The position numbers and the translations under genes are program-made. The notes under the pieces are model-generated. The model made no database searches, had not been told where the DNA came from, and saw nothing but the letters and a program-made list of their open reading frames with translations. From a virus, in IMG/VR virus record IMGVR_UViG_3300032291_003205, positions 38,224 through 102,223 of that record: a stretch of 64,000 nucleotides of DNA. One strand, written 5' to 3'. This document shows positions 1-64,000 of this stretch, piece by piece. Positions within the stretch are counted from its first letter, which is position 1, and the number at the start of each line of letters is the position of its first letter.

Positions 1-2
1 TA

Positions 3-179
3 GCAGACTCATCAGTATTTAACTCTCTTACCTCTAATGGTGGGCCTGTTGATGCTGTAGGAGGAACACAAGGAACACCTGGAGGGACATTTAATGGAAA
101 TATAGCATCAGTTCAGTGGAACATAGGTACTGCTTTTACTGATGCTCAAGTCTTACAAAACTATAACGCAACAAAATAA
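3..179 (+). CDS. 3' end of LamG/ConA-like domain protein (partial)
   Basis: Open frame from the window edge ending ...FNGNIASVQW...FTDAQVLQNYNATK*, the same C-terminal motif as the downstream LamG genes; TAATG overlap with the next gene. Confidence 0.75.
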   Translation, partial: ADSSVFNSLTSNGGPVDAVGGTQGTPGGTFNGNIASVQWNIGTAFTDAQVLQNYNATK

Positions 180-1732
180 TGAGTAGATTCGAAGGTCCAC
201 AAGGTATAATAACAAATGGTTTAGTATTAAACCTAGATGCAGGCGATCCGGATTCATACACTCGCTCACAACCTCCATATGTTGAGGTATTAGTTGTTGC
301 TGGTGGTGGTGGAGGTGGAACATATGCAGCCGGAGCTGGAGGCGGAGCAGGAGGTGTAATATACAACAGTGCATACCAACTAACATCAGCTGCTGCTGTT
401 ACTGTTACTGTAGGTGCTGGAGGAAATGGGGGTGTGTGGAGTGTTAGTAATTCTACCCAAGGATCTAATAGTGTATTTGGTTCATTAACTGCTGTCGGTG
501 GAGGATATGGAGGAACAGGTTGGATTACCCAAGCTGGAGGTAATGGCGGCTCTGGTGGTGGTGGTGGAGGGTATGATGGAAGTAACGGCACATTTACTGT
601 TGCTGGTGGTACAGGTACAGCAGGTCAAGGATTTAACGGAGGTTTAGGTAGAGGCATTAGTGGAAACAGAGGAGCAGGAGGTGGTGGAGGTGGAGCAAGT
701 ACTCAAGGTGGAGACTCTACTACAAACTCTGGAGGTAATGGTGCTAATGGCTTAGCATTTTCAATATCAGGTACATCAACATACTATGGTGGAGGTGGAG
801 GTGGAGGTGATTACGGTTCTGCTAATGGAGGTCAAGGCGGTTTAGGTGGTGGAGGAAACGTTAGTGGTGGCAATAGCAGTGGAATACCAGGATACCCCGG
901 TACAGCAAACACTGGTGGTGGAGGTGGTGGTTCTAGAAGCGCTACCTCAGATAGTTGGAATGGGGGTAATGGTGGTTCAGGCATCATCATAGTACGTTAC
1001 CCAGGCCTACCAGCAGCAACCGGAGGTACAATTACATATGTAAACGGATACACAATCCATACATTTACCTCTAGTGGAACATTTACTCCATTTTTATGGA
1101 ATGATGTGAGTGGGAATGGAAAAAATGCTACTTTTACAAATGGTGTTCCTAGTGATAGTTATGTAAACTACATTAAAGGAGGTTATATGAGTGGTTTTTC
1201 CACTGATGATTATTGGAATGTAGGAAATACTCCTTACGGAGTAATACCAACTGGAACTTCTACTAGAACAATATTTACTGCTTTTAGAACCCCTACCACT
1301 CTAAACTCAAACATTTATTACCATATATTTCATTACGGAACAGCTAATACTGACAATGCTTTTGGCTTAGCTATATATGGTAATTTACTCAATAATCACA
1401 CATGGGCTGGTAATTCTAATTTTTCTAATTTTACCTTAAGTGCTGATACTGATTATATAGTAGCTGTAAGATTTAATAATAGTAATTCTCCTAGAAATAA
1501 TTTCTTTATAAATGGAACTTTTGGAACTACAGGATTTGGCCAAGGCAAAACAGCAGATTATGCTATTAGTACAGGAACTAGTAATGAACCTAGAGTTGGG
1601 ATGCGTATTGATTCCCCAACAGAAGGTCTAAATAACGGTAGAGTGTATGCTCTATATATCTATAATAGTTATTTATCAGATGCTGAAATTACTCAGAATT
1701 ACAATGCTTTAAGGCCAAGGATAGGAATTTAA
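179..1732 (+). CDS. Glycine-rich + LamG-like virion adhesin / tail fibre protein
   Basis: IITNGLVLNLDAG start, phage glycine-rich domain (VLVVAGGGGGG...GGSGIIIVRY), LamG-like end (IYNSYLSDAEITQNYNA). Confidence 0.75.
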   Translation: MSRFEGPQGIITNGLVLNLDAGDPDSYTRSQPPYVEVLVVAGGGGGGTYAAGAGGGAGGVIYNSAYQLTSAAAVTVTVGAGGNGGVWSVSNSTQGSNSVFGSLTAVGGGYGGTGWITQAGGNGGSGGGGGGYDGSNGTFTVAGGTGTAGQGFNGGLGRGISGNRGAGGGGGGASTQGGDSTTNSGGNGANGLAFSISGTSTYYGGGGGGGDYGSANGGQGGLGGGGNVSGGNSSGIPGYPGTANTGGGGGGSRSATSDSWNGGNGGSGIIIVRYPGLPAATGGTITYVNGYTIHTFTSSGTFTPFLWNDVSGNGKNATFTNGVPSDSYVNYIKGGYMSGFSTDDYWNVGNTPYGVIPTGTSTRTIFTAFRTPTTLNSNIYYHIFHYGTANTDNAFGLAIYGNLLNNHTWAGNSNFSNFTLSADTDYIVAVRFNNSNSPRNNFFINGTFGTTGFGQGKTADYAISTGTSNEPRVGMRIDSPTEGLNNGRVYALYIYNSYLSDAEITQNYNALRPRIGI

Positions 1733-1754
1733 TTAATATTTATAATAAAATAAT

Positions 1755-2036
1755 ATGACAACACAAGAAGAGTATATTAACAGACGTTTTGTAATTTTCA
1801 ACGTTACAGAACTCCCCCTTATTGACTTTAATCAAGTCTACGAAACCTCAATTGACACAGTCCGTAAATCAGTTGATGGAACTCAAACATTTGTAAAATA
1901 CGATATACCAGAACCTTCATCAGTTACTGCTTTAACTACAAAATCTATAGAATACACATATGATGAGATTTTGCAAATTTTAGCTACACCAGAGTGGACA
2001 AACCCAGAACCATTCCCAACCGGTTCAATAGGTTAA
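1755..2036 (+). CDS. Small hypothetical protein among fibre genes (possible fibre chaperone)
   Basis: 93 aa ORF preceded by TATTTAT motif; position only. Confidence 0.55.
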   Translation: MTTQEEYINRRFVIFNVTELPLIDFNQVYETSIDTVRKSVDGTQTFVKYDIPEPSSVTALTTKSIEYTYDEILQILATPEWTNPEPFPTGSIG

Positions 2037-2040
2037 TTGA

Positions 2041-4362
2041 ATGTCTAGGCCTATAGCATATAATGCTTCGGGTCCTTTGTCTGGTAGTATTAGAGGAGGA
2101 TCTGTTAATTACACTGTAGATAGTGGTAATAGGGATTATACTACCTTTGCCTCTAAAAAATGGGTACCATCAGCAGATGGGGTTGCCCCAATTGTATTTG
2201 TAACAGATACTTATACTCAAGGGTTTGAACTTAATCCTAGTTTAGCTGTACCTTTATTTTTTTCATGTAATGGAACAGGTTCAGCAGCTATTTTATACAC
2301 GGCAAATCGTATACCGGGTTCACCAGGTAATTATAGTGATGCAAATGTTGCCTTAAATGATTTAATAAATGCTAGAGGTTATTTTATTTTAGAATCAAAT
2401 GATCCGTTTGAAGGAATAGATGCTGATGGGTTGGCTTTAGATTTAGATGCTGCTAAAATGTCTTCTTATCCTCAAGTAGGTACTAACTGGCGTGATTTAA
2501 GTGGTAATGGGAATACAGGAGCTTTAACTAATGGACCAACTTGGAATTCAAATGGGTGGTTTGATTTTGATGGGATTGATGATTATGGTTTAGCCAGTAG
2601 AACACCATCTATCTCTCCTACTTCCGGGATTACCCAAGAAGCTTTAGTAAATTTTGATGCCGATAGTGCAGTTATAATAGGATTACAGTATGGAGCTAGT
2701 TCAGATAACTCTTATGCTTTTTGGAGAGATGGTGCTAATTGGAATGGTCTAGTTAAAACATCCAGCGGAACTCAAGTTATACAATATAATCAAGTATTAA
2801 CTACTGGAAGATGGATTCATTTTTTACATACCTATAGTGGTTCAACTCAATATCTGTATGTAAATGGAACTCAAGTTGCCTCATCCGGAGTATCTGGTGG
2901 TGATATTATATATGATTCTAATAATAATGTAGTAGTAATTGGAGGTGATTTTAACTCAGGATATAATGCTGGATTAGCCCTACCTCTCAATGGTAAATTA
3001 GCCAAAGTAGGTATATACAGTAAAGGATTATCTCAAACAGAAATTAATCAAAACTACTTCGGTTCACCAATAGTCACAGACGGTCTAGTATTTGCTGTTG
3101 ATGCTAATAATATAGTATCATATCCTAAATCAGGAACAGCATGGTATAATTTAACTGGTAGTGTAGGTACAGGTACATTAACTAACGGACCTACATTTAA
3201 CATAAATAATGGTGGTTCTATTAGATTTGATGGAGTTGATGATTTTGTAAATATCCCATATAATTCTTCTTTAGATATTCCAACTGCTATTACTGTTGAA
3301 GTATGGGTAAAATATGCTTCTCAAGGAGAAATCGGTAGTGGTGGAAGAACATACTCCGTACTTAGTTATAAAGGATATCCATGGACATGGTTATTAGAGG
3401 ATATAAGTGGACAATTTAATTTTAGAATTTCAACAACATCCGATGGAGATAGTCGTCTTGATTCTAATTACTATCATGGGGTTGAACGTTGGGATCATGT
3501 AGCTTGTACTTATAACGGCTCAACTCAATCTATTTATGTAAATGGAATTTTACAAAACAGTAAAAGTTTAACAGGAACTATTATTACAAGTGGAACCACA
3601 ATTGAATTAGGAACATATGGTACAGGTGATTACAGTTTTAATGGATGGTTAGCCAATCACAGAGTATACAACAGAGCACTCTCAGCCGCCGAAGTTCAAC
3701 AAAACTACCAAGCCGAACAATACAGATTTGAAACACCAGCAGGCCCAGCAACAAATGGATTATTATTATATTGGGATGCAGGTAATTTAGATTCCTACCC
3801 AGGAACAGGTACTACAATTTATGATTTATCAGGAAATGGCAATAATGGTACTTTAGTAAATGGAGTAGGATATAATCAAACAAATGGTGGTGTATTAACT
3901 TTTGATGGTGTAGATGATGGTGTGTATTTAACCTCACTAAATTTATCAAGTACTAATAATACAGTAATGGGTGCTGCTCGTTATACAGGTACTACTCCTC
4001 ATGGAAGGATGATTAGTGCTTATAATAACAACTGGTTAATTGGGTGTTGGAATAACTCAACTGAAAATTATTATGCTCAAGGTTGGGTATCACCGGTTCA
4101 AAATGGAGCTAATGATACTAATTGGAGAATAGTAACTGCTTTAGGAGATGTAGGAGCTGATAGTTATACTTCATATATAAATAATACCCTTTCAGCTGGC
4201 CCTAATAATGGTGGATCACAAGGACCTGATGGTATTTTCATTAGTCCATCATCTGAACCAAGTACAGGCCAATTTAGTTTCTTATTAGTGTACAACAGAG
4301 TACTTACCGCAGCAGAAATGACTCAAAACTACAATTACTTTAAAGGAAGATTCGGACTCTAA
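2041..4362 (+). CDS. Triple LamG/ConA-like domain protein (adhesin / fibre)
   Basis: Three modules each with GLVxxxDA, SYPxxGTxWxDLSGNGN, FDGxDD and QNY motifs. Confidence 0.8.
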   Translation: MSRPIAYNASGPLSGSIRGGSVNYTVDSGNRDYTTFASKKWVPSADGVAPIVFVTDTYTQGFELNPSLAVPLFFSCNGTGSAAILYTANRIPGSPGNYSDANVALNDLINARGYFILESNDPFEGIDADGLALDLDAAKMSSYPQVGTNWRDLSGNGNTGALTNGPTWNSNGWFDFDGIDDYGLASRTPSISPTSGITQEALVNFDADSAVIIGLQYGASSDNSYAFWRDGANWNGLVKTSSGTQVIQYNQVLTTGRWIHFLHTYSGSTQYLYVNGTQVASSGVSGGDIIYDSNNNVVVIGGDFNSGYNAGLALPLNGKLAKVGIYSKGLSQTEINQNYFGSPIVTDGLVFAVDANNIVSYPKSGTAWYNLTGSVGTGTLTNGPTFNINNGGSIRFDGVDDFVNIPYNSSLDIPTAITVEVWVKYASQGEIGSGGRTYSVLSYKGYPWTWLLEDISGQFNFRISTTSDGDSRLDSNYYHGVERWDHVACTYNGSTQSIYVNGILQNSKSLTGTIITSGTTIELGTYGTGDYSFNGWLANHRVYNRALSAAEVQQNYQAEQYRFETPAGPATNGLLLYWDAGNLDSYPGTGTTIYDLSGNGNNGTLVNGVGYNQTNGGVLTFDGVDDGVYLTSLNLSSTNNTVMGAARYTGTTPHGRMISAYNNNWLIGCWNNSTENYYAQGWVSPVQNGANDTNWRIVTALGDVGADSYTSYINNTLSAGPNNGGSQGPDGIFISPSSEPSTGQFSFLLVYNRVLTAAEMTQNYNYFKGRFGL

Positions 4363-6746
4363 TGCCACAACCAGTATCATATAACCCCGGAACACCAGTA
4401 TCAGGTAGTATACAAGAAAACAGTATATCATATGTTGTTGATGGTCAAAACCGTAACTACAGAGGTGGTTTCGGAGGACTATCTTGGATGAGTGAAGTAC
4501 CGGCGGCCAACAATGTTATTTTTATAGGTAACTCTGTTAGTTTAGGTAGAGGACCAGCTAACATACCTTTATTTTATCCTTCATATAATAACAGTGCGGC
4601 CAATATTATTTATGCCGCTAATACATTACCGGGTTCACCTAGGAATTTTACAACTACCGCAAGTGCTTATAACTGGGCAGTAACAAATAATTTCTTTATT
4701 AATAATTCTGATAATCCTATTCCTAGAATTGATGCTGATAGTATGTTTTTGTGTTTAGATGCTGAACAAGCAACTTCATTCCCACAAACAGGAACTAGTT
4801 GGTATGATATGAGTGGGGCAAATTATACAGTTACAGGTACTAATAATCCTACTTGGAATTATAATAATGGTAAATCATATTGGCAATTTGATGGTACAGA
4901 TGATTATTTTGCATTTTCCTCAACACCCCCAATAGCTCAAAGCACATATACATCAACTGTTGAAATTTGGGCTAAATCAATTAATAATGTTCCAACATTT
5001 CAAGTAATGTTTGGTGGTGGTGTACAAAATACAAACCAAGGATATTATTATGGTTTTAGACAAGATAATGCAAATTTTATGTATGCTTTCTATGCTAATG
5101 ACCAAGATGGATCTACACCAAGAGATAATAGAGTTTGGAATCACTATGTGGCTGTTTATAATCAAGCCACTGGAGCAAGATACAGGTATTTTAATGGGGA
5201 ATTATTATCTCCATCCCAAGCATCGGGAGTAACTGCTACTTCAGCTAATAGTTTTACTATTGGTGCTTTTAAAGATGTTAATACTGGACCTCAATACTTC
5301 TATAATGGGTATATTTCTAAAGTTAGAGGATACAGTAAAGAATTAACTCAAGCTGAAATTAAACAAAATTATTTCCAAGGTAATATTGTTACTGGTAGTT
5401 TAGTATTCATGATGGATGCTAATAATATAATTTCATATGAAAGTTCAGGTACCCTAGTCTATTCATTAACAGGTTCATTAAGTGGTTCATTAATAAATGG
5501 AGTTGGATATAATACAGGAAATGGAGGCAGTTGGGTATTTGATGGAACAGATGATTATATTAATTTTGGTCCTTTAGCAACAAATTCACCATTATCATTT
5601 ACAAATGGTAATTTTACATTAGAACATTGGATTAAACCAACATCTCTTCAAAGTAGTACATATTTTGGTTTAACTAATATAATATTATCTAAAGGTCCAG
5701 CTAGTACATTCAATTATGCAACCCAAGTTGTTGATGCTACAAGTGTTAGGTTTTATCATAGAGATAATAATGAAGGTTTATCTAATAATACATTTACAGT
5801 TCCTAATTTATTAAATGCATGTACCCATCTAGTGTTTGTTATTAATCCAGCAGGAACTCAAATTACTTTATATATGAATGGTATTTTACAGCAAACACAA
5901 AATTTAACTGGAAATCCTATAACCCCCTATACAAATGATGAACTACTTATTGGTAGTCACTATGGACAGCAATATACTAACTTTATTGGTAACATTTATA
6001 CAAATAGAATATACAGTAGAGCACTCACCTCAGATGAAGTCCAACAAAACTACCAAGCAACCAAAGATAAATTCCTAGGTGAAAACATAGTAACAAACGG
6101 ATTAGTACTTAATTTAGATTCTGCTAATAAAGATTCATATCCTGGAACAGGAACAACATGGTATGATTTAAGTGGAAATGGAAATAACGGTACTTTACAA
6201 AATGGACCCTTGTTTATACCTAATCAAAATAGTGGTGTTTTATCATTTGATGGAGCAGATGATTTTGGGACAGCTGGTAGCTTTTTTACATATCAAGCAT
6301 TCACAATTAATTTATGGATTAGACCAGGTTCATCTCAAACAACATATGCTGATATAATTGATAATAACCATACAGGAACCCAGAACTGGGTATGTCAACA
6401 AAATGAAAATAACCTAAACCAATATGAATTTGCGGTACTTGGTGGGGGAGGTGCTTTTAGTACAACAGGATTATTCACATTAACTTCAAATATATGGGTT
6501 AATTTAACTTTTACTTATGATGGTGACAAAGTAAGAGGATATAATAACGGATCTTTATTTGGAACTGGTATTTCTCTAGGTACTACTATTAACTATGTTG
6601 CTCCTACTTTTAACATAGGTAGATGGAATCTTGGAGGTAGAAATTGGAATGGACAGTATGGTATAATAAATGTTTATAACAGAACATTATCTGCAGCAGA
6701 AATAACTCAAAACTATAATGCTGCCAAAACAAGATTTGGCCTTTAA
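4362..6746 (+). CDS. Triple LamG/ConA-like domain protein, paralog of 2041..4362
   Basis: Homologous N-terminal domain and three LamG modules; ends QNYNAAKTRFGL. Confidence 0.8.
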   Translation: MPQPVSYNPGTPVSGSIQENSISYVVDGQNRNYRGGFGGLSWMSEVPAANNVIFIGNSVSLGRGPANIPLFYPSYNNSAANIIYAANTLPGSPRNFTTTASAYNWAVTNNFFINNSDNPIPRIDADSMFLCLDAEQATSFPQTGTSWYDMSGANYTVTGTNNPTWNYNNGKSYWQFDGTDDYFAFSSTPPIAQSTYTSTVEIWAKSINNVPTFQVMFGGGVQNTNQGYYYGFRQDNANFMYAFYANDQDGSTPRDNRVWNHYVAVYNQATGARYRYFNGELLSPSQASGVTATSANSFTIGAFKDVNTGPQYFYNGYISKVRGYSKELTQAEIKQNYFQGNIVTGSLVFMMDANNIISYESSGTLVYSLTGSLSGSLINGVGYNTGNGGSWVFDGTDDYINFGPLATNSPLSFTNGNFTLEHWIKPTSLQSSTYFGLTNIILSKGPASTFNYATQVVDATSVRFYHRDNNEGLSNNTFTVPNLLNACTHLVFVINPAGTQITLYMNGILQQTQNLTGNPITPYTNDELLIGSHYGQQYTNFIGNIYTNRIYSRALTSDEVQQNYQATKDKFLGENIVTNGLVLNLDSANKDSYPGTGTTWYDLSGNGNNGTLQNGPLFIPNQNSGVLSFDGADDFGTAGSFFTYQAFTINLWIRPGSSQTTYADIIDNNHTGTQNWVCQQNENNLNQYEFAVLGGGGAFSTTGLFTLTSNIWVNLTFTYDGDKVRGYNNGSLFGTGISLGTTINYVAPTFNIGRWNLGGRNWNGQYGIINVYNRTLSAAEITQNYNAAKTRFGL

Positions 6747-6747
6747 C

Positions 6748-6778
6748 TTGGCTTCCTAAAATATTATCATTATATTAC
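6748..6778 (+). promoter_or_regulatory. Bacteroidota-type promoter TTG-N20-TATATTAC
   Basis: Matches the repeated motif; resembles Bacteroidota -33 TTTG / -7 TAnnTTTG. Confidence 0.55.
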
Positions 6779-6810
6779 ACTATCAATTAAGTTTGATGAT
6801 ATTTATGTCT

Positions 6811-6999
6811 ATGACTAACGAAGAGCTAATCGAGGAATTGTACCACAAAGCTCATGCAAAGGGTTTCTTTCATGAGTTACATGAGAAAGTAAAAGAAGTA
6901 AAACAAAGTGGTATAAAAGAGTGTGAACATAGATTAGTTCAAAGAGCATATAGTGAGCTTAAAAAAATTAAGCTTGCATTACCTACCCCACAAATTTAA
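6811..6999 (+). CDS. Hypothetical protein
   Basis: ORF; start uncertain (6805 or 6811), after TATTTAT motif. Confidence 0.55.
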   Translation: MTNEELIEELYHKAHAKGFFHELHEKVKEVKQSGIKECEHRLVQRAYSELKKIKLALPTPQI

Positions 7000-7041
7000 T
7001 CCGTATATACGAACCCCATAAAATAAATAAGTTATAAATTC

Positions 7042-8055
7042 ATGATTGATAAACAAAAGGTATGTATTATAATAGGTAGTTACCCCCAAAACTATAAAGA
7101 TAATACTTTACTTGGATTAACAATTGAAAGTTTTAAGTCCCAAGGCTATGATATATGTTTAGTATCTCATTCCCCAATTAACCAAGAACTACAACAAGCA
7201 AGCAAATTTACAATATATTCAGATGAAAACCAAATACTAAATTTTCCAACACCATCAGTGGTGACAGAATTTTGTGATGGAGATGATTTAAGATTCCAGA
7301 CCAACCACGGAAATAGGGTTGGACAGCATTCATTTGCTGTTTTAATGAATCTAAAAAATGGGCTATGGTTATTGAAAAATAAAAAATACACTCATTTTAT
7401 TTATGCTGAAAATGATACATTTTTAACTAGTAAGGATCAAAAATTATTAGAAAATAAATTAGAGGAATTTAATTTTATGGAAAATGATTATTGGTTTATG
7501 CTTGAGAACCAACATACACAACTGGTGGCAACATCAATGTTTGGGGGAAAAATTGATGTATTTTCGGATACATTGGATTCAATTAATTCCCCCGAGGATT
7601 ATCTTAAAGTTGAGGCCTCGTCTTTAGAGGCATTTATGGGTAAATTATTTACTAATAAGGATTATTATTATGATGTTAAACCTAGGGATTTGTTTGAGAG
7701 TAAATGGCTAGGAATTTCTAGTTATTGCTCTATTAATTTTCCAGGTATTGACAGTAAGTTAACAGTAATGGTTGATATTGTTAGGAATTTAAAGGATGAA
7801 GAAAATGTGTTTTTTATTGTAAATAAAAACGATAATGTAGAGGAGGTAAATGTAAGGCTTTATAGAGATAACCAAATAGCTACAACAACTGATATAAAAA
7901 CAGGTCCGTTGTATTATTGGGGGTATCAAAAACAAGATACTAACATTTGGAAGATGGAGGTGTGGATGAATGATAAAATTATATCTCAAGTTGAAAGAAC
8001 AACTGAGGAAATATTTTGGAACCGAATGTCTTATTTTGAAATTAAAAACAATTAA
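7042..8055 (+). CDS. Hypothetical protein, possible GT-A-like glycosyltransferase
   Basis: ICLVSHSP motif and YTHFIYAENDT (DxD-like) segment. Confidence 0.4.
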   Translation: MIDKQKVCIIIGSYPQNYKDNTLLGLTIESFKSQGYDICLVSHSPINQELQQASKFTIYSDENQILNFPTPSVVTEFCDGDDLRFQTNHGNRVGQHSFAVLMNLKNGLWLLKNKKYTHFIYAENDTFLTSKDQKLLENKLEEFNFMENDYWFMLENQHTQLVATSMFGGKIDVFSDTLDSINSPEDYLKVEASSLEAFMGKLFTNKDYYYDVKPRDLFESKWLGISSYCSINFPGIDSKLTVMVDIVRNLKDEENVFFIVNKNDNVEEVNVRLYRDNQIATTTDIKTGPLYYWGYQKQDTNIWKMEVWMNDKIISQVERTTEEIFWNRMSYFEIKNN

Positions 8056-8059
8056 TAAA

Positions 8060-8782
8060 ATGAATATAAAAGATAGATTATTATTGATAGCCGCTAGTTT
8101 TGCACTAGGGTGGTTATTAGTTGACGCAACTACAATGTCTATTAGTTCCGCGGCCCTAAACAGTACGTTGGTTATAGACACTATTAAACACGTTAAACCA
8201 CAGGACACCGTTGGAGCTAGTGTCCAACAGGACACTATTGTGGATGTTAAAGGTAAAAATGTACTGTTTATAGGGGATTCACATACGGCCGCAGACTACG
8301 GATGGCAACACCAACTGTGTAAAAAAACACAAATGAGGTACTTAAACACAGCCGTTGGAGGTAAACAAACTGGATGGATGTTGGAGGTAGCTAAACTGCA
8401 TGTTAATTCAGGATACGATTACTGTTTTATTTACGGAGGGGCAAATGATATGGCAGGTAATAGAGCTCCTATTAAATCAGTTAAAAATATACAAAAGATT
8501 GTAAACATGTGTTTGGCAAAACAAGTAACACCAATTGTGTTAACAGGTTTTGATCCAGTAAGTTGTATTAATGTTAACGGCCGAGATGTATACAAAGGAT
8601 ATCCACAACGCTATGCCAAGTTTCAACAACTGTTAGTTGATTCGATTGTAGGGGCTAAAGTATTGAAAACACATTGTATTTCAAGGACCGATTGTGGAGA
8701 CTTTTTATGCCACATGACAGCCTCAGGTCATAGGAAGATGACAAGCTTTATTATTTTAGCTTGTAGATTTAAAACATATTAA
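8060..8782 (+). CDS. SGNH/GDSL hydrolase with N-terminal membrane anchor
   Basis: FIGDSHT, YGGAND and DFLCH (DxxH-like) blocks; likely start 8060. Confidence 0.8.
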   Translation: MNIKDRLLLIAASFALGWLLVDATTMSISSAALNSTLVIDTIKHVKPQDTVGASVQQDTIVDVKGKNVLFIGDSHTAADYGWQHQLCKKTQMRYLNTAVGGKQTGWMLEVAKLHVNSGYDYCFIYGGANDMAGNRAPIKSVKNIQKIVNMCLAKQVTPIVLTGFDPVSCINVNGRDVYKGYPQRYAKFQQLLVDSIVGAKVLKTHCISRTDCGDFLCHMTASGHRKMTSFIILACRFKTY

Positions 8783-8798
8783 TTATATTTAGGTGATT

Positions 8799-8945
8799 AT
8801 GTGGTTACAGAATAATTTTAAATTAGTTATGATTGGTGGGTTGGCTTTAATACTAGGTTTAAGTTTTATGGGTGCTAGGCAAACTCATAAAGAAATTAAG
8901 AAGGGCGAGGCCCAATGGTTATTAAAAAAGAAGAAAAATAAATGA
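8799..8945 (+). CDS. Small membrane protein (48 aa, not in ORF track)
   Basis: MWLQNNFKLVMIGGLALILGLSF...; ATGA overlap with next gene. Confidence 0.5.
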   Translation: MWLQNNFKLVMIGGLALILGLSFMGARQTHKEIKKGEAQWLLKKKKNK

Positions 8946-9808
8946 AAAAAATTATAGCACTGTTAATGCTTTTGGTCTCCTTAGCATCAGTGAACGCAAA
9001 ATGTGATTGGAGCTCACTAAAACTCCAACAATGGAACAATCGTAATTACTATAAATGGTATGTGAGTGGAAAAGCATTAGATGACACTTGTGTTGATTGG
9101 ATGTTTATGATTTACGATTTTCAAACCAAGAAAACCGACACTGTATGGGACAACAAAGGTATTTGTGAAGTTCAATTCAACAAAAAAGGTAAATACAAAA
9201 TGTATTTGAAGGTTTGGAACAGATGTAAAAAGTGTGATACAGCATTGTTTCGTGAAGTAAATATTATCTATTTTCCTAAATGCACATTTACTTATGGGAT
9301 GAGAAGTTCTAAAGGTAATAATTGTGCTGATAGTATGGTCGGTGAAATGAGTTTAGGACCTTGGACTAAAGGTGATACTTGTTGGCAGTGGTGGTCTTAT
9401 ATTTACAATAGTAAAGAATTAAATGACTTATCACAGAGTGATTGGGATTCAATGAGTAATGAGCAATTATATAACTACTACGATTTTAACGATACTGGAA
9501 TGATATTTTATCAGGGTCCAACAAATGCTGCTCGTAGGATTGAATACAAATTCCCACGCGATGGAAAATACTTGGTAGTAACTCAATGGTATAACAAATG
9601 TTTAAGTCAAGATACGTTCTTCTTTACTCGTATTACTGTTAAATGTAGTAAAGTAACAAGTGTTGAGAAAATTGTTAAGAATGAGAATTTAAAAATAATT
9701 GGTTACTATGATATGATTGGCCGTAAGGTTGAGTATATGGAAGTTGATAAACCATATGTTATTATTTATAGTAATGGTAAGCGTCAAAAAGTAATTAGAA
9801 CAAAATAA
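8942..9808 (+). CDS. Secreted protein with two PKD-like repeats and a T9SS-like C-terminal domain
   Basis: Signal peptide; repeats FNKKGKYKMYLKVWNRC / FPRDGKYLVVTQWYNKC; C-terminal YYDMIGRKV...YVIIYSNGKRQKVI. Confidence 0.6.
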   Translation: MKKIIALLMLLVSLASVNAKCDWSSLKLQQWNNRNYYKWYVSGKALDDTCVDWMFMIYDFQTKKTDTVWDNKGICEVQFNKKGKYKMYLKVWNRCKKCDTALFREVNIIYFPKCTFTYGMRSSKGNNCADSMVGEMSLGPWTKGDTCWQWWSYIYNSKELNDLSQSDWDSMSNEQLYNYYDFNDTGMIFYQGPTNAARRIEYKFPRDGKYLVVTQWYNKCLSQDTFFFTRITVKCSKVTSVEKIVKNENLKIIGYYDMIGRKVEYMEVDKPYVIIYSNGKRQKVIRTK

Positions 9809-9827
9809 TTTAAAAATATTTCATAAG

Positions 9828-9853
9828 AGGGTTGGCTTTTGCCAACCCTTTTT
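9828..9853 (+). terminator. Intrinsic terminator overlapping next promoter
   Basis: AGGGTTGGC-TTTT-GCCAACCCT followed by T run. Confidence 0.75.
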
Positions 9854-9862
9854 GTATATTCA
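9832..9862 (+). promoter_or_regulatory. Promoter TTG-N20-TATATTCA
   Basis: Repeated motif. Confidence 0.7.
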
Positions 9863-9877
9863 CGTATAATAAAAGTT

Positions 9878-10300
9878 ATGGAAAAAATAGAATACACTAA
9901 TCGTTACAATGATGTTTTTACATTCACTAAAACAGAGGATGGAAACATTTTATTTGAAGGAGAATTTAAATGGATGCGTTGTAGTTGGCCTAATGTTTAT
10001 GATAGAGCTTATGAAGCATATTGTGCTGATGCTGATACTGATGAGCGAATGACTTTAGGTGAATTTAAAACCGCTGTTCATGAGTATGATAAGGAAACAT
10101 TCAAATCAACCCCATTAGCTAAAAAATATCAAGGTTTAGTTTACTCAAATACAAAAGTAATTGATTCAATAGATCCAAGTGGGGGCCCATATTTACATAG
10201 TGGTTATGATATGGGAATGTTTGATAAATCATTTAAAGGAATGATTGTTGAAGAATTTAAATCAACTCCAGAAGGATATTTACTAATAATTAAAAAATAA
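9878..10300 (+). CDS. Hypothetical protein
   Basis: ORF; start after AAAAGTT-ATG. Confidence 0.65.
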   Translation: MEKIEYTNRYNDVFTFTKTEDGNILFEGEFKWMRCSWPNVYDRAYEAYCADADTDERMTLGEFKTAVHEYDKETFKSTPLAKKYQGLVYSNTKVIDSIDPSGGPYLHSGYDMGMFDKSFKGMIVEEFKSTPEGYLLIIKK

Positions 10301-10303
10301 GTT

Positions 10304-10660
10304 ATGGAAAACAATTTTATCTACAATTTAAGCGAGACCGAATATTTGGTATTTAAAACCCAACGAGATTACTTTGAACTATTCAGCGGACATGAAGGTT
10401 CAGAAACAAATAGTAAACTAGCTACCTACAAAGGTGGTAGATGGATATTTAAAGATTATAATCAAAAGAAACTATTTTGGTTTTTGTTTAGTATCTATAA
10501 AAAGGATTTTGGTAAAGCGCTTAAACAATATATTCGCTCACAACAAGAAAAACCTAAAACATTGATTTTTACTTGTGCTAAACGAAGAGTTGATATTAAA
10601 ATTACAAAAATGAAGCGTAATGTGTGGGATTGGTTTTATGGAACATTTTATGGCAAATAG
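10304..10660 (+). CDS. Hypothetical protein
   Basis: ORF in operon. Confidence 0.6.
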   Translation: MENNFIYNLSETEYLVFKTQRDYFELFSGHEGSETNSKLATYKGGRWIFKDYNQKKLFWFLFSIYKKDFGKALKQYIRSQQEKPKTLIFTCAKRRVDIKITKMKRNVWDWFYGTFYGK

Positions 10661-11744
10661 ATTAGACGAACAGTATCAAAGCTTACTCCAAGACATTATT
10701 GATTTTGGGGTTGACAAGCAAGATAGAACGGGAACTGGAACTAAAAGTATTTTTGGTTACATGATTCATCATAACATGAGGAATGGTTTTCCATTACTAA
10801 CTACTAAAAAGGTCCCATTCAAAACAATGGCTATTGAACTGATGTGGTTTTTGATGGGTGATACAAATATTAAGTATTTAGTTGATAACAATTGTCATAT
10901 TTGGGATGGGGACTGCTATAAGAACTATTTAAAACATTATAATATACTCGCTGAGGATTTAAATGAGTGGCAAAAAGAAAATATACCTCCTCTAACTCAA
11001 GAACAGTTTATTGATGCTATCAAAACAGACGAAGAGTTTGCTAAGAAGTGGGGTGAATTAGGACCAATCTATGGTAAGCAGTGGAGAGCATTTGATGAAG
11101 AGGAATGGGGCGGTATAGACCAAATAACAAACCTAATTAACGAGCTCAAAACAAATCCAGATTCAAGACGATTAATAGTTACAGCTTGGAATCCATCTTA
11201 TCAGCATCAAATGGTTCTTCCACCTTGTCATTATGGATTTCAAGTTTATACAAGAGAGTTGAATAGAGCAGAAAGAGTAGAAAATTACAACTCTATGTTT
11301 GAAAATAAAATAGACATACCATTCATAAAAGTAAACTTAGGAGACGTAATAGAAAATACTATTGATACAGCTTTAACTCAAGCTAACATACCAACTAGAG
11401 CAATCTCATTATCTTGGAATCAACGTTCCGTGGATGTGTTTCTAGGTTTGCCGTTTAATATTGCTTCATACGGTCTATTACTTGAGATGATTGCTCATGA
11501 GGTAAATATGGTGCCTGAACATTTAATTGGTCATTTAGGCGATACACATTTGTATTCAAACCATATTGAACAAGCTAAAGAACAAATCAGTAGAGAACCT
11601 AAAGAATTACCCACATTAAAAATGAGTTCAGGTCATAATTTTAGAGCAGCAATGGCTGGTAAAGTAGATGAAATTGATTTGAATGATTTTATTTTATTAG
11701 GATATGAACCACACCCAACAATTAAAGCACCTTTATCAAACTAA
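10650..11744 (+). CDS. thyA: Thymidylate synthase
   Basis: DRTGTGT, FPLLTTKK, LGPIYGKQWR, LPPCH, QRSVDVFLGLPFNIASY, GDTHLYSNH. Confidence 0.97.
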   Translation: MANRLDEQYQSLLQDIIDFGVDKQDRTGTGTKSIFGYMIHHNMRNGFPLLTTKKVPFKTMAIELMWFLMGDTNIKYLVDNNCHIWDGDCYKNYLKHYNILAEDLNEWQKENIPPLTQEQFIDAIKTDEEFAKKWGELGPIYGKQWRAFDEEEWGGIDQITNLINELKTNPDSRRLIVTAWNPSYQHQMVLPPCHYGFQVYTRELNRAERVENYNSMFENKIDIPFIKVNLGDVIENTIDTALTQANIPTRAISLSWNQRSVDVFLGLPFNIASYGLLLEMIAHEVNMVPEHLIGHLGDTHLYSNHIEQAKEQISREPKELPTLKMSSGHNFRAAMAGKVDEIDLNDFILLGYEPHPTIKAPLSN

Positions 11745-11756
11745 AAAATAAAAATT

Positions 11757-12329
11757 ATGAAATCAGAATTAGCAGAAAAATTATTTTCAATCTGCGGAAG
11801 TGCAGATTTGTATGCAACTTACGGTTATAATGATATTAAATCAATAACTCAGTTAACAGAAGAACAACGTATTGAAATTGAATCATTACTAATTGATAAT
11901 TTAGGATTTGATAAGATAGTATGGGTGGGACTACCTGCAGGTTTAACAGAAGATGGAGAAAAACCAATTGTTGTTAAAACTAGGAGAATTGTAGACCCAT
12001 ATGAAGAACTCCCTCATAAAGGTGAAGTAGGATATGTTTATACTATAACATTTACTCCAAAAATGTACGACCCGATGGAAATGTACCAACCTGTAAAAGA
12101 TGGATGTGTATTTACACCTACTACTTATAATCCAAAAACATTTGAACCTAAACAAAGTATCACTTTAACTTGGTCACCTGATTTTTATCAAGACATTAAT
12201 GCACCTGTTAGAACACATGAAGATGATAAACAAATGATTCGTGGTATGTTAGAAAAAGTATTAGATAATCCTGAGGAATATAGACCGGTTGGATATATTG
12301 GATGTTTAATAAGATATGCTGCTGTATAA
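11757..12329 (+). CDS. Hypothetical protein
   Basis: 190 aa ORF. Confidence 0.65.
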   Translation: MKSELAEKLFSICGSADLYATYGYNDIKSITQLTEEQRIEIESLLIDNLGFDKIVWVGLPAGLTEDGEKPIVVKTRRIVDPYEELPHKGEVGYVYTITFTPKMYDPMEMYQPVKDGCVFTPTTYNPKTFEPKQSITLTWSPDFYQDINAPVRTHEDDKQMIRGMLEKVLDNPEEYRPVGYIGCLIRYAAV

Positions 12330-12411
12330 CCCAACAACCAAACCCCCTTAAGTAATTAATTTTTAATATTAAAGTAATATAATAATTATACAATTTATTA
12401 TTTATAACTGA

Positions 12412-13095
12412 ATGAAAACACTTATCATTTCAGACCTTCATATAGGGTCTAAAGGTTGTAAAACAGAGGAGATTTTAGAGTTATTAAAAGACGAGTCATT
12501 TGAACGTTATATTTTAGTAGGAGATATAATTGATGGGTGGTTATTTAAAAAATATAAAAAATTCTCATACCAACATGCTCGAGTAATTAGACGTTTACTT
12601 AAATTATCTAAAAACAAAGATATTATTTGGATTTCAGGTAATCATGATGAGTTTTTACGTAAGTATACTCCAATTGAACTAGGTAATATTAAAGTAGTAG
12701 ATGAATTTATTGAAGATGGTATTTGGTATTGTCATGGAGACAAATACGATGGTATTGTTAAGATGCGTTGGTTAGGAATATTAGGTTCAATTGGTTATGA
12801 TTTAGCTATCATAATTGATAGATTTTTAAAGCGTTTTAATAAGAAAACTAGTTTATCTAAATACCTTAAAGATAATGTTAAAGCCGCTGTTTCGTTTTTA
12901 GTTGATTTTGAAAATGAAATGGTTCGTCAAGCTAAAAAACGTAAATGTCATACTGTAGTTTGCGGTCATATTCACACTCCAGAATATAAAATTATTGATG
13001 GAGTGGATTATTTGAATTGTGGTGATTGGGTTGAAAATTGTTCACACATTGTATTAGAAAATAATAAATTTAACTTATGTTATCAAAACAACTAA
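12412..13095 (+). CDS. Calcineurin-like metallophosphoesterase (LpxH / UDP-2,3-diacylglucosamine hydrolase-like)
   Basis: SDLHIG, GDIID, GNHD, HGD and GHIH motifs. Confidence 0.88.
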   Translation: MKTLIISDLHIGSKGCKTEEILELLKDESFERYILVGDIIDGWLFKKYKKFSYQHARVIRRLLKLSKNKDIIWISGNHDEFLRKYTPIELGNIKVVDEFIEDGIWYCHGDKYDGIVKMRWLGILGSIGYDLAIIIDRFLKRFNKKTSLSKYLKDNVKAAVSFLVDFENEMVRQAKKRKCHTVVCGHIHTPEYKIIDGVDYLNCGDWVENCSHIVLENNKFNLCYQNN

Positions 13096-13793
13096 CCATT
13101 GTAATTCCAACTTACAATGAGGGTAAATACATTGCTCGAACATTGTATGCTATTGCTGCTCAATCTAAAACTAAAGGTATTAAAATTATTATTGCTGATG
13201 CTAAATCAACTGATAATACTAGAACAATGGCTGAGACTAATGGGTTTGAATTAGGATTAAACTTAATGGTTATAGATGGTGGTTTACCTGCTGTAGGTAG
13301 GAATGCTGGAGCTAAATTAGCAACTACACCTTATGTTTTATTTTTAGATGCTGATGTAACATTTACTCACAGACATGCTATTAAAGAAGCGTTTGATGAA
13401 ATAGCAACAGGTAAATACGAAATGGTAGCAACAACACCGGTTTATAAGGGCGAGTTAGACATTAGAGCATTCATTATGTTCGGTCTAAATAAGTATGTAA
13501 CGTGGTTCCTATCTAAAACCGAACCATTTGCAATAGGTGGTTTTACAATGGTTAATAGACAAGTATTTAATAAATTAGGTGGTTATGATGAGAAAGCAAA
13601 ACAAAGTGAGGATTGGTTATTAAGTAAAAAAATAAAACCCCATAACTTTAAACTAGTATCAGAATTAATCACTCAGGACAATAGACGATTTAAGCGTTAT
13701 GGTTATTTTAGTATGGTGAAATTATTATATAATAACTGGAGGAATCGTAATAATACTCAATATTTTTACGAGGATCAGGGTTATTGGAAATAA
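13077..13793 (+). CDS. Family 2 glycosyltransferase
   Basis: IVIPTYNE, DAKSTD, GRNAG, FLDAD, GGYDE...ED. Confidence 0.9.
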   Translation: MLSKQLTIVIPTYNEGKYIARTLYAIAAQSKTKGIKIIIADAKSTDNTRTMAETNGFELGLNLMVIDGGLPAVGRNAGAKLATTPYVLFLDADVTFTHRHAIKEAFDEIATGKYEMVATTPVYKGELDIRAFIMFGLNKYVTWFLSKTEPFAIGGFTMVNRQVFNKLGGYDEKAKQSEDWLLSKKIKPHNFKLVSELITQDNRRFKRYGYFSMVKLLYNNWRNRNNTQYFYEDQGYWK

Positions 13794-13812
13794 TTATATT
13801 TATTATTAAGTT

Positions 13813-14145
13813 ATGTTAGAAGATATAAAAATCATTCACCTTAAAAGCAATGCCCAACAGCTTGAAACATGGATTGCTATGTTAAATGGGGAAATTGTAG
13901 GTCATATCTACATGGAACGTGAAGAAAACGCTAAAATTAAATTTTTAGATGCTTGGGTACATGAAGAACACAGACTAAAAGGTATATTTAGGAGATTGTG
14001 GGACACTAGATGGGAATATGTAACAAACAAATACAAAGGTTATAGTGTGTATGCTTGGTGTAAACCAGGTTCATTACCATTACTTTTAGAAAAGGGGTTT
14101 AGTGAGGGTGAAACGTGTACCTATGTTGAGAAAACAGTAGAGTAA
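13813..14145 (+). CDS. GNAT acetyltransferase
   Basis: VHEEHRLKGI (motif A) and LLEKGF. Confidence 0.7.
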   Translation: MLEDIKIIHLKSNAQQLETWIAMLNGEIVGHIYMEREENAKIKFLDAWVHEEHRLKGIFRRLWDTRWEYVTNKYKGYSVYAWCKPGSLPLLLEKGFSEGETCTYVEKTVE

Positions 14146-14594
14146 TGCGTATTTTGCTGCTTATATTGGTTTTATTTACGTTTAACAACGTATATAGTCA
14201 AATAACTATACCGGCAATGGCAAGCCAATACGCTAAAACAATTGACTCGGCTATAACGTTGGTTCAAAAAACTGATATAGAGGTTTATAATAGACTAGAT
14301 AGTGTTTGTGATGGGGTTGATTTATGGTTAGGTAGTTTTTCGTCTTGTAGTGACGGGATTATTTACATAAGTAGGAACGATGTTTTATTAGGTGTTCAAA
14401 ATGTAGCCGCTGTTTTGGTTCATGAAAGTAAACACTTATGGATTTGGCAACAACAAATCAAATTGGAGATTGAGCAAGAGGAGACAATGTGTTATAAGTA
14501 TGAGTTAGAGTTTTTAAATAAAATACCTAACTGTAGTTGGGAGCTTAAAAAACATGCTATAAATTTTATAATAGAGTTTGGCTCCCCAAAATAG
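14145..14594 (+). CDS. Secreted HExxH zinc metallopeptidase-like protein
   Basis: Signal peptide; LVHESKH plus downstream EE. Confidence 0.55.
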   Translation: MRILLLILVLFTFNNVYSQITIPAMASQYAKTIDSAITLVQKTDIEVYNRLDSVCDGVDLWLGSFSSCSDGIIYISRNDVLLGVQNVAAVLVHESKHLWIWQQQIKLEIEQEETMCYKYELEFLNKIPNCSWELKKHAINFIIEFGSPK

Positions 14595-14608
14595 GGTTCG
14601 TATATTCA
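14578..14608 (+). promoter_or_regulatory. Promoter TTG-N20-TATATTCA (ATG 4 nt downstream)
   Basis: Repeated motif. Confidence 0.7.
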
Positions 14609-14612
14609 CGGC

Positions 14613-14810
14613 ATGGAAAAAAATAATAAATCAGATAGTTTAGGTCTTGGAACAATTTTATTTTTGATTTTCTTAACACTTAAACTAGCTGGAATAGGTG
14701 TTGTTGCTACTTGGAGTTGGTGGTGGATATTTTCACCTATTTTGATTCCTTTAGCTGGTTTGTTGGTAATATTTATTATTATTGGAATAGCTACTTATAT
14801 TAATAGATAA
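14613..14810 (+). CDS. Small membrane protein (LKL...WSWWWI family)
   Basis: Two hydrophobic segments; motif common in phage membrane proteins. Confidence 0.65.
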   Translation: MEKNNKSDSLGLGTILFLIFLTLKLAGIGVVATWSWWWIFSPILIPLAGLLVIFIIIGIATYINR

Positions 14811-14812
14811 TT

Positions 14813-15043
14813 ATGACAAACGTTCCTATATTAGATCTACATGGTGTTTCACATAGTGATGCCTTGTTAATTGTTGAAGAATGGGCTATTATGTGGGATT
14901 ATCGAGTATTAGGTTTTCAAGGTAAAATCATTACAGGCAATAGCACTAAAATGAAAACACTAGCAATTAGTGCATTAAAAAAACATAAATTTAATTACCA
15001 AATTATGGGTGATGGTTCAATTTTAGTTTCAGGAACAATATGA
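14813..15043 (+). CDS. Stand-alone Smr domain protein
   Basis: LDLHG and IITGNS motifs. Confidence 0.7.
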   Translation: MTNVPILDLHGVSHSDALLIVEEWAIMWDYRVLGFQGKIITGNSTKMKTLAISALKKHKFNYQIMGDGSILVSGTI

Positions 15044-15462
15044 GCAAAGAATATAACGAGTGGTATTGGAGATTGTATAGGTGGATAAGATGGGAATTAC
15101 CTTACCAACACAAGTACATTAAGTACGGAGTTAAAAACCTATATAACTGGTTTTGGATCATTTGGAAGGATAGAGACTGGGACCATCATTATATTTTTGA
15201 GGTATTAAAATTTAAATTAGAAAAACAAGCCAAACATTTAGGTGAAAGAAATTGGCATGAAAGTTCTAAACGTGATGCTGAGTTAATGATGACTTGTGTT
15301 AGGTTGATTAATAAAATTCAAAATGAAGAATATTATGATGGGCTTTATAATTTAGATGAAAAGTCACCTGAAGTATTTAAAATAGTAATCGATAGACATA
15401 ATAAAGCTAGACGTTTATTATTTAAAATTCTGGAGCAAAAAATTGAAAGTTGGTGGGATTGA
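15040..15462 (+). CDS. Hypothetical protein (Trp-rich phage family)
   Basis: DRDWD...WWD. Confidence 0.65.
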   Translation: MSKEYNEWYWRLYRWIRWELPYQHKYIKYGVKNLYNWFWIIWKDRDWDHHYIFEVLKFKLEKQAKHLGERNWHESSKRDAELMMTCVRLINKIQNEEYYDGLYNLDEKSPEVFKIVIDRHNKARRLLFKILEQKIESWWD

Positions 15463-15463
15463 T

Positions 15464-15494
15464 TTGGAATCCCGAGAGATTATTCGTATATTCA
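15464..15494 (+). promoter_or_regulatory. Promoter TTG-N20-TATATTCA (ATG 4 nt downstream)
   Basis: Repeated motif. Confidence 0.7.
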
Positions 15495-15498
15495 CGTC

Positions 15499-16128
15499 AT
15501 GAAATTAGATAAAAATAGTAAATTCTACACACCACCAACGTTTAAACAACGTTTAGATAATATCAAGTATGGTATATTGTTTTGGAAAGGACGTAGTAAA
15601 GGTATGATTTATACTCGTAGTATTGAGTTAGATGATCTACGTTACATATTCTTTCCTAAAGGTTTTCATGAAAAGTATAGTTATTTAGGTTCTGTTCCTT
15701 ATAATGAGGACGGACCATATTTTAAAGCAATGCTTCCTTTAGTATTAGCAATGGATTATGAGGCAAGACCTAAGTTATGTCCAAAATGGTTCTTACGTTT
15801 CTTAGAAGTATTTGGTAACGATAGATCTATTGTTCGAGTTCGTAACCGGACTTTGCACGATCTACATAAGAAACTAACTAAAGGTATGCGTTTTATTGAT
15901 TATAAAACTAAATGGGAGGATTATGACTTACGTATTTCAATTAGTGCTCCTAAACATTTACAAGATCTAGCTGATGATATTGAATTTGGATATTACAGTA
16001 GAGGTAAACAAGAAGAGTTAGTAGCTGAAATAAAAAAATTAGACCCTAATGCTAGTATTATTTGGGGGAGTGTTGATAGATTAACAAAACAATTAGAAGA
16101 ATTAGAAAACAAACAAGATAATAAATAA
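15499..16128 (+). CDS. Hypothetical protein
   Basis: 209 aa ORF. Confidence 0.65.
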   Translation: MKLDKNSKFYTPPTFKQRLDNIKYGILFWKGRSKGMIYTRSIELDDLRYIFFPKGFHEKYSYLGSVPYNEDGPYFKAMLPLVLAMDYEARPKLCPKWFLRFLEVFGNDRSIVRVRNRTLHDLHKKLTKGMRFIDYKTKWEDYDLRISISAPKHLQDLADDIEFGYYSRGKQEELVAEIKKLDPNASIIWGSVDRLTKQLEELENKQDNK

Positions 16129-16134
16129 GAAGTT

Positions 16135-16818
16135 ATGGAAAATCAAAATAGTGTATGTTTTGTAGCTCGTATTAACGAGATTAAACCAATTGAAGGAGCA
16201 GACAATATCGAACTAGCAGTAATTGGTGGTTGGAACTGTATTGTAAAAAAAGGACAATACAAAGTAGATGATTTAGTAGCTGTAGCAACTACTGATGCAG
16301 TCATTCCTCAACATTTGTCTGATGATATGAATGTGACTAATTACTTACGTAAGGGTGGTCGTGTTCGTACTGTTAAATTAAGAGGTGTTTATTCCGAGTG
16401 TTTGATTATTCCTATTGAAAAAACAGGATTATTCAAATATGAGTTTACTGAAGGTAAAGATTTGATGGACATAATGTACATCTACAAGTACGAACCACCA
16501 GCAGTTCAAATCCAATTATCTTCAGGTAAGATTAGGAAATGTAAGGAGAATGAAGCTTTTAAAGTGTATTATAAATTTCCTAATATCAAGAATGTAAACG
16601 GTATGTTTAATGAATTTGATGAAGTAGAGGTAACACGTAAAATACATGGCACATCAGCAAGATATGGTATTGTTAGAAAAGTAGAATTAACTTTATTAGA
16701 TAAGGTTAAGTTGAAATTAAATAAGATGTTTGGTATTGGAGGTGATAGTTGGAAGTACTGCGATTATGAATTTTATATTGGTAGCCATAATGTTGTAAAA
16801 GATATACAAGATTTGTAA
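16135..16818 (+). CDS. RNA ligase (DRB0094 / Rnl2-like family), N-terminal half
   Basis: IKPIEGADNIE OB-like N-domain, VKLRGVYSE, adenylation motif I TRKIHGTS, ends just after GSHNV. Confidence 0.85.
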   Translation: MENQNSVCFVARINEIKPIEGADNIELAVIGGWNCIVKKGQYKVDDLVAVATTDAVIPQHLSDDMNVTNYLRKGGRVRTVKLRGVYSECLIIPIEKTGLFKYEFTEGKDLMDIMYIYKYEPPAVQIQLSSGKIRKCKENEAFKVYYKFPNIKNVNGMFNEFDEVEVTRKIHGTSARYGIVRKVELTLLDKVKLKLNKMFGIGGDSWKYCDYEFYIGSHNVVKDIQDL

Positions 16819-16838
16819 CTTTTATATATTTATGTCCG

Positions 16839-17555
16839 ATGGATATTTCGAGCAATATAGGAATTTATAAAATATTAAATCCTAAAGGAAGAGTATATAT
16901 TGGACAATCTACTAATTTAAAAAATAGAGAAAAACAATATAAAAACATAAAAGAATCTAAAGAACAAATAAAATTAAATAGATCTTTTAAAAAATATGGG
17001 ATTGATAATCACCTATTTGATATTGTAGAGTATTGTACTTTAGAACAGTTAGATGATAGAGAAATATATTGGGGTGAATTTTATAATGTATTAAAAACAG
17101 GTTTAAATTGTAGATTAGGTAGAGGTAGAGGATTAGTAAGTGATGATTTGAGAGAAAGAATGAAAATATCTAATAAAAGGAAAAAAATTAAACCTGTTTT
17201 ACAATATGATTTATATGGTAATTTTATTAAAAAATGGGAAGCAATTTCAGATGCTGAAAAAAGCTTAGGAGTTAATAATAATACTAACATAAGTGCTTGT
17301 TGTTTAGGAAAACAAAAAACAGCATGGGGTTTTATTTGGAGATTTGAAAACGGGGATATAGAGAAAAAAATAGAGGGAGTAAAACACACACAAGTAGTTG
17401 TACAATATGATTTAGAAGGTAATTTTATTAAAGAATGGGATAATATAAAACAAATTAAAGAAACATTAGGTTTTTCTTATTCAACATTATATGAATGTGT
17501 AAATGGAAGATGGAAACAATGTAGTGGTTTTATTTGGAAGTATAAAGAAATTTAA
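16839..17555 (+). mobile_element. Free-standing GIY-YIG homing endonuclease with two NUMOD1 repeats
   Basis: GIYKILN...VYIGQS; two VLQYDLxGNFIK.W...GFIW repeats; own TATTTAT motif. Confidence 0.88.
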
Positions 17556-17563
17556 AAATAAAT

Positions 17564-17594
17564 TTGGCTTCCTGAAGGATTGTTCGTATATTAA
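17564..17594 (+). promoter_or_regulatory. Promoter TTG-N20-TATATTAA
   Basis: Repeated motif; upstream of the mini-gene array and ligase C-half. Confidence 0.7.
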
Positions 17595-17624
17595 CGACAT
17601 AGAAAAAAGATAAAAATAAAAGTT

Positions 17625-17927
17625 ATGACAAACAATAAACAACAAACGGCAGTACAACTAATTATTGAAGCCTTGGACATTGAATGCAAATCAAGAGGAA
17701 TGAATGTGAATTGGGATATGTATTTAGAAATAGAGAAGAAACAGAGGATTAAAGACAAACTTGAATTGTCAGCATCTTTAGTTAAAAATAAAGAGCAACA
17801 ACATGAAACTACTTGGATAGCAGCACTTGACTATGGAATTGAAAAACTGAAAGGTTTAAATGATTTAGAATCTAAAGATGCTTTTGAACAATACTATGAA
17901 CAAACCTACGGAGGAGGTGAGCAATGA
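17625..17927 (+). CDS. Small hypothetical protein (MTNNKQQTA...TYGGGEQ family)
   Basis: Shared terminal motifs. Confidence 0.65.
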   Translation: MTNNKQQTAVQLIIEALDIECKSRGMNVNWDMYLEIEKKQRIKDKLELSASLVKNKEQQHETTWIAALDYGIEKLKGLNDLESKDAFEQYYEQTYGGGEQ

Positions 17928-17950
17928 CAAACAATAAACAACAAACGGCA
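17904..17950 (+). repeat. Gene-junction repeat ACCTACGGAGGAGGTGAG-(C/T)AATG-ACAAACAATAAACAACAAACGGCA
   Basis: 27-nt identity between 17625-17651 and 17924-17950; 18-nt identity between 17904-17921 and 18698-18715; variants at 18128, 18345, 19211. Confidence 0.85.
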
Positions 17951-18145
17951 ATGAAACAACACACATACGAAGAGTTAATATCTATTTCAGATAAACTTTA
18001 CAGAGAACAAAACCCAACAGGAACTATGTGTACACCAAATAGTGTATACATAACAGTAATTGAAAAGTGGTATCCTAAATATATAGAATCTAAAAGCGAA
18101 TTAGATTTCTATGACTACTGTATTAAAACCTATGGAGGTGAGTAA
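17924..18145 (+). CDS. Small hypothetical protein (MTNNKQQTA...TYGGE)
   Basis: Shared terminal motifs. Confidence 0.65.
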   Translation: MTNNKQQTAMKQHTYEELISISDKLYREQNPTGTMCTPNSVYITVIEKWYPKYIESKSELDFYDYCIKTYGGE

Positions 18146-18378
18146 TGACAAGTAAATATAAAATTGGTGACATCATAGTTACCCAAAGAGAATATTTACT
18201 CTTGTTTGATGAAGGTGAGGAGTATGAAATTGTTGATATTGAAAACAACTTGGGTGATTTAATGTATTATGTTTCTCATAACGGGAAAAGGATAGCAAGT
18301 TGGGGTCTTAAAGAATTTGAATTGGATATTCAATTTATAAAAAAACCTACGGAGGAGATAACAAATGAAAGTAAATGA
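18145..18378 (+). CDS. Small SH3-like hypothetical protein
   Basis: KYKIGDII...GEEYEIVDI pattern. Confidence 0.55.
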   Translation: MTSKYKIGDIIVTQREYLLLFDEGEEYEIVDIENNLGDLMYYVSHNGKRIASWGLKEFELDIQFIKKPTEEITNESK

Positions 18379-18718
18379 ATTAAGAATTGGAAATTGGTAC
18401 GACCAATTTAGCAATCACCACAAAGCAACATGGGCTACTTTAAAACAATTAGATGAAGCACCCAAATCTCAACTTTGGTGCAAACCCATCCCACTCACAG
18501 AAGAATGGTTGTTAAAGTTTGGGTTTGAGCGTAGACAGATTAAAGATTTAATAAGTTACACCTTGCCAAAATTAGAGTTGTATCAATATTCATCTAATAA
18601 CAATAAGATATTTTTTGAATATGCTGATGGGGAAATACAACTTAGATATGTCCACCAACTACAAAACCTATACTTTGCTTTGACTGGTGAAGAATTAACC
18701 TACGGAGGAGGTGAGTAA
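18365..18718 (+). CDS. Hypothetical phage protein (ELRIGN...PIPLTEEWLLKFGF...VHQLQNLYFALTGEEL family)
   Basis: Recognisable phage small-protein family. Confidence 0.7.
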   Translation: MKVNELRIGNWYDQFSNHHKATWATLKQLDEAPKSQLWCKPIPLTEEWLLKFGFERRQIKDLISYTLPKLELYQYSSNNNKIFFEYADGEIQLRYVHQLQNLYFALTGEELTYGGGE

Positions 18719-19035
18719 TGAGTCTTGACTTGAACAAACTTGCAAACAAACTTGATGAAGCGTTAAGCAATGAAACAAGCGAAACACTAAATAAATTTTT
18801 AAACGATAAAAGAATGGAAAACAACAAACAAACAACACCAGTTGTAGTAAAACAGCCCACAGGGGTAGCTATTAACACCGAAAATGTAAGCCCTGAATTA
18901 ATTAACCTTTTAACCCAAAACTTTGATCACTATGAAGATGATTATTTCGGTGTCATTGGGATGGATAACGGATCCGAAGAACATAAATCACTTATGGAAT
19001 CAATGTCTAAAATGGGTATGGAATGTAAGAAATAA
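18718..19035 (+). CDS. Hypothetical protein
   Basis: Contains an internal MENNKQTT copy of the array motif. Confidence 0.6.
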   Translation: MSLDLNKLANKLDEALSNETSETLNKFLNDKRMENNKQTTPVVVKQPTGVAINTENVSPELINLLTQNFDHYEDDYFGVIGMDNGSEEHKSLMESMSKMGMECKK

Positions 19036-19052
19036 ACAATAATAAACAAATT

Positions 19053-19229
19053 ATGATACATCAAGAATTAAATGAATGGGATGAAAATATAAAAGCATTT
19101 GTAAAAGAAAAACAAATGACTAAGGAAGTACAAGAAGAATTTTTAACGGAATACGACTCTCATCTATTTAGAGGTGGAATTAACGATGTTGAATGGTTCT
19201 ATAACGAATTATATGGAGGTAACAAATGA
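19053..19229 (+). CDS. Small hypothetical protein ending LYGGNK (58 aa, not in ORF track)
   Basis: MIHQELNEWD...YNELYGGNK*; ATGA overlap with ligase C-half. Confidence 0.6.
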   Translation: MIHQELNEWDENIKAFVKEKQMTKEVQEEFLTEYDSHLFRGGINDVEWFYNELYGGNK

Positions 19230-19741
19230 AAAAGTTATTTAATAAATTATTTAAAAGAAAAAAAGAGAAGACTCACTTCTACCCAACAGACGTTTGGTCT
19301 GAAATTGCTGAAAAATATCATATTAGAGAACAATTGTGGAATTTGTTTAAATCTTTACAAGATGTTTATGAGATTGGTTCCGGTATTGTAATCTATGGTG
19401 AAATTTATGGTCCTGGTATTCAAAAGAACTATGACTATGGTTTGAAAGAAATTGAATATGCTGGATTTGATATGACTATTAATGGTGAATACACACCATG
19501 TAGTACTAGTTTTATGTATCATGATATGTTGGGTTTAAAATATGTACCTGTTTTGGCTGCTGATACTTGGTCTCAAGAATTACAAGAAAGATATATGTTT
19601 GATAAAATCGAAGGAACTAAAGTACCACATGAAGGTGTTGTAATTAAATCTATGGATGGTGACAGACGTAAAGTAGCTAAAATAATCAATCCAGAATATT
19701 TGATTTACGGTGAAAAAAATAACGTAGGAGATTCACACTAA
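19226..19741 (+). CDS. RNA ligase (DRB0094 / Rnl2-like family), C-terminal half
   Basis: Motifs III IYGEIYGPGIQKNY, IIIa AGFD, IV HEGVVIK, V AKIINPEYL. Confidence 0.85.
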   Translation: MKKLFNKLFKRKKEKTHFYPTDVWSEIAEKYHIREQLWNLFKSLQDVYEIGSGIVIYGEIYGPGIQKNYDYGLKEIEYAGFDMTINGEYTPCSTSFMYHDMLGLKYVPVLAADTWSQELQERYMFDKIEGTKVPHEGVVIKSMDGDRRKVAKIINPEYLIYGEKNNVGDSH

Positions 19742-19753
19742 AAATAAAACAAA

Positions 19754-20122
19754 ATGATAACAGGAGAACAACCTAAACTATTAGTTGCCATTGATGAAAA
19801 TGGCAACATAGGTCTTGATGAAAATCAAGCTGAATTGATGGGCTTAATTGAAAAAGAATTTAATTGGAAATTAGTTCGTGAACGTGATGGTCTAACTAAT
19901 CAATCTAAAGATATTAAATGGATTGAGTGGAATGAGGAAGGTAGATATAAAGCTGACCATAAAGAACCAGCAGTGGGACGAGCATTACTTATGTCTCCAT
20001 TTAATGATTTTTTTACTTGGATGACAACAGATATTACAGAAATCGTGGAAGAGCGAGAGGATTATATTAAATTCAAGACACGAAATAGTAATTATGAATT
20101 ATGGAAACTAAAAAACGATTAA
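19754..20122 (+). CDS. Hypothetical protein
   Basis: Ends FKTRNSNYEL, a common phage motif. Confidence 0.65.
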   Translation: MITGEQPKLLVAIDENGNIGLDENQAELMGLIEKEFNWKLVRERDGLTNQSKDIKWIEWNEEGRYKADHKEPAVGRALLMSPFNDFFTWMTTDITEIVEEREDYIKFKTRNSNYELWKLKND

Positions 20123-20421
20123 GTAGAGAACAAAAATGGGAAAAGGCAGTTATTGATTTAATTAACGAAATGTTTATCATGGCTGGTCATGAAGTTACTT
20201 TTGATGACATCAAAGATAGAAAAGATAACTGGTTTCAGCAATGGACTATGACTATGCAACAATACGAGGACTGGAAATTATGGGGTAAAAAATACCTTAT
20301 GAAAAATTTAAGACTTAGTGCTAAAAACGCTGAAAGAGAGATGATGTGGGTAGGATTACAGTGGGGTCTTAAATGTAGTGATTATGAAGAATATTGTAAA
20401 AAACGGGAAGATGAGAATTAA
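20101..20421 (+). CDS. Hypothetical protein
   Basis: ORF in operon. Confidence 0.6.
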   Translation: METKKRLSREQKWEKAVIDLINEMFIMAGHEVTFDDIKDRKDNWFQQWTMTMQQYEDWKLWGKKYLMKNLRLSAKNAEREMMWVGLQWGLKCSDYEEYCKKREDEN

Positions 20422-20554
20422 AACACATACCACAGAAATGTACCAATCAGTATTTATTACACCAAACATATGGGTAACATGGAATCATCTTTATGTTACA
20501 GTAATTTTTGGTTGGTTGAAATGGACTTACGATATTGATTTTTATAAAAAATGA
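20411..20554 (+). CDS. Small hypothetical protein (GWLKW motif; not in ORF track)
   Basis: MRIKTHTTEM...FGWLKWTY; similar to 21586..21756. Confidence 0.5.
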   Translation: MRIKTHTTEMYQSVFITPNIWVTWNHLYVTVIFGWLKWTYDIDFYKK

Positions 20555-20751
20555 TGACACAACAGGAATTTGAACAACATAGACAAACATGGATCAAAGA
20601 GTGGTCTGATAAATGGAGATTACTTGACATTGACTTTGAAATGTATATGATAATGAAAGGTATGGCACCTGAGGAATATAGAGCAATGAATGAGGCAAGT
20701 TGGGATAAGAATGAACTTATTGATGATGAGTGGGGTGAAACCTTTATTTAA
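20551..20751 (+). CDS. Hypothetical protein
   Basis: ORF. Confidence 0.55.
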   Translation: MMTQQEFEQHRQTWIKEWSDKWRLLDIDFEMYMIMKGMAPEEYRAMNEASWDKNELIDDEWGETFI

Positions 20752-20758
20752 AACAGAT

Positions 20759-20789
20759 TTGGCTTTCTGAGGGATTTTTCGTATATTCA
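20759..20789 (+). promoter_or_regulatory. Promoter TTG-N20-TATATTCA
   Basis: Repeated motif. Confidence 0.7.
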
Positions 20790-20808
20790 CGTTATAGAAA
20801 TAAAGGTT

Positions 20809-20994
20809 ATGAACAAATTTAATAAAATCAGTAGAGACAAATGGAATCAATTGAAAAACATTTCTGATATGTTTGAAGTAGTTGGTTATCAATATGGTAA
20901 GAATGTTGTTTACAATGAAGTAAAAGTATGGTGTAGAGATAAGTGGGATAACATTAGATATAGTCACGTAGCAATTAATGAAAACTGGTATTAA
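20809..20994 (+). CDS. Hypothetical protein
   Basis: ORF after AAAGGTT-ATG. Confidence 0.6.
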   Translation: MNKFNKISRDKWNQLKNISDMFEVVGYQYGKNVVYNEVKVWCRDKWDNIRYSHVAINENWY

Positions 20995-20995
20995 T

Positions 20996-21274
20996 ATGAA
21001 AAATAAAGCATTTAAAACAACAGTAGAACTAGGTTACAACGATGGTTTTCATATGACATTTGAGAACGGTTGCACTATTAGCGTTCAGTTCGGCAAGCAC
21101 ACCTATAGTGATGCTGGTGAAACAACAGCAGAAGTAGCTGCTTGGGATAATCAAGGGAATTGGTTGATGACTGATGGAGAGAGATGGTTTGAGATTGTAG
21201 ATGGAAGTGATGTTATGCCTCGTCAAACAGCAAGTGATGTTGCTAAATTAATCTACACTTTAAGTCAATGGTAA
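20996..21274 (+). CDS. Hypothetical protein
   Basis: FENGCTISVQFG...AEVA phage family motif. Confidence 0.65.
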   Translation: MKNKAFKTTVELGYNDGFHMTFENGCTISVQFGKHTYSDAGETTAEVAAWDNQGNWLMTDGERWFEIVDGSDVMPRQTASDVAKLIYTLSQW

Positions 21275-21275
21275 T

Positions 21276-21599
21276 ATGGAAATAGATCAATATAGAAGAG
21301 TAGCATTAGAAATTATTCATGAATATTATTATGCACTGCCTAATAATGGTTCATTAAATCATGGGCTTATGAGCTGTGATAGACGTTATAAAGAAGCAAT
21401 ACAATGTGCTTTAATAGGTGTTAAACGACTTATTCTAACTTTAGAATTTATATCAACAGAATCAAATGATCCCAGGATTATGAGCAGAATAAATATCTAT
21501 GACAAGGTACAGGATGAATTATATAAAATGCAAGCCGATAATAGTAAAGTAACATTAGATGAACTTCCTAAAGTATTTAACAGCAATGAGCAACAATAA
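21276..21599 (+). CDS. Hypothetical protein
   Basis: ORF. Confidence 0.6.
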   Translation: MEIDQYRRVALEIIHEYYYALPNNGSLNHGLMSCDRRYKEAIQCALIGVKRLILTLEFISTESNDPRIMSRINIYDKVQDELYKMQADNSKVTLDELPKVFNSNEQQ

Positions 21600-21756
21600 A
21601 ATTAAAATTAAGTTTGAGTATTTTGAAAATATAGTAGAAATACTTCCTACAATTTATTACTACAGACAATCTTTTAGGGAAAGATTTGGGAAGGGTGTTA
21701 TTGTAATAGGTTGGTTAAAATGGGGTATTGTAATTTATAAAACCAATGAGCAATAA
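21586..21756 (+). CDS. Small hypothetical protein (MSNNK start)
   Basis: ORF. Confidence 0.5.
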   Translation: MSNNKIKIKFEYFENIVEILPTIYYYRQSFRERFGKGVIVIGWLKWGIVIYKTNEQ

Positions 21757-21961
21757 TATGAAAACAGTAAACATGAGTGAAGATGCATTAGGTAATGTAT
21801 TTGAGGATTTAAATTTCTTATCTAGATTGATGGATGACATGGTTTCAGATTTACACAATGTAAAGGGCGGTCAACAAGCAAGACACAGTTATATGCTTTA
21901 TAGAGAGTATATGTGGAAAATTAAAGCTGAATTGAAAAAAGGTATACAAGAAAAACCATGA
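21746..21961 (+). CDS. Small hypothetical protein (MSNN start)
   Basis: ORF. Confidence 0.55.
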   Translation: MSNNMKTVNMSEDALGNVFEDLNFLSRLMDDMVSDLHNVKGGQQARHSYMLYREYMWKIKAELKKGIQEKP

Positions 21962-22173
21962 GTAAATTAAGTAAAGAAATGATATTGCCTTTGGCATCAA
22001 TGTTCACAGGTCCTTATACAGAAGAAGTAAAACAATCAATGGAATCATTTGATTGGAGTGAATCTAATTACTATAATCCATCAACACCTAAAGGTCCAAT
22101 GACTAAAAAGCAGGTTAAGGTTAGAAACAAAAATAAAGCCGCTCGTAAAGCTAGAAAGAAAAATAGGAAATAA
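21958..22173 (+). CDS. Small protein with basic C-terminus
   Basis: RNKNKAARKARKKNRK. Confidence 0.6.
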   Translation: MSKLSKEMILPLASMFTGPYTEEVKQSMESFDWSESNYYNPSTPKGPMTKKQVKVRNKNKAARKARKKNRK

Positions 22174-22178
22174 GAGTT

Positions 22179-22640
22179 ATGAATAAATGTAATTACTGTA
22201 ATAAGGAAACACATAATTCTTGGAGTTATCACTCAATGATTTTGCCTCGTGAAGAAATGGAGCAAAAGATTGATAAATGGGGTAGATTAAGTTGGTGGGA
22301 ACATATGAAACGAACTGATTTAACTGAAGATGAAACCAAAGAACTAGAACAATTATCCTTTTATGACCAGATGCTTAATACAGTAGGTAGAGGTTATCAG
22401 TGTGATGATTGTGCTAAATTAGAAAATAAATTATATAATAAGTACTATCCTGAACAATCTGGTTACCCTGAACAACCAGTATTCCCTTCAATTACTTTAA
22501 AAGAACGAATAGTAGGGGTATTAAAAATACATTCTATTGAAAAACCAGAAGATTGGTCTTACATCATCGAACAACGTGACTTTGAAGAATTAGCAGATAA
22601 TTTAATAAAATGTTTTGAACAATTTGGAAGTTCAAAATAG
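22179..22640 (+). CDS. Hypothetical protein with two CxxC pairs
   Basis: CNYC...CDDC. Confidence 0.6.
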   Translation: MNKCNYCNKETHNSWSYHSMILPREEMEQKIDKWGRLSWWEHMKRTDLTEDETKELEQLSFYDQMLNTVGRGYQCDDCAKLENKLYNKYYPEQSGYPEQPVFPSITLKERIVGVLKIHSIEKPEDWSYIIEQRDFEELADNLIKCFEQFGSSK

Positions 22641-22654
22641 GGTTCGTATATTGA
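22624..22654 (+). promoter_or_regulatory. Promoter TTG-N20-TATATTGA
   Basis: Repeated motif. Confidence 0.65.
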
Positions 22655-22675
22655 CGACATAAAGGAATTAAGATT

Positions 22676-22864
22676 ATGGATAATAAAAACGATTTTCAAG
22701 TCTACGCTTTAGAATATGTAGATGCAGATACAAAAAATTATAGACATTGGGCAGAAGGATTAACATTGTACATTGTTAAAGATGGAGTTACAATGAAACT
22801 AAATTCAGAAGAAATTCAACAGGTAGCTAAAGCATTACCCGAAACAGTAGGAGGAAAATGGTAA
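22676..22864 (+). CDS. Hypothetical protein
   Basis: ORF ending TVGGKW. Confidence 0.55.
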   Translation: MDNKNDFQVYALEYVDADTKNYRHWAEGLTLYIVKDGVTMKLNSEEIQQVAKALPETVGGKW

Positions 22865-23070
22865 TGAGCAACAATAAACAAACATCAGTAGAACAGTTAT
22901 TCCATAAGCTATGGGATACACCAAAGGATAAATTCACTTGGTATGCTATATTAGAGGAGCATATGGCAATGCACAAAAAAGAATGTGTTAATTTATTGAA
23001 CAAACACAACGATATTTTTTATACATCTGAGGACCATTACAATCAAACATTTGGAGATGATAAGCAATAA
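22864..23070 (+). CDS. Small hypothetical protein (MSNNKQTSV...TFGDDKQ family)
   Basis: Same family as 17625..17927. Confidence 0.65.
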   Translation: MSNNKQTSVEQLFHKLWDTPKDKFTWYAILEEHMAMHKKECVNLLNKHNDIFYTSEDHYNQTFGDDKQ

Positions 23071-23215
23071 AATAGACAACACAATAGGAATGACATGGGA
23101 CGAATATGGTAATCCAATTCCAGTTATGGATGATGAACAAGCTATTACTGAATATAATAAGATGGAAGAGGAATGGGAGATGGACAACTATAATGAAATG
23201 AAAGACGAACAATGA
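23057..23215 (+). CDS. Small acidic protein (not in ORF track)
   Basis: 52 aa; ATGA overlap with next gene. Confidence 0.5.
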   Translation: MISNKIDNTIGMTWDEYGNPIPVMDDEQAITEYNKMEEEWEMDNYNEMKDEQ

Positions 23216-23673
23216 AAGTTTATAGACACAAACTAACTAAGGCAATCATGAGCGAACATGATTACAATCATTTATCAAGTTATGAACAGCAACAAATGGA
23301 AGTAACAGATAGAGTAACAGTTGCCGAACTAGACCAAATGTCCCGAGAAACATCTTACTGGGTAAGCAAACCAAATGATGGGGGAGAAAAATTGACAGGT
23401 GAGAATAATAATCCAGATAACACGGTGAAGGAGAAAACGTCGAAACAAAACAATACGGGAAAATATCCTGTTCCGGGTCAAATTTGGAAGCATTATAAGG
23501 GTGGACAGTATGAGATCATTGCAATGTGTAATCACACTGACACGGATGAGTCATTGGTGATTTATCGTTCATTGTCATTTGGAGGTTATCATGCTAGACC
23601 ATATAATGAATGGCATGATGAGGTATGGGATGGTTCTCTTTGTAAAACAAGATTTCAATTAGTATCATGGTAA
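23212..23673 (+). CDS. DUF1653 domain protein
   Basis: PGQIWKHYKGGQYEII...H...E.LVIYRSL...ARP. Confidence 0.8.
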   Translation: MKVYRHKLTKAIMSEHDYNHLSSYEQQQMEVTDRVTVAELDQMSRETSYWVSKPNDGGEKLTGENNNPDNTVKEKTSKQNNTGKYPVPGQIWKHYKGGQYEIIAMCNHTDTDESLVIYRSLSFGGYHARPYNEWHDEVWDGSLCKTRFQLVSW

Positions 23674-23885
23674 CAACATTTATAGTACTGGCAATCATAG
23701 GTTGGTTAATCAATCTCATATTTGGGATAGGAACAATAGTGGATGGGTGGAGAAATAAGGATAAAAAGATGTTCGAATTGGGTATATCGGTAACGGTAAT
23801 AGGATTAATCTTTGGTTTAGTAACGGGATGGGTATTATTGGGGGGAGTGATTAAGGAAAAATATATTGATAAACGTTTTAAATAA
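23667..23885 (+). CDS. Small membrane protein
   Basis: Two hydrophobic segments. Confidence 0.55.
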   Translation: MVTTFIVLAIIGWLINLIFGIGTIVDGWRNKDKKMFELGISVTVIGLIFGLVTGWVLLGGVIKEKYIDKRFK

Positions 23886-24265
23886 AATGAGCATGTGGAA
23901 ATTAATGAAGTTACTAAGTCTATTTAATGGGTTAAAAAGCATAATGCATGATTTAACACCGGATGAATTGGATGCATTAATAGACGAGGTAGCACATGTG
24001 TATGAGCGCTACAAATAAGCACTAATGTAATTATTGCTTTACAATGTTTATGTCCAATCACGAACGGGTGACAAACAATAACTATATAGATATACTAAGA
24101 TACTGATATTTGTATTGTATGTGATAAACAGACGCAACGGTGGAGAACATGAGATAAAAGGGGATGTAACCCCTTTTCCTCGCGCCCACAACCTAGAGTA
24201 CAAGTAAAGAAATATATACTATATCATTTAGAATCGCGACAAATGATAATTACTTTGCGATAGGG

Positions 24266-24296
24266 TTGGCTCCCCGACCCCGGGTTCGTATATTGA
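24266..24296 (+). promoter_or_regulatory. Promoter TTG-N20-TATATTGA (ATG 4 nt downstream)
   Basis: Repeated motif. Confidence 0.7.
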
Positions 24297-24300
24297 TGGT

Positions 24301-24582
24301 ATGGAAGCAATAAAGGTTTTAAATTTAACTCAATTAGAGGAACAAGTATTAAGTAGTTTAATCGCCCAACTATATGCTGAGGCTGGATTCAGTGATGTTG
24401 ATGCAAAGGACATTGCCCACCACATTAAAGTTGACATTAAGTCCGTCCGTGGGGCATTAGGTTCATTGGTGCGTAAAGGTATTATTGGTATTGATGGTAA
24501 TGATTCAGGTTACCAAATCATATACTTGAATGAGGCACATTGGAACTTACACCCACAATGGAGTAAAGAAATTGCCCAATAA
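24301..24582 (+). CDS. Winged-helix-like protein
   Basis: LTQLEEQVL...KDIA...SVRGALGSLVRKGII pattern. Confidence 0.55.
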   Translation: MEAIKVLNLTQLEEQVLSSLIAQLYAEAGFSDVDAKDIAHHIKVDIKSVRGALGSLVRKGIIGIDGNDSGYQIIYLNEAHWNLHPQWSKEIAQ

Positions 24583-24584
24583 AT

Positions 24585-24615
24585 TTGGCTCCCCAAGAAA
24601 CGATTCGTATATTCA
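24585..24615 (+). promoter_or_regulatory. Promoter TTG-N20-TATATTCA
   Basis: Repeated motif. Confidence 0.7.
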
Positions 24616-24634
24616 CGATATAGAAATAAAGGTT

Positions 24635-24829
24635 ATGTTAGAAAAAATGGTAGGTCAAGTTGCGAGTGTTAACAATTCACCTACATTGAGTGCTAAGTTA
24701 ATTAGTGTAGGTAATAAATGTGTATGGGAAGTAACTCCAAACCGTTACGGTGAGAGAGGTAATAACCGTGTGGGTGAGAAATTTACATTGCCAGCCTGGA
24801 TTAGTGGTAACTGTTTCTGGGGAGTATAA
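24635..24829 (+). CDS. Hypothetical protein
   Basis: Start after AAAGGTT-ATG. Confidence 0.6.
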   Translation: MLEKMVGQVASVNNSPTLSAKLISVGNKCVWEVTPNRYGERGNNRVGEKFTLPAWISGNCFWGV

Positions 24830-24836
24830 TATAAAT

Positions 24837-24917
24837 AGTCAGGTGACAGAAAGTTATTGTCCAATTGCCGATAATGTAAGTGATTGCGAATTACAGGTTC
24901 GAATCCTGTCCTGACTA
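24837..24917 (+). ncRNA. tRNA-like element / pseudo-tRNA
   Basis: Perfect acceptor stem AGTCAGG/CCTGACT and T arm ACAGG-TTCGAAT-CCTGT; D and anticodon arms non-canonical. Confidence 0.65.
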
Positions 24918-25299
24918 CTATGAAACAATTAATTAAACAAACCGTAATTGGAACCATGTACATGTTTGCCATTACCTCATTTATGGCGGTGGTAGTTGTT
25001 ACCCTGTATACGTTGGCCGGACGTTAGGACGGGGACGGGGGGTAGTACGTGGGTATGCCTGGCGGCATATATACCGCATGTATACGTAATAGGATACCAC
25101 GCGCGCCGTTGTCCATGCGGGCGTGTATATGGCGGAAAAGTGAATTAGCGTGAAAACTATATCGACTATAGGTACAACCCATCGACAAATATATACGAAT
25201 ATACGATTATATACGATCCCCCACAATGCGATTGCGTTTCCATATAGGGAAATTTTTACGGAAAGCCGTAAAAGCGATCCGAAAGTCTTTTAAAGAAAT

Positions 25300-25330
25300 T
25301 TGGCTATCGCAAGGTATATACGTATATTTA
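25300..25330 (+). promoter_or_regulatory. Promoter TTG-N20-TATATTTA
   Basis: Repeated motif. Confidence 0.65.
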
Positions 25331-25355
25331 TGTCATAATAATGATAATAAAGGTT

Positions 25356-25895
25356 ATGCAAGTTACAGAAAAAATAAATCACTTTGGTAAAGAAATTGAG
25401 GTATTAAAAAAAGGTTTGTTTGTTGACACTATTAAATTGTCCAATAAACAGAGCGATTTAGCTAAAAAAGAAAACAACGATTGTGTTGTTAGAGCATTTA
25501 TGGCTGCTTTAGATATTCCATATGATCAAGCACACGCTTGGATTAAAAAGAGTATGAACCGTGAAGACCGTAAAGGTACTTACACAGGTCAAGCCATTCA
25601 AAAAGTTGAAGGTAAAATAAAAAATGGTTATAAGCTTAGTTTTATGGGTGTAAACCCCGCTAAAACACATTGGAAAAAAATGACCGGAAGTAATAAAGTA
25701 TTAACTAACCCAAAATATAAAAAACAAACAGGATATACATTAAAGTCATTTATGGAAAATAATCCAGTTGGTCGTTTTGTATTAATCGTTCAAGGTCATG
25801 CTGTTGCAGTAGTAAACGGAGTATTATATGCTAACACAAACGAAAACGCTATTGGATTATATCGTTCAGTTTGGTTTGGTTGGAATTGTAAATAA
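25356..25895 (+). CDS. Hypothetical protein (NDCVVRA...GHA; possible papain-like Cys-His fold)
   Basis: Conserved Cys and His motifs. Confidence 0.55.
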   Translation: MQVTEKINHFGKEIEVLKKGLFVDTIKLSNKQSDLAKKENNDCVVRAFMAALDIPYDQAHAWIKKSMNREDRKGTYTGQAIQKVEGKIKNGYKLSFMGVNPAKTHWKKMTGSNKVLTNPKYKKQTGYTLKSFMENNPVGRFVLIVQGHAVAVVNGVLYANTNENAIGLYRSVWFGWNCK

Positions 25896-25903
25896 AAATA
25901 AAT

Positions 25904-25934
25904 TTGGCTCCCGCAGAGAGGGTTCGTATATTCA
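25904..25934 (+). promoter_or_regulatory. Promoter TTG-N20-TATATTCA
   Basis: Repeated motif. Confidence 0.7.
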
Positions 25935-25957
25935 CGACATAGAAATAAATAAAGGTT

Positions 25958-26137
25958 ATGAAAAATTTAGAAGTAGTAGAAGGTAATTTAAAAGCAGTTA
26001 AATCTCAAAGTGAGTTTGGTGGTCCAAACATGTGGGATCTTTACATAAAAAACGTTCATGGATATTACGATAAAGTCCAATGGATGGGTGTTGAAAGAAT
26101 TCAAGATTTTTTTACAACTAAATTACCAATATTTTAA
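25958..26137 (+). CDS. Small hypothetical protein (59 aa, not in ORF track)
   Basis: AAAGGTT-ATG start; MKNLEVVEGN... Confidence 0.6.
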   Translation: MKNLEVVEGNLKAVKSQSEFGGPNMWDLYIKNVHGYYDKVQWMGVERIQDFFTTKLPIF

Positions 26138-26141
26138 GGTT

Positions 26142-26489
26142 ATGATAAAAGATAATAGATTCCAGTACGACGAAAAAGGTAACCTAATTTTTATTGATTG
26201 GGGTAACGGTGCTTACAGTAAAAGAACCTACAACGAAAAAGGTGATATCATATATGATGAAGGTATCGGAAATAAAAGCCTAAAACCATTTTGGGTTCAA
26301 TGGGAAAGATATTACCATAAAGACGGAAGCCGAGAAATCTATCTAAAGGATAACACAGGTTATTGGTACGAGGAAAAAATCAATAAATGTGGTAGAGTTG
26401 TAGATCACGTAAACAGCTATTTAGCTAAAGCTAAAGACGTTAAGTTTAAAGGAGAAAAAGATTTGTACGGAAAAGTCATCCCTTGTTAA
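26142..26489 (+). CDS. YD-like repeat protein
   Basis: YDEKGNLI / YNEKGDII repeats. Confidence 0.6.
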   Translation: MIKDNRFQYDEKGNLIFIDWGNGAYSKRTYNEKGDIIYDEGIGNKSLKPFWVQWERYYHKDGSREIYLKDNTGYWYEEKINKCGRVVDHVNSYLAKAKDVKFKGEKDLYGKVIPC

Positions 26490-26495
26490 AAAGGG

Positions 26496-26526
26496 TTGGC
26501 TTCCGCAGATCCTGTTCGTATATTCA
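26496..26526 (+). promoter_or_regulatory. Promoter TTG-N20-TATATTCA
   Basis: Repeated motif. Confidence 0.7.
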
Positions 26527-26550
26527 CCGTGTTAAAGAAAAATAAAGGTT

Positions 26551-26754
26551 ATGGAAGATAAAGTTAAATTAAGTATCGTAATTCAAAGCATGTTAAATGA
26601 TGCTATGGTTGAAGTTCACCACCAAGAATTAATGGAAGAAGGTCAAGAACGTTTACGTTTTGTAAAGTATTTGATTCACCACTATTCAAATACAAACCAA
26701 GATATTATGGTGGATTTTGTTTATGAACAGTTTAAGAAATTTGATAATAAATAA
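26551..26754 (+). CDS. Hypothetical protein
   Basis: ORF. Confidence 0.6.
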   Translation: MEDKVKLSIVIQSMLNDAMVEVHHQELMEEGQERLRFVKYLIHHYSNTNQDIMVDFVYEQFKKFDNK

Positions 26755-26855
26755 TATGCAAACAATAGCAACACTATTAATCCTAGGTCTTATTTGGTTA
26801 TCAGCATTTGCTTATTCCAAGTACCGTAATGACAATTTTAACCCATACAAATAAT

Positions 26856-27041
26856 ATGACACCAAAAGAAAAAGCAAAAGAGTTAATACGACAATTTTAT
26901 TCAGTCGGCGCTATTGAATGCAAACAATGTGCATTAATTGCAGTTGATGAAATACTAAATGTAACAGCAGGATTAAATGGTTGGATAGGTGGTTTTCAGT
27001 CTTATTGGGAAGAAGTAAAACAAGAAATAGAAAAACTATGA
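26856..27041 (+). CDS. Small phage protein (MTPKEKAKEL...CALIAVDEI...YWEEVKQEIEKL family)
   Basis: Recognisable family; start uncertain. Confidence 0.65.
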   Translation: MTPKEKAKELIRQFYSVGAIECKQCALIAVDEILNVTAGLNGWIGGFQSYWEEVKQEIEKL

Positions 27042-27409
27042 AAATAAGAATAGAAAATATTGAATGCAGGTTTAGCCAAAACCAATATGAGTTTGTTAGA
27101 TGGTACCCAAATAAGTACTATGGAACAAAAGCACAACTTATAGCCGAAGGATATAAACTTCATAATATCCATGATGATAATTTTATATTAACAAAAGGTA
27201 ATCATACCATACATGATTCTTGTTTCCTAAATCCGGAAAGTTGTTACGTAATAGCCACTATTGTTTACGACAAAAAAGAATATTATACCGAAATAAAATC
27301 TGTTGGAAACCGTTTGTTAGGCCTAACCAAAAAAGAAAGAAACTATTTCTTTGAAGTTTATCAATACGCGGATAAACAAATTAAAAAAGAAAATAAAAAC
27401 AATGACTAA
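27038..27409 (+). CDS. Hypothetical protein
   Basis: ATGA overlap start. Confidence 0.6.
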   Translation: MKIRIENIECRFSQNQYEFVRWYPNKYYGTKAQLIAEGYKLHNIHDDNFILTKGNHTIHDSCFLNPESCYVIATIVYDKKEYYTEIKSVGNRLLGLTKKERNYFFEVYQYADKQIKKENKNND

Positions 27410-27587
27410 CCAAGACTATAAATCCCAACTTTCGGCCCTCAAATCCACCCTCGAAATTATGCTTCTCGAGGGCGACAAAAAGGGTAAAGAAATTTCCGTT
27501 GCCTATGAGTGTGGATTGTATATCGGTACAATAAAAGCTGTCATTACCCAACTTTCCGAGCTAATTGATGACTCAAGCAGTAATTAA
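27402..27587 (+). CDS. Hypothetical protein
   Basis: ORF. Confidence 0.5.
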   Translation: MTNQDYKSQLSALKSTLEIMLLEGDKKGKEISVAYECGLYIGTIKAVITQLSELIDDSSSN

Positions 27588-27598
27588 TTTATTAATTA

Positions 27599-27781
27599 AT
27601 GACTCACAAAGTAATTAATATAATCCAGGGTAGTCCTCAATGTATGGACTCTATTAAGTCCGTCCCATGTGATGACTACAAGGCACGTTTTGAGGCGTTT
27701 ATACGCGTTAAACATGGTATTATATTAACTACCTACATTGATTGGCCCAAGGTAGCACAAACCATTAACACTGCATTATGA
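27599..27781 (+). CDS. Hypothetical protein
   Basis: ORF. Confidence 0.45.
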   Translation: MTHKVINIIQGSPQCMDSIKSVPCDDYKARFEAFIRVKHGIILTTYIDWPKVAQTINTAL

Positions 27782-28275
27782 TACAATATATTACACCCGA
27801 GCAACTAAAGGACAATAAACAGTATATCCATATTACTCTCAAAAACAATAGTTTAGGTGGTACCAATTTTCAAGGTGCAACCCATTTTACCCGTATTCCT
27901 AGCTTTGAGGAATGGGATCAAGTTGAGTACTATCGTTTTATTGGTTCACACCTGGATAATGAATCCCCACGTAATCGTTTAGGTGGATATGTTTATATAC
28001 TTATTAATAGGGCTTATCCCAATAAATGTAAGATTGGTATGACTACCTCCTCTCCCGAAAAACGACTTCATCAAATAAATTCTGCTGGTGTGGTTAATGA
28101 TTGGGAGCTTGCCTATGCCTACAAGTGTGCTCGTCCCTATGATTTGGAACAAGCAATCCATGTTGTGTTGGATGATTTAAGGTTTAGGTCCGACCGTGAG
28201 TTTTTTGATATTGATTTGAATGATGCTATTGGGTTGATTATTGATATGGGAGATGAGTATAGTCCGTTGGATTGA
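27778..28275 (+). CDS. T5orf172 / GIY-YIG-like domain protein
   Basis: GYVYIL...KIGMT...RL...LEQAIH...REFF. Confidence 0.8.
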   Translation: MIQYITPEQLKDNKQYIHITLKNNSLGGTNFQGATHFTRIPSFEEWDQVEYYRFIGSHLDNESPRNRLGGYVYILINRAYPNKCKIGMTTSSPEKRLHQINSAGVVNDWELAYAYKCARPYDLEQAIHVVLDDLRFRSDREFFDIDLNDAIGLIIDMGDEYSPLD

Positions 28276-28329
28276 TGGGGGCGTATATACGGATATTTTG
28301 AGTGGTATTGGTCAAGCCATTTTTATCTG

Positions 28330-28347
28330 GAATCATTCTAGATGACA
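28330..28347. promoter_or_regulatory. Operator-like near-palindrome GAATCATTCTAGATGACA (copy 1)
   Basis: Identical 18-mer at 31088-31105 with the same offset to the promoter. Confidence 0.6.
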
Positions 28348-28364
28348 AAAGAAGAACCATCTTT

Positions 28365-28395
28365 TTGGCTCCCCGAGATCCCGTTCGTATATTCA
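28365..28395 (+). promoter_or_regulatory. Promoter TTG-N20-TATATTCA
   Basis: Repeated motif. Confidence 0.7.
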
Positions 28396-28425
28396 TGTCA
28401 TAGAGATAATTAGAAAATAAAGGTT

Positions 28426-29229
28426 ATGAAAAATGTAAATGTTGTAAAAAGAGGTCGTCCAAGTAAGAAAATTGAAAATGCTACTTACACTCCTTCACTT
28501 ATTGACTTTTCAAAAGTTACTAAACTGAGTGCTTTGGATATTGATCCTCGAATGATGAAAACCATGAAATCTGGTTTATCTATTGATGGTTTGTTTTCAC
28601 ATGAAGGTGGTATTCCTGCTGCAACTAATATTATGATGATTGGTGATCCTGGTGTTGGTAAAACTACTGTGTTGTTAGATGTAATGGCTTCTGTTCAAAA
28701 TAAAGGAGCTAAGTGTTTGTTTATTTCTGGTGAGATGGGAAAGAAGCAAATGTTTAAATATACTGAGCGTTTCAAACAGTTTGGTGTTATTGAAACTTTG
28801 TTTATGCAAGATTATCTTGAATACAATACTAAAGATGTTATCGAGCAAGTTTTGAATATTGGTTATGATTTAGTTTTGATTGATAGTGCTGCTGAAATTA
28901 TTGAGGCAGTACGTGATGATAATGGTTGGGATCGTAAGATGGCTGAATCTTGGTTGGTTGACAATTGTGTTAAAAACAATAAAGGTGAAAACATGAACAA
29001 CAAGTTTACCTCATTTTTATTAATTCAGCAAGTTACTAAAGCTGGTGTGTTTAGTGGTTCTAATAAATTGAAGCACTTGGTTGATGCTATGGGTGAGATG
29101 CGTCGTGAAGAGGATTCAACATACATCAATTTCACTAAAAACAGAAATGGTATTGTTGATAATAAAGTATTTTATCAGTTGTCAAACAGCTCAATCCGTT
29201 ACGGTTCTATGGAAGCCGTAGAGGCTTAA
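28426..29229 (+). CDS. RadA/Sms-like RecA-fold ATPase with N-terminal AT-hook
   Basis: GDPGVGKTT Walker A, ISGEM, VLIDS, QVTKAG.FSGSNKLKHLVDA, KNRNG; KRGRPSK. Confidence 0.8.
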   Translation: MKNVNVVKRGRPSKKIENATYTPSLIDFSKVTKLSALDIDPRMMKTMKSGLSIDGLFSHEGGIPAATNIMMIGDPGVGKTTVLLDVMASVQNKGAKCLFISGEMGKKQMFKYTERFKQFGVIETLFMQDYLEYNTKDVIEQVLNIGYDLVLIDSAAEIIEAVRDDNGWDRKMAESWLVDNCVKNNKGENMNNKFTSFLLIQQVTKAGVFSGSNKLKHLVDAMGEMRREEDSTYINFTKNRNGIVDNKVFYQLSNSSIRYGSMEAVEA

Positions 29230-29233
29230 AAAA

Positions 29234-29269
29234 AGGGGTTGGCTTTTCAACCCCTCTTTCGTATATTTA
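29234..29269 (+). terminator. Terminator hairpin fused with promoter TTG-N20-TATATTTA
   Basis: AGGGGTTG/CAACCCCT + CTTT; TTG at 29239, TATATTTA at 29262. Confidence 0.7.
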
Positions 29270-29292
29270 CATCATAATAAAAATAAAAGGTT

Positions 29293-29982
29293 ATGAAACA
29301 ATTTACAGACGAACAACACAAGTCCTTAGTTGCGGAAGCAAAAAAACAAAGTAGAAAATTAATTGACATTAATGATAAAGGTTATAATGCCTATAGATTA
29401 TGTCTTCATTTCACCACAAGTGACTATGCTAAAAATGCAATGCTTCAAAGTGTTATGAAATCTAGACCAGAATGGGAAGGGTTAAAACTAGAGGCTAGAA
29501 TTTGTAAAAATACCTGGTGGAGGGAGAAACTAATCTTTTTAGCACCTAAAGATGTTGATGTTACTTTAGATAATATTCTAGAACATTGTGATTTTATTAA
29601 TTTTTATAATCGTTCTATTCCTTTTCTTTTGGGTGAAAAACCTGTTCGCCGCCGAGAATATAAATCTTGGATAGAATATAATTTACTTTCTCCCCCTATT
29701 TTAGAAAAAATTGAAAGTGGTAAACTACCAGAAAATATTTTTAACTATTTTTTATCTCACCACCAACTGTCTGCCAACAATAAAATGTTACTTATGGTAG
29801 ATAGTTACCTAGAGGGTGATGCTTATAAATGGGAACAAAAAGCCCTTAATAAAGCATTAGGGCTGTTTAATCAAGATCCTAAAGAAGTAATAGATAGAAC
29901 TGTTAAATATAGTAAATTTCATGAAATCGACTTAATAACAGTTGAAGAGTTTGAAAGAAGATTTGAAGAAGCACTTGCATAA
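29293..29982 (+). CDS. Hypothetical protein
   Basis: 229 aa ORF. Confidence 0.65.
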   Translation: MKQFTDEQHKSLVAEAKKQSRKLIDINDKGYNAYRLCLHFTTSDYAKNAMLQSVMKSRPEWEGLKLEARICKNTWWREKLIFLAPKDVDVTLDNILEHCDFINFYNRSIPFLLGEKPVRRREYKSWIEYNLLSPPILEKIESGKLPENIFNYFLSHHQLSANNKMLLMVDSYLEGDAYKWEQKALNKALGLFNQDPKEVIDRTVKYSKFHEIDLITVEEFERRFEEALA

Positions 29983-29990
29983 AAAAAGAA

Positions 29991-30026
29991 AGGGGTTGGC
30001 TTTTTAACCCCTCTTTCGTATATTCA
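29991..30026 (+). terminator. Terminator hairpin fused with promoter TTG-N20-TATATTCA
   Basis: Near-identical to 29234-29269. Confidence 0.7.
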
Positions 30027-30045
30027 TGTCGCAGAAATAAAGGTT

Positions 30046-30528
30046 ATGAGAAAAATAATGTATTTACACGGTTTAGAGAGTTCCAACGTTTGTGATAAAG
30101 TTGATTTCTTACGTGAACAAAATGAGGTTTTAGCTCCTTCTATCGATTATAGTAAACCAAATATTGAAGAAGAGCTTATGTATATGGTTGAGTCATTTCA
30201 ACCTGATTTGATTATTGGTTCCTCAATGGGTGGGTATACTGGTATGTTGCTTGCTAATCATTATAATATACCATGTGTTGTTTTTAATCCCGCTCTTCAC
30301 TCACGTCCAATAGAACCTAATATGAGGTTGTTACAAGGTGAAAACCCCAAACATAGTTTTAATCCTGTAGTTATTTTAGGTCTTGAAGATACTGTTATTG
30401 ATCCATCTATTACTTGTGAGATGCTTGACTTTTCAGATTTTGAACCTGAGATTATCGAGGTACAAGATATGGGTCACCGAGTTCTGTTTTATGTGTTTGT
30501 TGATATGTATAACAAATACGTAAAATAA
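30046..30528 (+). CDS. Alpha/beta hydrolase (YqiA / UPF0227-like esterase)
   Basis: YLHGLES, IGSSMGGY, FNPAL, D...GHR. Confidence 0.85.
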   Translation: MRKIMYLHGLESSNVCDKVDFLREQNEVLAPSIDYSKPNIEEELMYMVESFQPDLIIGSSMGGYTGMLLANHYNIPCVVFNPALHSRPIEPNMRLLQGENPKHSFNPVVILGLEDTVIDPSITCEMLDFSDFEPEIIEVQDMGHRVLFYVFVDMYNKYVK

Positions 30529-31088
30529 TGTCTTTTAACTACAGAGCTTACTTAAAAAATAATATCCTATTACAAGAGGAATTTCCTAGAGATAAATGGG
30601 TTGACCTTAGTGATAAAGAAAAAGGAGAATATGCTGATGATATCTTTAACTTGATCAACACAGCATATGCGCCTATAGGCGGTAATGTAAATTATAAGAG
30701 CGCAGCAGACGTATTAGGTGCAGAAGCCGATGCTGATTATGAGGTAATTAATATAGACGATGATCCTGAACCAGATGCTTTAAGTGCTTATAAGAAACAG
30801 CCTGCTGGAAATAAATTAGCCGCTATTGGACACGATGGGTCTCCTGAAGCAAAATCTAAGATTATTAATCACTATGCTGATTTATTAAAGAAAAAGGGTT
30901 ATTACTTAGAGGTATCAGGTAAACTAAAAGATATTTTATTAGCTAAAGGAGCTCCTGTAGTTACAGATTCCGAAATAATTAAAAAAGTATTAAAAGGCAA
31001 AGAAGTAAAAATGAATGACGACGGAACTTACGAGCGTTATTTAGCTGGTGAATTGCGTACTAAAACATTGCTTGGAAATCCCATTTAG
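30528..31088 (+). CDS. Hypothetical protein, possible virion-internal protein
   Basis: N-terminal MSFNYRAYLKNNILLQEE leader; TATGTAT motif variant upstream. Confidence 0.6.
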   Translation: MSFNYRAYLKNNILLQEEFPRDKWVDLSDKEKGEYADDIFNLINTAYAPIGGNVNYKSAADVLGAEADADYEVINIDDDPEPDALSAYKKQPAGNKLAAIGHDGSPEAKSKIINHYADLLKKKGYYLEVSGKLKDILLAKGAPVVTDSEIIKKVLKGKEVKMNDDGTYERYLAGELRTKTLLGNPI

Positions 31089-31105
31089 AATCATTCTAGA
31101 TGACA
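31088..31105. promoter_or_regulatory. Operator-like near-palindrome GAATCATTCTAGATGACA (copy 2)
   Basis: Identical to 28330-28347. Confidence 0.6.
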
Positions 31106-31122
31106 TTGCCTCTGCAGTAAAT

Positions 31123-31153
31123 TTGTCTCCCGAGGATATCTTTCGTATATTCA
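31123..31153 (+). promoter_or_regulatory. Promoter TTG-N20-TATATTCA
   Basis: Repeated motif. Confidence 0.65.
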
Positions 31154-31184
31154 CGGCATAGAAAAAAGATAAAAAATAAAAGTT

Positions 31185-31985
31185 ATGCTAAACATTAATC
31201 AAGAGTTCATTTCAAAAAGTCAGATCCGCCAACAGGCCCCTTCAATCTTTACTGCTCAAGGAGCACCTGGAACTAGTGAAAAGTATGCTCACATTCCTAC
31301 CGACAAAATTATTGACGATATGTCAGCTTTGGGTTGGGGTGTTGTAGATGCTAAAGAAGTTAAAGCTCGTAAGGGTGTTGGTTTCCAAAAGCACTTAGTT
31401 GTTTTTCGTAACAACGATATTCAGATCACTGCCGAAGATGGTGATAACGTTTTTCCACAAATCCTATTGACAAACAGTCATGATGGTAAAAATGCTTTTA
31501 CTTTTACAGCTGGTTTGTTCCGTATGGTGTGTGAGAATGGTTTGGTTGTATCTTCTCGTGAATTTGAAAGTATGAAGATCCGTCACTACGGTTATTCATT
31601 TGATGAATTGCAAAACACTATTAAGTCAATTGTTGAAAAATTACCTTTAACCGTTGAGTCACTTAATAAATTCCGTTCTGTAGAGTTAGGTCAAGAACAA
31701 ATGCTTGATTTTGCTCAAAAAGCTCTTGCAACTCGTTTTACAGAAGAGGAAATCGAAAACATCCAAATTGATTTTGCTGATTTGCTAACACCAGTTCGTG
31801 AGGCAGATAGAGGAAATGATTTGTGGTCAGTATATAATGTGGTTCAAGAGAAATTGACACATGGTTTGTTTAACTACAAATACGGAGTTAAAACTCGTAA
31901 AGCTCGTAAAATTAAGAATTTCAGTCAAGACATGGTTTTGAACGAGAAATTGTATGATTTGGCTCTTGAATACGTTCCTGCATAA
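31185..31985 (+). CDS. DUF932 / DUF945 family protein
   Basis: APSIF, SEKYAHIPT, NSHDG...AGLFRMVCENGLV, DLWSVYNVVQEKL. Confidence 0.85.
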   Translation: MLNINQEFISKSQIRQQAPSIFTAQGAPGTSEKYAHIPTDKIIDDMSALGWGVVDAKEVKARKGVGFQKHLVVFRNNDIQITAEDGDNVFPQILLTNSHDGKNAFTFTAGLFRMVCENGLVVSSREFESMKIRHYGYSFDELQNTIKSIVEKLPLTVESLNKFRSVELGQEQMLDFAQKALATRFTEEEIENIQIDFADLLTPVREADRGNDLWSVYNVVQEKLTHGLFNYKYGVKTRKARKIKNFSQDMVLNEKLYDLALEYVPA

Positions 31986-31996
31986 GGGGCGTATTT
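31969..31996 (+). terminator. Hairpin / putative terminator
   Basis: AATACGTTCCT / AGGGGCGTATT. Confidence 0.5.
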
Positions 31997-32035
31997 AAGC
32001 TTGGAAATGTAAAATAAAGATATTATATTAACACT

Positions 32036-32227
32036 ATGAACGAATTGGAAGAACAAGCAAGACAAGAGGCAGTTTTTAATGCCAAATGTGATGGAATTTT
32101 GTCTAAAGCAGATAAATCAGGATTACAATTAGAAGTTGTTTGGTCTGCTTTTAAACATAAAGAACAATTCCGTGATGCTTCGTTACTTGAATGCCTACAA
32201 GTAGGAGCCGATGAGTGGGATGTATAA
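32036..32227 (+). CDS. Hypothetical protein (predicted leaderless)
   Basis: Promoter 32001-32031, ATG 4 nt later. Confidence 0.6.
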   Translation: MNELEEQARQEAVFNAKCDGILSKADKSGLQLEVVWSAFKHKEQFRDASLLECLQVGADEWDV

Positions 32228-32232
32228 ATAAT

Positions 32233-32317
32233 GCTGTTGTGGTGGAATGGTAGACACGAAGGACTTAAAATCCTTTGGGACGTAAGTCTCGTGCCGGTTC
32301 GAGTCCGGCCAGCAGTA
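32233..32317 (+). tRNA. tRNA-Leu(TAA)
   Basis: Cloverleaf; AAGGA-CTTAAAA-TCCTT; long variable arm; GGTTCGAGTCC. Confidence 0.93.
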
Positions 32318-32348
32318 CAAAAAATAAAAAATATATATTTATAAACAC

Positions 32349-32540
32349 ATGAAAAAATTATTTATTATCGCCGCTTTAGTTACTTTGGCTTCTTGTTCAA
32401 ACGAAACTACCTCTACTTCTACAGACACAACTTGTGTTGATTCAACCTGTTGTGATTCTTTAAATACAGATTCTCTTATTCAAAGTACAGAAGCACATGC
32501 TGATTCTTTGCATACAGAAATCCAAGAGTTGAAGAAATAA
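32349..32540 (+). CDS. Small lipoprotein
   Basis: MKKLFIIAALVTLASC lipobox; Thr/Asp-rich. Confidence 0.75.
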   Translation: MKKLFIIAALVTLASCSNETTSTSTDTTCVDSTCCDSLNTDSLIQSTEAHADSLHTEIQELKK

Positions 32541-32547
32541 TCTTCTT

Positions 32548-32620
32548 GCCCCCTTAGCTCAGTTGGTAGAGCTTCTGATTTGTAATCAGATGGTCGGCGG
32601 TTCGAGTCCGTCAGGTGGCT
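32548..32620 (+). tRNA. tRNA-Thr(TGT)
   Basis: TCTGA-TTTGTAA-TCAGA; one C-U acceptor mismatch. Confidence 0.9.
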
Positions 32621-32624
32621 CAAA

Positions 32625-32720
32625 GGTGGTAGTTAGACGAAAATGAAATTCCTGCTGTGATGTTAACTTAATCAGCATATTCAGAAGTAGAAATGAGTAA
32701 TCGCAAATTACTCGCCACCA
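32625..32720 (+). ncRNA. Unknown structured RNA with tRNA-like ends
   Basis: GGTGGT/GCCACC closing stem; GAGTAAT-CGCAA-ATTACTC hairpin; ends ACCA. Confidence 0.5.
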
Positions 32721-32725
32721 TATAG

Positions 32726-32796
32726 GGCGGATTAGTGTAATGGTAACACATAAGGCTCATAACCTTAAATTGGCAGTTCGAGTCTGTCGTCCGCAA
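32726..32796 (+). tRNA. tRNA-Met(CAT), initiator-like
   Basis: TAAGG-CTCATAA-CCTTA; 1:72 mismatch. Confidence 0.85.
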
Positions 32797-32797
32797 C

Positions 32798-32924
32798 AAA
32801 AGAAAAGTAGTGAAGCTGTAATTGAGAGGTAGAGTGTTTTAAATACTGAAAAAGGGTTAATAGTAGGTAGGCGTCACTCATTGCACTCAATCAGAAACCC
32901 TGAAAGACCCGAAGCTTTTCTTTT
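32798..32924 (+). ncRNA. Unknown pseudoknotted RNA
   Basis: 11-bp closing stem, internal stems and AGGGTT/AACCCT pairing. Confidence 0.5.
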
Positions 32925-32930
32925 AAAAAA

Positions 32931-33014
32931 TCCGGTGTTCGTGAGGGGGAAGCAACAAGAACGAAAACACTCTCATTAAATATGTTGCATGTGTAAGTAA
33001 CGGAACCTTACACA
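32931..33014 (+). ncRNA. Pseudoknot + hairpin RNA (copy A)
   Basis: GTGAGGG/CTCTCAT, GCAACA/TGTTGC, TGTGTAAG/CTTACACA. Confidence 0.5.
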
Positions 33015-33018
33015 AATT

Positions 33019-33105
33019 GGAAGTGATCCGGATGGATGAGGAGCTGCTCTTGAAAAGCAGTAGTACGTGATGAGCGTATTGTGAGTTCGAGTCTCACCGC
33101 TTCCG
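33019..33105 (+). tRNA. tRNA-Ser(TGA), atypical D arm
   Basis: CTGCT-CTTGAAA-AGCAG; long variable arm; G discriminator. Confidence 0.88.
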
Positions 33106-33116
33106 CAAACCTTAAA

Positions 33117-33213
33117 ACCGATTCGGGTTCGTGAACAAGGGAGGCCTGTTCTTCTCGTGCAAGAAAGAAATCACGTTAAATCTCCCCACGCTAGGTGGCA
33201 GCGGTGACCTAGC
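33117..33213 (+). ncRNA. Pseudoknot + hairpin RNA (copy B)
   Basis: CGTGA/TCACG, GGGAG/CTCCC, GCTAGGT/ACCTAGC. Confidence 0.5.
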
Positions 33214-33218
33214 ATTAT

Positions 33219-33289
33219 TACCTCCTCGTCTAATGGCAGGACAAGTGGTTTTGGTCCACTTAATCGAGGTTCGAATCCTTGGGAGGTAA
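33219..33289 (+). tRNA. tRNA-Gln(TTG)
   Basis: AGTGG-TTTTGGT-CCACT; acceptor TACCTCC/GGAGGTA. Confidence 0.9.
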
Positions 33290-33301
33290 CTAAAATTTAA
33301 T

Positions 33302-33332
33302 TTGGAATTATAAAATAAAAATATTATATTGA
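33302..33332 (+). promoter_or_regulatory. Promoter TTG-N20-TATATTGA (ATG 4 nt downstream)
   Basis: Repeated motif. Confidence 0.65.
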
Positions 33333-33336
33333 TACT

Positions 33337-33771
33337 ATGAATTTGACAAAAGCACTTAAGCACAAGAAAAAGCTTGTAAAACAAGCTGATGAATTTTATT
33401 CTCGTTTTTCTAATTACAATTCTTTTGAAGTTGGAACAACCCCATCTTATAACCCAGAAGAAATGTTTGAAGGATGGTTGAAAAAAACTGATGAGTTAGT
33501 TAGTTTAAAAGCAAAAATTCATCAAGCAAATGTACCCATTGCTGAAAAGATTTTTCGATTAGGGGAAATTAAAAATATAATTTCTCGTATGCGTGGACTT
33601 GACACTAAAGAAGGAAAAGTTCGTGATCGTTATTCAGTTAATGATAATGCTATTGAATATACATCATATGTAAATTTAGTTAGTAAAGATCTTCAAATTA
33701 AAAATTATGAAGAGGAATTAGAAAAACTTCAAGAAGAAATTGAGGCATTTAATGCTATCACAAAGATATAA
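33337..33771 (+). CDS. Coiled-coil protein, DIP1984 / DUF6847-like
   Basis: MNLTKAL...LKAKIHQAN...LQEEIEAFNAITKI matches the family pattern as recalled. Confidence 0.6.
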   Translation: MNLTKALKHKKKLVKQADEFYSRFSNYNSFEVGTTPSYNPEEMFEGWLKKTDELVSLKAKIHQANVPIAEKIFRLGEIKNIISRMRGLDTKEGKVRDRYSVNDNAIEYTSYVNLVSKDLQIKNYEEELEKLQEEIEAFNAITKI

Positions 33772-33958
33772 CCAATTTAAAGAGTAAAGGTGAATTAGTA
33801 GTGCTTAATTCTTCGGAATTATCAACCCTACAGATAAACATGATGCTTTGATACTGATATTGACGAATGCCTTAAGATTCAAAATTTAAAATTCAATATT
33901 AGGAAAACTCAAATCTCAAATCTTTTCAACGAAAATTTAACTTTACTCTACTTTGGTT
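33770..33958 (+). ncRNA. Unknown ncRNA with cUUCGg hairpin and periodic repeats
   Basis: Long closing stem; TAATTC-TTCG-GAATTA; TGAY and TCAA repeat tracts. Confidence 0.65.
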
Positions 33959-33963
33959 TGTTT

Positions 33964-34038
33964 GCTCGGTTCATCTATCGGTTAGGATGCCAGGTTTTCA
34001 TCCTGGAAAGAGGGGTTCGACTCCCCTACCGAGTACCA
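33964..34038 (+). tRNA. tRNA-Glu(TTC)
   Basis: CCAGG-TTTTCAT-CCTGG; encoded CCA. Confidence 0.93.
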
Positions 34039-34040
34039 TT

Positions 34041-34114
34041 GGACCCTTAGCTCAGATGGTCAGAGCGTCAGACTCATAATCTGGGGGTCGTAGGTTCAAA
34101 CCCTACAGGGTCCA
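34041..34114 (+). tRNA. tRNA-CAT (Ile2 or elongator Met)
   Basis: TCAGA-CTCATAA-TCTGG; acceptor GGACCCT/AGGGTCC. Confidence 0.9.
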
Positions 34115-34156
34115 CAAAATCGTTTTTATATTTTTTTCATATTTATAATTGTTCAT

Positions 34157-36049
34157 ATGAAAAATTTATTATTTACTCTCGGTTTGGGGTTATTATCTTT
34201 AACCTCCTTTGCCCAATCCTACACGACCTCTCCAGGCACAGGACATTGGGTAGTAGTTGACTCGGGCTATCAAGTAGGTACCTCAACAGCAGGTAATACT
34301 GTAGCTCCTCTTTATTTTCACAACACCTCAACTAGTGAGAAGATCACAGGTCTTCAATTTAGATTGTTTTATGATAATACAGCATTTACTGCTGTGGTTC
34401 CGTCGTTAAAAATATCTGCTACTGATCAATATTTGCAGTACGTAGATAATAAAACTAACGGTTATTTAACGGTTACTGTTGTCTATACTGGCACTAATTC
34501 AACCTTTAGCTACTCCGATGGTACAACGTTTGATTTAACGTTTACACACGCTTCTGCAGCTACTTGGAACACTTTAGACAGTATTAAAACCCTTAAAGTT
34601 ACAGGTGCTTTTGGTTTCTCAAACAAAGCAGCTACAAACTGGGGCAATGACACTACATTAGTCGTTTATTCTTATGGTGGTCGATTTAATCAAAAATTAC
34701 TTCGATTTGCCGCTAAGTTTAAAAACGTTACAGGTTCAGATGCTAAAAACTTATGGGTATCTTTAGAGAAAAAACCTAAATCAGGTGGTTCTTGGACTCA
34801 AGTAGCAACTGAAAAAACAAATAGTTCTGGTGTTGTTGTATTACGTAAGTTGTTAGATACAACTTATTGGGATGTTAGAATGACAGTTAAAGGAGATACA
34901 ATGACTCCTGGTAATGTTATTTCAACTGCTGATGCTCAAAAAGTTAATCAAGCTATTTTAGCTCAATACACTCCTGTGGGATTTGATTATTATACAATGG
35001 ATGTAAACGGACATACAGGTGATATTACTATTGCCGATGTTTATTCTGTTTATGGTCGTTTGGCTGGTAGGTTCTCTGCTTGGCCTAACTCACAAAAAGA
35101 TGTTTGGTTCTTTACTAAATCACAATACGATTCTATTAACGGGGCTTCTATAAACTATGTAACTTCTAAACCAGGTGTTAATAACTTTACATATACTATT
35201 AATGGTAAAGATTCTATTACTTATTGGGTAGCAGTTAAAGGTGATGCCAATGCTACAGGATTTAAGATGGCTCGTTTAACACCTATTAAAATTATTAACC
35301 AATCAAACGCTAAAAAATATATTATTGACAACACAGTTAAGTACGATAATGTAACTGAAACTATTGAAGTTAATATGCCTAAAGTTAAGGTTGATGATGG
35401 TAACTTAGTAAACGTACCTGTTAAAATGTTAACCAATGGTAAGCAATTAGGTGCTTTACAATTAGAATTAAAATACGATACAGCATTATTAGAGTTTAAG
35501 AAAATTGATTTATCTGAAAAAATGATGTATTGGACTTCTTATACTAACCCTGATAATGGAGTAGTTGCATTTGGTGCTGCTGATTTGACTAACAAAAACT
35601 TAGTCAATGATGGTGAGCAAGTATTTAATATCCAATTCTTTGCTAAAAAACCTCAAGACAGTTGGGCTACAGCAGCTATTTGGACAGGACCTAAATACGT
35701 TGGAGGTAATGATTCTCGTGATATGAATATTACCCCAGCTATGGGTATTGTTGAGGTTCGTAGAATTAAACAACCTATTGCTTTAGATGATTTAAGTGAT
35801 ATTATTGTGTTCCCAAATCCAAATGATGGTGAGGTTTGTGTTCAATTTAAAGTTAATAATGATTCACAAACTGAAATTATTGTAACAGATATGGTAGGTA
35901 GAAAAGTATTAGACGTATTAAATACTAAAATGCCTAGAGGAAGTTACAAATATTTAGTAAACCTAACTCCATTGTCTGATGGATTTTATTTAATGTCTAT
36001 TAAAACAGATACACAAATTTCAACCTCTAAAATAATTATAAATAAATAA
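34157..36049 (+). CDS. Secreted cohesin-dockerin-cohesin protein with T9SS type A sorting domain
   Basis: Signal peptide; ITGLQFRLFYD and LGALQLELKYDTALLEF cohesin-like; ISTADA...DVNGHTGDITIADV dockerin-like; VFPNP...GFYL...KIIINK. Confidence 0.7.
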   Translation: MKNLLFTLGLGLLSLTSFAQSYTTSPGTGHWVVVDSGYQVGTSTAGNTVAPLYFHNTSTSEKITGLQFRLFYDNTAFTAVVPSLKISATDQYLQYVDNKTNGYLTVTVVYTGTNSTFSYSDGTTFDLTFTHASAATWNTLDSIKTLKVTGAFGFSNKAATNWGNDTTLVVYSYGGRFNQKLLRFAAKFKNVTGSDAKNLWVSLEKKPKSGGSWTQVATEKTNSSGVVVLRKLLDTTYWDVRMTVKGDTMTPGNVISTADAQKVNQAILAQYTPVGFDYYTMDVNGHTGDITIADVYSVYGRLAGRFSAWPNSQKDVWFFTKSQYDSINGASINYVTSKPGVNNFTYTINGKDSITYWVAVKGDANATGFKMARLTPIKIINQSNAKKYIIDNTVKYDNVTETIEVNMPKVKVDDGNLVNVPVKMLTNGKQLGALQLELKYDTALLEFKKIDLSEKMMYWTSYTNPDNGVVAFGAADLTNKNLVNDGEQVFNIQFFAKKPQDSWATAAIWTGPKYVGGNDSRDMNITPAMGIVEVRRIKQPIALDDLSDIIVFPNPNDGEVCVQFKVNNDSQTEIIVTDMVGRKVLDVLNTKMPRGSYKYLVNLTPLSDGFYLMSIKTDTQISTSKIIINK

Positions 36050-36050
36050 C

Positions 36051-36374
36051 ATGTCAGAAGAAAAAGAAGAGAGTGTAATGTCAGTAACCAAAAAAGCAAT
36101 TATTGGTGCTATCACTACAGCTGTTACAGCCGGCGGTGCCTGGTTTGCAACCCACTTAGGCGGTGGTGAAGAGTCTAAAGAAGAAGCTAAAACAGAACAA
36201 GCTAGTCCTGCGGCAGCAGCGCCTGTTGTAATTAATGTTCAACAAAATCAAGAAAATAAACAACAAGTTAAGCAAGGTGGAGGTACAAACACAATCATTA
36301 GAGAACGTGTAACTGAAAAACCTGCCGCTGCTCCTGCTACAAAACCTGAACCTAAAGAAGAAGATCCATGGTAA
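36051..36374 (+). CDS. Small membrane-anchored protein
   Basis: Single TM followed by Ala/Pro/Glu-rich tail. Confidence 0.65.
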   Translation: MSEEKEESVMSVTKKAIIGAITTAVTAGGAWFATHLGGGEESKEEAKTEQASPAAAAPVVINVQQNQENKQQVKQGGGTNTIIRERVTEKPAAAPATKPEPKEEDPW

Positions 36375-37054
36375 AAAATATTTTAGTTGCTTTATTATTA
36401 GTTATTTTAGTTGGATGTGGTTCAATGTCTACTACAACTGAAAGAGATGTAATTGAAAAAGCAGACATTTCTACTGTATCTGGTTACACTGATTCTATCA
36501 AGAAAACAGTTCAAGTAGTTAATGTTGATATGACTAAACTTTTTGCCCTATACCCAGCACTTCAAGAAAAGAATGTTGGATTGGGTTTTGCTGAATCTGT
36601 ATTAGACTATTTAGATGAAACGAATCGCTTTATATTTACTGAAGAGAAGACTGAGATCAAGGAGAGGATGGTAACTCAATTTAAGGCCTCTAAAAAAGGT
36701 GTTTTTGAAGAACCAATTGATGGTAAAGGAAAGATTAAAGCAGCTCAATATTTTGTTTATGTCACTGTAGCTGATTTTGCAGTAGATGAAGATGAAACAG
36801 TTCAAAAAGGAAAATCAACTGTAGTTGTAACAACGTTTGTTCGTTTACAAGTAAGATTTGTTGATGCTAAAACAGGACAAATCTATATAGGTTCTGGTGA
36901 GGGTGAGTCACAAAAAGTAGGTGAATCATTCCTTAAAAATCTTGATATGAAGTTTTCTCAAAGTACCGTAGGTAAAGCAACTCGTAAGTCATTAGAAACA
37001 GCGTGTACCAAAGTAATTGGAAGCTTAATCAATAATGGTATCTTTACAAAATAA
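36368..37054 (+). CDS. CsgG/HfaB-like outer-membrane lipoprotein
   Basis: LVGC lipobox; LDETNRF...E, VRLQVRFVDAKTGQI..GSGEG pattern. Confidence 0.7.
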   Translation: MVKNILVALLLVILVGCGSMSTTTERDVIEKADISTVSGYTDSIKKTVQVVNVDMTKLFALYPALQEKNVGLGFAESVLDYLDETNRFIFTEEKTEIKERMVTQFKASKKGVFEEPIDGKGKIKAAQYFVYVTVADFAVDEDETVQKGKSTVVVTTFVRLQVRFVDAKTGQIYIGSGEGESQKVGESFLKNLDMKFSQSTVGKATRKSLETACTKVIGSLINNGIFTK

Positions 37055-38453
37055 AATATTATTATTTTTTATGATAATTGGACTGCCTCTCTTGGGGCAG
37101 TCCTTTACTTATAGTTATATAGATCCGTGTACTCGCACGACAAAATTTATTAACGCCGACATGAGTGCTCCTGTTGTTATCGCGTATTATGGACAGGTAA
37201 AAACGTTTACTTACGCACAATTAAGTGACGGTACGTTTGATGCTTGGATTAATAATATTTATACCCAGTACAAAACAACCTCACCTTGTCAGGGGGTAGT
37301 TACTACTACAACAACTACAACATCCACTAATACAGTTTCAAACCTTATAGGTAATGTAACTAGTTTAGTAAGTTTAGATTTTTCCTCTGTAACAGGAGGT
37401 GTATCTGGGGGTGTTGGAACAAATGTAGGAGGAACTACATCTTCAGGAACAGGAAGTGTTAAAACCGATAAAAAAGATGGTAATAATAATTCTAATAATA
37501 GTACTTCTAGTGATAATAGTGGATCTACTTCTAACGAGGGAGGAAACCAAACGGGAGAAAATGGAGGAAATCCACCAGAAAATCAAGGCGGGTCTAATGG
37601 ATCCGGAGGAGGAACAGTAGGTGGAAACTCTAGTTCAGGCAATAGTTCTAATTCTTCTAGCGGTTCTGGCTCTGGTTCTGGGTCCGGTGCTAGTAATGAT
37701 CAACCAAAAACTGAAACAGAAAAACCATCAGACCAAAAAGTAGAAGATACTAAAACTGAAACACAAAAATCCTCTTCTAGTGCTACAGCAAAAGCAGCTG
37801 GTAAAGGTAAAGTTGAGACAGCTAAACCAGCTATCCTAATGACAGGAGATATAGTTGGGGTTCAAACAAGATCAGATGGAACACAAGATGCTAGAGGTAC
37901 TATGTCTTTTACTAAAGTAAAAGGAGATGGTACAGCATCAATAGGTTTTTCAGCTGATTATATGGTTAATGCTAAAATAGGTAATATTTCTGCTGTACGT
38001 TCTTGGATTGGTTCTAACAATAAAGGAAATAAACATATTAATGTTATTTCAGATGGATTAAGTATCATGCCAGATGCCTTATCTAATACTCTATTATTTG
38101 TTAGAGTAAATTCAATTAAAAATTTTACTGCTTTATATGGTGGTGCTGCAACTTATGGAAAATTATATGGTGAGGAAATGATTTCTACAATCATTATAGG
38201 TGGTTTTATGTATAAAGGAAAAGTTACTAAAGCATTAGATGCTACAGTTATTATGGCCGGTATCTATTCTCCTTACTCAAAATATTATACAGAATCATTA
38301 TTTAAAGCAAGACCAATTATAGTACCATTTTTAAATTTAAATTATAAATTAACTAAAACATTTGGGATTGGGTTAACTGGAGGAGGTACTTATATAGCTG
38401 GGAAAGATGTTTTAAATTTTCAAATTTTGATGGGAGCAAAAATGAAGATATGA
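37035..38453 (+). CDS. Secreted protein: Gly/Ser/Asn linker + C-terminal beta-barrel-like domain
   Basis: Signal peptide; alternating amphipathic strands at C-terminus. Confidence 0.55.
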   Translation: MVSLQNKILLFFMIIGLPLLGQSFTYSYIDPCTRTTKFINADMSAPVVIAYYGQVKTFTYAQLSDGTFDAWINNIYTQYKTTSPCQGVVTTTTTTTSTNTVSNLIGNVTSLVSLDFSSVTGGVSGGVGTNVGGTTSSGTGSVKTDKKDGNNNSNNSTSSDNSGSTSNEGGNQTGENGGNPPENQGGSNGSGGGTVGGNSSSGNSSNSSSGSGSGSGSGASNDQPKTETEKPSDQKVEDTKTETQKSSSSATAKAAGKGKVETAKPAILMTGDIVGVQTRSDGTQDARGTMSFTKVKGDGTASIGFSADYMVNAKIGNISAVRSWIGSNNKGNKHINVISDGLSIMPDALSNTLLFVRVNSIKNFTALYGGAATYGKLYGEEMISTIIIGGFMYKGKVTKALDATVIMAGIYSPYSKYYTESLFKARPIIVPFLNLNYKLTKTFGIGLTGGGTYIAGKDVLNFQILMGAKMKI

Positions 38454-39652
38454 GGTGGATTATTATATTTTTACTATTTACTAATACTTTATTAGGCCAA
38501 TTCACCTACTCAGGTTACCTCTATAATGCAGATGGGTCAGGAGCAAATAATGTTCCTGTAAAACTTTATAAAAGCACAGCAGGTGCTACTACTAAATCAG
38601 GTACTTTAGCTAAAATAACATCAGGTATTCCTTCCGATAGAGGAAGAGGAACCTCAGTACTTTTTTCTACTGTTAATACAGATGAAACGTCTGTAGCTAT
38701 TACATTTCCTTCTGGATTTAGTCCTTCTTATGCAGGTACTACTTATTCATCATGTCACGTAAATGCTAACTCTTGGTTTACTTTTGGAACAAGTTCTAGC
38801 TCTGGTTTTAATGGAAATGCAACTAGTCCTAACCAACCAACAATCCATATCGGTTCAGTAGATAATGGCTCTACAGACAACAACGTTTCTTATGTTTCAA
38901 CTGAAAGTTACACAGATGCAACTTACGGAGACGTGTTTAGAGTAAGATACGAGGGTAACTGCAAATATAATCAGACAGGAGTAAACTATACCTGGGATTT
39001 GTATTTTATTAAAAACCAAGCTTCAAAGCAGATAGTGGTTTGGAGAACATTTACTGCAGATGGTTCTAACCAGGAGGTGATGGGTATATCTACAGGTAGT
39101 GCTTGGTTAGCAAGTACATTAGTCACTTCAGGTTCCTTCTCGGGTACTAGCTGGGAGATAAATACATCCTCAAGTACTACAACATCCTCCACTTCATTAG
39201 ATGCTACCGCAAATACGAACTCATCAGGATATTATTCTTTTTCAAGAACTACAGTAGCCGGTGACCAATTTACAATTCAACTTGATGCACCAACAAGAAT
39301 ACAGTCCTATACTACAACCGATATTCAAGCTGTTTCAAATATTATTTTAGATAAAACATCTATTACAGGTCTTTCTTACCATATGTTTGATGTTAATGAT
39401 GATACAAGAATTACAGTAGCCGATAAGTATTATGTAGCTGCTAGAAAAGTAGGTAGATTTTCTAAATGGAGAATAGCACCTGATGTTAGGTTATTTACTA
39501 CAGCCGAATATAATTCTATAAAAGCATCTACAAGTAATGTTAGAGCCACTTATCCAGGTGTTTCTTCTATTACTACCTCTACATTAACCTCAGGCGGAAC
39601 ACTTAGTTATTACTTAATAGCACCTGGTTATTCAGGTTCTGTAACTTATTGA
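38450..39652 (+). CDS. Secreted protein with dockerin-like domain (paralogous to middle of 34157 protein)
   Basis: YHMFDVNDDTRITVAD...GRFSKW...DVRLFT. Confidence 0.6.
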   Translation: MRWIIIFLLFTNTLLGQFTYSGYLYNADGSGANNVPVKLYKSTAGATTKSGTLAKITSGIPSDRGRGTSVLFSTVNTDETSVAITFPSGFSPSYAGTTYSSCHVNANSWFTFGTSSSSGFNGNATSPNQPTIHIGSVDNGSTDNNVSYVSTESYTDATYGDVFRVRYEGNCKYNQTGVNYTWDLYFIKNQASKQIVVWRTFTADGSNQEVMGISTGSAWLASTLVTSGSFSGTSWEINTSSSTTTSSTSLDATANTNSSGYYSFSRTTVAGDQFTIQLDAPTRIQSYTTTDIQAVSNIILDKTSITGLSYHMFDVNDDTRITVADKYYVAARKVGRFSKWRIAPDVRLFTTAEYNSIKASTSNVRATYPGVSSITTSTLTSGGTLSYYLIAPGYSGSVTY

Positions 39653-39664
39653 TATTTATAAAAG

Positions 39665-40114
39665 ATGTTGAATTTTTTATTTCCTATATTATTAGCTTTA
39701 ACACCTTCTGATACTACAAAGGTAAATGTTCAAGTAAACAATGTTCAACATATCCAAAAAATTGGAGATAGAGATGTTACTTTTGGTGTTAAAGAAACTG
39801 TAGAAGAATTATTAATTGGAAAAGGATATACCCCTGTTGACTCAGGAGTAGCCTTTATAACCCAAGTAAGTATAGATAGTATTTACTCACCTCAACAAAT
39901 AGTAAACATAATGGGTCTACAATGGTTAAAGAAAGACTATTTTGTAGAAACTAGTATATGTATTGGAAATAGTTGTTTTAAATCAGTTGGTGTTAGAAAA
40001 ACCTTTATTTTCGCGGCATTTTTAAATGTTGAAAATAATGAAGTTCCATTAAACCGAAAGGCGTTCTCGAAAGCGTTACAAGAAAGTTTAACAAAAACAA
40101 TAAAACAACTATAA
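39665..40114 (+). CDS. Secreted hypothetical protein
   Basis: Signal peptide; TATTTAT motif upstream. Confidence 0.6.
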   Translation: MLNFLFPILLALTPSDTTKVNVQVNNVQHIQKIGDRDVTFGVKETVEELLIGKGYTPVDSGVAFITQVSIDSIYSPQQIVNIMGLQWLKKDYFVETSICIGNSCFKSVGVRKTFIFAAFLNVENNEVPLNRKAFSKALQESLTKTIKQL

Positions 40115-40115
40115 T

Positions 40116-40379
40116 ATGAAAAATTTCCTTAAACAATTATTCGACGACAACAACTCAATCAATGAGAAAGCATTAGTAGGTTTTATAGCTTTCTTTATGC
40201 TTTGCATTGCTCTTATTGTAGACCTAGTAACAGGCTACATGGGAACTGCTTTAGTAATTAATGAATTTATCTTTGATGGATTTATGGTAATCATTTTAGG
40301 TTCATTTGGTATCGCTTCGGTTGATAAATTTTTGAATAAAAAAGACAAACACGAAGAAGATAAAGATATAGAAGGATAA
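40116..40379 (+). CDS. Two-TM membrane protein, putative holin
   Basis: Two TMs, charged tail, next to endolysin. Confidence 0.55.
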   Translation: MKNFLKQLFDDNNSINEKALVGFIAFFMLCIALIVDLVTGYMGTALVINEFIFDGFMVIILGSFGIASVDKFLNKKDKHEEDKDIEG

Positions 40380-40792
40380 TGAAGTCTACGTTACTAGTTT
40401 TACTATTATCATTAACCACAACCTGTGCTTTTGTTTGTAGCTATTTCGGTGGATTAGCTATAGACAATAGTGAGCAGTATTTGGCCGTAGTGGCGGTCGC
40501 TTTTATGGATGGGTTTTTTGGTATAGTTGCTGGTACGAAGAAAGAAGGTTTTAAAACCTATAAAGCATTAAAAGTATTAAAAACAACATTTACATGGTTA
40601 GTTATATTAACAGTAATATTAATGGTTGAAATAGGATTCCCAGGTACGTCTTGGCTCTCAGAAACCATTATAATGCCTTTTATAATATTCCAAGTAATTA
40701 GTGCATTAAAAAATGCTTCGTCTGCTGGTTTTATAAAATATTCTGTATTAAATACAATTTTAGAAAAAATTGACAAACATAAAGATAAATAA
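40379..40792 (+). CDS. Putative holin
   Basis: Multi-TM, D..G, S.LKN pattern like holin family 4; upstream of endolysin. Confidence 0.65.
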   Translation: MKSTLLVLLLSLTTTCAFVCSYFGGLAIDNSEQYLAVVAVAFMDGFFGIVAGTKKEGFKTYKALKVLKTTFTWLVILTVILMVEIGFPGTSWLSETIIMPFIIFQVISALKNASSAGFIKYSVLNTILEKIDKHKDK

Positions 40793-40794
40793 AT

Positions 40795-41619
40795 ATGCTA
40801 TTAAAAAAAGGTGACAACAATGAACAGGTAAAACAACTCCAAATTAAATTAGGGGTTGATCCTGTGGGTAACTTTGGTCCTAAAACCGAAGAGGCAGTTA
40901 AAAAATATCAAGCGGCTAATGGTTTAGTTGCTGATGGTATAGTAGGAGATGGAACTTGGAATAAAATTATGGGTACAGCACCTATTGCTACTCCTGCTCC
41001 AGCCGTTATTCCTACTAGTTCATTTAAATTAGATAAATTAAAAGGACATATTCCAGATTCAGTAATTGCTGCTATTCCTGATACTGCTGCTAAGTTTAAT
41101 ATTATAAATGTATTAAGATTGGCTCATTTTCTTGCCCAAGCAGGACATGAATCAGGACAATTTAAAGCAACTTCAGAAAACCTAAATTATAGTTCAAAAG
41201 GATTATTAGGTATTTTCCCAAGATACTTTACTCCCGCTTTAGCAGAATCTTATGCTCGCCAACCTCAAAAAATCGCTAACAAAGTTTATGGTGGTAGAAT
41301 GGGTAATGGGGCTGAAGCCACTGGAGATGGATTTAAATTCAGAGGTAGAGGATATATTCAATTGACTGGTAAAGATAATTATACCCAATTTGATAAAACT
41401 GTACCCGAAGATATTTTAGCTAATCCTGATTTAGTATCAGGTAAATATGCTTTAATGTCTGCTGCTTGGTTTTTTGATAAGAATAAACTTTGGGGTATTT
41501 GTGATAAAGGAGCTGATCAAGGAACCGTAACAGCTGTTACAAAAAGAGTAAATGGTGGAACTATTGGTTTACCAGATCGTATTAAACATTTTAACGAATA
41601 TTATAATTTATTAAAATAA
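40795..41619 (+). CDS. Endolysin: peptidoglycan-binding domain + GH19 catalytic domain
   Basis: DGIVGDGTW; AHFLAQAGHESG, ENLNYS, FRGRGYIQLTGKDNY, VTKRVNGG. Confidence 0.92.
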   Translation: MLLKKGDNNEQVKQLQIKLGVDPVGNFGPKTEEAVKKYQAANGLVADGIVGDGTWNKIMGTAPIATPAPAVIPTSSFKLDKLKGHIPDSVIAAIPDTAAKFNIINVLRLAHFLAQAGHESGQFKATSENLNYSSKGLLGIFPRYFTPALAESYARQPQKIANKVYGGRMGNGAEATGDGFKFRGRGYIQLTGKDNYTQFDKTVPEDILANPDLVSGKYALMSAAWFFDKNKLWGICDKGADQGTVTAVTKRVNGGTIGLPDRIKHFNEYYNLLK

Positions 41620-41996
41620 TGAGTGAATTTCAATTAAAAGAAGGACAAGGGTATATTTACGTAGGTGAATACTTTCATAAATTTGGAGGTAAAGTACCTA
41701 CAGAAAAGAAAATAGGTAAAACTGATGACCTATTAAAAATACCTCAAATAGATGATTATGCCTTTAGTTTAGACTTTACAGCAGCAGATATTTATCTTGT
41801 TGAAAATGTAGAGGTTCTTTATGCTGCTTTAACATCAGTATTAAGTCATGATCTTATTAAAGAGGATTGGTTTGCAGATAGTGATGGGGATTTAAAAGAA
41901 AGAGTAGCTAGCTTTATGAAAGCTTTTGGTTATATTGAGATTTGTGATGTTGATGGTGATGGAATACCGGATCATCTAGACGACGTTATAGGTTAA
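41619..41996 (+). CDS. Hypothetical protein (GIY-YIG-like N-terminus, DxDGDG C-terminus)
   Basis: GYIYVGE...KKIGKT; DVDGDGIPDHLD. Confidence 0.5.
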   Translation: MSEFQLKEGQGYIYVGEYFHKFGGKVPTEKKIGKTDDLLKIPQIDDYAFSLDFTAADIYLVENVEVLYAALTSVLSHDLIKEDWFADSDGDLKERVASFMKAFGYIEICDVDGDGIPDHLDDVIG

Positions 41997-42044
41997 TATT
42001 TTTACATCTACAACGCTCTCCGCAAAAACCGAGAGATAATTTAT

Positions 42045-42078
42045 TATAGGCGTTATACTTAAGTGTATGGCGCCTATA
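42045..42078. terminator. Strong hairpin after lysis genes
   Basis: TATAGGCGTTATAC-TTAA-GTGTATGGCGCCTATA. Confidence 0.5.
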
Positions 42079-42089
42079 TGTATCGATGT

Positions 42090-42527
42090 ATGGATGTTAA
42101 TAAAATATTTAACTTGTTTAATGGAGATGAACCCGAGTCATTAGGGGAGAAAGCTCAACAGGTAGATATTTCATTAGATTATAAAAATCATCCTTTATTC
42201 TGGGTAGGTATGTTTAAGAAACTAATCCAGAATCACCAAACATTTAACGACCAATTACTTAAATTTTTTGATAAATTAGATGAGGGATTAGATGTAGTTG
42301 ATATTGATAGAGCAGGGGAATTTGTTGTATTTAATAGGGCTTGGGAATACATCCAAAAAGTAGATCCAGATAACTTGGTTTGTCAAGAGGCCTTATATAG
42401 ATTCGTGGACATACATCTTAGAATTGCCCTAGAATTATCTATAAATTACTTCCAAGAAATGGAAGAATATGAAAAATGTATACATCTCAAAAAGAATTTA
42501 GAATTTGTAAAACTTCTCTTAACCTAA
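42090..42527 (+). CDS. Hypothetical protein
   Basis: C-terminal EEYEKC (UVR-like) motif. Confidence 0.6.
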   Translation: MDVNKIFNLFNGDEPESLGEKAQQVDISLDYKNHPLFWVGMFKKLIQNHQTFNDQLLKFFDKLDEGLDVVDIDRAGEFVVFNRAWEYIQKVDPDNLVCQEALYRFVDIHLRIALELSINYFQEMEEYEKCIHLKKNLEFVKLLLT

Positions 42528-42592
42528 GCTTGGAGGATCTTACTTCCAATATTATATTCCAATCACGGGAAAAGGAAAAAAGAGAATAAAAT

Positions 42593-42790
42593 ATGAAAAA
42601 TAGAGAAATTATAATGAGGAGGTTAGAAAGAGCCGAATCAAACATGGAGAAATTAAATTTTGTCCTAAGTCGTCAAGGCACAAGAGAACAGTTTAATGAC
42701 CTTATCCAAGAAACTAGGGAAGTGATTCAAGACGCTAAATCATTCGTTCAACAAGAACCTATGAGTCAAGGGGAAGTTAATCCATTTTAA
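42593..42790 (+). CDS. Hypothetical protein
   Basis: ORF after promoter 42530-42560. Confidence 0.6.
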   Translation: MKNREIIMRRLERAESNMEKLNFVLSRQGTREQFNDLIQETREVIQDAKSFVQQEPMSQGEVNPF

Positions 42791-42792
42791 TT

Positions 42793-43578
42793 ATGAATTT
42801 AACAGCAGAACAAATCCAACAAAATTGGTTGCGAATGGTGGGCTTTATTGAGGATCACATTTCATCACCTCGTAAAGAAAAATTAGTAGAATTTTATGAA
42901 AAATTTAGTGAGCGTTTAATGTTGATGCCTGCTGCTCACAAAAAAGAATACCACAATGCTTTTCCTGGAGGTTATGTAGAACATGTTAATCGAGTTATTA
43001 CTTGTGCTCTTCACCTCCATGATTTGTGGGCTCAAATGGGTGCTGATATTTCAACATATACTAAAGAAGAATTAGTATTTTCGGCCCTGAATCATGATCT
43101 AGGTAAAATGGGAGATGAGGAAAATGAATCATATATCCCCCAGACCGATAATTGGAGACGTGAAAAATTAGGTGAGGATTATATGTTTAATACTAAAGTT
43201 CCATTTGCTTCTGTTCCCGACCGTGGTTTATTTTTACTCCAATCACATGGTATCCAGTATTCATTTAATGAAATGATTACTATTCAAACACATGATGGTT
43301 TATATGATGAGGCAAATAAAAAATATTTAATGACTTATATGCCAGAACAAAAACCACGTACAGCATTACCTTTTATTGTACATCAAGCGGATTTAATGGC
43401 TGCTAGAATTGAGTTTGAAAGAGAATGGTTACCTAAATTGCAAGGTAACGTGGAGACCAAAAAGAAACCATTTACATTGGGTAATAATAAATCAGCTCCA
43501 ACAACTTCAGCCGCTAAATCTAAAGCATTAGGTAGCGTAAAAAGTGAAGGACTTAAAAACCTATTAGACAACTTATGA
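42793..43578 (+). CDS. HD-domain phosphohydrolase
   Basis: HNAFPGGYVEH, NHDLGK, HDG, HQAD. Confidence 0.85.
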   Translation: MNLTAEQIQQNWLRMVGFIEDHISSPRKEKLVEFYEKFSERLMLMPAAHKKEYHNAFPGGYVEHVNRVITCALHLHDLWAQMGADISTYTKEELVFSALNHDLGKMGDEENESYIPQTDNWRREKLGEDYMFNTKVPFASVPDRGLFLLQSHGIQYSFNEMITIQTHDGLYDEANKKYLMTYMPEQKPRTALPFIVHQADLMAARIEFEREWLPKLQGNVETKKKPFTLGNNKSAPTTSAAKSKALGSVKSEGLKNLLDNL

Positions 43579-43856
43579 TATTAACAATTGTATTACTCTC
43601 AATGTTGGTCGTGACTCTTGGATTCACAACCTATAATCTTCTCAAGAAAAATGAGAAACAAGAAGATATCCTAGCAGGTTATATGACCTACCTAAACAAA
43701 ATTTCAGACACTATTGAGATGTCAGAAAAGAAAATGATGGAAGTAGATGCTAAAGGTAGTTTTAAATCGGATGATGAGGTAGGATTTTTCTTTGAACAAA
43801 TTAAAACAATTCAAACTGCATTAAATTCTTTTGTTATTAAAAACATCACCAAATAA
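43575..43856 (+). CDS. Small membrane-anchored protein
   Basis: N-terminal TM; FKSDDEVGFFF. Confidence 0.6.
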   Translation: MILTIVLLSMLVVTLGFTTYNLLKKNEKQEDILAGYMTYLNKISDTIEMSEKKMMEVDAKGSFKSDDEVGFFFEQIKTIQTALNSFVIKNITK

Positions 43857-44563
43857 TGGAAGAGGTAGTAGTAAAGAAGAAAAAGGGTGTCCAATATTTT
43901 ACCCAAGACACAGAGGATGCTATTGTATTATATAATAACACTACTGATTTTGAGGTAAAAAGTAGAATCTATCACGATAGAATCCATTACGCCTTTTTTA
44001 AACTTACCGAAAACATTATTCATACCTTTAAGTTTTATTATACTGAGGTAGATAATATTGAGGATTTACAACACGAAGTAATTACTTTCCTACTATCTAA
44101 AATCCATTTATTTAATCCAGAAAGAGGAGCTAAAGCATATTCTTATTTTGGAACAATTGCTAAACGTTATTTAATTTTATCAAACCAGAAAAATTATAAA
44201 AAACGTATTGATACTGTTGCTTTAGATACTATTGAGGAAGACGAGGAACATTCATATAGCATCGATGATTCATCGCACGATGAACGTCTATCGATGTTTA
44301 TAGACATATTTACCGAGTATTGCACACGAAATATTTATAATTTATTTCCTAAAGAATATGACGCTCAAATTGCGGATGCTATTTTAGAACTATTTCGTAA
44401 AAGAGAACATTTAGATATATTTAATAAAAAAGCTCTTTACATTTATATCCGTGAGATCGTAGACGTTAAAACTCCTAAAATTACCAAGATAGCAAATCAA
44501 CTCTACGACATTTTTAAAGAAGGTTATATATTTTATTTAGAACACGGATATACAAGTTTTTAG
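43856..44563 (+). CDS. Phage sigma-factor-like protein (gp55-like late sigma)
   Basis: Region-2-like FNPERGAKAYSYFGTIAKRYLI; upstream of structural genes. Confidence 0.6.
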   Translation: MEEVVVKKKKGVQYFTQDTEDAIVLYNNTTDFEVKSRIYHDRIHYAFFKLTENIIHTFKFYYTEVDNIEDLQHEVITFLLSKIHLFNPERGAKAYSYFGTIAKRYLILSNQKNYKKRIDTVALDTIEEDEEHSYSIDDSSHDERLSMFIDIFTEYCTRNIYNLFPKEYDAQIADAILELFRKREHLDIFNKKALYIYIREIVDVKTPKITKIANQLYDIFKEGYIFYLEHGYTSF

Positions 44564-44596
44564 TTTTCATATTTATAAGAAACTAACTGTATATTT

Positions 44597-44932
44597 ATGT
44601 CACAATTTGAAAATATTATCTTTGGTAAGAAAAAATTCTCCGATGTTTTGGAGGAAATTTACAATAACCAAAAGAAAAAAGATCAACAGGTTACTGCTCT
44701 AATTAATGAGTTAAAACCCTTAATTTCTGACATTGGAGACGCTACTCTTGTTGTTCCTTTAATTAAGGAATATATGGAAATTAGTGTTAAAAATGATGAT
44801 ATTTTAATTAAAATGGCTGCCTTAGCTCAACGTGCTATGGCAACAGTAACCTCTGATGGTTCTCTTACTATTTCTGATGAGGAAAAAGAGCAGTTATTAT
44901 CTGCTATGAACGAGTTAAAAGGAGGTAAATAA
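44597..44932 (+). CDS. Hypothetical protein
   Basis: Coiled-coil ORF. Confidence 0.6.
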   Translation: MSQFENIIFGKKKFSDVLEEIYNNQKKKDQQVTALINELKPLISDIGDATLVVPLIKEYMEISVKNDDILIKMAALAQRAMATVTSDGSLTISDEEKEQLLSAMNELKGGK

Positions 44933-46164
44933 TGGCTAAATATGGATTTGCGGCTCTAAATCAAAATTTAAATCCAAGTTTAAGTAATAACTTTGGGGTA
45001 TTAAATGCTGTAAATCAACTTAGCCTAAATAAGGCCGTTAGGGTATTAAGTATTGTTTTAGATAGTACACACCCACGTTTTAAAGAATTAGGTGAATGGA
45101 ATGGTTTAGGTATCATAGAATATGAGGATGTAGATAATCCATTACCATCAAATACTCCTTCGACGGCTCGTCCTTTATATAGTAATAATAAAAAATATCC
45201 TTTAGTAAACGAAATTGTTTACCTCATATCACAACCAGATACAAATATTTTTGAGTTTTCTACAAGTGCTACTGATTATTATTTAGATGTAATTTCTTTA
45301 TGGAATAGTAATCACCATAATGCTTATCCTACTACCCCAAATATATTACCTCCATCACAACAAAAAGATTATATTCAAACTCAAGCAGGTAATGTTAGAC
45401 GAGTTACAGATCAATCTACAGAAATATTTTTAGGTAAAACATTTTTTGAACGATCTAATATTCATCCCTTACTACCTTTTGAAGGGGATGTTATTAATGA
45501 GGGAAGATGGGGTAACTCAATTCGTATTGGTTCTACTGTAGCAGATACTTTAAACAATTGGTCTTCAGTTGGTTTAAATGGTGATCCTATTTTAATTATT
45601 AGAAATGGTCAAGGTGTTCAAACAGAAGAAGGTTGGATACCAACAGTAGAGGATATTAACAATGATGATTCCTCAATTTATGCTACAAGTACTCAGAAAA
45701 TACCTTTAAAAGCCTCAAGTACTATATATGATAGTTACAAAACAGCTCCTACAGTCCCAGATCAATATGCTGGAAAACAAGTTATTTTAAACTCAGGTCG
45801 ATTGGTATTTAATACTACTCAAGACCATTTATTATTAAGTTCTGCTCAAACAATAGGATTTAATTCTGTTAAAGGATTTAATTTTGATACTAAAGCAAAT
45901 TTTGTTGTAGGTGCTCCTTCAATTAAACTAGGTTCTAAAAACGCTACCGAACCTTTATTATTAGGAAATAAAACAGTTACTTTATTAAATCAGCTACTAG
46001 TAAATTTAGAGGCGTTTATGACTATTTGCTCAACATTAGTTTCAACTCCTCCAGGTACTCCTTTAGGACCTTTAAATATTGTAGCAGGACAAATGTCAAC
46101 TATATTAAATGGTTTGCAACAAAATCTTCAAGATATTAAATCTAAAAATAATTTTACAGTATAA
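44932..46164 (+). CDS. Putative baseplate hub / spike protein
   Basis: OB-like N-terminus, EGRWGNSIRIGS, IKLGSKNATEPLLLGN. Confidence 0.55.
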   Translation: MAKYGFAALNQNLNPSLSNNFGVLNAVNQLSLNKAVRVLSIVLDSTHPRFKELGEWNGLGIIEYEDVDNPLPSNTPSTARPLYSNNKKYPLVNEIVYLISQPDTNIFEFSTSATDYYLDVISLWNSNHHNAYPTTPNILPPSQQKDYIQTQAGNVRRVTDQSTEIFLGKTFFERSNIHPLLPFEGDVINEGRWGNSIRIGSTVADTLNNWSSVGLNGDPILIIRNGQGVQTEEGWIPTVEDINNDDSSIYATSTQKIPLKASSTIYDSYKTAPTVPDQYAGKQVILNSGRLVFNTTQDHLLLSSAQTIGFNSVKGFNFDTKANFVVGAPSIKLGSKNATEPLLLGNKTVTLLNQLLVNLEAFMTICSTLVSTPPGTPLGPLNIVAGQMSTILNGLQQNLQDIKSKNNFTV

Positions 46165-47030
46165 TGGCAAATATACAAGATATTGATTTACAAGCAATCC
46201 AAAATGCTACCCCAGATAATTTAAAAGCATCTGGTACTGCTAAATTAGGTACATTAATATTTGACCAAGGTAAAGTAATAAATCAATTGTTAGATCCTAT
46301 TGCTAATAAATTATTATCTCAAGTTACTTCTCCGGATGGAACTTGTGTTTCTCAACAAATACTAGACGAAACTATTACTCAAAGAAATGGTTTAGTTTTA
46401 CAGTTAAACAATATAGGTAATAATTTAGATAAATTAACTAATACTTTAACAGGTCTTTCTAATTATTTAAGTTTAGCTCAAACCGTTATAACAATACTTA
46501 AAACGACTAAAATAGCTACTTCTATAGCAGCTAAGGTTTTACCTGTTGTTCCTGGAATTATTCCTTCTACTATAAGTGATTTAGAGGATGCTAAAAATCA
46601 AATTACATTTACAAATACAGGTACCTCAAAATTAGATAAAATCCAAGGTTCAGTATCTTCAGCTGCTATTTCAGTATCAATTGTAAATGGGTATATTTTA
46701 AATATTGTTAATACATTAAATTTATTAGATATTATTTTAATAAAATGTAGTCCAAATTCAACACTTTCCTCTATATCTAAAGGAATAAAAGCTAGTGCAG
46801 ATGCACAAAAACAAGCCCAAGCAACTATTAATCAAATAACATATAATGGTTTTATTATTGAAATACAAGAAGTACCTTACACACCTACTGTTACTCGTAG
46901 ACGAGCAGTTGGTAAAACTCAACAAGGTATTATTTTAATACAAACCGAATTATCATTTACTACTGATCCATTAACTTTAATTAATGAATTAAAACTAATA
47001 ATTGATAGAGACAATTTAAAAGCTTATTAA
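46164..47030 (+). CDS. Hypothetical (structural) protein
   Basis: Context. Confidence 0.6.
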   Translation: MANIQDIDLQAIQNATPDNLKASGTAKLGTLIFDQGKVINQLLDPIANKLLSQVTSPDGTCVSQQILDETITQRNGLVLQLNNIGNNLDKLTNTLTGLSNYLSLAQTVITILKTTKIATSIAAKVLPVVPGIIPSTISDLEDAKNQITFTNTGTSKLDKIQGSVSSAAISVSIVNGYILNIVNTLNLLDIILIKCSPNSTLSSISKGIKASADAQKQAQATINQITYNGFIIEIQEVPYTPTVTRRRAVGKTQQGIILIQTELSFTTDPLTLINELKLIIDRDNLKAY

Positions 47031-47047
47031 CTTAATATTTATAAACA

Positions 47048-47395
47048 ATGAAACCATCAGATTTTAAAAAAATTATTAAAGAGGCAGTAAGGGAAGCTAT
47101 CCAAGAAGAATTAAAAGATATTCTATTGGAAGCTGTTCGTGCCCCTAAAACAATTGTTACGGAGTCACTTAGAGACACTTACGCTCAACCACATCTTTCC
47201 AAACCAAAACAATTAACTCCAGCTGAAAGACAAGCAATGTTTGGAGGTATTTTAGAGGAAATGCAAGTTGGAGGAGCAGCAACAACTGCTTACGCTGGTA
47301 ATTTTCAAGCAAACGGACCAGTAGATGCTGTTAACGGAGCATTACCTGAAGGTAGTGTTGGATTAGATCAAATAATGGCTTTAATGAATAAATAA
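47048..47395 (+). CDS. Hypothetical virion protein
   Basis: KKIIKEAVREAIQEEL motif. Confidence 0.6.
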   Translation: MKPSDFKKIIKEAVREAIQEELKDILLEAVRAPKTIVTESLRDTYAQPHLSKPKQLTPAERQAMFGGILEEMQVGGAATTAYAGNFQANGPVDAVNGALPEGSVGLDQIMALMNK

Positions 47396-47802
47396 TGGCA
47401 TTTGGAGCTAAAAAGATATTTCCTATAGATACCCAACCCGGAACGGCTGTTGGGGTGGATATTCCTTTTAATGCTCCTGCTGTTTTTAAACCAAATTATA
47501 CTACTCAAGCATCAATTAAAAACAATTTAATTAATTTCTTTTTAACAAATAAAAATGAAAGATATTTAAATCCAACTTTTGGTGGTGATTTACGAGCTTT
47601 TATATTTCAACAAATAACTGAAGGAAATTTAGATTACTTAAAACAAGATATTCAGTCTCAATTAGGTATATACTTTCAGAACGTGATTATTGCAAGTTTA
47701 GATATTTTATCTTCACCTGATATTAATCAAATTAGTGTAATATTAAAATATAGTATAAAAGATACTGGATTAACTGACGAAATACAATTAGCATTTATAT
47801 AA
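47395..47802 (+). CDS. Baseplate wedge protein, gp25-like
   Basis: IKNNLINFFLTNKNERYLNPTFGGDL. Confidence 0.85.
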   Translation: MAFGAKKIFPIDTQPGTAVGVDIPFNAPAVFKPNYTTQASIKNNLINFFLTNKNERYLNPTFGGDLRAFIFQQITEGNLDYLKQDIQSQLGIYFQNVIIASLDILSSPDINQISVILKYSIKDTGLTDEIQLAFI

Positions 47803-49661
47803 TGGCTACTAAAAAAAGAAATATAACCTATATTAATAAGGACTTTAGCGAACTAAGGGCTAGTTTAATTGACTATGCTAGAACTTATTTCCCCACTACT
47901 TATAATGATTTTACACCTACCTCTCCAGGTATGATGTTTATGGAAATGGCTGCTTATGTAGGTGATGTTTTGTCATTCTATATGGATAACCAAATCCAAG
48001 AAAACTTTTTACAGTATGCTCGTCAAACAAACAACTTATATGAGTTAGCTTATATGTTTGGTTATAAACCAAATGTAACCCAAGTTGCTATTACTAATGT
48101 AGATTTTTATCAACAAGTCCCTTCAATCGTATCGGCATCTACTTATTATCCCGATTTTACTTATTCCTTATTTATTGATCAGAATTCTCAGGTACAATCA
48201 TCAACTAATACAGCCACCTCATTTTTAATTCAAGATCCAGTAGATTTTTCAGTTTCAAGTTCAGGCGACCCAACAGAAATTTCAGTATATGCTACATCAG
48301 GTGGAAATCCTACCTATTTCTTATTAAAGAAAACAAGACAAGCAGCATCCGCTACTATTAATACAACAACATTTAGTTTTGGAGCTCCTGTTCCTTTTAA
48401 TACAGTTGACATTACAGCCGATAAAATAATTGGTATTTTAGATATAACAGATAGTAATGGAAATATATGGTATGAGGTAGATTATTTGGCTCAAGAAACA
48501 ATATTTGATTCAATTAAAAATACTAATACAAACGATCCTAATTTATCACAATATCAAGGAGATACTCCTTACTTATTACAATTACAACTAATTCAAAGAA
48601 GATTTGCTACTCGTTTTATAAACTCTAGAACTCTTCAATTACAATTTGGTTCAGGAACAACAGCAGATAATGATGCCGAAATTATTCCTAATCCAGATAA
48701 CGTGGGTTTAGGGTTACCTTTTGGTCAAAGTAAATTAACAACAGCATTTTCACCCTCCAACTTTATATTTACAAATACTTACGGTATTGCACCTTCAAAT
48801 ACTACTTTAACAGTAAGGTATTTAACAGGTGGAGGAGCAGAAGCAAACGTACCTTCAAACGATTTAACTAATATTGTAGCAAATATTAACTTTTTAAACT
48901 CAAATTTAAATTCAACTACAGCTAATACTATATTTAATTCATTAGCTGTTACGAACCCAATAGCAGCAGATGGTGGTGGAGATGGAGATTCAATAGATGA
49001 AATTAGACAAAATGCTTCAGCTAATTATGCCTCTCAGTTACGTAACGTAACTCAAGATGATTATTTAGTAAGGACATTATCCATGCCTGCTAAATACGGA
49101 GTTGTTGCTAAAGCATTTATTGAACCAACTAAAGCTCAATCTCAAACAGCAGGACAAAATGCCTCTATTTTAGATTTATATGTTTTAACTTTTGATATTA
49201 ATAATAAATTAAACACAGCTTCTCGTGCTTTAAAACAAAATATTACTACTTATCTTTCTCAGTATAGAATGGTTAATGATTCTGTTAATATTAAAGATGC
49301 TTTTATTATAAACATAGGAGTTAATTTTGATATTATTATTTTACCTAATTTTAATAGTAATGAAGTTTTATCTAAATGTATTTTAGCATTACAAGATTTC
49401 TTTGCTATTAGTAAATGGGCAATTAATGAACCTATTGTATTAAGAGATCTTTATATCTTATTAGATGCTATTGAAGGAGTTCAAACAGTTAAAACAATTA
49501 ATATTACTAATTTAGTAGGAGAAAATTTAGGATACTCACCTTATGCTTATGATATAAATGGTGCTACAATTTCTAACGTAGTTTATCCTTCACTAGACCC
49601 AAGTATTTTTGAATTAAAATATCCTAACACAGATATTCAAGGAAGAGTAGTAAATTTATAA
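47802..49661 (+). CDS. Baseplate wedge protein, gp6/J-like
   Basis: KDFSELR...YNDF...MAAYVGDVLSFY; RNVTQDDY. Confidence 0.85.
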   Translation: MATKKRNITYINKDFSELRASLIDYARTYFPTTYNDFTPTSPGMMFMEMAAYVGDVLSFYMDNQIQENFLQYARQTNNLYELAYMFGYKPNVTQVAITNVDFYQQVPSIVSASTYYPDFTYSLFIDQNSQVQSSTNTATSFLIQDPVDFSVSSSGDPTEISVYATSGGNPTYFLLKKTRQAASATINTTTFSFGAPVPFNTVDITADKIIGILDITDSNGNIWYEVDYLAQETIFDSIKNTNTNDPNLSQYQGDTPYLLQLQLIQRRFATRFINSRTLQLQFGSGTTADNDAEIIPNPDNVGLGLPFGQSKLTTAFSPSNFIFTNTYGIAPSNTTLTVRYLTGGGAEANVPSNDLTNIVANINFLNSNLNSTTANTIFNSLAVTNPIAADGGGDGDSIDEIRQNASANYASQLRNVTQDDYLVRTLSMPAKYGVVAKAFIEPTKAQSQTAGQNASILDLYVLTFDINNKLNTASRALKQNITTYLSQYRMVNDSVNIKDAFIINIGVNFDIIILPNFNSNEVLSKCILALQDFFAISKWAINEPIVLRDLYILLDAIEGVQTVKTINITNLVGENLGYSPYAYDINGATISNVVYPSLDPSIFELKYPNTDIQGRVVNL

Positions 49662-49665
49662 CAAA

Positions 49666-50808
49666 ATGGCCGTATTAAAAATATTCCCCGAAAAAGACGC
49701 TACATTATATTCTCTATTCCCTAACATGAATACGGGATTAGATGAAATAGTTGAAGCTACTCTTACAACATTTGCTTATTCTAATCCAAGTCCACAAGCT
49801 AGTAGATTTGTCCTCCAGTTTAATAGTACTGAGTTATCATCATCAATTAGCTTAATTCCTACAAATAAGTATAATAATGGAAATTGGAAAGCCCAATTAC
49901 AGTGTTTTATAGCTACAGTTGATGGTTTAAATGTAGACACTACTGTTAAGTGTTTCCCCTTAGCTGATCCTTGGGGAATGGGAACGGGACGTTACTTAGA
50001 TAGTCCTATATCAACAAACGGAACATCTTGGATTTGGGCCGATTATTCAGGTAGTACATTATGGACCGCAAGTATTCCAACCGGGGCAACTGCCTCTTAT
50101 ACTTCATCCGTTCCAGCAGGTGGTGGGGTATGGTACACAGGTTCTCAATATTCTTCTTCTGTTACTTTTACTTATAGAACAGATAAAGATATTAATTTAG
50201 ATGTAACTCCTACAGTTAAAGCTTGGACAACTGGTTCTGGTACTATTCCTACAACAAAATTAACTAATTATGGATTTATAGTTAAACAAGATGTAGAATT
50301 TGTAAATAACAACAATTACCAACCCGAATTAAAATATTTTTCTGTTGATACAAATACAATTTATCCTCCGGCTTTACAAATTAGTTGGGATGATTTTGTA
50401 TTTAATACTGGTTCTTCAACCCAAACAATTTTAAATACATTACCAGCTACAGTCACAATAGCCCAAAACCCAGGAGTGTTTTATAGTGAAAGTATTAATA
50501 GATTTAGAATAAATGCTCGTCCTGAATACCCTATTCAATTATGGGAAACATCCTCTGTTTATACAAATAATTATTTTTTACCTACAGCTTCTTATTATGC
50601 TATTAAGGATTTAGAAACTAATGAATATATAGTTGATTTTGATTCTACTTATACTAAATTAAGTGCTGATGCTACCTCAAGTTATTTTGATATATATATG
50701 AACTATCTCCAACCAGAAAGATATTATACTATTTTAATTCAAAGTACAATTGATGGTTCAACAGTTGTATTTAATGACCAATACTACTTTAAAGTAATTA
50801 ACGGATAA
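49666..50808 (+). CDS. Putative structural protein
   Basis: KDATLY...NTGLDEI; context. Confidence 0.6.
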   Translation: MAVLKIFPEKDATLYSLFPNMNTGLDEIVEATLTTFAYSNPSPQASRFVLQFNSTELSSSISLIPTNKYNNGNWKAQLQCFIATVDGLNVDTTVKCFPLADPWGMGTGRYLDSPISTNGTSWIWADYSGSTLWTASIPTGATASYTSSVPAGGGVWYTGSQYSSSVTFTYRTDKDINLDVTPTVKAWTTGSGTIPTTKLTNYGFIVKQDVEFVNNNNYQPELKYFSVDTNTIYPPALQISWDDFVFNTGSSTQTILNTLPATVTIAQNPGVFYSESINRFRINARPEYPIQLWETSSVYTNNYFLPTASYYAIKDLETNEYIVDFDSTYTKLSADATSSYFDIYMNYLQPERYYTILIQSTIDGSTVVFNDQYYFKVING

Positions 50809-51149
50809 TGGAGCAAATAAACTTAAATAAACAAGTTTATGATAAAAATCAATACCAAAAGGTAATTGATACTTCTTTTACTCAATTAGTTAATATTACT
50901 TCTTCTCTTACTTCATCACTCCCTACAATATCTGTAGATCAATTTTTTCAATATTATCAAGATTTATTTTTTATTATACCTAAGTTTGGAGATATAAATT
51001 CTCATGAGTATCTTATAAAAACGAGTACTGATTATATTGGTGTTTCACAACAAACAAATGATACAATTCAAGCATTAGTTGAGGAAGTAACATCTTTAAG
51101 ACAAGAAAATCTTAGTTTACAACAACAAACACTCACAGGAAGTATATAA
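50808..51149 (+). CDS. Putative structural protein
   Basis: Context. Confidence 0.55.
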   Translation: MEQINLNKQVYDKNQYQKVIDTSFTQLVNITSSLTSSLPTISVDQFFQYYQDLFFIIPKFGDINSHEYLIKTSTDYIGVSQQTNDTIQALVEEVTSLRQENLSLQQQTLTGSI

Positions 51150-54100
51150 TGGCCGAAATAATTAATATAAACCCAATAAACCCACTTACCTTTGAACTAC
51201 AGGAATATTCTGTTTCTGATAGTTCTCTTATTACTTCATTTGATATAGATACTACATTTAATCCTAATATTGATTATTTAGAGTATTTTATTTATGATTT
51301 AAATGGTAATATTTTAACACAAAACGTTAGTGGGTACCCTGGATATAAATTAATTGATAATGATGTTGTTTTATACCCTGAAGTAGATTTAAAGGCTTAT
51401 GGTTATACCGAAGGTCAATATAATACTTTATATAATTTTTTAAGTCCAAAATTAGGTTCCAATAGTTTTACCCCTTACTATATTTCAGAAATTAGTTCTG
51501 ACAGGACAGAAGTTAGATTAGATACAACAGCTATTCCTAATGCTTTAGTAATTTCCTCTTCTTTAGAATTAATTAATGATATTACAAATTCTACAGGAAG
51601 TTATTATGATTTTTACTTAAATTTTGGTAATAATGATTTAGTTATTGCTGTTAATGCTTTATTAGATACAACAGATTCTACTAATCCTACAGTTTTAATT
51701 AAATTATATGAGCCATTACCTCCCCAATTTGATTTACAATCTCAATTATGGGTTGTAAACCAAGTATCGGAACCAGTTGCTTACAACATTAATATTTCTC
51801 AAACCTTTGATATTGCCGATAACAATATACAATTAAGAGGTCCTAATACTAATATTAGTGTTAAAAACCAAATAAATAACTCTACAGATTATTCTAATTA
51901 TCAAGCATTATCTGCTACTACTGCTAAAACAGGATCTAATAGTCTACAATATCAATTAAACAATTTATTAGCTCAAACAGGGGTAACAGTAAACGTAGAT
52001 TATTCTGATTATTCTAATTTTATTCATTTTTCTAATGCTCAAGTAAGATTAGAAAATTTTTATTATAAGTTATCATTAATTGAACAATATTCTTATAGTT
52101 CAAGTTTATCTAACAATACTCCATCAAATTATTATGTATCTCAAAGTAGTGTAATCTATCAAAGTAAGATAGATGCTATTATTACTACTTTTGATAATTA
52201 CGAGTACTATCTTTATTACAATTCAGGCTCAACTAATTGGCCTAAATCAAATACTGCTCCCCCATATGTAAACGTATCTACAACCTCATCAGCAGGTTTA
52301 ACTTGGTTTGCAAGTCAATCAGCAGTAGCAGAATTATATGATTCTGAAAATAACGATGCTTTAACTTTAGCAATCCCTTCATATCTAAGAGATGATGATA
52401 ACAACCAACAATATATTTTGTTTGTTGAAATGATTGGTCAATTATTTGATGAGGTATTTGTTTATCTACAGGGAATTACAGATAAAGCAAATAACGATAA
52501 TAGATTAACTTATGGTGTTTCTAAAGATTTAGTAGCCGATGTTTTAAGAGATTTAGGTATTAAAATTTATCAAAATAATTTCTCATCAAATGATCTTTAT
52601 CAAGCATTAATTGGTATAACTCCATCAGGCAGTTTATATAATTTACCTTTTACTACTCCGACCCTACCAGTGCCATCAGGATCGGGTTTACAATATATAA
52701 CAACGTATATAACCGCATCAACTACCAGTTCGTTGATACCCACGTACGACATAAATGCTTCGGTTTATAAACGAATATATAACAGTGTTCCTTATATTTT
52801 AAAGAAAAAGGGTTCATATGCTGGTTTAAGAGCTTTAATTAATTTATTTGGAGTTCCGGATACTGTATTAAGAATTTCTGAGTTTGGAGGTCAAAATAAG
52901 ATTAATACTAATGATTACGATTATTGGTATAATCAATTTAATTATGCTTTTTATACCTCAGGTTCAAACTATGTAACTTCATCTTTTAGTTTAAATAATG
53001 CTTGGGCCTCTAGTAATGATGTTCCTCAAGCTGTAGAATTTAGATTTAAAACAGATGGTTTACCTCAAAACACAGCAAGTATTGCTTCTCAAAGTTTATG
53101 GGAAACTGATGGATTAATTAAATTAGTTTTAAAATATACTGGTTCAGGATACACAAGCGGTTCATACTCAGGTTCCGTAATAAATCCTTATAACCAATAC
53201 GCTAAATTAGATTTTATTCCTGATTATACTTCCCCACAAACATCAGCAAGTGTATATTTACCTTTTTATGATGGAGGTTGGTGGTCTGTTTTAGTAAATA
53301 AAGAAGGTACAAACTATACTTTAACAGCAAAAAATAAAATTTACATTGGAGATGATGGTAATTTTATAGGTTTCCAAGCATCCTCTTCAATTAATCCATC
53401 TACATCAGATCCTTGGAATAATAGTACTAAATCTTATTTTGGTATTTCATCCTCATTATCAGGGAAAATATTTACTGGTTCTTTACAAGAAATTAGATAT
53501 TATACTAATGCTTTATCTCAAAGTAATTTTGATGATTATGTAATGAATCCTTATGCTATTGATGGTAATTATGTTAATTCTGCTCCTTATGTTTTAGCTT
53601 TTAGAGCACCTTTAGGTTCAGACTTAATTACAGGTTCAACAACTTCTATCCATCCTAAAATAACAGGATCTTGGGTTGCTACCTCTTCATTTGCCTCTAA
53701 TAGTAGTTATTATTATAAATCAACCCCTGCTTTTGAACAAAATACAGAAGTTATTTTTGTAAATGAGTTTCCTGCAGGTATTAAAAATAGGATTTCAAAT
53801 AAAATCCAACAACAAAATATTGTATTACCTTATAGTAGTAGTGATTCTAATATTCCTAATGCTGATGTATTATCTCCTTTTAGATCTATTCAACAACAGT
53901 CTACATTAAGTGGTTCGTATACTAAAAACATTAATTATGTTGAAATCGCTTTTTCACCTCAAAATGAAATAAACGATGATATTAACGAACAATTAGGTTA
54001 CTTTAATATTGGTGAGTACATTGGAGATCCAAGATTACAATCCACTACCGCAGAATCATATCCTGATTTAGATGCTTTAAGGGATGCTTATTTTGAAAAA

Positions 54101-56515
54101 TATTCCTCTAACTATCAGTGGTTTGATTATATCAGATTAATTGAATTCTTTGATAACTCTTTATTTAAGATGTTACAAGACTTTATTCCAGCTAGATCTG
54201 ATTTGGCTGCGGGTATTGTAGTTAAACAACACGTTTTAGAAAGAAATAAATATCCTGTTCCTCAAGTAACACTTACTGCTTCTTTAGCTAATATTGCTTC
54301 GGGTTCAACAAATATTCCTTATATTGTTCAAGATCAAACAATTACTGCCTCAATTTTAGTAGGACATATTACTGGAAGTAATGGAGGTACAATGCCTGAT
54401 TTGTTTGGTCAAACACAATCATTCAATTATTTTGTAAATATAACTCAAAGCTGGTCAGGTAGTAATTTAACACCTGCTGGTTATGTAGGATATATTCATG
54501 ATTCACAAGATGAATTCTTTAACGGAGAATTAAGTGGATCTGTATTAACTGTTACTACAGGATCATTAAGTGATTGTAATGTTGAGATCTACCAAGTATA
54601 TACTACTAGTTCTATTAACGGACCGTTTACAGGAATAACTTTTTATTATTTCCCTGATTATGATTTTGAAACTGATAAAACTTATTATCTAACGTTTACT
54701 GAAGCTAATGATGCTTTAGCCCTAGCCTCCGGATCAGTTCAAATTACCGATTCATCTAATGTATCAGGAAACCAAAGAGTTATATATTCTGGAAGCGGGG
54801 ATTTAGCTCCTGGTTCTTCTAGAACTATAAATAATTTAGAAGTTCAAGGAATTATTCCTCCATTAATTTTCTCAAGTAATAACGTTTTAGCATATCTTAC
54901 AGTAACTGCATTTACAGCATCCGTTGCTTTTATAGATCAAGATTGTGAAGTTTTAGCCGGAGATGCTCAAGCTCCAAGACAAAATTCTAAATATATGTTG
55001 GTTGATTTTGATAACAGTTTTATTACTGCATCAAACGAGGCCGCTATTTTATCAGGATATGCTACTAAAGCAGCAGTACCTGATTCATACTATACTTCAG
55101 CTCGTCAAATTAACTCAAGATATATTGGTAAAGAATTAGTAGTTTCTAATCTAAATAAATGGACAGAAGGAGATATTTCTTATGGTAAATCAGTTACTGT
55201 AGGTAATCCGGAAGTTAATTTTGTATATTTTAATAGTGTAGGAAGCACATCACCTGAATGGGGTAATAATATTTCTGCTAAAACACAAGCAAACGTTAAG
55301 TTAATTGTAAATGCCTCTGGAAGTGTTACTAAACCAATTAATGATGTTGAGGGGATTAATTTAGGAACTATTCAACAATCATTTGTTGATAGTGGAAACG
55401 CTACTTTAGTATTAGATGATTACGATACTTTTGGAGTTAATTTAAATATACTAAATGGTACATGGCCTATATTTAAAAGTGGAATAAGCATAGCCCCTAT
55501 TTTATATACTCAAACAGCAAGTTATGATAATAACGGAGATATTATAGGATTTGGATACACAGGATCTATTACTTTTACTCAAGGACAACAAGGCCCTGAT
55601 CCAACTAAAAATAATTATCAATTATTAACTTATGGAATTAACTTTAATAGCATACAACCCTCAACTCTTCCTAAAAAACTTGACTTTTCACCCCCAGTTA
55701 TTTTAGGACCAGATGCTGTCTTTCCTACATCATCTGATGCTTATTCTCCTATAGGTTCTTTAACTAACTTATCAAGTTCAGGGTATGTGTTAACTTTTCA
55801 AGCACATATTGAGGCTAGTAATATATACGCAGCTAAAATTGATTATTCACTCCAAAAAAATGGAGTTGAAGTAGCTAGAATTCAAATTAACCATGCTGCT
55901 ACTAAAGCAGGAGATATTTATTATACTGATGCTAATGCTACTACATCTGATTCATACACTGTAAACGCGGTTGCTTATCAACCTTTCTCAGGAACCGCCC
56001 CTATAGTTCAATTAAATGCTTCCTCTTACTTTAGAGTAACCCAATCCCCTCTACCAGGCACTGGTATTTGTACCGATTTCTGGTATACAGGTTCTGGTAC
56101 CCCTAATATTTTATTAGCTAGTACAGCATCAAACGGATTAAATAGATATATAGGATCAAGACAACAAAGTATTGAAAGAAGTGGATTTAATCCTATTTCT
56201 TTAGATTTTGAACCTCAACAATATGATGAGATTAGATTCCAAGGAATTGAAAATTTAGCTTATTCTATTCTTAATGTTTCTTCTTCTAATGGCCAATTAC
56301 AATTACAGTTAAGTGGAAATATACCTAATGGAACTAATCTAAGTTATTTTCTATTAAGAAGATATGTTTCTGATCCTTCAAATATTATTTTGGATTTAAA
56401 CAAACCAGCAGGCGCAAGTAGTGGTGGTGTTTTAAAACCAGAATATGTAACTGATGAATTAAACAAAAACTTAGATACAATAGTTCAAAACTTAAAATCA
56501 AAAGGCCTAATATAA
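51149..56515 (+). CDS. Large baseplate / tail structural protein
   Basis: 1788 aa; LKKKGS...LRALINLFGVP...ISEFGG wedge motif; LamG-like segment. Confidence 0.7.
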   Translation: MAEIININPINPLTFELQEYSVSDSSLITSFDIDTTFNPNIDYLEYFIYDLNGNILTQNVSGYPGYKLIDNDVVLYPEVDLKAYGYTEGQYNTLYNFLSPKLGSNSFTPYYISEISSDRTEVRLDTTAIPNALVISSSLELINDITNSTGSYYDFYLNFGNNDLVIAVNALLDTTDSTNPTVLIKLYEPLPPQFDLQSQLWVVNQVSEPVAYNINISQTFDIADNNIQLRGPNTNISVKNQINNSTDYSNYQALSATTAKTGSNSLQYQLNNLLAQTGVTVNVDYSDYSNFIHFSNAQVRLENFYYKLSLIEQYSYSSSLSNNTPSNYYVSQSSVIYQSKIDAIITTFDNYEYYLYYNSGSTNWPKSNTAPPYVNVSTTSSAGLTWFASQSAVAELYDSENNDALTLAIPSYLRDDDNNQQYILFVEMIGQLFDEVFVYLQGITDKANNDNRLTYGVSKDLVADVLRDLGIKIYQNNFSSNDLYQALIGITPSGSLYNLPFTTPTLPVPSGSGLQYITTYITASTTSSLIPTYDINASVYKRIYNSVPYILKKKGSYAGLRALINLFGVPDTVLRISEFGGQNKINTNDYDYWYNQFNYAFYTSGSNYVTSSFSLNNAWASSNDVPQAVEFRFKTDGLPQNTASIASQSLWETDGLIKLVLKYTGSGYTSGSYSGSVINPYNQYAKLDFIPDYTSPQTSASVYLPFYDGGWWSVLVNKEGTNYTLTAKNKIYIGDDGNFIGFQASSSINPSTSDPWNNSTKSYFGISSSLSGKIFTGSLQEIRYYTNALSQSNFDDYVMNPYAIDGNYVNSAPYVLAFRAPLGSDLITGSTTSIHPKITGSWVATSSFASNSSYYYKSTPAFEQNTEVIFVNEFPAGIKNRISNKIQQQNIVLPYSSSDSNIPNADVLSPFRSIQQQSTLSGSYTKNINYVEIAFSPQNEINDDINEQLGYFNIGEYIGDPRLQSTTAESYPDLDALRDAYFEKYSSNYQWFDYIRLIEFFDNSLFKMLQDFIPARSDLAAGIVVKQHVLERNKYPVPQVTLTASLANIASGSTNIPYIVQDQTITASILVGHITGSNGGTMPDLFGQTQSFNYFVNITQSWSGSNLTPAGYVGYIHDSQDEFFNGELSGSVLTVTTGSLSDCNVEIYQVYTTSSINGPFTGITFYYFPDYDFETDKTYYLTFTEANDALALASGSVQITDSSNVSGNQRVIYSGSGDLAPGSSRTINNLEVQGIIPPLIFSSNNVLAYLTVTAFTASVAFIDQDCEVLAGDAQAPRQNSKYMLVDFDNSFITASNEAAILSGYATKAAVPDSYYTSARQINSRYIGKELVVSNLNKWTEGDISYGKSVTVGNPEVNFVYFNSVGSTSPEWGNNISAKTQANVKLIVNASGSVTKPINDVEGINLGTIQQSFVDSGNATLVLDDYDTFGVNLNILNGTWPIFKSGISIAPILYTQTASYDNNGDIIGFGYTGSITFTQGQQGPDPTKNNYQLLTYGINFNSIQPSTLPKKLDFSPPVILGPDAVFPTSSDAYSPIGSLTNLSSSGYVLTFQAHIEASNIYAAKIDYSLQKNGVEVARIQINHAATKAGDIYYTDANATTSDSYTVNAVAYQPFSGTAPIVQLNASSYFRVTQSPLPGTGICTDFWYTGSGTPNILLASTASNGLNRYIGSRQQSIERSGFNPISLDFEPQQYDEIRFQGIENLAYSILNVSSSNGQLQLQLSGNIPNGTNLSYFLLRRYVSDPSNIILDLNKPAGASSGGVLKPEYVTDELNKNLDTIVQNLKSKGLI

Positions 56516-56556
56516 AATTAAACTTATACATATTTATAACAAAATATTAAACTCAA

Positions 56557-57219
56557 ATGGGATATTTAAATAATACAGTAGTAACAGTTGATGCGATCTT
56601 AACAGATGTAGGACGTCAATTACTAGCTCAAAATGATGGTCAATTTAGAATTACACAGTATTCTCTAGCAGACGATGAAATTGATTATTCTTTGTACAAT
56701 CCAACTAATCCTTCAGGTTCTGCTTATTATGGTGAGGCTATTATAAACATGCCTTTATTAGAGGCGTTTCCTCAAGCTAACCAAACTATGAAGTACAAGT
56801 TAGTAACTTTACCTCGTGGAACAGCTAAAATGCCTATTATTAATATTGGTTATTCTTCAATCATTATTAAACAAGGTGCTTCATTAGCAATTACTCCTCA
56901 AACATTAAATTATCAAGGTGGAAATACATATGAGGCTAGTGGATACACAGCTACTATTTCTGATGTAAGATTGTTTAATACCTTTGAAGGTGTTGGAATT
57001 AATACTCCCGCTGTTCAAGCTTTAAACTTAACAAATCAAACCACAACATTAGGTACTTCAGTATCTAAAACAGTAGTAGGTAGTACTATCAATATGACAG
57101 CCACTACAGTTAACGTATTATTTGGTACAACTACTCAACTGCAAGCATCTTTAACTATTGAAGGTAGAGATAGTGGTGCTCGTACAACAATTCCTGTAAC
57201 TGTAACTAAAGTATCTTAA
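56557..57219 (+). CDS. Putative tail structural protein
   Basis: DAILTDVGRQLLA...DDEIDY. Confidence 0.6.
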   Translation: MGYLNNTVVTVDAILTDVGRQLLAQNDGQFRITQYSLADDEIDYSLYNPTNPSGSAYYGEAIINMPLLEAFPQANQTMKYKLVTLPRGTAKMPIINIGYSSIIIKQGASLAITPQTLNYQGGNTYEASGYTATISDVRLFNTFEGVGINTPAVQALNLTNQTTTLGTSVSKTVVGSTINMTATTVNVLFGTTTQLQASLTIEGRDSGARTTIPVTVTKVS

Positions 57220-57229
57220 TATATAAAAA

Positions 57230-58267
57230 ATGTCTTTCGCAAGATTAGTACCCGAAGATTTCTTAGTAAGTACAACTGCTATTTCTGCTCCTTTATGGAC
57301 TAGTGGTAGTGTAAACCTTACATCATATTTTACATCATCTGTTCAAGCAAACGGAACAGCAGGTAATTATTATTTAAACATTTTTGATTCAGCAGCTACT
57401 TCTTCAATCCAATTTGCAATTGCTTATGGTAATGCTTATGGTAGTGGTAGTCGTGTTTATAATAATGTTGTAAATGGTTTATCTCCAACTTCAACCGTTT
57501 GGGGACAATGGCAAGATTTAACTATTGGAAACTCTAATACTAATTTTGTATTTGGAGCTGTTTCATCATCTGATTTCTTTGCTTTACCAATGGAAAGAGC
57601 TTGCTACAAAGAGTCTTTATTTTTAGGTTCTTTAGTACTTAAACTATCAGGTAGTGGAGGATTTGTTACAGTAACAGATAACAGTAATTACGTTACTAAT
57701 GTAGTTTATGGTCCAGCAGGTCGAGTATTCCAATTAATTTCAGGTTCACAAGGTGTTAGATACACAGGTTCAGCAACAACCTCAGATGGTTTTTCTGCTA
57801 ACTCTGGTTCTTATGGTTGGTTATTACCTGATATTGGAACAATTATTTTAAATCCTTTAGCTTTAGCTGCTCCCGCTATTAGTGGTGGTATTGCATTTGT
57901 TTATAGCGGTTCAAATTCTTCAGGTTCATTAACTTACTCTTCAGCAACTAATGCAAATGCTCAATTATATAGAGCAATTTCAGGTTCCGCAAATTTTTAC
58001 TTAAATTCTCAAGAATCCATCACTTCAGATTATGTGTTTGTAAGACCAAGAAGTGCCGAATTCAATTACTCAGAAAACCCTTCATTTGTTTCAGGTTCAA
58101 CGGGCGAAGTATTATATAGTAACTTTATTAATAATCCTCAAGTTTATATTACTACTATCGGTTTATACAACGATACAAACCAATTATTAGCTGTAGCTAA
58201 ACTTTCTAGACCATTGTTAAAAGATTTTACTAAAGAAGCTCTTGTGAGAGTTAAACTTGATTTCTAA
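57230..58267 (+). CDS. Putative tail structural protein
   Basis: YITTIGLYND...LLAVAKLSRP tail-collar-like C-terminus. Confidence 0.6.
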   Translation: MSFARLVPEDFLVSTTAISAPLWTSGSVNLTSYFTSSVQANGTAGNYYLNIFDSAATSSIQFAIAYGNAYGSGSRVYNNVVNGLSPTSTVWGQWQDLTIGNSNTNFVFGAVSSSDFFALPMERACYKESLFLGSLVLKLSGSGGFVTVTDNSNYVTNVVYGPAGRVFQLISGSQGVRYTGSATTSDGFSANSGSYGWLLPDIGTIILNPLALAAPAISGGIAFVYSGSNSSGSLTYSSATNANAQLYRAISGSANFYLNSQESITSDYVFVRPRSAEFNYSENPSFVSGSTGEVLYSNFINNPQVYITTIGLYNDTNQLLAVAKLSRPLLKDFTKEALVRVKLDF

Positions 58268-58272
58268 AATGA

Positions 58273-59259
58273 ATGAGCGCCTACAAACAATTTCTAGCAT
58301 CGGATATTATAATTGCTCCGTTCGAAGTAAATAAATCATTTTACTACGAGGGGGCTGCGGCTTTAACTAGCTCTTATGTTGGGATTGATAGGTATTTAGG
58401 AACTAATATAACTACCTCAAACTTTGATTCAGCAACTGCTCCTACAACAGGTCAAGTTGATACACAATATCAACAACTAATTTATCGTTCTATTGAAGAA
58501 CTTTATTACTCAAATTATTTAAATTCATCCTCTAGTTATGGTTCACCTGTAACTACAGCAAGTATTTTTCCTGGATCAAATACAACAGGGGATGTTTTAG
58601 TAGGTGCTACCTCCTCGGCTGGTAGATATTATAATTATCCTCAAACATCTTTAACTTTTGCTAAAAGTTTTCCAACAGAATCTAATGCCCAAATAGCTGT
58701 TATTTCTATTCCATCAAAATTATTTGGTAATTATATTCAACCTGGTTCTTTTGTATTTACTACCCCAAGCGGAAGTATAGTAGATGATGGAGAAGGAAAC
58801 TTATTTTATAGTACTACAGATACTTACTGTGGAAATATATTTTATCCTCACGGATTAGCTATTATTACTTTAGGTTCCCAATCAGCAGGAGCTACTTATG
58901 GAACTGCTGTTTATGGTACTTCTCTTTATGGGGGTGCAACAGTTAATATTATACAAGATATAGTAAACTTATCTAACGTTACTTGTTCATTTTCATCATC
59001 ACTTACAATTTATGAAACACAATACAAGTGTACAATAAATGAAAATGAGTTTAATGTAAGTTTAAATCCCTCTATTCTAGCTTCAGGATCAACAGATGTT
59101 TTAGAACCATATTGTACTTCATCTTACTTTAGTCCATATGTAACAACAGTAGGACTTTATAATGAGGCACAACAATTATTAGCAATAGGAAAGTTAGCTC
59201 AACCATTACCCACTTCACCTACAACAGATACTACAATACTTATAAACATAGATAGATAA
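58273..59259 (+). CDS. Putative tail structural protein (C-terminus paralogous to 57230)
   Basis: YVTTVGLYNE...LLAIGKLAQP. Confidence 0.6.
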   Translation: MSAYKQFLASDIIIAPFEVNKSFYYEGAAALTSSYVGIDRYLGTNITTSNFDSATAPTTGQVDTQYQQLIYRSIEELYYSNYLNSSSSYGSPVTTASIFPGSNTTGDVLVGATSSAGRYYNYPQTSLTFAKSFPTESNAQIAVISIPSKLFGNYIQPGSFVFTTPSGSIVDDGEGNLFYSTTDTYCGNIFYPHGLAIITLGSQSAGATYGTAVYGTSLYGGATVNIIQDIVNLSNVTCSFSSSLTIYETQYKCTINENEFNVSLNPSILASGSTDVLEPYCTSSYFSPYVTTVGLYNEAQQLLAIGKLAQPLPTSPTTDTTILINIDR

Positions 59260-59262
59260 ATT

Positions 59263-59706
59263 ATGTGGTTATACAATGAACAAGTTATTAGCTCAATTGA
59301 GGATATGCCTCAAGGAACATTCGGTTTTATATACATGACTACTCACAATTTAAGTGGGATATCGTATATTGGAAAAAAATCGTTATATCACAACGTTAAA
59401 CGTAAATTAACCAAAAAAGAACTGGCTGAGCATACCGGAAGAGGACGTAAACCTACAACCGAGGTAATTCAAAAAGAATCTGATTGGAAAACGTATTACG
59501 GATCTACAAAACAAATTGTAGAACTCATTAAAGGAGGTAAACAAGAGGACTTTACCCGTGAGATCATACAGTTTGTTTCTAATAAGAAACTTCTTACTTA
59601 CTATGAAAATAAATTTTTATTTATAAATGAAGTACTAGAACATCCTGATAAATGGATGAATGATAACATTCAAGGCCGCTTTTTCACAAAGGATTTAATA
59701 TTATGA
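59263..59706 (+). CDS. GIY-YIG (Seg-like) domain protein
   Basis: GFIY...YIGKK...ESDWKTYYGS...FTREI. Confidence 0.75.
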   Translation: MWLYNEQVISSIEDMPQGTFGFIYMTTHNLSGISYIGKKSLYHNVKRKLTKKELAEHTGRGRKPTTEVIQKESDWKTYYGSTKQIVELIKGGKQEDFTREIIQFVSNKKLLTYYENKFLFINEVLEHPDKWMNDNIQGRFFTKDLIL

Positions 59707-60356
59707 GCATTTTTTATGTATATTGTCACCGTAAAAAAACAGATGGAAAATGTTTTTACATAGGTAAAGGAAAAGGAAATAGATATAAAACAACTCAAAA
59801 TAGGAACCAACATTGGTATAATATTGTTAATAAACATGGTTTTGAAACTGAAATTTTAATTAATAATATTTCTGAAGAAAAAGCATTTGAATGGGAATCA
59901 TATTTCTGTAATCAAATAGGTTATGAAAATTTATGTAATATGAGAAAAGAAACAGGATGGGGTGGATATTCTCATTCTGAGGAAACTAAACAAAAACAAA
60001 GAATAAATAGAAATAAATATTTAACTAATAATAAAATGCCCTCTTCTTGTTATTTATTCACTCCAGAAAGAAAACAAAATACCTCTCAAGTTTGGAAACA
60101 AATTTGGGAAAAAGATAATGGAGAAATAGGTAAAAAAATATCTCAATCAAAAAAAGGTAAAAAAGGTAAAAAATTTACTAAAATAAAAGGATTAAAACCT
60201 ATTATTTGTGATACTTTATTTGGTATGGAATTTAAATCATTATCAGAGGCAAGTGAAGTTTTAAATCTAAATAAAGGTAATATATGTGAAGTTCTAAAAG
60301 GAAATAAAACTCATATAAAAGGATTTGTTTTTCGATATAAGGATTTTATATCTTAA
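59703..60356 (+). mobile_element. GIY-YIG homing endonuclease with NUMOD3 / NUMOD1 motifs
   Basis: FYVYCH...FYIGKG; HSEETKQK; FKSLSEAS...KGFVFRY. Confidence 0.8.
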
Positions 60357-60389
60357 TTTTTTTTTTTATATTTATTACAAAATAAAAAT

Positions 60390-60773
60390 ATGGATAATTT
60401 TGACTTAAAAAAATACTTAGTTGAAAACAAAGCAACTTTCAATTCTCGTTTAAATGAGGAAGAATCTAATTTTGAAATAGGAGATAAGTTCAAAGTAACC
60501 AAATCCCCAGACTCTAAAATAATGCAATACTTAAAAAGTGCAGTTTCTGCATTCTATGATAGAAAAATTCAACCACAAGTTGGAGATGTTTTTGAAGTAT
60601 TACCTAATGAATTTAAAGAATTTGAGGGTAAAGAGTACACTTTAAAAAATATAAATAGACCAGAAGAATTCATAAAAGCGTTAGGACCAATGGCCGACGA
60701 AGCTATAGTATCTATGCCTAAAAAATGGGTTGATGCTTTGTATTCTAAAGGATATTTTACAAAAGTAAATTAA
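60390..60773 (+). CDS. Hypothetical protein with MDNFDLKKYLVE leader
   Basis: TATTTAT motif upstream. Confidence 0.6.
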   Translation: MDNFDLKKYLVENKATFNSRLNEEESNFEIGDKFKVTKSPDSKIMQYLKSAVSAFYDRKIQPQVGDVFEVLPNEFKEFEGKEYTLKNINRPEEFIKALGPMADEAIVSMPKKWVDALYSKGYFTKVN

Positions 60774-60804
60774 AAAACTAAAATAACAAAAAATATTTAA
60801 AATT

Positions 60805-60839
60805 AAGCTTGGGAAACCAAGCTTTCTTTATTATATTTT
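60805..60839 (+). terminator. Terminator hairpin fused with promoter for primase
   Basis: AAGCTTGG-GAAA-CCAAGCTT + T-rich; TTG at 60809, TATATTTT at 60832. Confidence 0.65.
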
Positions 60840-60843
60840 GGTT

Positions 60844-61773
60844 ATGCTCAATCAACCACTGATTGCCTTAGTAAATTCTGTATTAGGAACTGGTAAACCA
60901 ACAGCGAGAGGTAACTATGCTTATAGTTGTCCCTTCTGTAATCACCATAAACCTAAATTAGAAATTAATTTTACTGAAAACCAAAAAGGAGAAAATCCTT
61001 GGCATTGTTGGGCTTGTGATAAGAAGGGTAAAAAGGTAGCTCAAGTATTTAAACAAAAGACAGCATCACCTGAAAAGATGATGGAGTTAAGAGCTTTAGT
61101 TAAAACAGAAACCTCCGATAGAGAATATGCTGTTGCCGAAAAAGTAAATCTACCCAAAGAATTTAAAACATTTAAAAATATCACTCAAACAAACATTTCA
61201 GGACGTCAAGCATTAGCTTACTTAAAATCCAGAAATATTACAGATGAGGATATACTTAAATACAATATTGGTTATTGTGAAACAGGTCCTTACAAAAACA
61301 TGGTTGTTATTCCCTCATATGATGCTAGTGGAAGCTTAAATTATTTTACAGGTCGTTCGTTTGAAAAAGACCCTAAAATTAAATATAAAAATCCATCTGT
61401 ATCTCGTGACATTATACCATTTGAGTTATTTATAAATTGGGATATACCGTTTATATTATGCGAAGGACCATTTGACGCAATAGCCATTAAACGCAATGCA
61501 ATACCGTTATTAGGCAAAAATATACAATCAAACTTGATGAAGAAGATTGTAATGTCTAGTGTCGAAAAAATATATATAGCTTTAGACAAGGACGCTCAAA
61601 AACAAGCATTAAGTTTTTGTGAGCGTTTAATGAACGAAGGCAAAGAAGTTTATCTCGTAGACATGCATGATAAGGACCCAAGTGAAATGGGTTTTAAGAA
61701 TTTCATAAACATAATTTCAGACACATTGCCCTTAACATTCTCAGGGTTACTTGAGAAACGACTTTTCTTATGA
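60844..61773 (+). CDS. DNA primase (zinc finger + TOPRIM)
   Basis: CPFCNH...HCWAC; LCEGPFDA; ALDKDA; KDPSE. Confidence 0.9.
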   Translation: MLNQPLIALVNSVLGTGKPTARGNYAYSCPFCNHHKPKLEINFTENQKGENPWHCWACDKKGKKVAQVFKQKTASPEKMMELRALVKTETSDREYAVAEKVNLPKEFKTFKNITQTNISGRQALAYLKSRNITDEDILKYNIGYCETGPYKNMVVIPSYDASGSLNYFTGRSFEKDPKIKYKNPSVSRDIIPFELFINWDIPFILCEGPFDAIAIKRNAIPLLGKNIQSNLMKKIVMSSVEKIYIALDKDAQKQALSFCERLMNEGKEVYLVDMHDKDPSEMGFKNFINIISDTLPLTFSGLLEKRLFL

Positions 61774-62543
61774 GTAAAATAAAAAAATCTTACAACAGAA
61801 TTTTAGAAGTATCAGATGATGCTAAACAAATAACATTACCAGATTCCCGTTATTATAGACGAAATGGTGAATACTATCCCTCAATTACTTATGTTTTAGG
61901 TTATTATCCTAAAGGTAAGTTTTTTGAAGACTGGCTTAAAAAAGTAGGTTACTCTGCTGAACACATTGTTAGAAAAGCAGGTGAGGAAGGAACAGCAGTT
62001 CATGAAATGATTGAAGAATACCTTGAAGGTAAAGAAATGAATTTTATGAATCAATATGGTAATCCTCAATACAGTCCTGATGTATGGCAAATGTTTTTAC
62101 GTTTTGTTGATTTTTGGGAAACATATAATCCAAAATTAATTGAAGCCGAAATTCATTTATTTTCAGATGAAATCAAGGTAGCAGGTACTTGTGATTTGAT
62201 TGTTGAAATTGAAGATAAACTTTGGTTAATTGACTTTAAAACATCTAATCATATCCAACCTACTTATGAATTACAGACTGCTATTTACGGTAAATGTTAT
62301 GAGGAATGTTATGGTAAAAAAGTAGACAACTATGGTATCCTTTGGTTAAAATCCTCAAAACGTAAAGCCAATAAAGAAAAAATGCAGGGTAAAGGATGGG
62401 AAATGGTTTTATCTACTAGAACACAAGAGGAAAACATTGATATCTTTAAGACAGTAAAACGTTTATTTGATTTAGAAAATCCTACTCACGCTCCTATATT
62501 TACTGAGTTCAAGACCACGGTAAAAAGAAATTTGGAATCCTAA
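61770..62543 (+). CDS. PD-(D/E)XK exonuclease
   Basis: YPSIT, GTAVH, AGTCD...LIDFKTS, QTAIY. Confidence 0.85.
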   Translation: MSKIKKSYNRILEVSDDAKQITLPDSRYYRRNGEYYPSITYVLGYYPKGKFFEDWLKKVGYSAEHIVRKAGEEGTAVHEMIEEYLEGKEMNFMNQYGNPQYSPDVWQMFLRFVDFWETYNPKLIEAEIHLFSDEIKVAGTCDLIVEIEDKLWLIDFKTSNHIQPTYELQTAIYGKCYEECYGKKVDNYGILWLKSSKRKANKEKMQGKGWEMVLSTRTQEENIDIFKTVKRLFDLENPTHAPIFTEFKTTVKRNLES

Positions 62544-62577
62544 TTTATTTTCATTATATTTATGACAAATAATATCC

Positions 62578-63339
62578 ATGATTGGACTGATATCTTTATT
62601 AAAAGAAATACAAGGCAAGCCAAAAGCAATCTTTATGGCTGGTCCTGCTGGTTCGGGTAAATCATTTATATCTAAAAAATTAATCCCCTTAGATTTTACT
62701 ACTATTAATGTAGACGATACTTATGAGGAATTACTCAAATCCTCAGGTATTGGAATGAAATTAGCTAATATGTCACCTGATGAATTAAAAAAATCAGGTG
62801 AGCTAATGGGTCAAGCAAGAAAAGCAACAGATGCTAAACTTCAAGATGCTCTTAAAGACGCTAAAAATTTATTAATTGATAGTGTAGGAGGTTCATCTAA
62901 AACATTACTTAAGAAAAAACAAGAATTAGAATCATTAGGTTACGATACGGCAATGATAATGACTTATGTATCGCCTATTACCTCACTAGAGCGTAATAAA
63001 CAGCGAGACAGATCATTGTTGCCGAGTATTGTGATTCGTTCTTGGCGCGATGTAAATACCAATATAGACACGTATAGACAGGCCTTTGGTAATAACTTTA
63101 CCTTATTAAATTTAGATCCTGAGGATGCTAATAAAGATTTTGATGAGGAATTTATTTATAAAACTTACATTGAACCTTTAGGACAAGTAGGTAAAGAAAA
63201 ATCACCTGAAGAAAAAGCAAAATCTAAAGTAGAGGCAGATAAAATATATTCAGATATCAAACAAACTCTTAAATCACAACCTAAGTTTGATACAGTAGAA
63301 CAAGCAAAAATCAAAATTACTAACTTTATAAACAAATGA
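62578..63339 (+). CDS. P-loop kinase (AAA_33 / zeta-toxin-like)
   Basis: AGPAGSGKS, INVDD, SLERNKQRDR. Confidence 0.75.
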   Translation: MIGLISLLKEIQGKPKAIFMAGPAGSGKSFISKKLIPLDFTTINVDDTYEELLKSSGIGMKLANMSPDELKKSGELMGQARKATDAKLQDALKDAKNLLIDSVGGSSKTLLKKKQELESLGYDTAMIMTYVSPITSLERNKQRDRSLLPSIVIRSWRDVNTNIDTYRQAFGNNFTLLNLDPEDANKDFDEEFIYKTYIEPLGQVGKEKSPEEKAKSKVEADKIYSDIKQTLKSQPKFDTVEQAKIKITNFINK

Positions 63340-63683
63340 AAACATTACTAGACTTATTACTTGAAAGTGAATTAGCCGAAATGGATAATAAAGAAACCGT
63401 AGACGAAATCGGTAAATTCTTTATTGTAAAAAAACCAGGTAAAGGTATGACTAAAGAGGATATTATGTGTGAGATGACTGTATTTGATGAAATCAATAAA
63501 GAGGAAATCAAAGGTGTCTACAAACAAAAATCAGATGCCTCTAGAGTTGCTACTGAGGCAATTAAGCAATATGAGGGTATGATGAAGGAAGTAGAAGAGG
63601 CTATGAATGACTTTAGAGAAAGTAAAAAGTCAATTGAGGAAAAGAAAAAAATTGCTAAAGAAAAAATCGAAAGATTAAAATAA
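63336..63683 (+). CDS. Hypothetical protein
   Basis: MKTLLDLLLE leader; coiled-coil end. Confidence 0.6.
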   Translation: MKTLLDLLLESELAEMDNKETVDEIGKFFIVKKPGKGMTKEDIMCEMTVFDEINKEEIKGVYKQKSDASRVATEAIKQYEGMMKEVEEAMNDFRESKKSIEEKKKIAKEKIERLK

Positions 63684-64000
63684 TGGATTTACTAACTAAA
63701 GCTCTATTAGAGGACCTGTTAGATACTCAAAAAACAGTGGCTATTTATGGGGGTGGTTTCAAACCACCTACTAAAGGTCATTTTTCTGTTGCTAAATTAA
63801 CTTTAGAACAATTTCCCGAAATCGATGAATTAAAAATATTTGTTGGTGGAGGTGTTAGAGATGGTATTACCCAAGACGAATCAATTAAAATTTGGGACAT
63901 CTATAAAAATTATTTATCACCTAAAGTTGATGTAGAGCCATCAGTTGCTCCTGTTAAATCAGTTTTAGGTTATGCTAAAGAAAATCCTGATACTAAAGTA
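63683..64000 (+). CDS. Cytidyltransferase-like (HxGH) nucleotidyltransferase, partial
   Basis: MDLLTKALLE...AIYGGGFKPPTKGHF; runs off the window. Confidence 0.75.
   Translation, partial: MDLLTKALLEDLLDTQKTVAIYGGGFKPPTKGHFSVAKLTLEQFPEIDELKIFVGGGVRDGITQDESIKIWDIYKNYLSPKVDVEPSVAPVKSVLGYAKENPDTKV

Follow-up and report, generated by a model that had tools for sequence, protein, structure and literature searches.

To our knowledge very few enzymes fragmented by a homing endonuclease are known to work from their pieces, these being the NrdA ribonucleotide reductase of phage Aeh1, the gp43 DNA polymerase and T4 gp39/gp60, and each has been seen in a single phage or in a few. The Aeh1 case, in which nrdA is split by mobE, is reviewed in PMC2988022; its two products, NrdA-a and NrdA-b, assemble, and the tails derived from the insertion are essential (Crona et al. 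2011, PMC3045599). Assembly and activity of Aeh1 NrdA have been shown biochemically, whereas the split gene described here encodes an RNA ligase, for which both are presumed. In the split gp43 of phage 25, which carries a seg-like insert, and in the T4 topoisomerase genes 39 and 60 with mobA, fragmentation is likewise associated with an endonuclease and the pieces serve a multi-subunit function (both reviewed in PMC2988022), as is presumed for the ligase; these are different enzymes, either essential or useful to their phages, and their splits hold no promoter-driven multi-gene cargo array. The unbroken ligases closest to ours are the Rnl5 enzymes NgrRnl and DraRnl, with an N-terminal OB domain, a C-terminal nucleotidyltransferase domain and no C-terminal appendage (PMC4408790, PMC7261155, PMC1807946), which carry out ATP/Mn-dependent sealing of 3'-OH RNA/5'-PO4 nicks in duplexes (PMC4408790).

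In the window (the whole 64,000-nucleotide stretch of viral DNA that was analysed) a ligase of this type is divided between two plus-strand open-reading frames 2.4 kb apart, with its active site shared between them, as an earlier note on this DNA had proposed; Pfam, PHROG and the motif positions all agree on this. The N-half (16135..16818, 227 aa) carries the OB domain (PF21189, E = 1.4e-15), the start of the nucleotidyltransferase domain and, within KIHG, the motif I lysine K169 (16639-16641), whilst the C-half (19226..19741, 171 aa) carries the remaining nucleotidyltransferase domain (PF09414 positions 44-171, E = 2.7e-10) with the motif III glutamate E59 (19400-19402), motif IIIa, the motif IV glutamate E136 (19631-19633) and the motif V lysine K152 (19679-19681). 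Both halves match a single 398-position PHROG profile, phrog_968 'RNA ligase', the N-half at positions 5-228 (E = 9e-39) and the C-half at positions 227-394 (E = 7e-18), and as these are complementary parts of one profile the resemblance is not due to chance. The alignment to intact ligases that had been suggested gives the same picture: the halves tile one profile, K169, E59, E136 and K152 are invariant in two family alignments, and the C-half residues align with E227/E312 of NgrRnl, itself retrieved by the family profile (E = 4e-24). Relatives are named TIGR02306 by JGI. The two-module layout of Rnl5 ligases is present, with PF21189 in the N-half, PF09414 in the C-half and no C-terminal appendage, as are the motif I lysine, motif III and IV glutamates and motif V lysine. 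Unlike Rnl5 ligases it is made as two polypeptides, the first closed by the stop at 16816-16818 and the second starting anew at 19226, it has an additional helical insert after motif I and before the break, and the position of the NgrRnl motif I Asp172 is occupied by histidine; a D172A mutation has hardly any effect on NgrRnl (PMC7261155). By its sequence, the split gene is an Rnl5-type (NgrRnl/DraRnl, TIGR02306) RNA ligase, with nick sealing as its predicted activity. No second, intact ligase gene was found in the window's own virus record, which is 62% complete.

The best structural match of the ligase is NgrRnl (5COT), and the AlphaFold model of P0007, a natural fusion of the two parts, resembles 5COT in fold from end to end (Foldseek E = 7.8e-22). 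In both AlphaFold models the break falls in the sole internal low-pLDDT loop apart from the domain linker (residues 217-245 in the long-loop model, 211-218 in the canonical model). At the break the N-half closes with a seven-residue tail, VKDIQDL, followed by a TAA stop (16795..16818), and the tail and the position of the stop recur in every recognised split N-half. The C-half opens with a basic amphipathic leader, 17 residues long in the window (19226..19276) and conserved, at 15-17 residues, in all standalone C-halves, with a net charge of +5 to +8. Both the fixed N-half end and the leader persist down to about 52-66% identity. Tail codons differ synonymously among the window locus, L081, L082 and L007, therefore selection acts on the tail peptide. 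Tail and leader are missing from canonical short-loop ligases, and the break site shows a changed version of the canonical conserved loop. The earlier note took these ends to be apparently new, a reading that we abandon because six long-loop intact relatives hold the tail within one polypeptide and two of the six, P0007 and P0026, also hold a diverged leader-like stretch in frame. The N-half tail may derive from a diverged ancestral loop: in a shuffle test against the ancestral short loop, 21 of 2000 shuffles scored at least as high as the real sequence of the window locus (p about 0.01), with no significant homology for L081, L082 or L007. With a charge of 0 to −1 the tail is not strongly acidic, so NrdA-like charge pairing is not obvious. 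In the P0007 fusion model tail and leader are disordered, so the model does not support a structural role for them.

At least 54 distinct N-half protein clusters and at least 36 C-half clusters share this break point, and the split arrangement recurs in the independent assemblies L002, L080, L081, L007 and L168, which shows that it is not an assembly artefact. Five complete split loci have the N-half, an endonuclease gene (GIY-YIG or HNH), 0-6 open-reading frames and the C-half on a single strand, with both halves together in all five. Fetched loci comprised 139 intact relatives vs. 6 split, a scan of IMG/VR for degenerate tail-plus-stop DNA recovered one further split locus (L166/L168), and relatives among INPHARED phages were all below 30% identity. 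Long-loop intact alleles were absent from both contig collections scanned.

The alternative that survives best, though we consider it improbable, is that the split inactivated the ligase, leaving open-reading frames that are decaying remnants or have taken on separate new functions, such as RNA binding by the OB half. The active site is incomplete in each half taken singly, many phages can dispense with a ligase, and the conserved canonical loop has been changed, all of which would suit a dead gene. Against this, half lengths are fixed across dozens of clusters (223-235 aa for N-halves, 170-172 aa for C-halves) despite saturated synonymous divergence, and the two halves co-occur in every complete locus. 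Of the split N-halves 54/54 retain the motif I lysine, in K.HGT, and of the 36 split C-halves 32-36 retain motifs III-V, confirming that the halves are undecayed, and such retention in both makes sense only if catalysis needs both. Both halves are also under purifying selection, at dN/dS of about 0.1-0.4 (N-halves 0.10-0.22, C-halves 0.09-0.44) in a comparison where dS is saturated for distant pairs, which resembles the 0.16-0.22 of intact genes. The two-subunit ligase proposed in the earlier note thus gains the fixed break point, the kept catalytic residues and the intact-like dN/dS, with assembly itself presumed: the halves most likely function as a two-piece enzyme rather than as a spliced or dead gene.

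Excision of the insert at the DNA level during infection, regenerating an intact gene of which the long-loop forms are the products, is more doubtful again. P0007 and P0026 read as an N-half joined to a 17-residue leader-like stretch, with stop, insert and start gone in frame, and the trees of both regions place long-loop forms in among split ones. The insert, however, encodes no recombinase and has no evident flanking direct repeat, every long-loop protein differs from all split pairs (by a path distance of about 0.1 at the nearest), and endonuclease-free alleles or evolutionary deletions are simpler readings. The trees are quick searches confounded by recombination, which blocks a simple polarity of split vs. 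intact: the N-region tree has a single, mostly split clade (95*) with exceptions, whilst in the C-region tree split and intact forms are interleaved with at least seven forced changes, and a single origin of the split is not supported by these trees.

We regard it as very unlikely that the 2.4 kb insert is a large self-splicing group I or II intron with internal open-reading frames, from which splicing would restore the ligase mRNA. Endonuclease-bearing group I introns often interrupt phage genes (PMC2988022, PMC11878797), and there are intact long-loop proteins that have precisely tail plus leader in frame, yet Rfam returned only noise, with no group I/II match at E ≤ 10, for both the window gap and the minimal locus L007. 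Moreover, the distance from the N-half stop to the endonuclease start is just 20 nt, at the other end of the insert the last open-reading frame overlaps the C-half start with its stop codon, every lineage has a conserved C-half Met start, and the insert is packed with open-reading frames whose content is unrelated among L002, L081 and the window. A split intein joining the halves by protein trans-splicing is the least credible of all: although the order of gene half, endonuclease and gene half fits the 'fractured genes' (Dassa et al. 2009, PMC2677866), the ligase break lacks flanking intein sequences, Pfam finds no Hint/intein domain, the extensions are just 7 and 15-17 residues, and P0007 and P0026 keep tail and leader-like stretch as a loop where an intein would have removed both. 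The earlier statement that neither intron nor intein is visible thus holds.

We consider it probable, with fair assurance, that a homing endonuclease fragmented the ligase gene and that the products reassemble after translation, as in Aeh1 NrdA, a precedent that the earlier note had aptly chosen (PMC3045599). Under this fragmentation model the host of the split ligase would be a large myovirus-like phage, in which a free-standing homing-endonuclease cassette interrupted the nucleotidyltransferase domain; the interruption would lie in a flexible loop at the surface that connects the motif I region to motif III. Translation of the N-half would end right past the conserved seven-residue tail, and the C-half would be translated separately from its own start codon, opening with the basic leader. 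The two polypeptides would then associate non-covalently into one rebuilt, presumably ligation-competent active site, the N-half contributing the lysine nucleophile and OB domain and the C-half the motif V lysine and the glutamates that bind metal, with neither RNA nor protein splicing; tail and leader may have a part in this. As in Aeh1, a free-standing homing endonuclease lies inside a conserved catalytic region, its gene separates fragments that adjoin one another in related phages, the fragments are translated separately with their own stop and start signals and divided active-site residues, no RNA or protein splicing is involved, and short terminal extensions at the break are absent from canonical uninterrupted orthologues. 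Unlike Aeh1, the ligase split is found in many lineages, comes with either of two endonuclease families and with cargo that varies, and has counterparts in intact long-loop alleles, and its tail is probably host-derived and not strongly charged.

The gap contains what the earlier note had described, a putative GIY-YIG endonuclease gene, a promoter-like element and six small open-reading frames. The free-standing gene for the putative GIY-YIG/NUMOD homing endonuclease (16839..17555, plus strand, 238 aa) matches NUMOD1 (E = 3e-14) and an I-HmuI NUMOD-like domain (E = 1e-9), both above Pfam cut-offs, and PHROG homing endonucleases (E = 6e-17 to 3e-7); its GIY-YIG match (PF01541, E = 1.6e-4) falls just short of the cut-off (22.3 vs. 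22.6 bits), with GIY...YIG visible in the open-reading frame. In L007, L081 and L168 an HNH-type endonuclease (phrog_655) occupies the identical site. The endonuclease DNA is 100% identical in the window locus and L002 whilst the flanks diverge: identity of about 65-80% upstream gives way to 100% across the endonuclease and 98-100% over the C-half, then decays downstream, a mosaic pattern. The endonuclease (GIY-YIG in the window, HNH in relatives) would keep the cassette mobile if homing is active, as we infer, and co-conversion would carry flanking ligase sequence along. The idea that the endonuclease is aimed at the gene's most conserved DNA was rejected, because the junction, though more conserved than average (0.85 vs. 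0.77), is outranked elsewhere in the gene, and its third positions show no unusual conservation.

More tentatively, tail, stop, start, leader and endonuclease could form one portable unit, spread by co-conversion, that converts intact alleles to a functional two-subunit form, with the gap as a protected, promoter-equipped docking site for new small genes expressed with the C-half and the long-loop alleles as an empty or re-fused stage; were this speculative scheme true, it would be a mobile element that supplies, at the protein level, its own replacement for splicing. With an RNA ligase split inside the adenylyltransferase fold a new enzyme class joins the known cases, and a naturally split ligase could serve as a two-component ligation tool. 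Canonical intact, long-loop intact and split forms, the last with two endonuclease families and variable cargo, make up a natural comparative series, through which the need for the terminal peptides in assembly, the spread and reversion of fragmentation, and insertion sites as gene-capture hotspots all become testable.

Between endonuclease and C-half lie six small cargo open-reading frames (17625..19229, plus strand; 100, 73, 77, 117, 105 and 58 aa) sharing a repeated junction module, whose repeats fall into families D1-D5. The family is known for the 117-aa frame only (phrog_10066, E = 2e-21), and at the cargo position L002 and L081 have unrelated open-reading frames whilst L007 and L168 have none. 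In the gap, a promoter-like element and fast-changing small cargo genes may have found a landing pad. The promoter-like element, TTTGG-N16-TTCGTATATT.ACG, has nine plus-strand copies in the window vs. 0.07 expected by chance, and it is on this repeat that the promoter claim rests, a generic sigma-70 promoter scan being not above chance (30 vs. 28.4). One copy (15462..15496) lies 5' of the open-reading frame at 15499..16128 and the N-half, and a second (17562..17596) between endonuclease and cargo; the first was also picked up by the consensus promoter scan, and homology between the window and L002 stops just past the second, at 17627. The earlier note placed the halves under different promoters. 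The second element is indeed there, but it has the same invariant core as the first, and no terminator-like hairpin was predicted on the plus strand at 15300-20300; a further promoter, of the class found ahead of the N-half operon, probably serves the C-half, which may also be co-transcribed with that operon. The arrangement recalls the PeSL cassettes of T4-type phages, in which a repeated promoter-like element and short junctions likewise bound small open-reading frames of fast turnover (PMC2839356, PMC4122927). A PeSL consists of a promoter and a stem-loop terminator, the latter part being undetected at the ligase locus, where, unlike in PeSL cassettes, junctions overlap stop and start codons and the array lies inside a split gene. 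The last junction, GGAGGT-N5-ATG (19215..19232, plus strand, family D3), overlaps the stop of the final cargo frame and supplies the C-half start, and the 15 nt before the C-half are identical in the window locus and L002.

Two plus-strand open-reading frames, lying at 16135..16818 (the N-half, 227 aa) and 19226..19741 (the C-half, 171 aa) exactly as the earlier note had placed them, divide an RNA ligase between them. In the N-half the PHA02142 OB-fold domain (PF21189) was recognised at E 1.4e-15, and phrog_968, a PHROG RNA-ligase profile of 398 positions, was matched over positions 5-228 (E 9e-39); the C-half is covered by positions 44-171 of PF09414, the RNA_ligase nucleotidyltransferase domain, and by phrog_968 positions 227-394. 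As these are adjoining parts of the profile, the two frames are, on sequence comparison, complementary pieces of a single protein family. The active site is divided as had been proposed: the N-half carries the motif I lysine K169 (KIHG), whilst the C-half holds the motif III glutamate E59, the motif IV glutamate E136 and the motif V lysine K152, with E59 and E136 aligning to E227 and E312 of the Rnl5-type ligase NgrRnl (family features as per PMC4408790 and PMC7261155). No second PF09414 gene was found in the 102-kb IMG/VR virus record (estimated completeness 62%), which also carries baseplate-wedge and thymidylate-synthase genes and seven tRNA genes.

A search with the N-half recovered thousands of homologues, the best 120 of which fell into three classes: ca. 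57 stand-alone N-halves of 223-235 aa (66-96% identity), ca. 55 unsplit proteins, 373-384 aa long, in which a short loop (EKGSDSQG) occupies the break site, and six intact long-loop proteins of 391-398 aa. All recognised split N-halves stop at one residue, ending in a seven-residue tail (V/I/L-K-D-I/V-Q-D/S/P-L/F) whose peptide is preserved across synonymous codon changes. The C-half search gave at least 36 stand-alone C-halves of 170-172 aa (52-84% identity), all opening with a basic amphipathic leader of 15-17 residues followed by a conserved FYPTDVW helix. Both halves look undecayed, as the earlier note had held: dN/dS (Nei-Gojobori, with dS saturated in distant pairs) was 0.10-0.22 for split N-halves and 0.09-0.44 for split C-halves, against 0.16-0.22 for intact genes, the informative closer pairs being the window against the related split locus L002 for the N-half (dS 0.53, dN/dS 0.18) and against the split locus L081 for the C-half (dS 0.44, dN/dS 0.34). 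K.HGT was kept in 54 of 54 split N-halves, and the split C-halves retained motif III in 35 of 36 cases, motif IV in all 36 and motif V in at least 32 of 36. Because the lysine nucleophile is on one protein and its catalytic partners are on the other, both retained over deep divergence, the halves would appear to act together; this pattern of conservation would be hard to explain without their joint action.

AlphaFold2 models of an intact long-loop relative, P0007 (mean pLDDT 78), and of a canonical short-loop relative, P0032 (mean pLDDT 81), place the break. Foldseek matched the P0007 model best to NgrRnl (5COT), from end to end (E 7.8e-22), and the only low-confidence internal segments in both models were the linker between the OB and nucleotidyltransferase domains and the break-site loop (P0007 residues 217-245, P0032 residues 211-218), which sits between a beta-strand ending GSHN and a helix beginning DVW. 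The gene is thus cut within the catalytic domain, yet, as modelled, at a flexible surface loop. Such loops are the kind of site that tolerates fragment complementation.

The ends of the halves had been read as new, which the intact relatives contradict: the tail is present in all six long-loop proteins, and two of these, P0007 and P0026, go on from it for another 17 residues, the last eleven of them closely matching the leader, so neither end is unique to split genes. These long-loop forms may represent the ancestral empty site or, alternatively, a secondary re-fusion of split genes.

Between the halves lies a free-standing homing endonuclease (16839..17555, plus strand), as the earlier note had recognised, starting only 20 nt after the N-half stop. 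Its product combines a pair of NUMOD1 modules with an I-HmuI-like NUMOD domain; its GIY-YIG domain scores just below the Pfam cut-off, and PHROG homing-endonuclease families are matched at E 6e-17. The absence of an intron core was borne out, with no Rfam intron match in the window gap (E<=10) or in L007, a split locus without cargo. Among 159 related loci from IMG/VR and JGI metagenomes, 139 were intact (all 139 with the short loop), 14 ran off a contig end and six, including the window, were split; a degenerate tail-plus-stop scan added one further split locus. The five complete split loci differ in content: the window and L002 share the same GIY-YIG gene and each have six cargo open-reading frames in the gap, L081 has an HNH-type gene (phrog_655) and three cargo frames, and L007 and L168 have HNH-type genes and no cargo. 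The GIY-YIG and HNH enzymes have related NUMOD modules at their C-termini, the last eight residues being identical, and the DNA of window 17500-17635 and L081 5471-5600 is 82% identical across the endonuclease 3' end and the downstream promoter-like element, as if the nuclease domain had been exchanged while the DNA-binding tail was kept. The two HNH genes sampled share 37% identity. Immediately past the N-half stop, some 45 nt are almost identical in L007 (7694-7740) and L082, divergent HNH-bearing loci; this stretch may help to regulate the endonuclease. L007 also encodes, upstream of its split ligase, a 236-aa frame (5852-6562) with primase-polymerase-like motifs (D.D and ...NGYH).

DNA identity between the window and L002 starts from 64-80% ahead of the N-half and within its 5' part, climbs to 92% at 16500-16800 and to 100% over the endonuclease, is lost in the cargo and returns at 98-100% in the C-half before dropping to ca. 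88% by 20500, a two-sided gradient of the pattern that co-conversion during homing produces. In the N-region tree one clade (SH-aLRT 95) unites the six long-loop forms with 55 of the 57 split forms, the remaining two split forms standing beside a short-loop background; in the C-region tree split and short-loop forms are interleaved, with at least seven changes forced by strongly supported branches. Together the trees indicate that recombination has carried the split state between ligase backgrounds.

Directly after the endonuclease is a 35-nt promoter-like element (17562-17596, plus strand) sharing the invariant core of a repeat of the form TTTGG, 16 nt, TTCGTATATT.ACG. The core has nine plus-strand copies between 14.5 and 31.2 kb (0.07 expected by chance), at 14576-14610, 15462-15496, 17562-17596, 20757-20791, 22622-22656, 24583-24617, 25902-25936, 28363-28397 and 31121-31155, which head the small-ORF region. 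The copy at 15462-15496 stands ahead of the frame leading into the N-half, with an ATG ca. 7 nt past its -10-like box, a spacing that raises the possibility of a leaderless mRNA; at the corresponding place the 17562 copy reads ATA. A generic sigma-70 promoter scan gave no excess over chance, and in the gap no terminator was found. The six mini-genes are indeed there, as six small plus-strand frames (17625-19232, including junctions) joined by repeated junctions, ACCTACGGAGGAGGTGAG.AATGA, that overlap stop and start codons; adjoining frames end ...YGG(G)E and often begin MTNNKQQ, and the C-half takes its start codon from the last junction. The cargo sets are wholly different among the window, L002 (4695-6455) and L081 (5590-6944), otherwise related loci, which suggests fast cassette turnover. 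Only the frame at 18365-18718 has a family (phrog_10066, function unknown, E 2e-21); a 77-aa product (18145-18378) has a weak likeness, below cut-off, to a phage tudor domain (E 4.5e-4).

The anatomy of the locus matches a known class of phage genes that free-standing homing endonucleases have broken up and whose products reassemble at the protein level, its known members being Aeh1 nrdA/mobE, phage 25 gene 43 and T4 genes 39/60 with mobA (PMC2988022); no description of a split RNA ligase was found in the literature searched. As the insertion-derived tails of Aeh1 NrdA were shown to be essential (PMC3045599), the ligase tail and strongly basic leader may, by analogy, help assembly or nucleic-acid binding. 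Against such a role, both are modelled as disordered and the ligase tail is nearly neutral.

Elsewhere in the window, a metallophosphoesterase (12412-12981; PF00149, E 2e-14) ca. 3 kb upstream of the ligase and a P-loop AAA_33 kinase (62629-63045; E 6e-8) 43 kb downstream could serve as end-healing partners in an RNA repair pathway, their genes being scattered and not clustered. The seven tRNA genes (32233-34115: Leu-taa, Thr-tgt, two Met-cat, Ser-tga, Gln-ttg and Glu-ttc) might be substrates for an RNA repair ligase or benefit from it. Outside the window the same record has a second GIY-YIG paralogue (G000:C1:9312-9911; 46% identical in its catalytic part) and a further NUMOD-containing frame that includes one stop (G000:C1:27247-27426), pointing to several homing-endonuclease genes in this phage genome.

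Follow-up and report, generated by a model that had tools for sequence, protein, structure and literature searches.

Which described systems pair a small protein with an RNA built from short, regularly spaced units? In the type III toxin-antitoxin systems (ToxIN, CptIN and TenpIN), a protein gene has a repeat-bearing RNA as its partner, and in the Bacillus TRAP/trp leader and HutP/hut leader systems an oligomeric protein reads regularly spaced triplet or tetramer motifs on RNA. In VIPR, the protomers of a RAMP protein, Vipr, line up along the repeats of a partner RNA, the vrRNA (bioRxiv 10.64898/2026.04.26.720920, 10.64898/2026.04.26.720927). Vipr possesses an RRM core, a G-loop and a thumb, and the vrRNA consists of 9-16 tandem 5-nt YNNGG units, in which the GGY is conserved and the NN is hypervariable (bioRxiv 10.64898/2026.04.26.720920, 10.64898/2026.04.26.720927). 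A period of 7 nt has been described for the "beads-on-a-string" cluster #156,623, where fixed tetramers alternate with variable 3-mers and are then followed by a reverse-complement array; the cluster is mostly from Patescibacteriota, and no co-localised protein was reported for it (bioRxiv 10.64898/2026.10.21.760802).

The locus analysed here belongs to a large uncultured phage, putatively T4-like and of Bacteroidota type, known from a 102-kb IMG/VR virus record with an estimated completeness of 62%, and positions refer to the window, the whole stretch of 64,000 nt of that record that was analysed. A gene for a 144-aa protein and an RNA element that begins within its stop codon together form a module of about 660 bp, which sits between tRNA-Gln and tRNA-Glu among seven tRNA genes called by ARAGORN within 32233-34115 (Table 1). 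The whole record contains one DUF6847 gene and one such RNA element. The original prediction had placed the gene inside the tRNA cluster and had listed stem, hairpin and repeat features behind it, all of which were recovered.

Table 1. Positions of the module, its parts and its immediate neighbours in the 64,000-nt window
Feature	Position	Strand	Details or source
tRNA-Gln	33219-33290		upstream neighbour of the 144-aa gene
Predicted promoter	33302-33330	+	TTGG 33302-33305, N19, TATATT 33325-33330, N6, ATG 33337
Six TTGG-N19-TATATT-N6-ATG copies	14601, 15487, 24289, 32024, 33325, 60832	+	pattern scan of the window
DIP1984/DUF6847-fold gene (by model), 144 aa	33337-33771	+	Pfam, NCBIfam, AF2, Foldseek
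Whole conserved RNA element, about 190 nt	33770-33958	+	first base within the stop codon, last base 5 nt short of tRNA-Glu; R1 193 bits
P1 5' strand	33770-33802	+	AACCAA 33770-33775 (pairs with TTGGTT 33953-33958), main stem 33781-33794 (pairs with 33936-33949), loop UUAGUA 33795-33800, inner pairs 33801-33802
Variable hairpin P2	33806-33821	+	UAAUUC-UUCG-GAAUUA (cUUCGg); hairpin at the same position in relatives
NNGA ("TGAY") tract: AUGA, UUGA, CUGA, UUGA	33840, 33848, 33854, 33860 (33840-33863)	+	spacings 8, 6, 6 nt
Heptad tract I: four UYAA units	33872, 33879, 33886, 33893 (33872-33899)	+	exact 7-nt period
Heptad tract II: two UCAAAUC units, then conserved CUUUUCAACGAA	33909, 33916 (33909-33922)	+
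P1 3' strand	33929-33958	+	inner pairs 33929-33930, loop GAAAA 33931-33935, main stem 33936-33949, TTGGTT 33953-33958
tRNA-Glu(UUC)	33964-34038	+	called by both ARAGORN and Rfam; starts 5 nt past the end of the RNA element

Several other features of the tRNA cluster can be recorded here. Two spacers, one of 221 nt between tRNA-Met and tRNA-Ser (32798-33018) and one of 112 nt between tRNA-Ser and tRNA-Gln (33107-33218), had been separately flagged at first reading as candidate RNAs; neither contains a notable ORF or an Rfam match at E <= 1. The tRNA-Ser(UGA) between them (33019-33106, 88 nt) is an ARAGORN call on which the Rfam tRNA model is silent at E <= 1, and a similar tRNA-Ser of about 86 nt recurs in related loci. 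Rfam also gives a match below threshold on the minus strand at 34041-34115, to the Plastid-ycf2 5'UTR (45 bits; gathering score 65.7); it lies antisense to a tRNA-Met and is most likely an artefact of that tRNA.

How does the module compare with the described systems? Like VIPR, it is a minimal phage-borne module in which a small protein accompanies an RNA of short, evenly spaced units beside a structured part. Unlike Vipr, the protein is predicted to consist of three helices and one hairpin and has no RAMP among its structural matches, the RNA has 4+2 conserved UYAA units of 7 nt, and there is no vap-like accessory gene. The locus is not a VIPR member, and VIPR may instead be regarded as its nearest analogue in logic. 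TRAP and HutP have folds unrelated to that of the 144-aa protein, and theirs are 5' attenuation leaders, whereas the element here is a closed, stem-capped 3' element for which protein binding is proposed. In type III toxin-antitoxin loci, repeats of roughly 34-36 nt lie upstream of the protein gene with a terminator between the two, whereas here the repeats are of 7 nt and lie 3' of the gene in an element that runs from its stop codon; nor is the protein an endoribonuclease of the ToxN/AbiQ type, being modelled as a helical bundle and matched by no PADLOC or PHROGs model. A possible resemblance to cluster #156,623 is that an NNGA/UUGA tract here precedes the UYAA units, with UCAA complementing UUGA.

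The protein had been assigned to the DIP1984 family in the original prediction, and the assignment is correct at the level of the fold. Its Pfam PF20935 (DUF6847) score of 27.4 bits is 0.4 bit over the cut-off of 27, and its NCBIfam NF038048 (DIP1984_fam) score of 42.9 bits is under the cut-off of 70. The AlphaFold2 model, made from a 71-sequence alignment, has a pLDDT of 97 and exhibits helices at residues 3-27, 40-86 and 114-141, with a β-hairpin at 93-108. Comparison of this model with the PDB by Foldseek returned chains C and A of 3KDQ, a Corynebacterium diphtheriae protein of unknown function, at the top (TM 0.74-0.76, probability 1.00); this was the only significant structural match, the next having an E-value of 0.75. 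A PDB sequence search with the single protein found no match, and a profile search reached 3KDQ at E = 0.14 only, with a full-length alignment. What the protein has in common with DIP1984/3KDQ is the length class and the fold, a helical bundle of about 150 aa with a β-hairpin, whereas sequence identity is just 16-19% and the NCBIfam cut-off is missed. Judged by its modelled structure, the 144-aa protein is a DIP1984/DUF6847-fold protein.

DUF6847 comprises 1525 clusters at 50% identity (E <= 0.001), and a literature search found no paper that ties it to an RNA and no known function for the family. Older plasmid annotations call the protein "septicolysin". On Acinetobacter plasmids, a member of the family is annotated merely as a hypothetical protein (PMC10889530). 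The 144-aa protein itself found no match among plasmids by tblastn, and its single match among named phages was an uncultured 462-kb phage record. Of 14 control genomes, those of E. coli, D. radiodurans, T. maritima and S. acidocaldarius have PF20935 matches, one of which is above the cut-off. A scan of cellular genome contigs returned a single sequence, a CorA-like transporter, which was a false positive.

Is the protein suited to reading a periodic RNA? Self-association, which the original prediction had supposed, is supported by modelling: a two-copy model gave a symmetric homodimer formed via helix 2, with a score of 0.80 against 0.02 for the best of 3 controls, although the relative 3KDQ was solved with 4 chains and the pass may come from the memory of the predictor. 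The dimer runs had 100% contact agreement and a partner pLDDT of at least 91. In calibration, the mark was reached by 20 of 30 one-chain-pair structures and 1 of 23 single-chain structures, counts that hold only roughly here because the dimer was modelled from an alignment made for this analysis. The protein is near neutral, with a pI of 7.8 (the family median is 6.9), and is basic only in helix 1 (+5); no known RNA-binding domain was found in it. Several invariant residues (N28, S29 and K58) are part of the predicted interface between the two subunits and may therefore be conserved for reasons other than contact with RNA.

The RNA element is under structural selection. The covariance model R1 matches it with an E-value of about 1e-34, and it is the sole strong match in the 102-kb record. 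Rfam 15 has no match to 33772-33958 at E <= 1, and across nine diverse homologous loci the only Rfam matches are tRNAs. Folded as a single sequence, the element is only weakly better than its shuffles (z = -1.84), which was not taken as evidence; the case comes from comparison. All ten close viral loci keep the downstream 190 nt, even a locus whose protein is 50% identical and which has no tRNAs around it, and RNAalifold on 18 diverse copies predicted the long closing helix (P1), with 13 of 15 pairs changed on both sides while pairing is kept. In a 23-sequence alignment, which was fitted to the structure of the model and whose pair counts therefore lean toward that structure, 96.5% of P1 cells are paired compared with at most 57% in slid registers, 13 of 15 pairs show compensatory changes, and 0 of 500 shuffles reach any of five measures. 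The long stem that had been noticed straight after the stop codon is thus real and conserved. Its position is equally constant: the first 42 nt were scanned against the region 120-250 nt downstream in 58 distinct homologues whose sequences differ widely, and in 51 of them the best duplex started no more than 3 nt from the first base of the stop codon. Of the seven exceptions, three carry an inserted ORF. Within P1 there is a conserved UUAGUA/GAAAA internal loop flanked by covarying pairs, which by eye fits the AGUA/GAA consensus of loop E (sarcin-ricin) and which we take as a candidate loop E.

Inside the closing helix, a variable part and a conserved part can be discerned. The position of P2 is occupied by one or two hairpins of unrelated sequence in all 23 of the closer homologues, with a mean z of -2.2 and 13 of the 23 below -2. 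The remaining interior is conserved in sequence, its majority fraction being 0.74-0.91 compared with 0.30 in the variable hairpin region; the GA dinucleotides of the NNGA tract occupy fixed alignment columns, and the changes found in the repeats among close relatives are mostly C/U within UYAA. The TGAY tract and the tract of about 7-nt period that had been picked out by reading are both real. Across 55 distinct homologues, T[CT]AA occurs on average 8.2 times per element compared with 4.4 in shuffles, and 33% of successive UYAA spacings are exactly 7 nt compared with 2.3% in shuffles, a 14-fold excess. UCAA is the reverse complement of UUGA, and the NNGA and UYAA tracts could pair as four 4-bp mini-helices, the form described for cluster #156,623. 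This register fits 81% of cells, compared with at most 54% when slid, but has 0 compensatory pairs and is level with the shuffles. Two further interior helices were considered and rejected, a GGAAA/UUUUC hairpin around heptad tract II and a UUGA/UCAR helix, neither of which shows covariation or exceeds shuffles; the interior candidates pair well because their columns are conserved. A hammerhead reading of CUGAUGC...CGAAA was likewise rejected, there being no Rfam match and no conserved core.

The RNA is strictly linked to the DUF6847 gene. The original prediction had proposed that the stem and repeats be sought downstream of homologues of the gene, and they are indeed there, co-inherited over wide divergence. 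The test set for R1 was 475 kb of sequence at 80 viral loci that had been picked by the protein alone, from 97% down to about 39% identity. Its 66 matches at E <= 1 are all 3' of the gene, no more than about 240 nt away and on the gene's strand, with none elsewhere; the loci missed by R1 have the same stem and heptads by eye. The uncultured 462-kb phage, whose protein is 33% identical, also has the same stem and heptads, and these are R1's best match in that locus. In the opposite direction, 2.9 million viral contigs were searched with a motif of the RNA alone, which led to 25 loci. All 24 assessable contigs carry the gene, in full and 128-167 nt upstream in 22 and as its last 24 codons at the edge of the locus in 2, and the remaining contig ends at the stop codon.

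While gene and RNA stay together, their surroundings change, the flanking tRNAs of the module being Glu, Met, Trp, Leu or none. In the closer clade, where the module sits in tRNA clusters, a tRNA starts a few nucleotides after P1 in 27 of 79 related loci, and in the distant clade a GC-rich terminator-like hairpin with a T-run is found at that spot in 35 of the 79. The 3' end of the RNA thus abuts a tRNA or a terminator, and both devices would place that end at the foot of the helix. The loci L038, L042 and L047 have retained the RNA although a small ORF now separates it from the gene. The inserted ORF (2936-3130 in L038) is Cys-rich and zinc-ribbon-like, and its stop codon is the TAG at the base of the closing helix of the RNA. 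Three other loci (L021, L022 and L027) have an extra 60-160 nt between the RNA and the next tRNA, about 200-260 nt past the gene; the extra stretch begins with TTAGTCAGGTGGCGGAA and is tRNA-like at its start, and ARAGORN makes no call there.

At its 5' end the module appears to have a promoter of its own. The form TTGG-N19-TATATT-N6-ATG occurs six times in the window, always on the plus strand, and every one of the six ATG codons opens an ORF, of 63-309 aa. The bare count of TATATT-N6-ATG in the window is not significant (6 seen, 3.2 expected); it is because the six plus-strand copies share the TTGG distance and open ORFs that we regard the form as a recurrent promoter and the leaderless start as a fair prediction. 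The mRNA of the 144-aa gene is accordingly predicted to be leaderless, and the dedicated promoter and leaderless start put forward at the outset are borne out as a prediction.

What might explain why a DUF6847 gene is always followed by this RNA? We lean toward the view that the two are halves of one protein-RNA particle, in which dimers of the protein would occupy the periodic interior of the RNA. Gene and RNA would be co-transcribed from the gene's own promoter as the predicted leaderless mRNA, and the RNA would fold after the ribosome leaves the stop codon, into the long closing helix that begins at that codon, the loop-E-like internal loop, the one variable hairpin and the conserved interior. 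Its 3' end would be released by RNase P at the adjoining tRNA-Glu, or formed by the terminator in other phages. Dimers would then bind the interior, in which the NNGA tract is followed by a UYAA every 7 nt, with the helix and hairpin serving as a cap or nucleation site, and the product would be a stable particle with a role in trans while the phage infects its host. The original prediction would seat successive subunits of the protein on the repeats. Structural selection and linkage are observed in the alignments and loci; the processing, binding, stoichiometry and downstream role of the module we infer.

The constant position of the RNA, on the gene's strand and 3' of it in every phage locus seen, with the stop codon inside P1, is also what would be expected of a cis-acting 3' UTR. 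The protein, or the terminating ribosome, could regulate the mRNA of the gene at the level of stability, processing or translation, or the helix could insulate the mRNA from the processing of the tRNAs, and a long stem at the 3' end of an mRNA is a common stabiliser. However, a stabiliser needs no conserved periodic interior of about 100 nt, and the RNA persists in the loci where an ORF has come between it and the gene. We consider a cis-acting role unlikely in comparison with a particle of protein and RNA.

Less probable still is a stable phage RNA that works independently, whether as a decoy, as a sponge or in the processing of the tRNA cluster; the protein would then not bind it, and co-transcription alone would account for the linkage. 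The obvious parallel is with rnaC and rnaD of T4, the species 1 and 2 RNAs, which are likewise stable and of unknown function, are encoded within the tRNA cluster of a large myovirus and owe their ends to tRNA processing, and a protein that is not basic overall would suit an arrangement of this kind. Unlike the element described here, rnaC and rnaD are without heptads and have no adjoining DUF6847 gene, and homology to them was rejected when R1, with its filters off, found no match to either on T4 70908-71171. Co-transcription also sits poorly with a linkage that survives to 33-39% protein identity and also holds away from tRNA clusters, at loci whose RNA is followed by a terminator, and with an RNA-only search that never found the motif without the gene among assessable viral contigs.

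Could the bases between the fixed tetramers specify a target? In phages, fixed short units alternating with about three other bases beside a structured handle recall the guide RNA of VIPR, and RNA-guided targeting through a noncontiguous repeat code can be imagined for the module. However, the bases between the units show no hypervariability: relatives share a nearly identical tract, which ranks with the best-conserved parts of the RNA. With just 4+2 units, a protein that is helical and not a RAMP, and neither an accessory nuclease nor a DNA-binding gene nearby, we regard such a guide as very improbable. Least probable of all is the "type III TA-like pair" of the original prediction, in which the RNA repeats would neutralise a toxic protein, for although a protein gene does adjoin a repeat-bearing RNA, the helical bundle is not a ToxN/AbiQ-type endoRNase, the repeats are of 7 nt and 3' of the gene rather than in an upstream array of about 36-nt units, no terminator separates the two, and PADLOC and the other toxin and defence models give no match.

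The reading in which protein and RNA form one particle can be extended from the locus to the family, more tentatively. DUF6847/DIP1984 proteins and their partner RNAs may constitute an unrecognised class of RNPs, widespread in phages, in which a helical-bundle dimer would read a periodic 7-nt code on a stem-capped RNA; the particle encoded here, made from within a tRNA cluster, might act on the nucleic acids of the host or of competitors, or on the translation apparatus. DUF6847/DIP1984 has had a crystal structure since 2009 and is a large family that lacks a function, and the linked RNA is the first concrete handle on it. The locus itself points to several particulars: the stop codon is taken up into the closing helix, the 3' end would be set by a tRNA or by a terminator, and the promoter is a dedicated one with a predicted leaderless start. 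At about 660 bp, the module is small enough for direct testing. The gene and the RNA probably form a protein-RNA particle that has not been described before, and if the pair is an RNP, the few repeat-reading systems, TRAP, Csr, VIPR and CRISPR, would be joined by one whose protein fold and RNA family are both new.

Follow-up and report, generated by a model that had tools for sequence, protein, structure and literature searches.

A conserved cassette of exported proteins packed with the lysis genes of a Flavobacterium-type phage and its possible role as an envelope-anchored display module

A large phage of Flavobacterium-type bacteria, with a genome of 102 kb, carries seven tightly packed genes that share one block with its lysis genes, and we propose, at a probability of roughly 0.4, that they encode a display module that is anchored in the envelope, presents binding proteins docked on cohesins and is made late in infection. 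The cassette was analysed in a window of 64,000 nucleotides (the whole stretch of phage DNA under study), and all features given below lie on its + strand. Every cassette product has a signal peptide, a lipobox or a transmembrane (TM) helix; the products go to the host membranes and surface, where they probably assemble, and it is plausible that they form a multi-protein structure. That expression is late is deduced from the packing of the genes only. A first-pass annotation had described six consecutive ORFs behind a TATTTAT motif, all of which are present, and its observation was borne out in nearly all details. Beyond it, the present analysis found a CsgG fold in ORF6, a further gene (ORF7), exchangeable lectin heads in relatives of ORF5, the lack of membrane hairpins in ORF3 and the packing of ten genes.

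These ten genes, from 34157 to 41996, include those of the holin (40379-40792) and of an endolysin with PG_binding_1 and GH19 domains (40795-41619), and are separated by intergenic gaps of -20 to +12 nt. The lysis context as a whole (40379..41619), recognised by Pfam and PHROG matches, is thus packed with the cassette. The TATTTAT motif lies at 34140-34146, 10 nt upstream of the ORF1 ATG, and overlaps TATAAT/TATAATTG. A promoter-like element, TATTTATAATTG (34140..34151), can be read from the sequence as TATAAT plus a sequence close to the Bacteroidota -7 box; it is located directly 3' of tRNA-Met, is separated by 5 nt from the start codon of ORF1, and is a candidate for the promoter. A 17-nt pattern around TATTTAT showed no enrichment within the window. 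A baseplate module begins about 4 kb downstream of the cassette, which would suit an interpretation of the products as ordinary virion or virion-assembly proteins. However, tailed-phage virions assemble in the cytoplasm, and the cassette products leave it, since each has a Sec signal, a lipobox, a TM helix or a type IX secretion system (T9SS) sorting domain. Moreover, none matches a PHROG structural family, so that this interpretation is almost certainly wrong, in line with the earlier view that the proteins are exported to the host envelope and are not ordinary virion components.

The predicted scaffold is ORF1 (630 aa, 34157..36049), a protein with a Sec signal and with Pfam and NCBIfam matches over cutoff. 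Its order of cohesin-like, dockerin-like and cohesin-like parts followed by a T9SS C-terminal domain had been noted before, and two Pfam cohesins and the sorting domain are now confirmed. The whole protein matches Pfam Cohesin PF00963 with 46.4 bits (cutoff 24.1), the best stretch being residues 403-518 (cohesin 2, 35363-35710), and the N-terminal piece searched alone matches the same family over residues 45-156 with 24.6 bits (cutoff 24.1; cohesin 1, 34289-34624). Module alignment places a beta-sandwich and dockerin-like module at 34709-35272. The type A C-terminal domain (35807-36040) is given by matches to Por_Secre_tail PF18962 at residues 551-628 of 630 (45.8 bits, cutoff 27) and to the type A sorting domain TIGR04183 (42.5 bits, cutoff 23), and the PDB chain 8glk_D (75 residues, named Endonuclease I) aligns with residues 548-629 (E 0.0024). 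With an N-terminal Sec signal, as read, and a sorting domain at its extreme C-terminus, ORF1 has the characteristics of a T9SS type A substrate, and because of this domain it is predicted that the host T9SS can export it. Metagenome homologues of ORF1 number 1410, and nearly all of the 120 matches listed contain Cohesin and/or Por_Secre_tail. Genes for T9SS type A cargo have been reported from the flexible islands of 'Cryophage', where they are variant-specific, include a PA14-domain protein and are presumed to be exported by the host T9SS (Bellas et al. 2020, PMC7468147). The cassette likewise encodes a protein with a type A sorting domain, but whereas the Cryophage cargo genes are single (glycoside hydrolases, PA14), its cargo is a two-cohesin scaffold within a conserved seven-gene module, and its variable lectin heads are found on a partner that has no T9SS signal.

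That partner, ORF5 (400 aa, 38450..39652), has a signal peptide, a variable head and a conserved tail made of a beta-sandwich and a dockerin-like part (39137-39649). It has about 150-190 residues in common with the central part of ORF1 (phmmer between the two families, E 1e-10 to 1e-18), and no T9SS domain was found in it; phmmer and the loop motif thus confirm the earlier claim of a dockerin-like block common to both proteins, with the C-terminal domain missing in ORF5. The second loop of the module (DVNxxxxITISD) and its helix are conserved. Naming the block a dockerin is less secure, as ORF5 scores below the 22.9-bit cutoff of Dockerin_1 PF00404 both whole (12.7 bits) and as the tail alone (14.3 bits), and ORF1 gave no match to this Pfam family. 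Dockerin_1 was nevertheless detected at E<0.1 in 12 of 40 module homologues (best 4.8e-5), and the module family profile gave five weak matches to PDB dockerins, at the same positions (E 0.06-1). When ORF5 was compared with 80 close loci, the best match spanned only 35% of the protein, i.e. the tail: heads differ among close relatives while the tail is kept. The recognisable heads of relatives are of the C-type lectin, LamG and PA14 types; the head of this ORF5 has no recognisable lectin fold. As in cellulosomes and in non-cellulosomal cohesin-dockerin proteins, cohesins are found on an anchored scaffold-like protein, and a Ca-loop/helix dockerin-like module on a partner with an exchangeable head. 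Unlike in those assemblies, the module is divergent and sub-threshold, its first loop is degenerate (only a helix with TxxDAxxxxxxxL is seen) and binding is predicted only. Unlike in cellulosomes, the heads are lectin-type and not enzymes, anchoring would be via the T9SS and not via a sortase or SLH domain, and the scaffold itself bears a dockerin-like module.

ORF3 (228 aa, 36368..37054) is a lipoprotein (lipobox LVGC), with only one other lipobox ORF in the 102-kb genome; the CsgG-like nature attributed to it earlier is confirmed by family profile, Foldseek and VIA. Its family profile matches E. coli CsgG (E 3.3e-5), and Pfam CsgG PF03783 is matched by 15 of the 37 family members, although not by ORF3 searched alone, which has no Pfam match. 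The AF2 model (pLDDT 82) retrieves CsgG by Foldseek (E 3e-7) and by VIA (Z 12.7, rmsd 3.8 A over 159 residues), and its other structural neighbours include PelC (VIA Z 10.0), LptE (VIA Z 8.7) and FlgT. Each of the four is a lipoprotein that works together with an outer-membrane barrel or ring. In CsgG, two amphipathic hairpins per subunit make a 36-stranded membrane barrel. The TM1-equivalent hairpin of ORF3 is 6 residues shorter than that of E. coli CsgG and has a charged tip (DEDETVQKGK), and the TM2 region does not align with CsgG and is short and polar across the 37 family members. Because the CsgG membrane hairpins are missing, the outer-membrane channel assumed in the first-pass annotation is doubtful, and ORF3, to judge from its sequence and monomer model, is probably not a pore. 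ORF6 (149 aa, 39665..40114), listed previously as a small secreted protein, is indeed exported; beyond that claim, profile-profile comparison of its family with that of ORF3 (probability 97.1%, E 6.3e-11, 126 columns) revealed a shorter CsgG-type fold, here without a lipobox. On this sequence evidence it is a second CsgG-fold protein, paralogous to ORF3, and not CsgE or CsgF. Among ORF1-ORF7, no Pfam, NCBIfam or PHROG match to the curli proteins csgA/B/E/F was obtained.

The gene adjoining that of ORF3 encodes ORF4 (472 aa, 37035..38453), for which the linker and barrel-like part first described are supported by prediction. A signal peptide is followed by an N-domain of about 90 aa with two residues of Cys that are invariant in the family alignment (37101-37373), a disordered Ser/Gly/Asn linker of 147 residues (37377-37817) and a predicted 12-stranded outer-membrane beta-barrel (37830-38444, AF2 pLDDT 80-90). 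Foldseek and VIA matches of the barrel are almost exclusively membrane beta-barrels, led by CymA (Z 16.9), NalP (Z 16.0) and OmpG (Z 15.4), with several other autotransporter barrels at Z 12-14; EspP, AIDA-I, Hbp, FapF and PelB (Z 12.5) are also among the matches. The family C-terminus has a hydrophobic L/F/I pattern; ORF4 has no Pfam Autotransporter match. In fold and in the proximity of a barrel gene, ORF3 resembles PelC-PelB, LptE-LptD and CsgG, but it has no sequence-level membership of the PelC or LptE families, the ORF4 barrel with its 12 strands has fewer than the large barrels of PelB and LptD, and polysaccharide or LPS genes are absent from the cassette. Another possibility is that ORF3 and the barrel form a phage-made secretion route through the outer membrane, akin to type VIII/curli, FapF or PelBC systems, by which ORF5, the ORF4 N-domain (in the manner of an autotransporter) or another phage product would leave the periplasm. 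CsgG as the best structural match of ORF3, and FapF, the autotransporter translocators and PelB among those of the barrel, could be taken to suggest such a route; ORF5 reaches the periplasm without a T9SS signal, and in the distant relative P0243 a CsgG domain is fused to an outer-membrane barrel domain. Nevertheless, this is distinctly unlikely, given the lack of amphipathic membrane hairpins in the ORF3 family and of CsgA, B, E or F-like proteins and a Pfam Autotransporter match; in addition, the lumen of a 12-stranded barrel admits unfolded chains only, and the placement of helix 84-113 in the ORF4 model rests on a pLDDT of about 63.

CsgG/CsgF clusters for type VIII secretion are carried by pelagimyophages and by the Methylophilales phage Melnitz, and cell aggregation ('sibling capture') or lysis timing has been suggested as their purpose (PMC7029224, PMC9004378). 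Like these clusters, the cassette is a case of a phage-borne CsgG-family outer-membrane lipoprotein without curlin genes in aquatic myophages. Unlike them, it has no CsgF, its CsgG-fold protein is very distant and without pore hairpins, its hosts are Bacteroidota, and it also comprises a further protein of CsgG fold, the 12-stranded barrel, a tether in the inner membrane, a cohesin protein with a T9SS domain and a protein with a dockerin-like tail.

An alignment of 31 homologues shows that ORF2 (107 aa, 36051..36374) consists of an acidic cytoplasmic head, one TM helix, and a Pro/Ala/Glu/Lys-rich periplasmic tail with a conserved terminal Pro-Trp, in agreement with the TM protein placed second in the operon at the outset. 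ORF7 (87 aa, 40116..40379), identified by family alignment and locus comparison as a two-TM inner-membrane protein, is the probable seventh member of the cassette: its homologues are located at either cassette end or between genes 2 and 3, and it is still within the cassette where the endolysin sits about 45 kb off. ORF2 and ORF7 are inner-membrane proteins, whereas the predicted place of ORF3, ORF5 and ORF6 is the periplasm or the inner face of the outer membrane. ORF1 alone has a recognisable path across the outer membrane, ORF5 being without a known one. Since only ORF1 has an outward path, the assembly looks trans-envelope and not purely surface. The multi-protein structure on the cell surface that had been proposed earlier is therefore supported in part, as regards exported envelope products but not as a surface-only structure; the adhesion, exclusion or shielding and the polymerisation proposed with it are hypothetical.

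In the display module that we favour, the seven exported proteins would assemble late in infection within the envelope of the Bacteroidota host. The ORF3 lipoprotein, probably as a ring, would form with ORF6 and the barrel an outer-membrane platform, by analogy with PelC-PelB and LptE-LptD, and the extended tail of ORF2 would tie this platform to the inner membrane. ORF5 would dock onto the cohesins of ORF1, so that the output of the module would be a cohesin scaffold bearing dockerin-tailed binding proteins. The pay-off would be adhesive: the module would either cover the glycan receptors of dying host cells and of their debris, which would keep progeny from being wasted, or hold neighbouring host cells close. 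Counting against the display module are the lack of a known outer-membrane path for ORF5, the sub-threshold dockerin call and the absence of a lectin fold from the ORF5 head. The same applies to a clade of relatives with a cohesin-bearing ORF1-like protein, in which no Pfam T9SS domain was found at E up to 0.001 and ORF5 is absent from the detected genes of the loci. It is improbable that the cassette goes as far as building a T9SS-dependent, cellulosome-like surface lattice with a phage-made outer-membrane anchor and exchangeable lectins that stick the dying cell to neighbouring hosts or hide its receptors. If true, such a lattice, made by abundant phages of aquatic Bacteroidota, would constitute a new class of envelope machine and would shape the spread of infection in dilute waters. 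The published precedents for the cassette, phage T9SS cargo and phage CsgG/CsgF, match it in part only.

The block is widespread in related phages: the gene order 1-2-3-4-(5)-6 recurs in about 160 viral contigs, with ORF3 identity down to 35-45%, and the cultured Flavobacterium phage immuto, whose host is Flavobacterium sp. LMO8, has the same order as gp013-gp019 (24-54% identity). Since the order recurs across these phage loci, as a check of synteny had been meant to establish, these ORFs do not lie together by chance. ORF3 is the most conserved cassette gene, with a median identity over 80 loci of 87% as against 79% for the endolysin, and its exceeding the endolysin in conservation indicates that the cassette is under strong constraint. 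Of 401 Flavobacteriaceae genomes, only 2 have a member of the ORF4 barrel family, and ORF3-family matches occur at 11 loci in 185,579 species genomes; three of these loci have the cassette, each together with an endolysin. The cassette is phage-specific. It could also be that each gene is an accessory gene (moron) in its own right, coding for an exported protein, and that the genes are merely adjacent and their products form no joint complex, as ORF5 may lie at the opposite end of the block or be missing, and in immuto ORF1 is divided between two genes. Yet this is very unlikely, for even very divergent loci retain the core order, with overlapping and translationally coupled genes, ORF1 and ORF5 have a docking-type module in common, ORF3 and ORF6 are paralogous, and the set occurs almost exclusively in phage DNA and always together.

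The main rival to the display module, though itself unlikely, is a lysis accessory function, in which ORF2 and ORF3, with ORF4, ORF6 and ORF7, would link the two membranes and rupture the outer one, or make it permeable, once the endolysin has acted, or would time lysis. The cassette would then be a functional analogue of two-component spanins, none of which was identified in these phages. An i-spanin has an N-terminal TM helix and a coiled-coil periplasmic domain, an o-spanin is a small lipoprotein, and their genes are adjacent or overlap in the lysis cassette. ORF2 and ORF3 recall this topology in that an inner-membrane protein with a periplasmic tail is encoded in a 7-nt overlap with the gene of an outer-membrane lipoprotein, itself one of the genome's two lipobox ORFs, in a block packed with holin and endolysin genes near which no canonical spanin pair was seen. 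Of 84 well-flanked loci, 52 have a GH19 endolysin no more than 3 kb away (median 305 nt); five different arrangements occur, one with the endolysin between genes 3 and 4 of the cassette, and a role in lysis timing has been put forward for phage CsgG (PMC9004378). However, the ORF2 tail is Pro/Ala-rich and of low complexity and not a coiled-coil, ORF3 (228 aa in full) is a globular protein of 210 aa and large for an o-spanin, and none of the six proteins matches a PHROG spanin or lysis family. Proximity to lysis genes, part of the original claim, holds here and in those 52 loci but not as a universal rule: the other 32 have no recognised endolysin nearby, in a 207-kb relative it is about 45 kb from the cassette, and from a complete 197-kb relative GH19 homologues are missing altogether. 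A lysis function would also leave the T9SS-exported two-cohesin protein and the swappable lectin heads unexplained. The linkage to lysis genes suits this rival as well as it does the display module.

A further feature of the block is an mRNA hairpin (37080..37103) with a 10-bp stem and a dG of -18.9, followed by TTTACTT, which was recognised by sequence and locus comparison 26 nt past the ORF3 stop, within the signal-peptide codons of ORF4. It is missing in some distant loci and present at an identical offset in many, and all 17 close loci retain it, one pair of synonymous changes among them being compensatory.

The seven plus-strand genes ORF1 to ORF7 (34157-40379) lie in a phage record that is a single contig of 102 kb, of which the window forms part, with a GC content of about 32% and all genes on one strand. 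Seven tRNA genes (32233-34115) precede them, genes for a holin and a PG_binding_1/GH19 endolysin follow (40379-41619; Pfam and PHROG), and a T4-type baseplate wedge protein is encoded downstream. Since the intergenic gaps across the genes from 34157 to 41996 measure -20 to +12 nt, the cassette, the holin, the endolysin and one further gene constitute one packed block, with a TATAAT-containing element 5-7 nt upstream of its first ATG. A 17-nt promoter pattern around TATTTAT was not enriched in the window, and for that reason no temporal class was assigned from motifs.

The six ORFs originally described (ORF1 to ORF6) are all present, and most of the domain assignments made for them in the first-pass annotation were borne out. 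ORF1 (34157-36049) carries a Sec signal, a Pfam Cohesin domain at residues 403-518 and, when its N-terminal part is scanned alone, a second cohesin at 45-156 (24.6 bits, cutoff 24.1); the proposed T9SS C-terminal domain (CTD) is a Por_Secre_tail/TIGR04183 type A sorting domain scoring well over cutoff. The block said to be common to ORF5 (38450-39652) and the middle of ORF1 is likewise real (cross-family E-values 1e-10 to 1e-18). It takes up 150-190 residues, in which a loop-helix, DVNxxxxITISD, comes after a transthyretin/CarboxypepD_reg-like sandwich. Its identification as a dockerin holds in part: Dockerin_1 stays below threshold in the window proteins themselves, but among 40 module homologues 12 match it (best 4.8e-5), and with the module profile five dockerins in the PDB are weakly matched at the same positions. 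Single-sequence PDB searches found nothing for ORF5, and for ORF1 no more than a marginal lectin match and a weak one at the C-terminal domain. The tail of ORF5 is conserved and its head changes among close relatives, so that across 80 close loci the best match covers just 35% of the protein. Recognisable heads in ORF5 relatives are C-type lectin, LamG and PA14 domains, which point to binding of host surface glycans by swappable lectin heads; for the head in the window, PDB, Pfam and ESM Atlas searches yielded no assignable fold, the ESM Atlas lead (NIDO, 0.81) being sub-threshold.

ORF3 (36368-37054) has a lipobox and had been called CsgG-like. Alone it has no Pfam match, and a single-sequence PDB search found nothing; its family, however, which numbers 153 representatives among 1.8 billion clusters, supports the call, with Pfam CsgG matched by 15 of 37 aligned members and the family profile matching E. 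coli CsgG at E 3.3e-5. CsgG is also the top match of the AF2 model (pLDDT 82; Foldseek E 3e-7; VIA Z 12.7, rmsd 3.8 Å over 159 residues), ahead of PelC, FlgT, LptE and GNA1162. Relative to CsgG, the ORF3 family has a charged TM1 equivalent that is 6 residues shorter, and its TM2 segment, short and polar, does not align, so by alignment the family appears to be without the CsgG membrane hairpins. Thus a CsgG fold is supported for ORF3 whereas a CsgG pore is not, a distinction that bears on the possibility that the cassette is an export conduit, for which the fold and a neighbouring barrel might speak and which we consider doubtful. By eye, no acidic surface-export motif was seen after the lipobox cysteine. 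ORF6 (39665-40114) is, as judged by profile comparison, a second CsgG-fold protein, lacking a lipobox (hhalign against the ORF3 family: probability 97.1%, E 6.3e-11). In seven distant ORF3 relatives of cellular or metagenomic origin (P0175, P0180, P0199, P0240, P0243, P0265 and P0266) the CsgG-like domain occurs in fusions, the partners being a caspase (Peptidase_C14), a Ser/Thr protein kinase, or FlgT_C with an outer-membrane barrel domain.

The linker and barrel proposed for ORF4 (37035-38453) were also recovered. The N-domain spans about 90 residues, two cysteines among them being invariant, and its profile found no PDB match; a low-complexity linker, ranging among relatives from almost none to several hundred residues, joins it to a C-terminal domain modelled as 12 antiparallel strands (pLDDT 80-90). 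The structural matches of the latter are nearly all membrane beta-barrels, almost all from the bacterial outer membrane, among them CymA (Z 16.9), NalP (Z 16.0), OmpG (Z 15.4), several autotransporter translocators, FapF, KdgM and PorV; the ESM Atlas lead to outer-membrane barrel families (0.89) was sub-threshold. ORF2 (36051-36374) is a single-pass membrane protein, and 31 homologues conserve its acidic head, its TM helix and two short motifs of a Pro/Ala-rich tail, most of them retaining a terminal Pro-Trp. ORF7 (40116-40379; 87 aa, two TM segments) accompanies the cassette, placed at one end or the other or else between genes 2 and 3. A stator-like motor role for ORF7 was considered and dropped because the acidic residues of its TM helices are not universal among homologues.

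The order 1-2-3-4-(5)-6, in which ORF5 is movable or absent, recurs in about 160 IMG/VR loci and in the Flavobacterium phage immuto (NC_055915, gp013-gp019), and it holds across ORF3 identities from 98% down to 35-45%. It is set against the reading that these are unrelated genes that happen to be neighbours, which we think improbable, the mobility of ORF5 notwithstanding. The metagenome protein database contains 700 clusters of the ORF3 family and 1410 of the ORF1 family, and carrier contigs reach about 300 kb; the seven-gene exported module is therefore common in environmental Bacteroidota phages. A comparison with 50,697 GenBank phage records brought out no cultured relatives other than the immuto phages, which have 160-kb genomes and infect Flavobacterium sp. 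LMO8. Scanning 185,579 species genomes with one pattern yielded 11 loci, of which three have cassette and endolysin on Bacteroidota MAG contigs, one is a short contig with part of the cassette, and the others hold only CsgG-like paralogues; ORF4 relatives occur in 2 of 401 Flavobacteriaceae genomes searched. The cassette is thus essentially confined to phage DNA. Since 4 of 5 long relatives tested share the window's baseplate protein (46-52% identity), most carriers fall within a single broad lineage of large myophages. That the cassette encodes virion proteins is very improbable. Searches with the six proteins gave nothing informative in PHROGs (one weak ORF3 match to an unnamed family, E 0.0086) and no match in PADLOC.

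Some loci depart from this layout. In immuto the ORF1 homologue is split in two (NC_055915 11598-13422), gp014 holding cohesin 1 and the dockerin-like module and gp015 cohesin 2 and the CTD, and the ORF5 homologue gp013, a lectin-dockerin protein annotated as C-type lectin, precedes the block. A clade of seven loci (L150, L151, L162-L165 and L169) has the order 6, ORF1-like, 2, 7, 3, endolysin, 4, with ORF5 undetected; two of its ORF1-like proteins, when scanned, showed a C-terminal cohesin and no Pfam T9SS domain (E up to 0.001).

The main rival to a display function is that of a lysis accessory linking and breaking membranes, which would fill the missing-spanin gap in these phages. Of the 84 loci flanked on each side by 3 kb or more of sequence, 52 have a GH19 endolysin homologue within 3 kb of the cassette (median 305 nt). 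It may lie upstream or downstream, on either strand, or between genes 3 and 4, five arrangements in all; in the other 32 loci the endolysin was not recognised. In one 207-kb relative it lies about 45 kb away, ORF7 staying with the cassette, and the genome carrying locus L131 (196,980 bp, direct terminal repeats) is complete and, being devoid of any GH19 homologue, must rely on a different lysis enzyme. Linkage to lysis genes is frequent, not obligatory; we regard the lysis reading as unlikely, if less so than the other alternatives. ORF3, the most conserved cassette gene, has a median identity of 87% against 79% for the endolysin.

We favour, tentatively and with a probability of roughly 40%, a platform bearing a cohesin-scaffold display module. 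From their signals and topologies, ORF2 and ORF7 are predicted to reside in the inner membrane, ORF3 at a membrane as a lipoprotein, ORF5 and ORF6 in the periplasm and ORF4 in the outer membrane, ORF1 alone reaching the surface, via the T9SS. The proteins that ORF3 resembles in structure are lipoproteins that assemble with outer-membrane barrels as rings or plugs, and a barrel is encoded beside ORF3, hence the suggestion that ORF3, ORF6 and ORF4 may form an envelope-anchored platform. Its link to the inner membrane would be ORF2, and it would serve the ORF1 scaffold, onto which dockerin-tailed, exchangeable ORF5 binding proteins would dock, the whole being produced together with the lysis proteins; we infer the interactions, the way ORF5 crosses the outer membrane and the time of expression. 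As pay-offs we consider two the likeliest: the masking of receptors carried by the dying cell and its remains, or the capture of cells nearby. The original interpretation, a multi-protein structure on the infected-cell surface, is partly supported: the domain calls and the conserved order favour it, but only ORF1 has a surface route and the CsgG pore is unsupported.

Phage-encoded T9SS cargo with variable heads is known from one report, on 'Cryophage' (PMC7468147), and CsgG/CsgF clusters without curlin genes occur in pelagimyophages and phage Melnitz; the roles proposed for them are 'sibling capture' and lysis timing (PMC7029224, PMC9004378). Our literature searches found no account of the seven-gene combination, which unites such parts, reported singly in phages, with cohesin-dockerin logic and swappable lectin heads, and hints that phages re-dress the infected-cell envelope. 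If adhesive, the cassette would bear on host finding by phages in dilute water, and its role is testable because a cultured carrier, immuto, exists.

Two small genes outside the cassette may be recorded. An ORF at 43575-43856, 2 kb downstream of the endolysin, encodes 93 aa that begin with a TM helix and continue as a charged stretch of helical appearance, an i-spanin-like topology with no adjoining lipoprotein partner. Between tRNA-Leu and tRNA-Thr, the ORF at 32349-32540 encodes a 63-aa Cys-rich lipoprotein (lipobox LASC), besides ORF3 the sole lipobox ORF of the 102-kb genome; PADLOC gave no match for it, and its product, small as it is, could act as an exclusion lipoprotein or resemble an o-spanin.

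Finally, the mRNA can form a strong hairpin at 37080-37103 (GGACTGCC-loop-GGCAGTCC, dG -18.9, followed by TTTACTT), 26 nt 3' of the ORF3 stop and within the signal-peptide codons of ORF4. It is kept in all 17 aligning close loci, as two haplotypes that differ by a compensatory synonymous pair (CTG/CAG versus TTG/CAA); many distant loci have a hairpin of different sequence at the same offset, others none. Its role may be that of a partial terminator or of a stability element, by which ORF1-3 would be balanced against the later genes.
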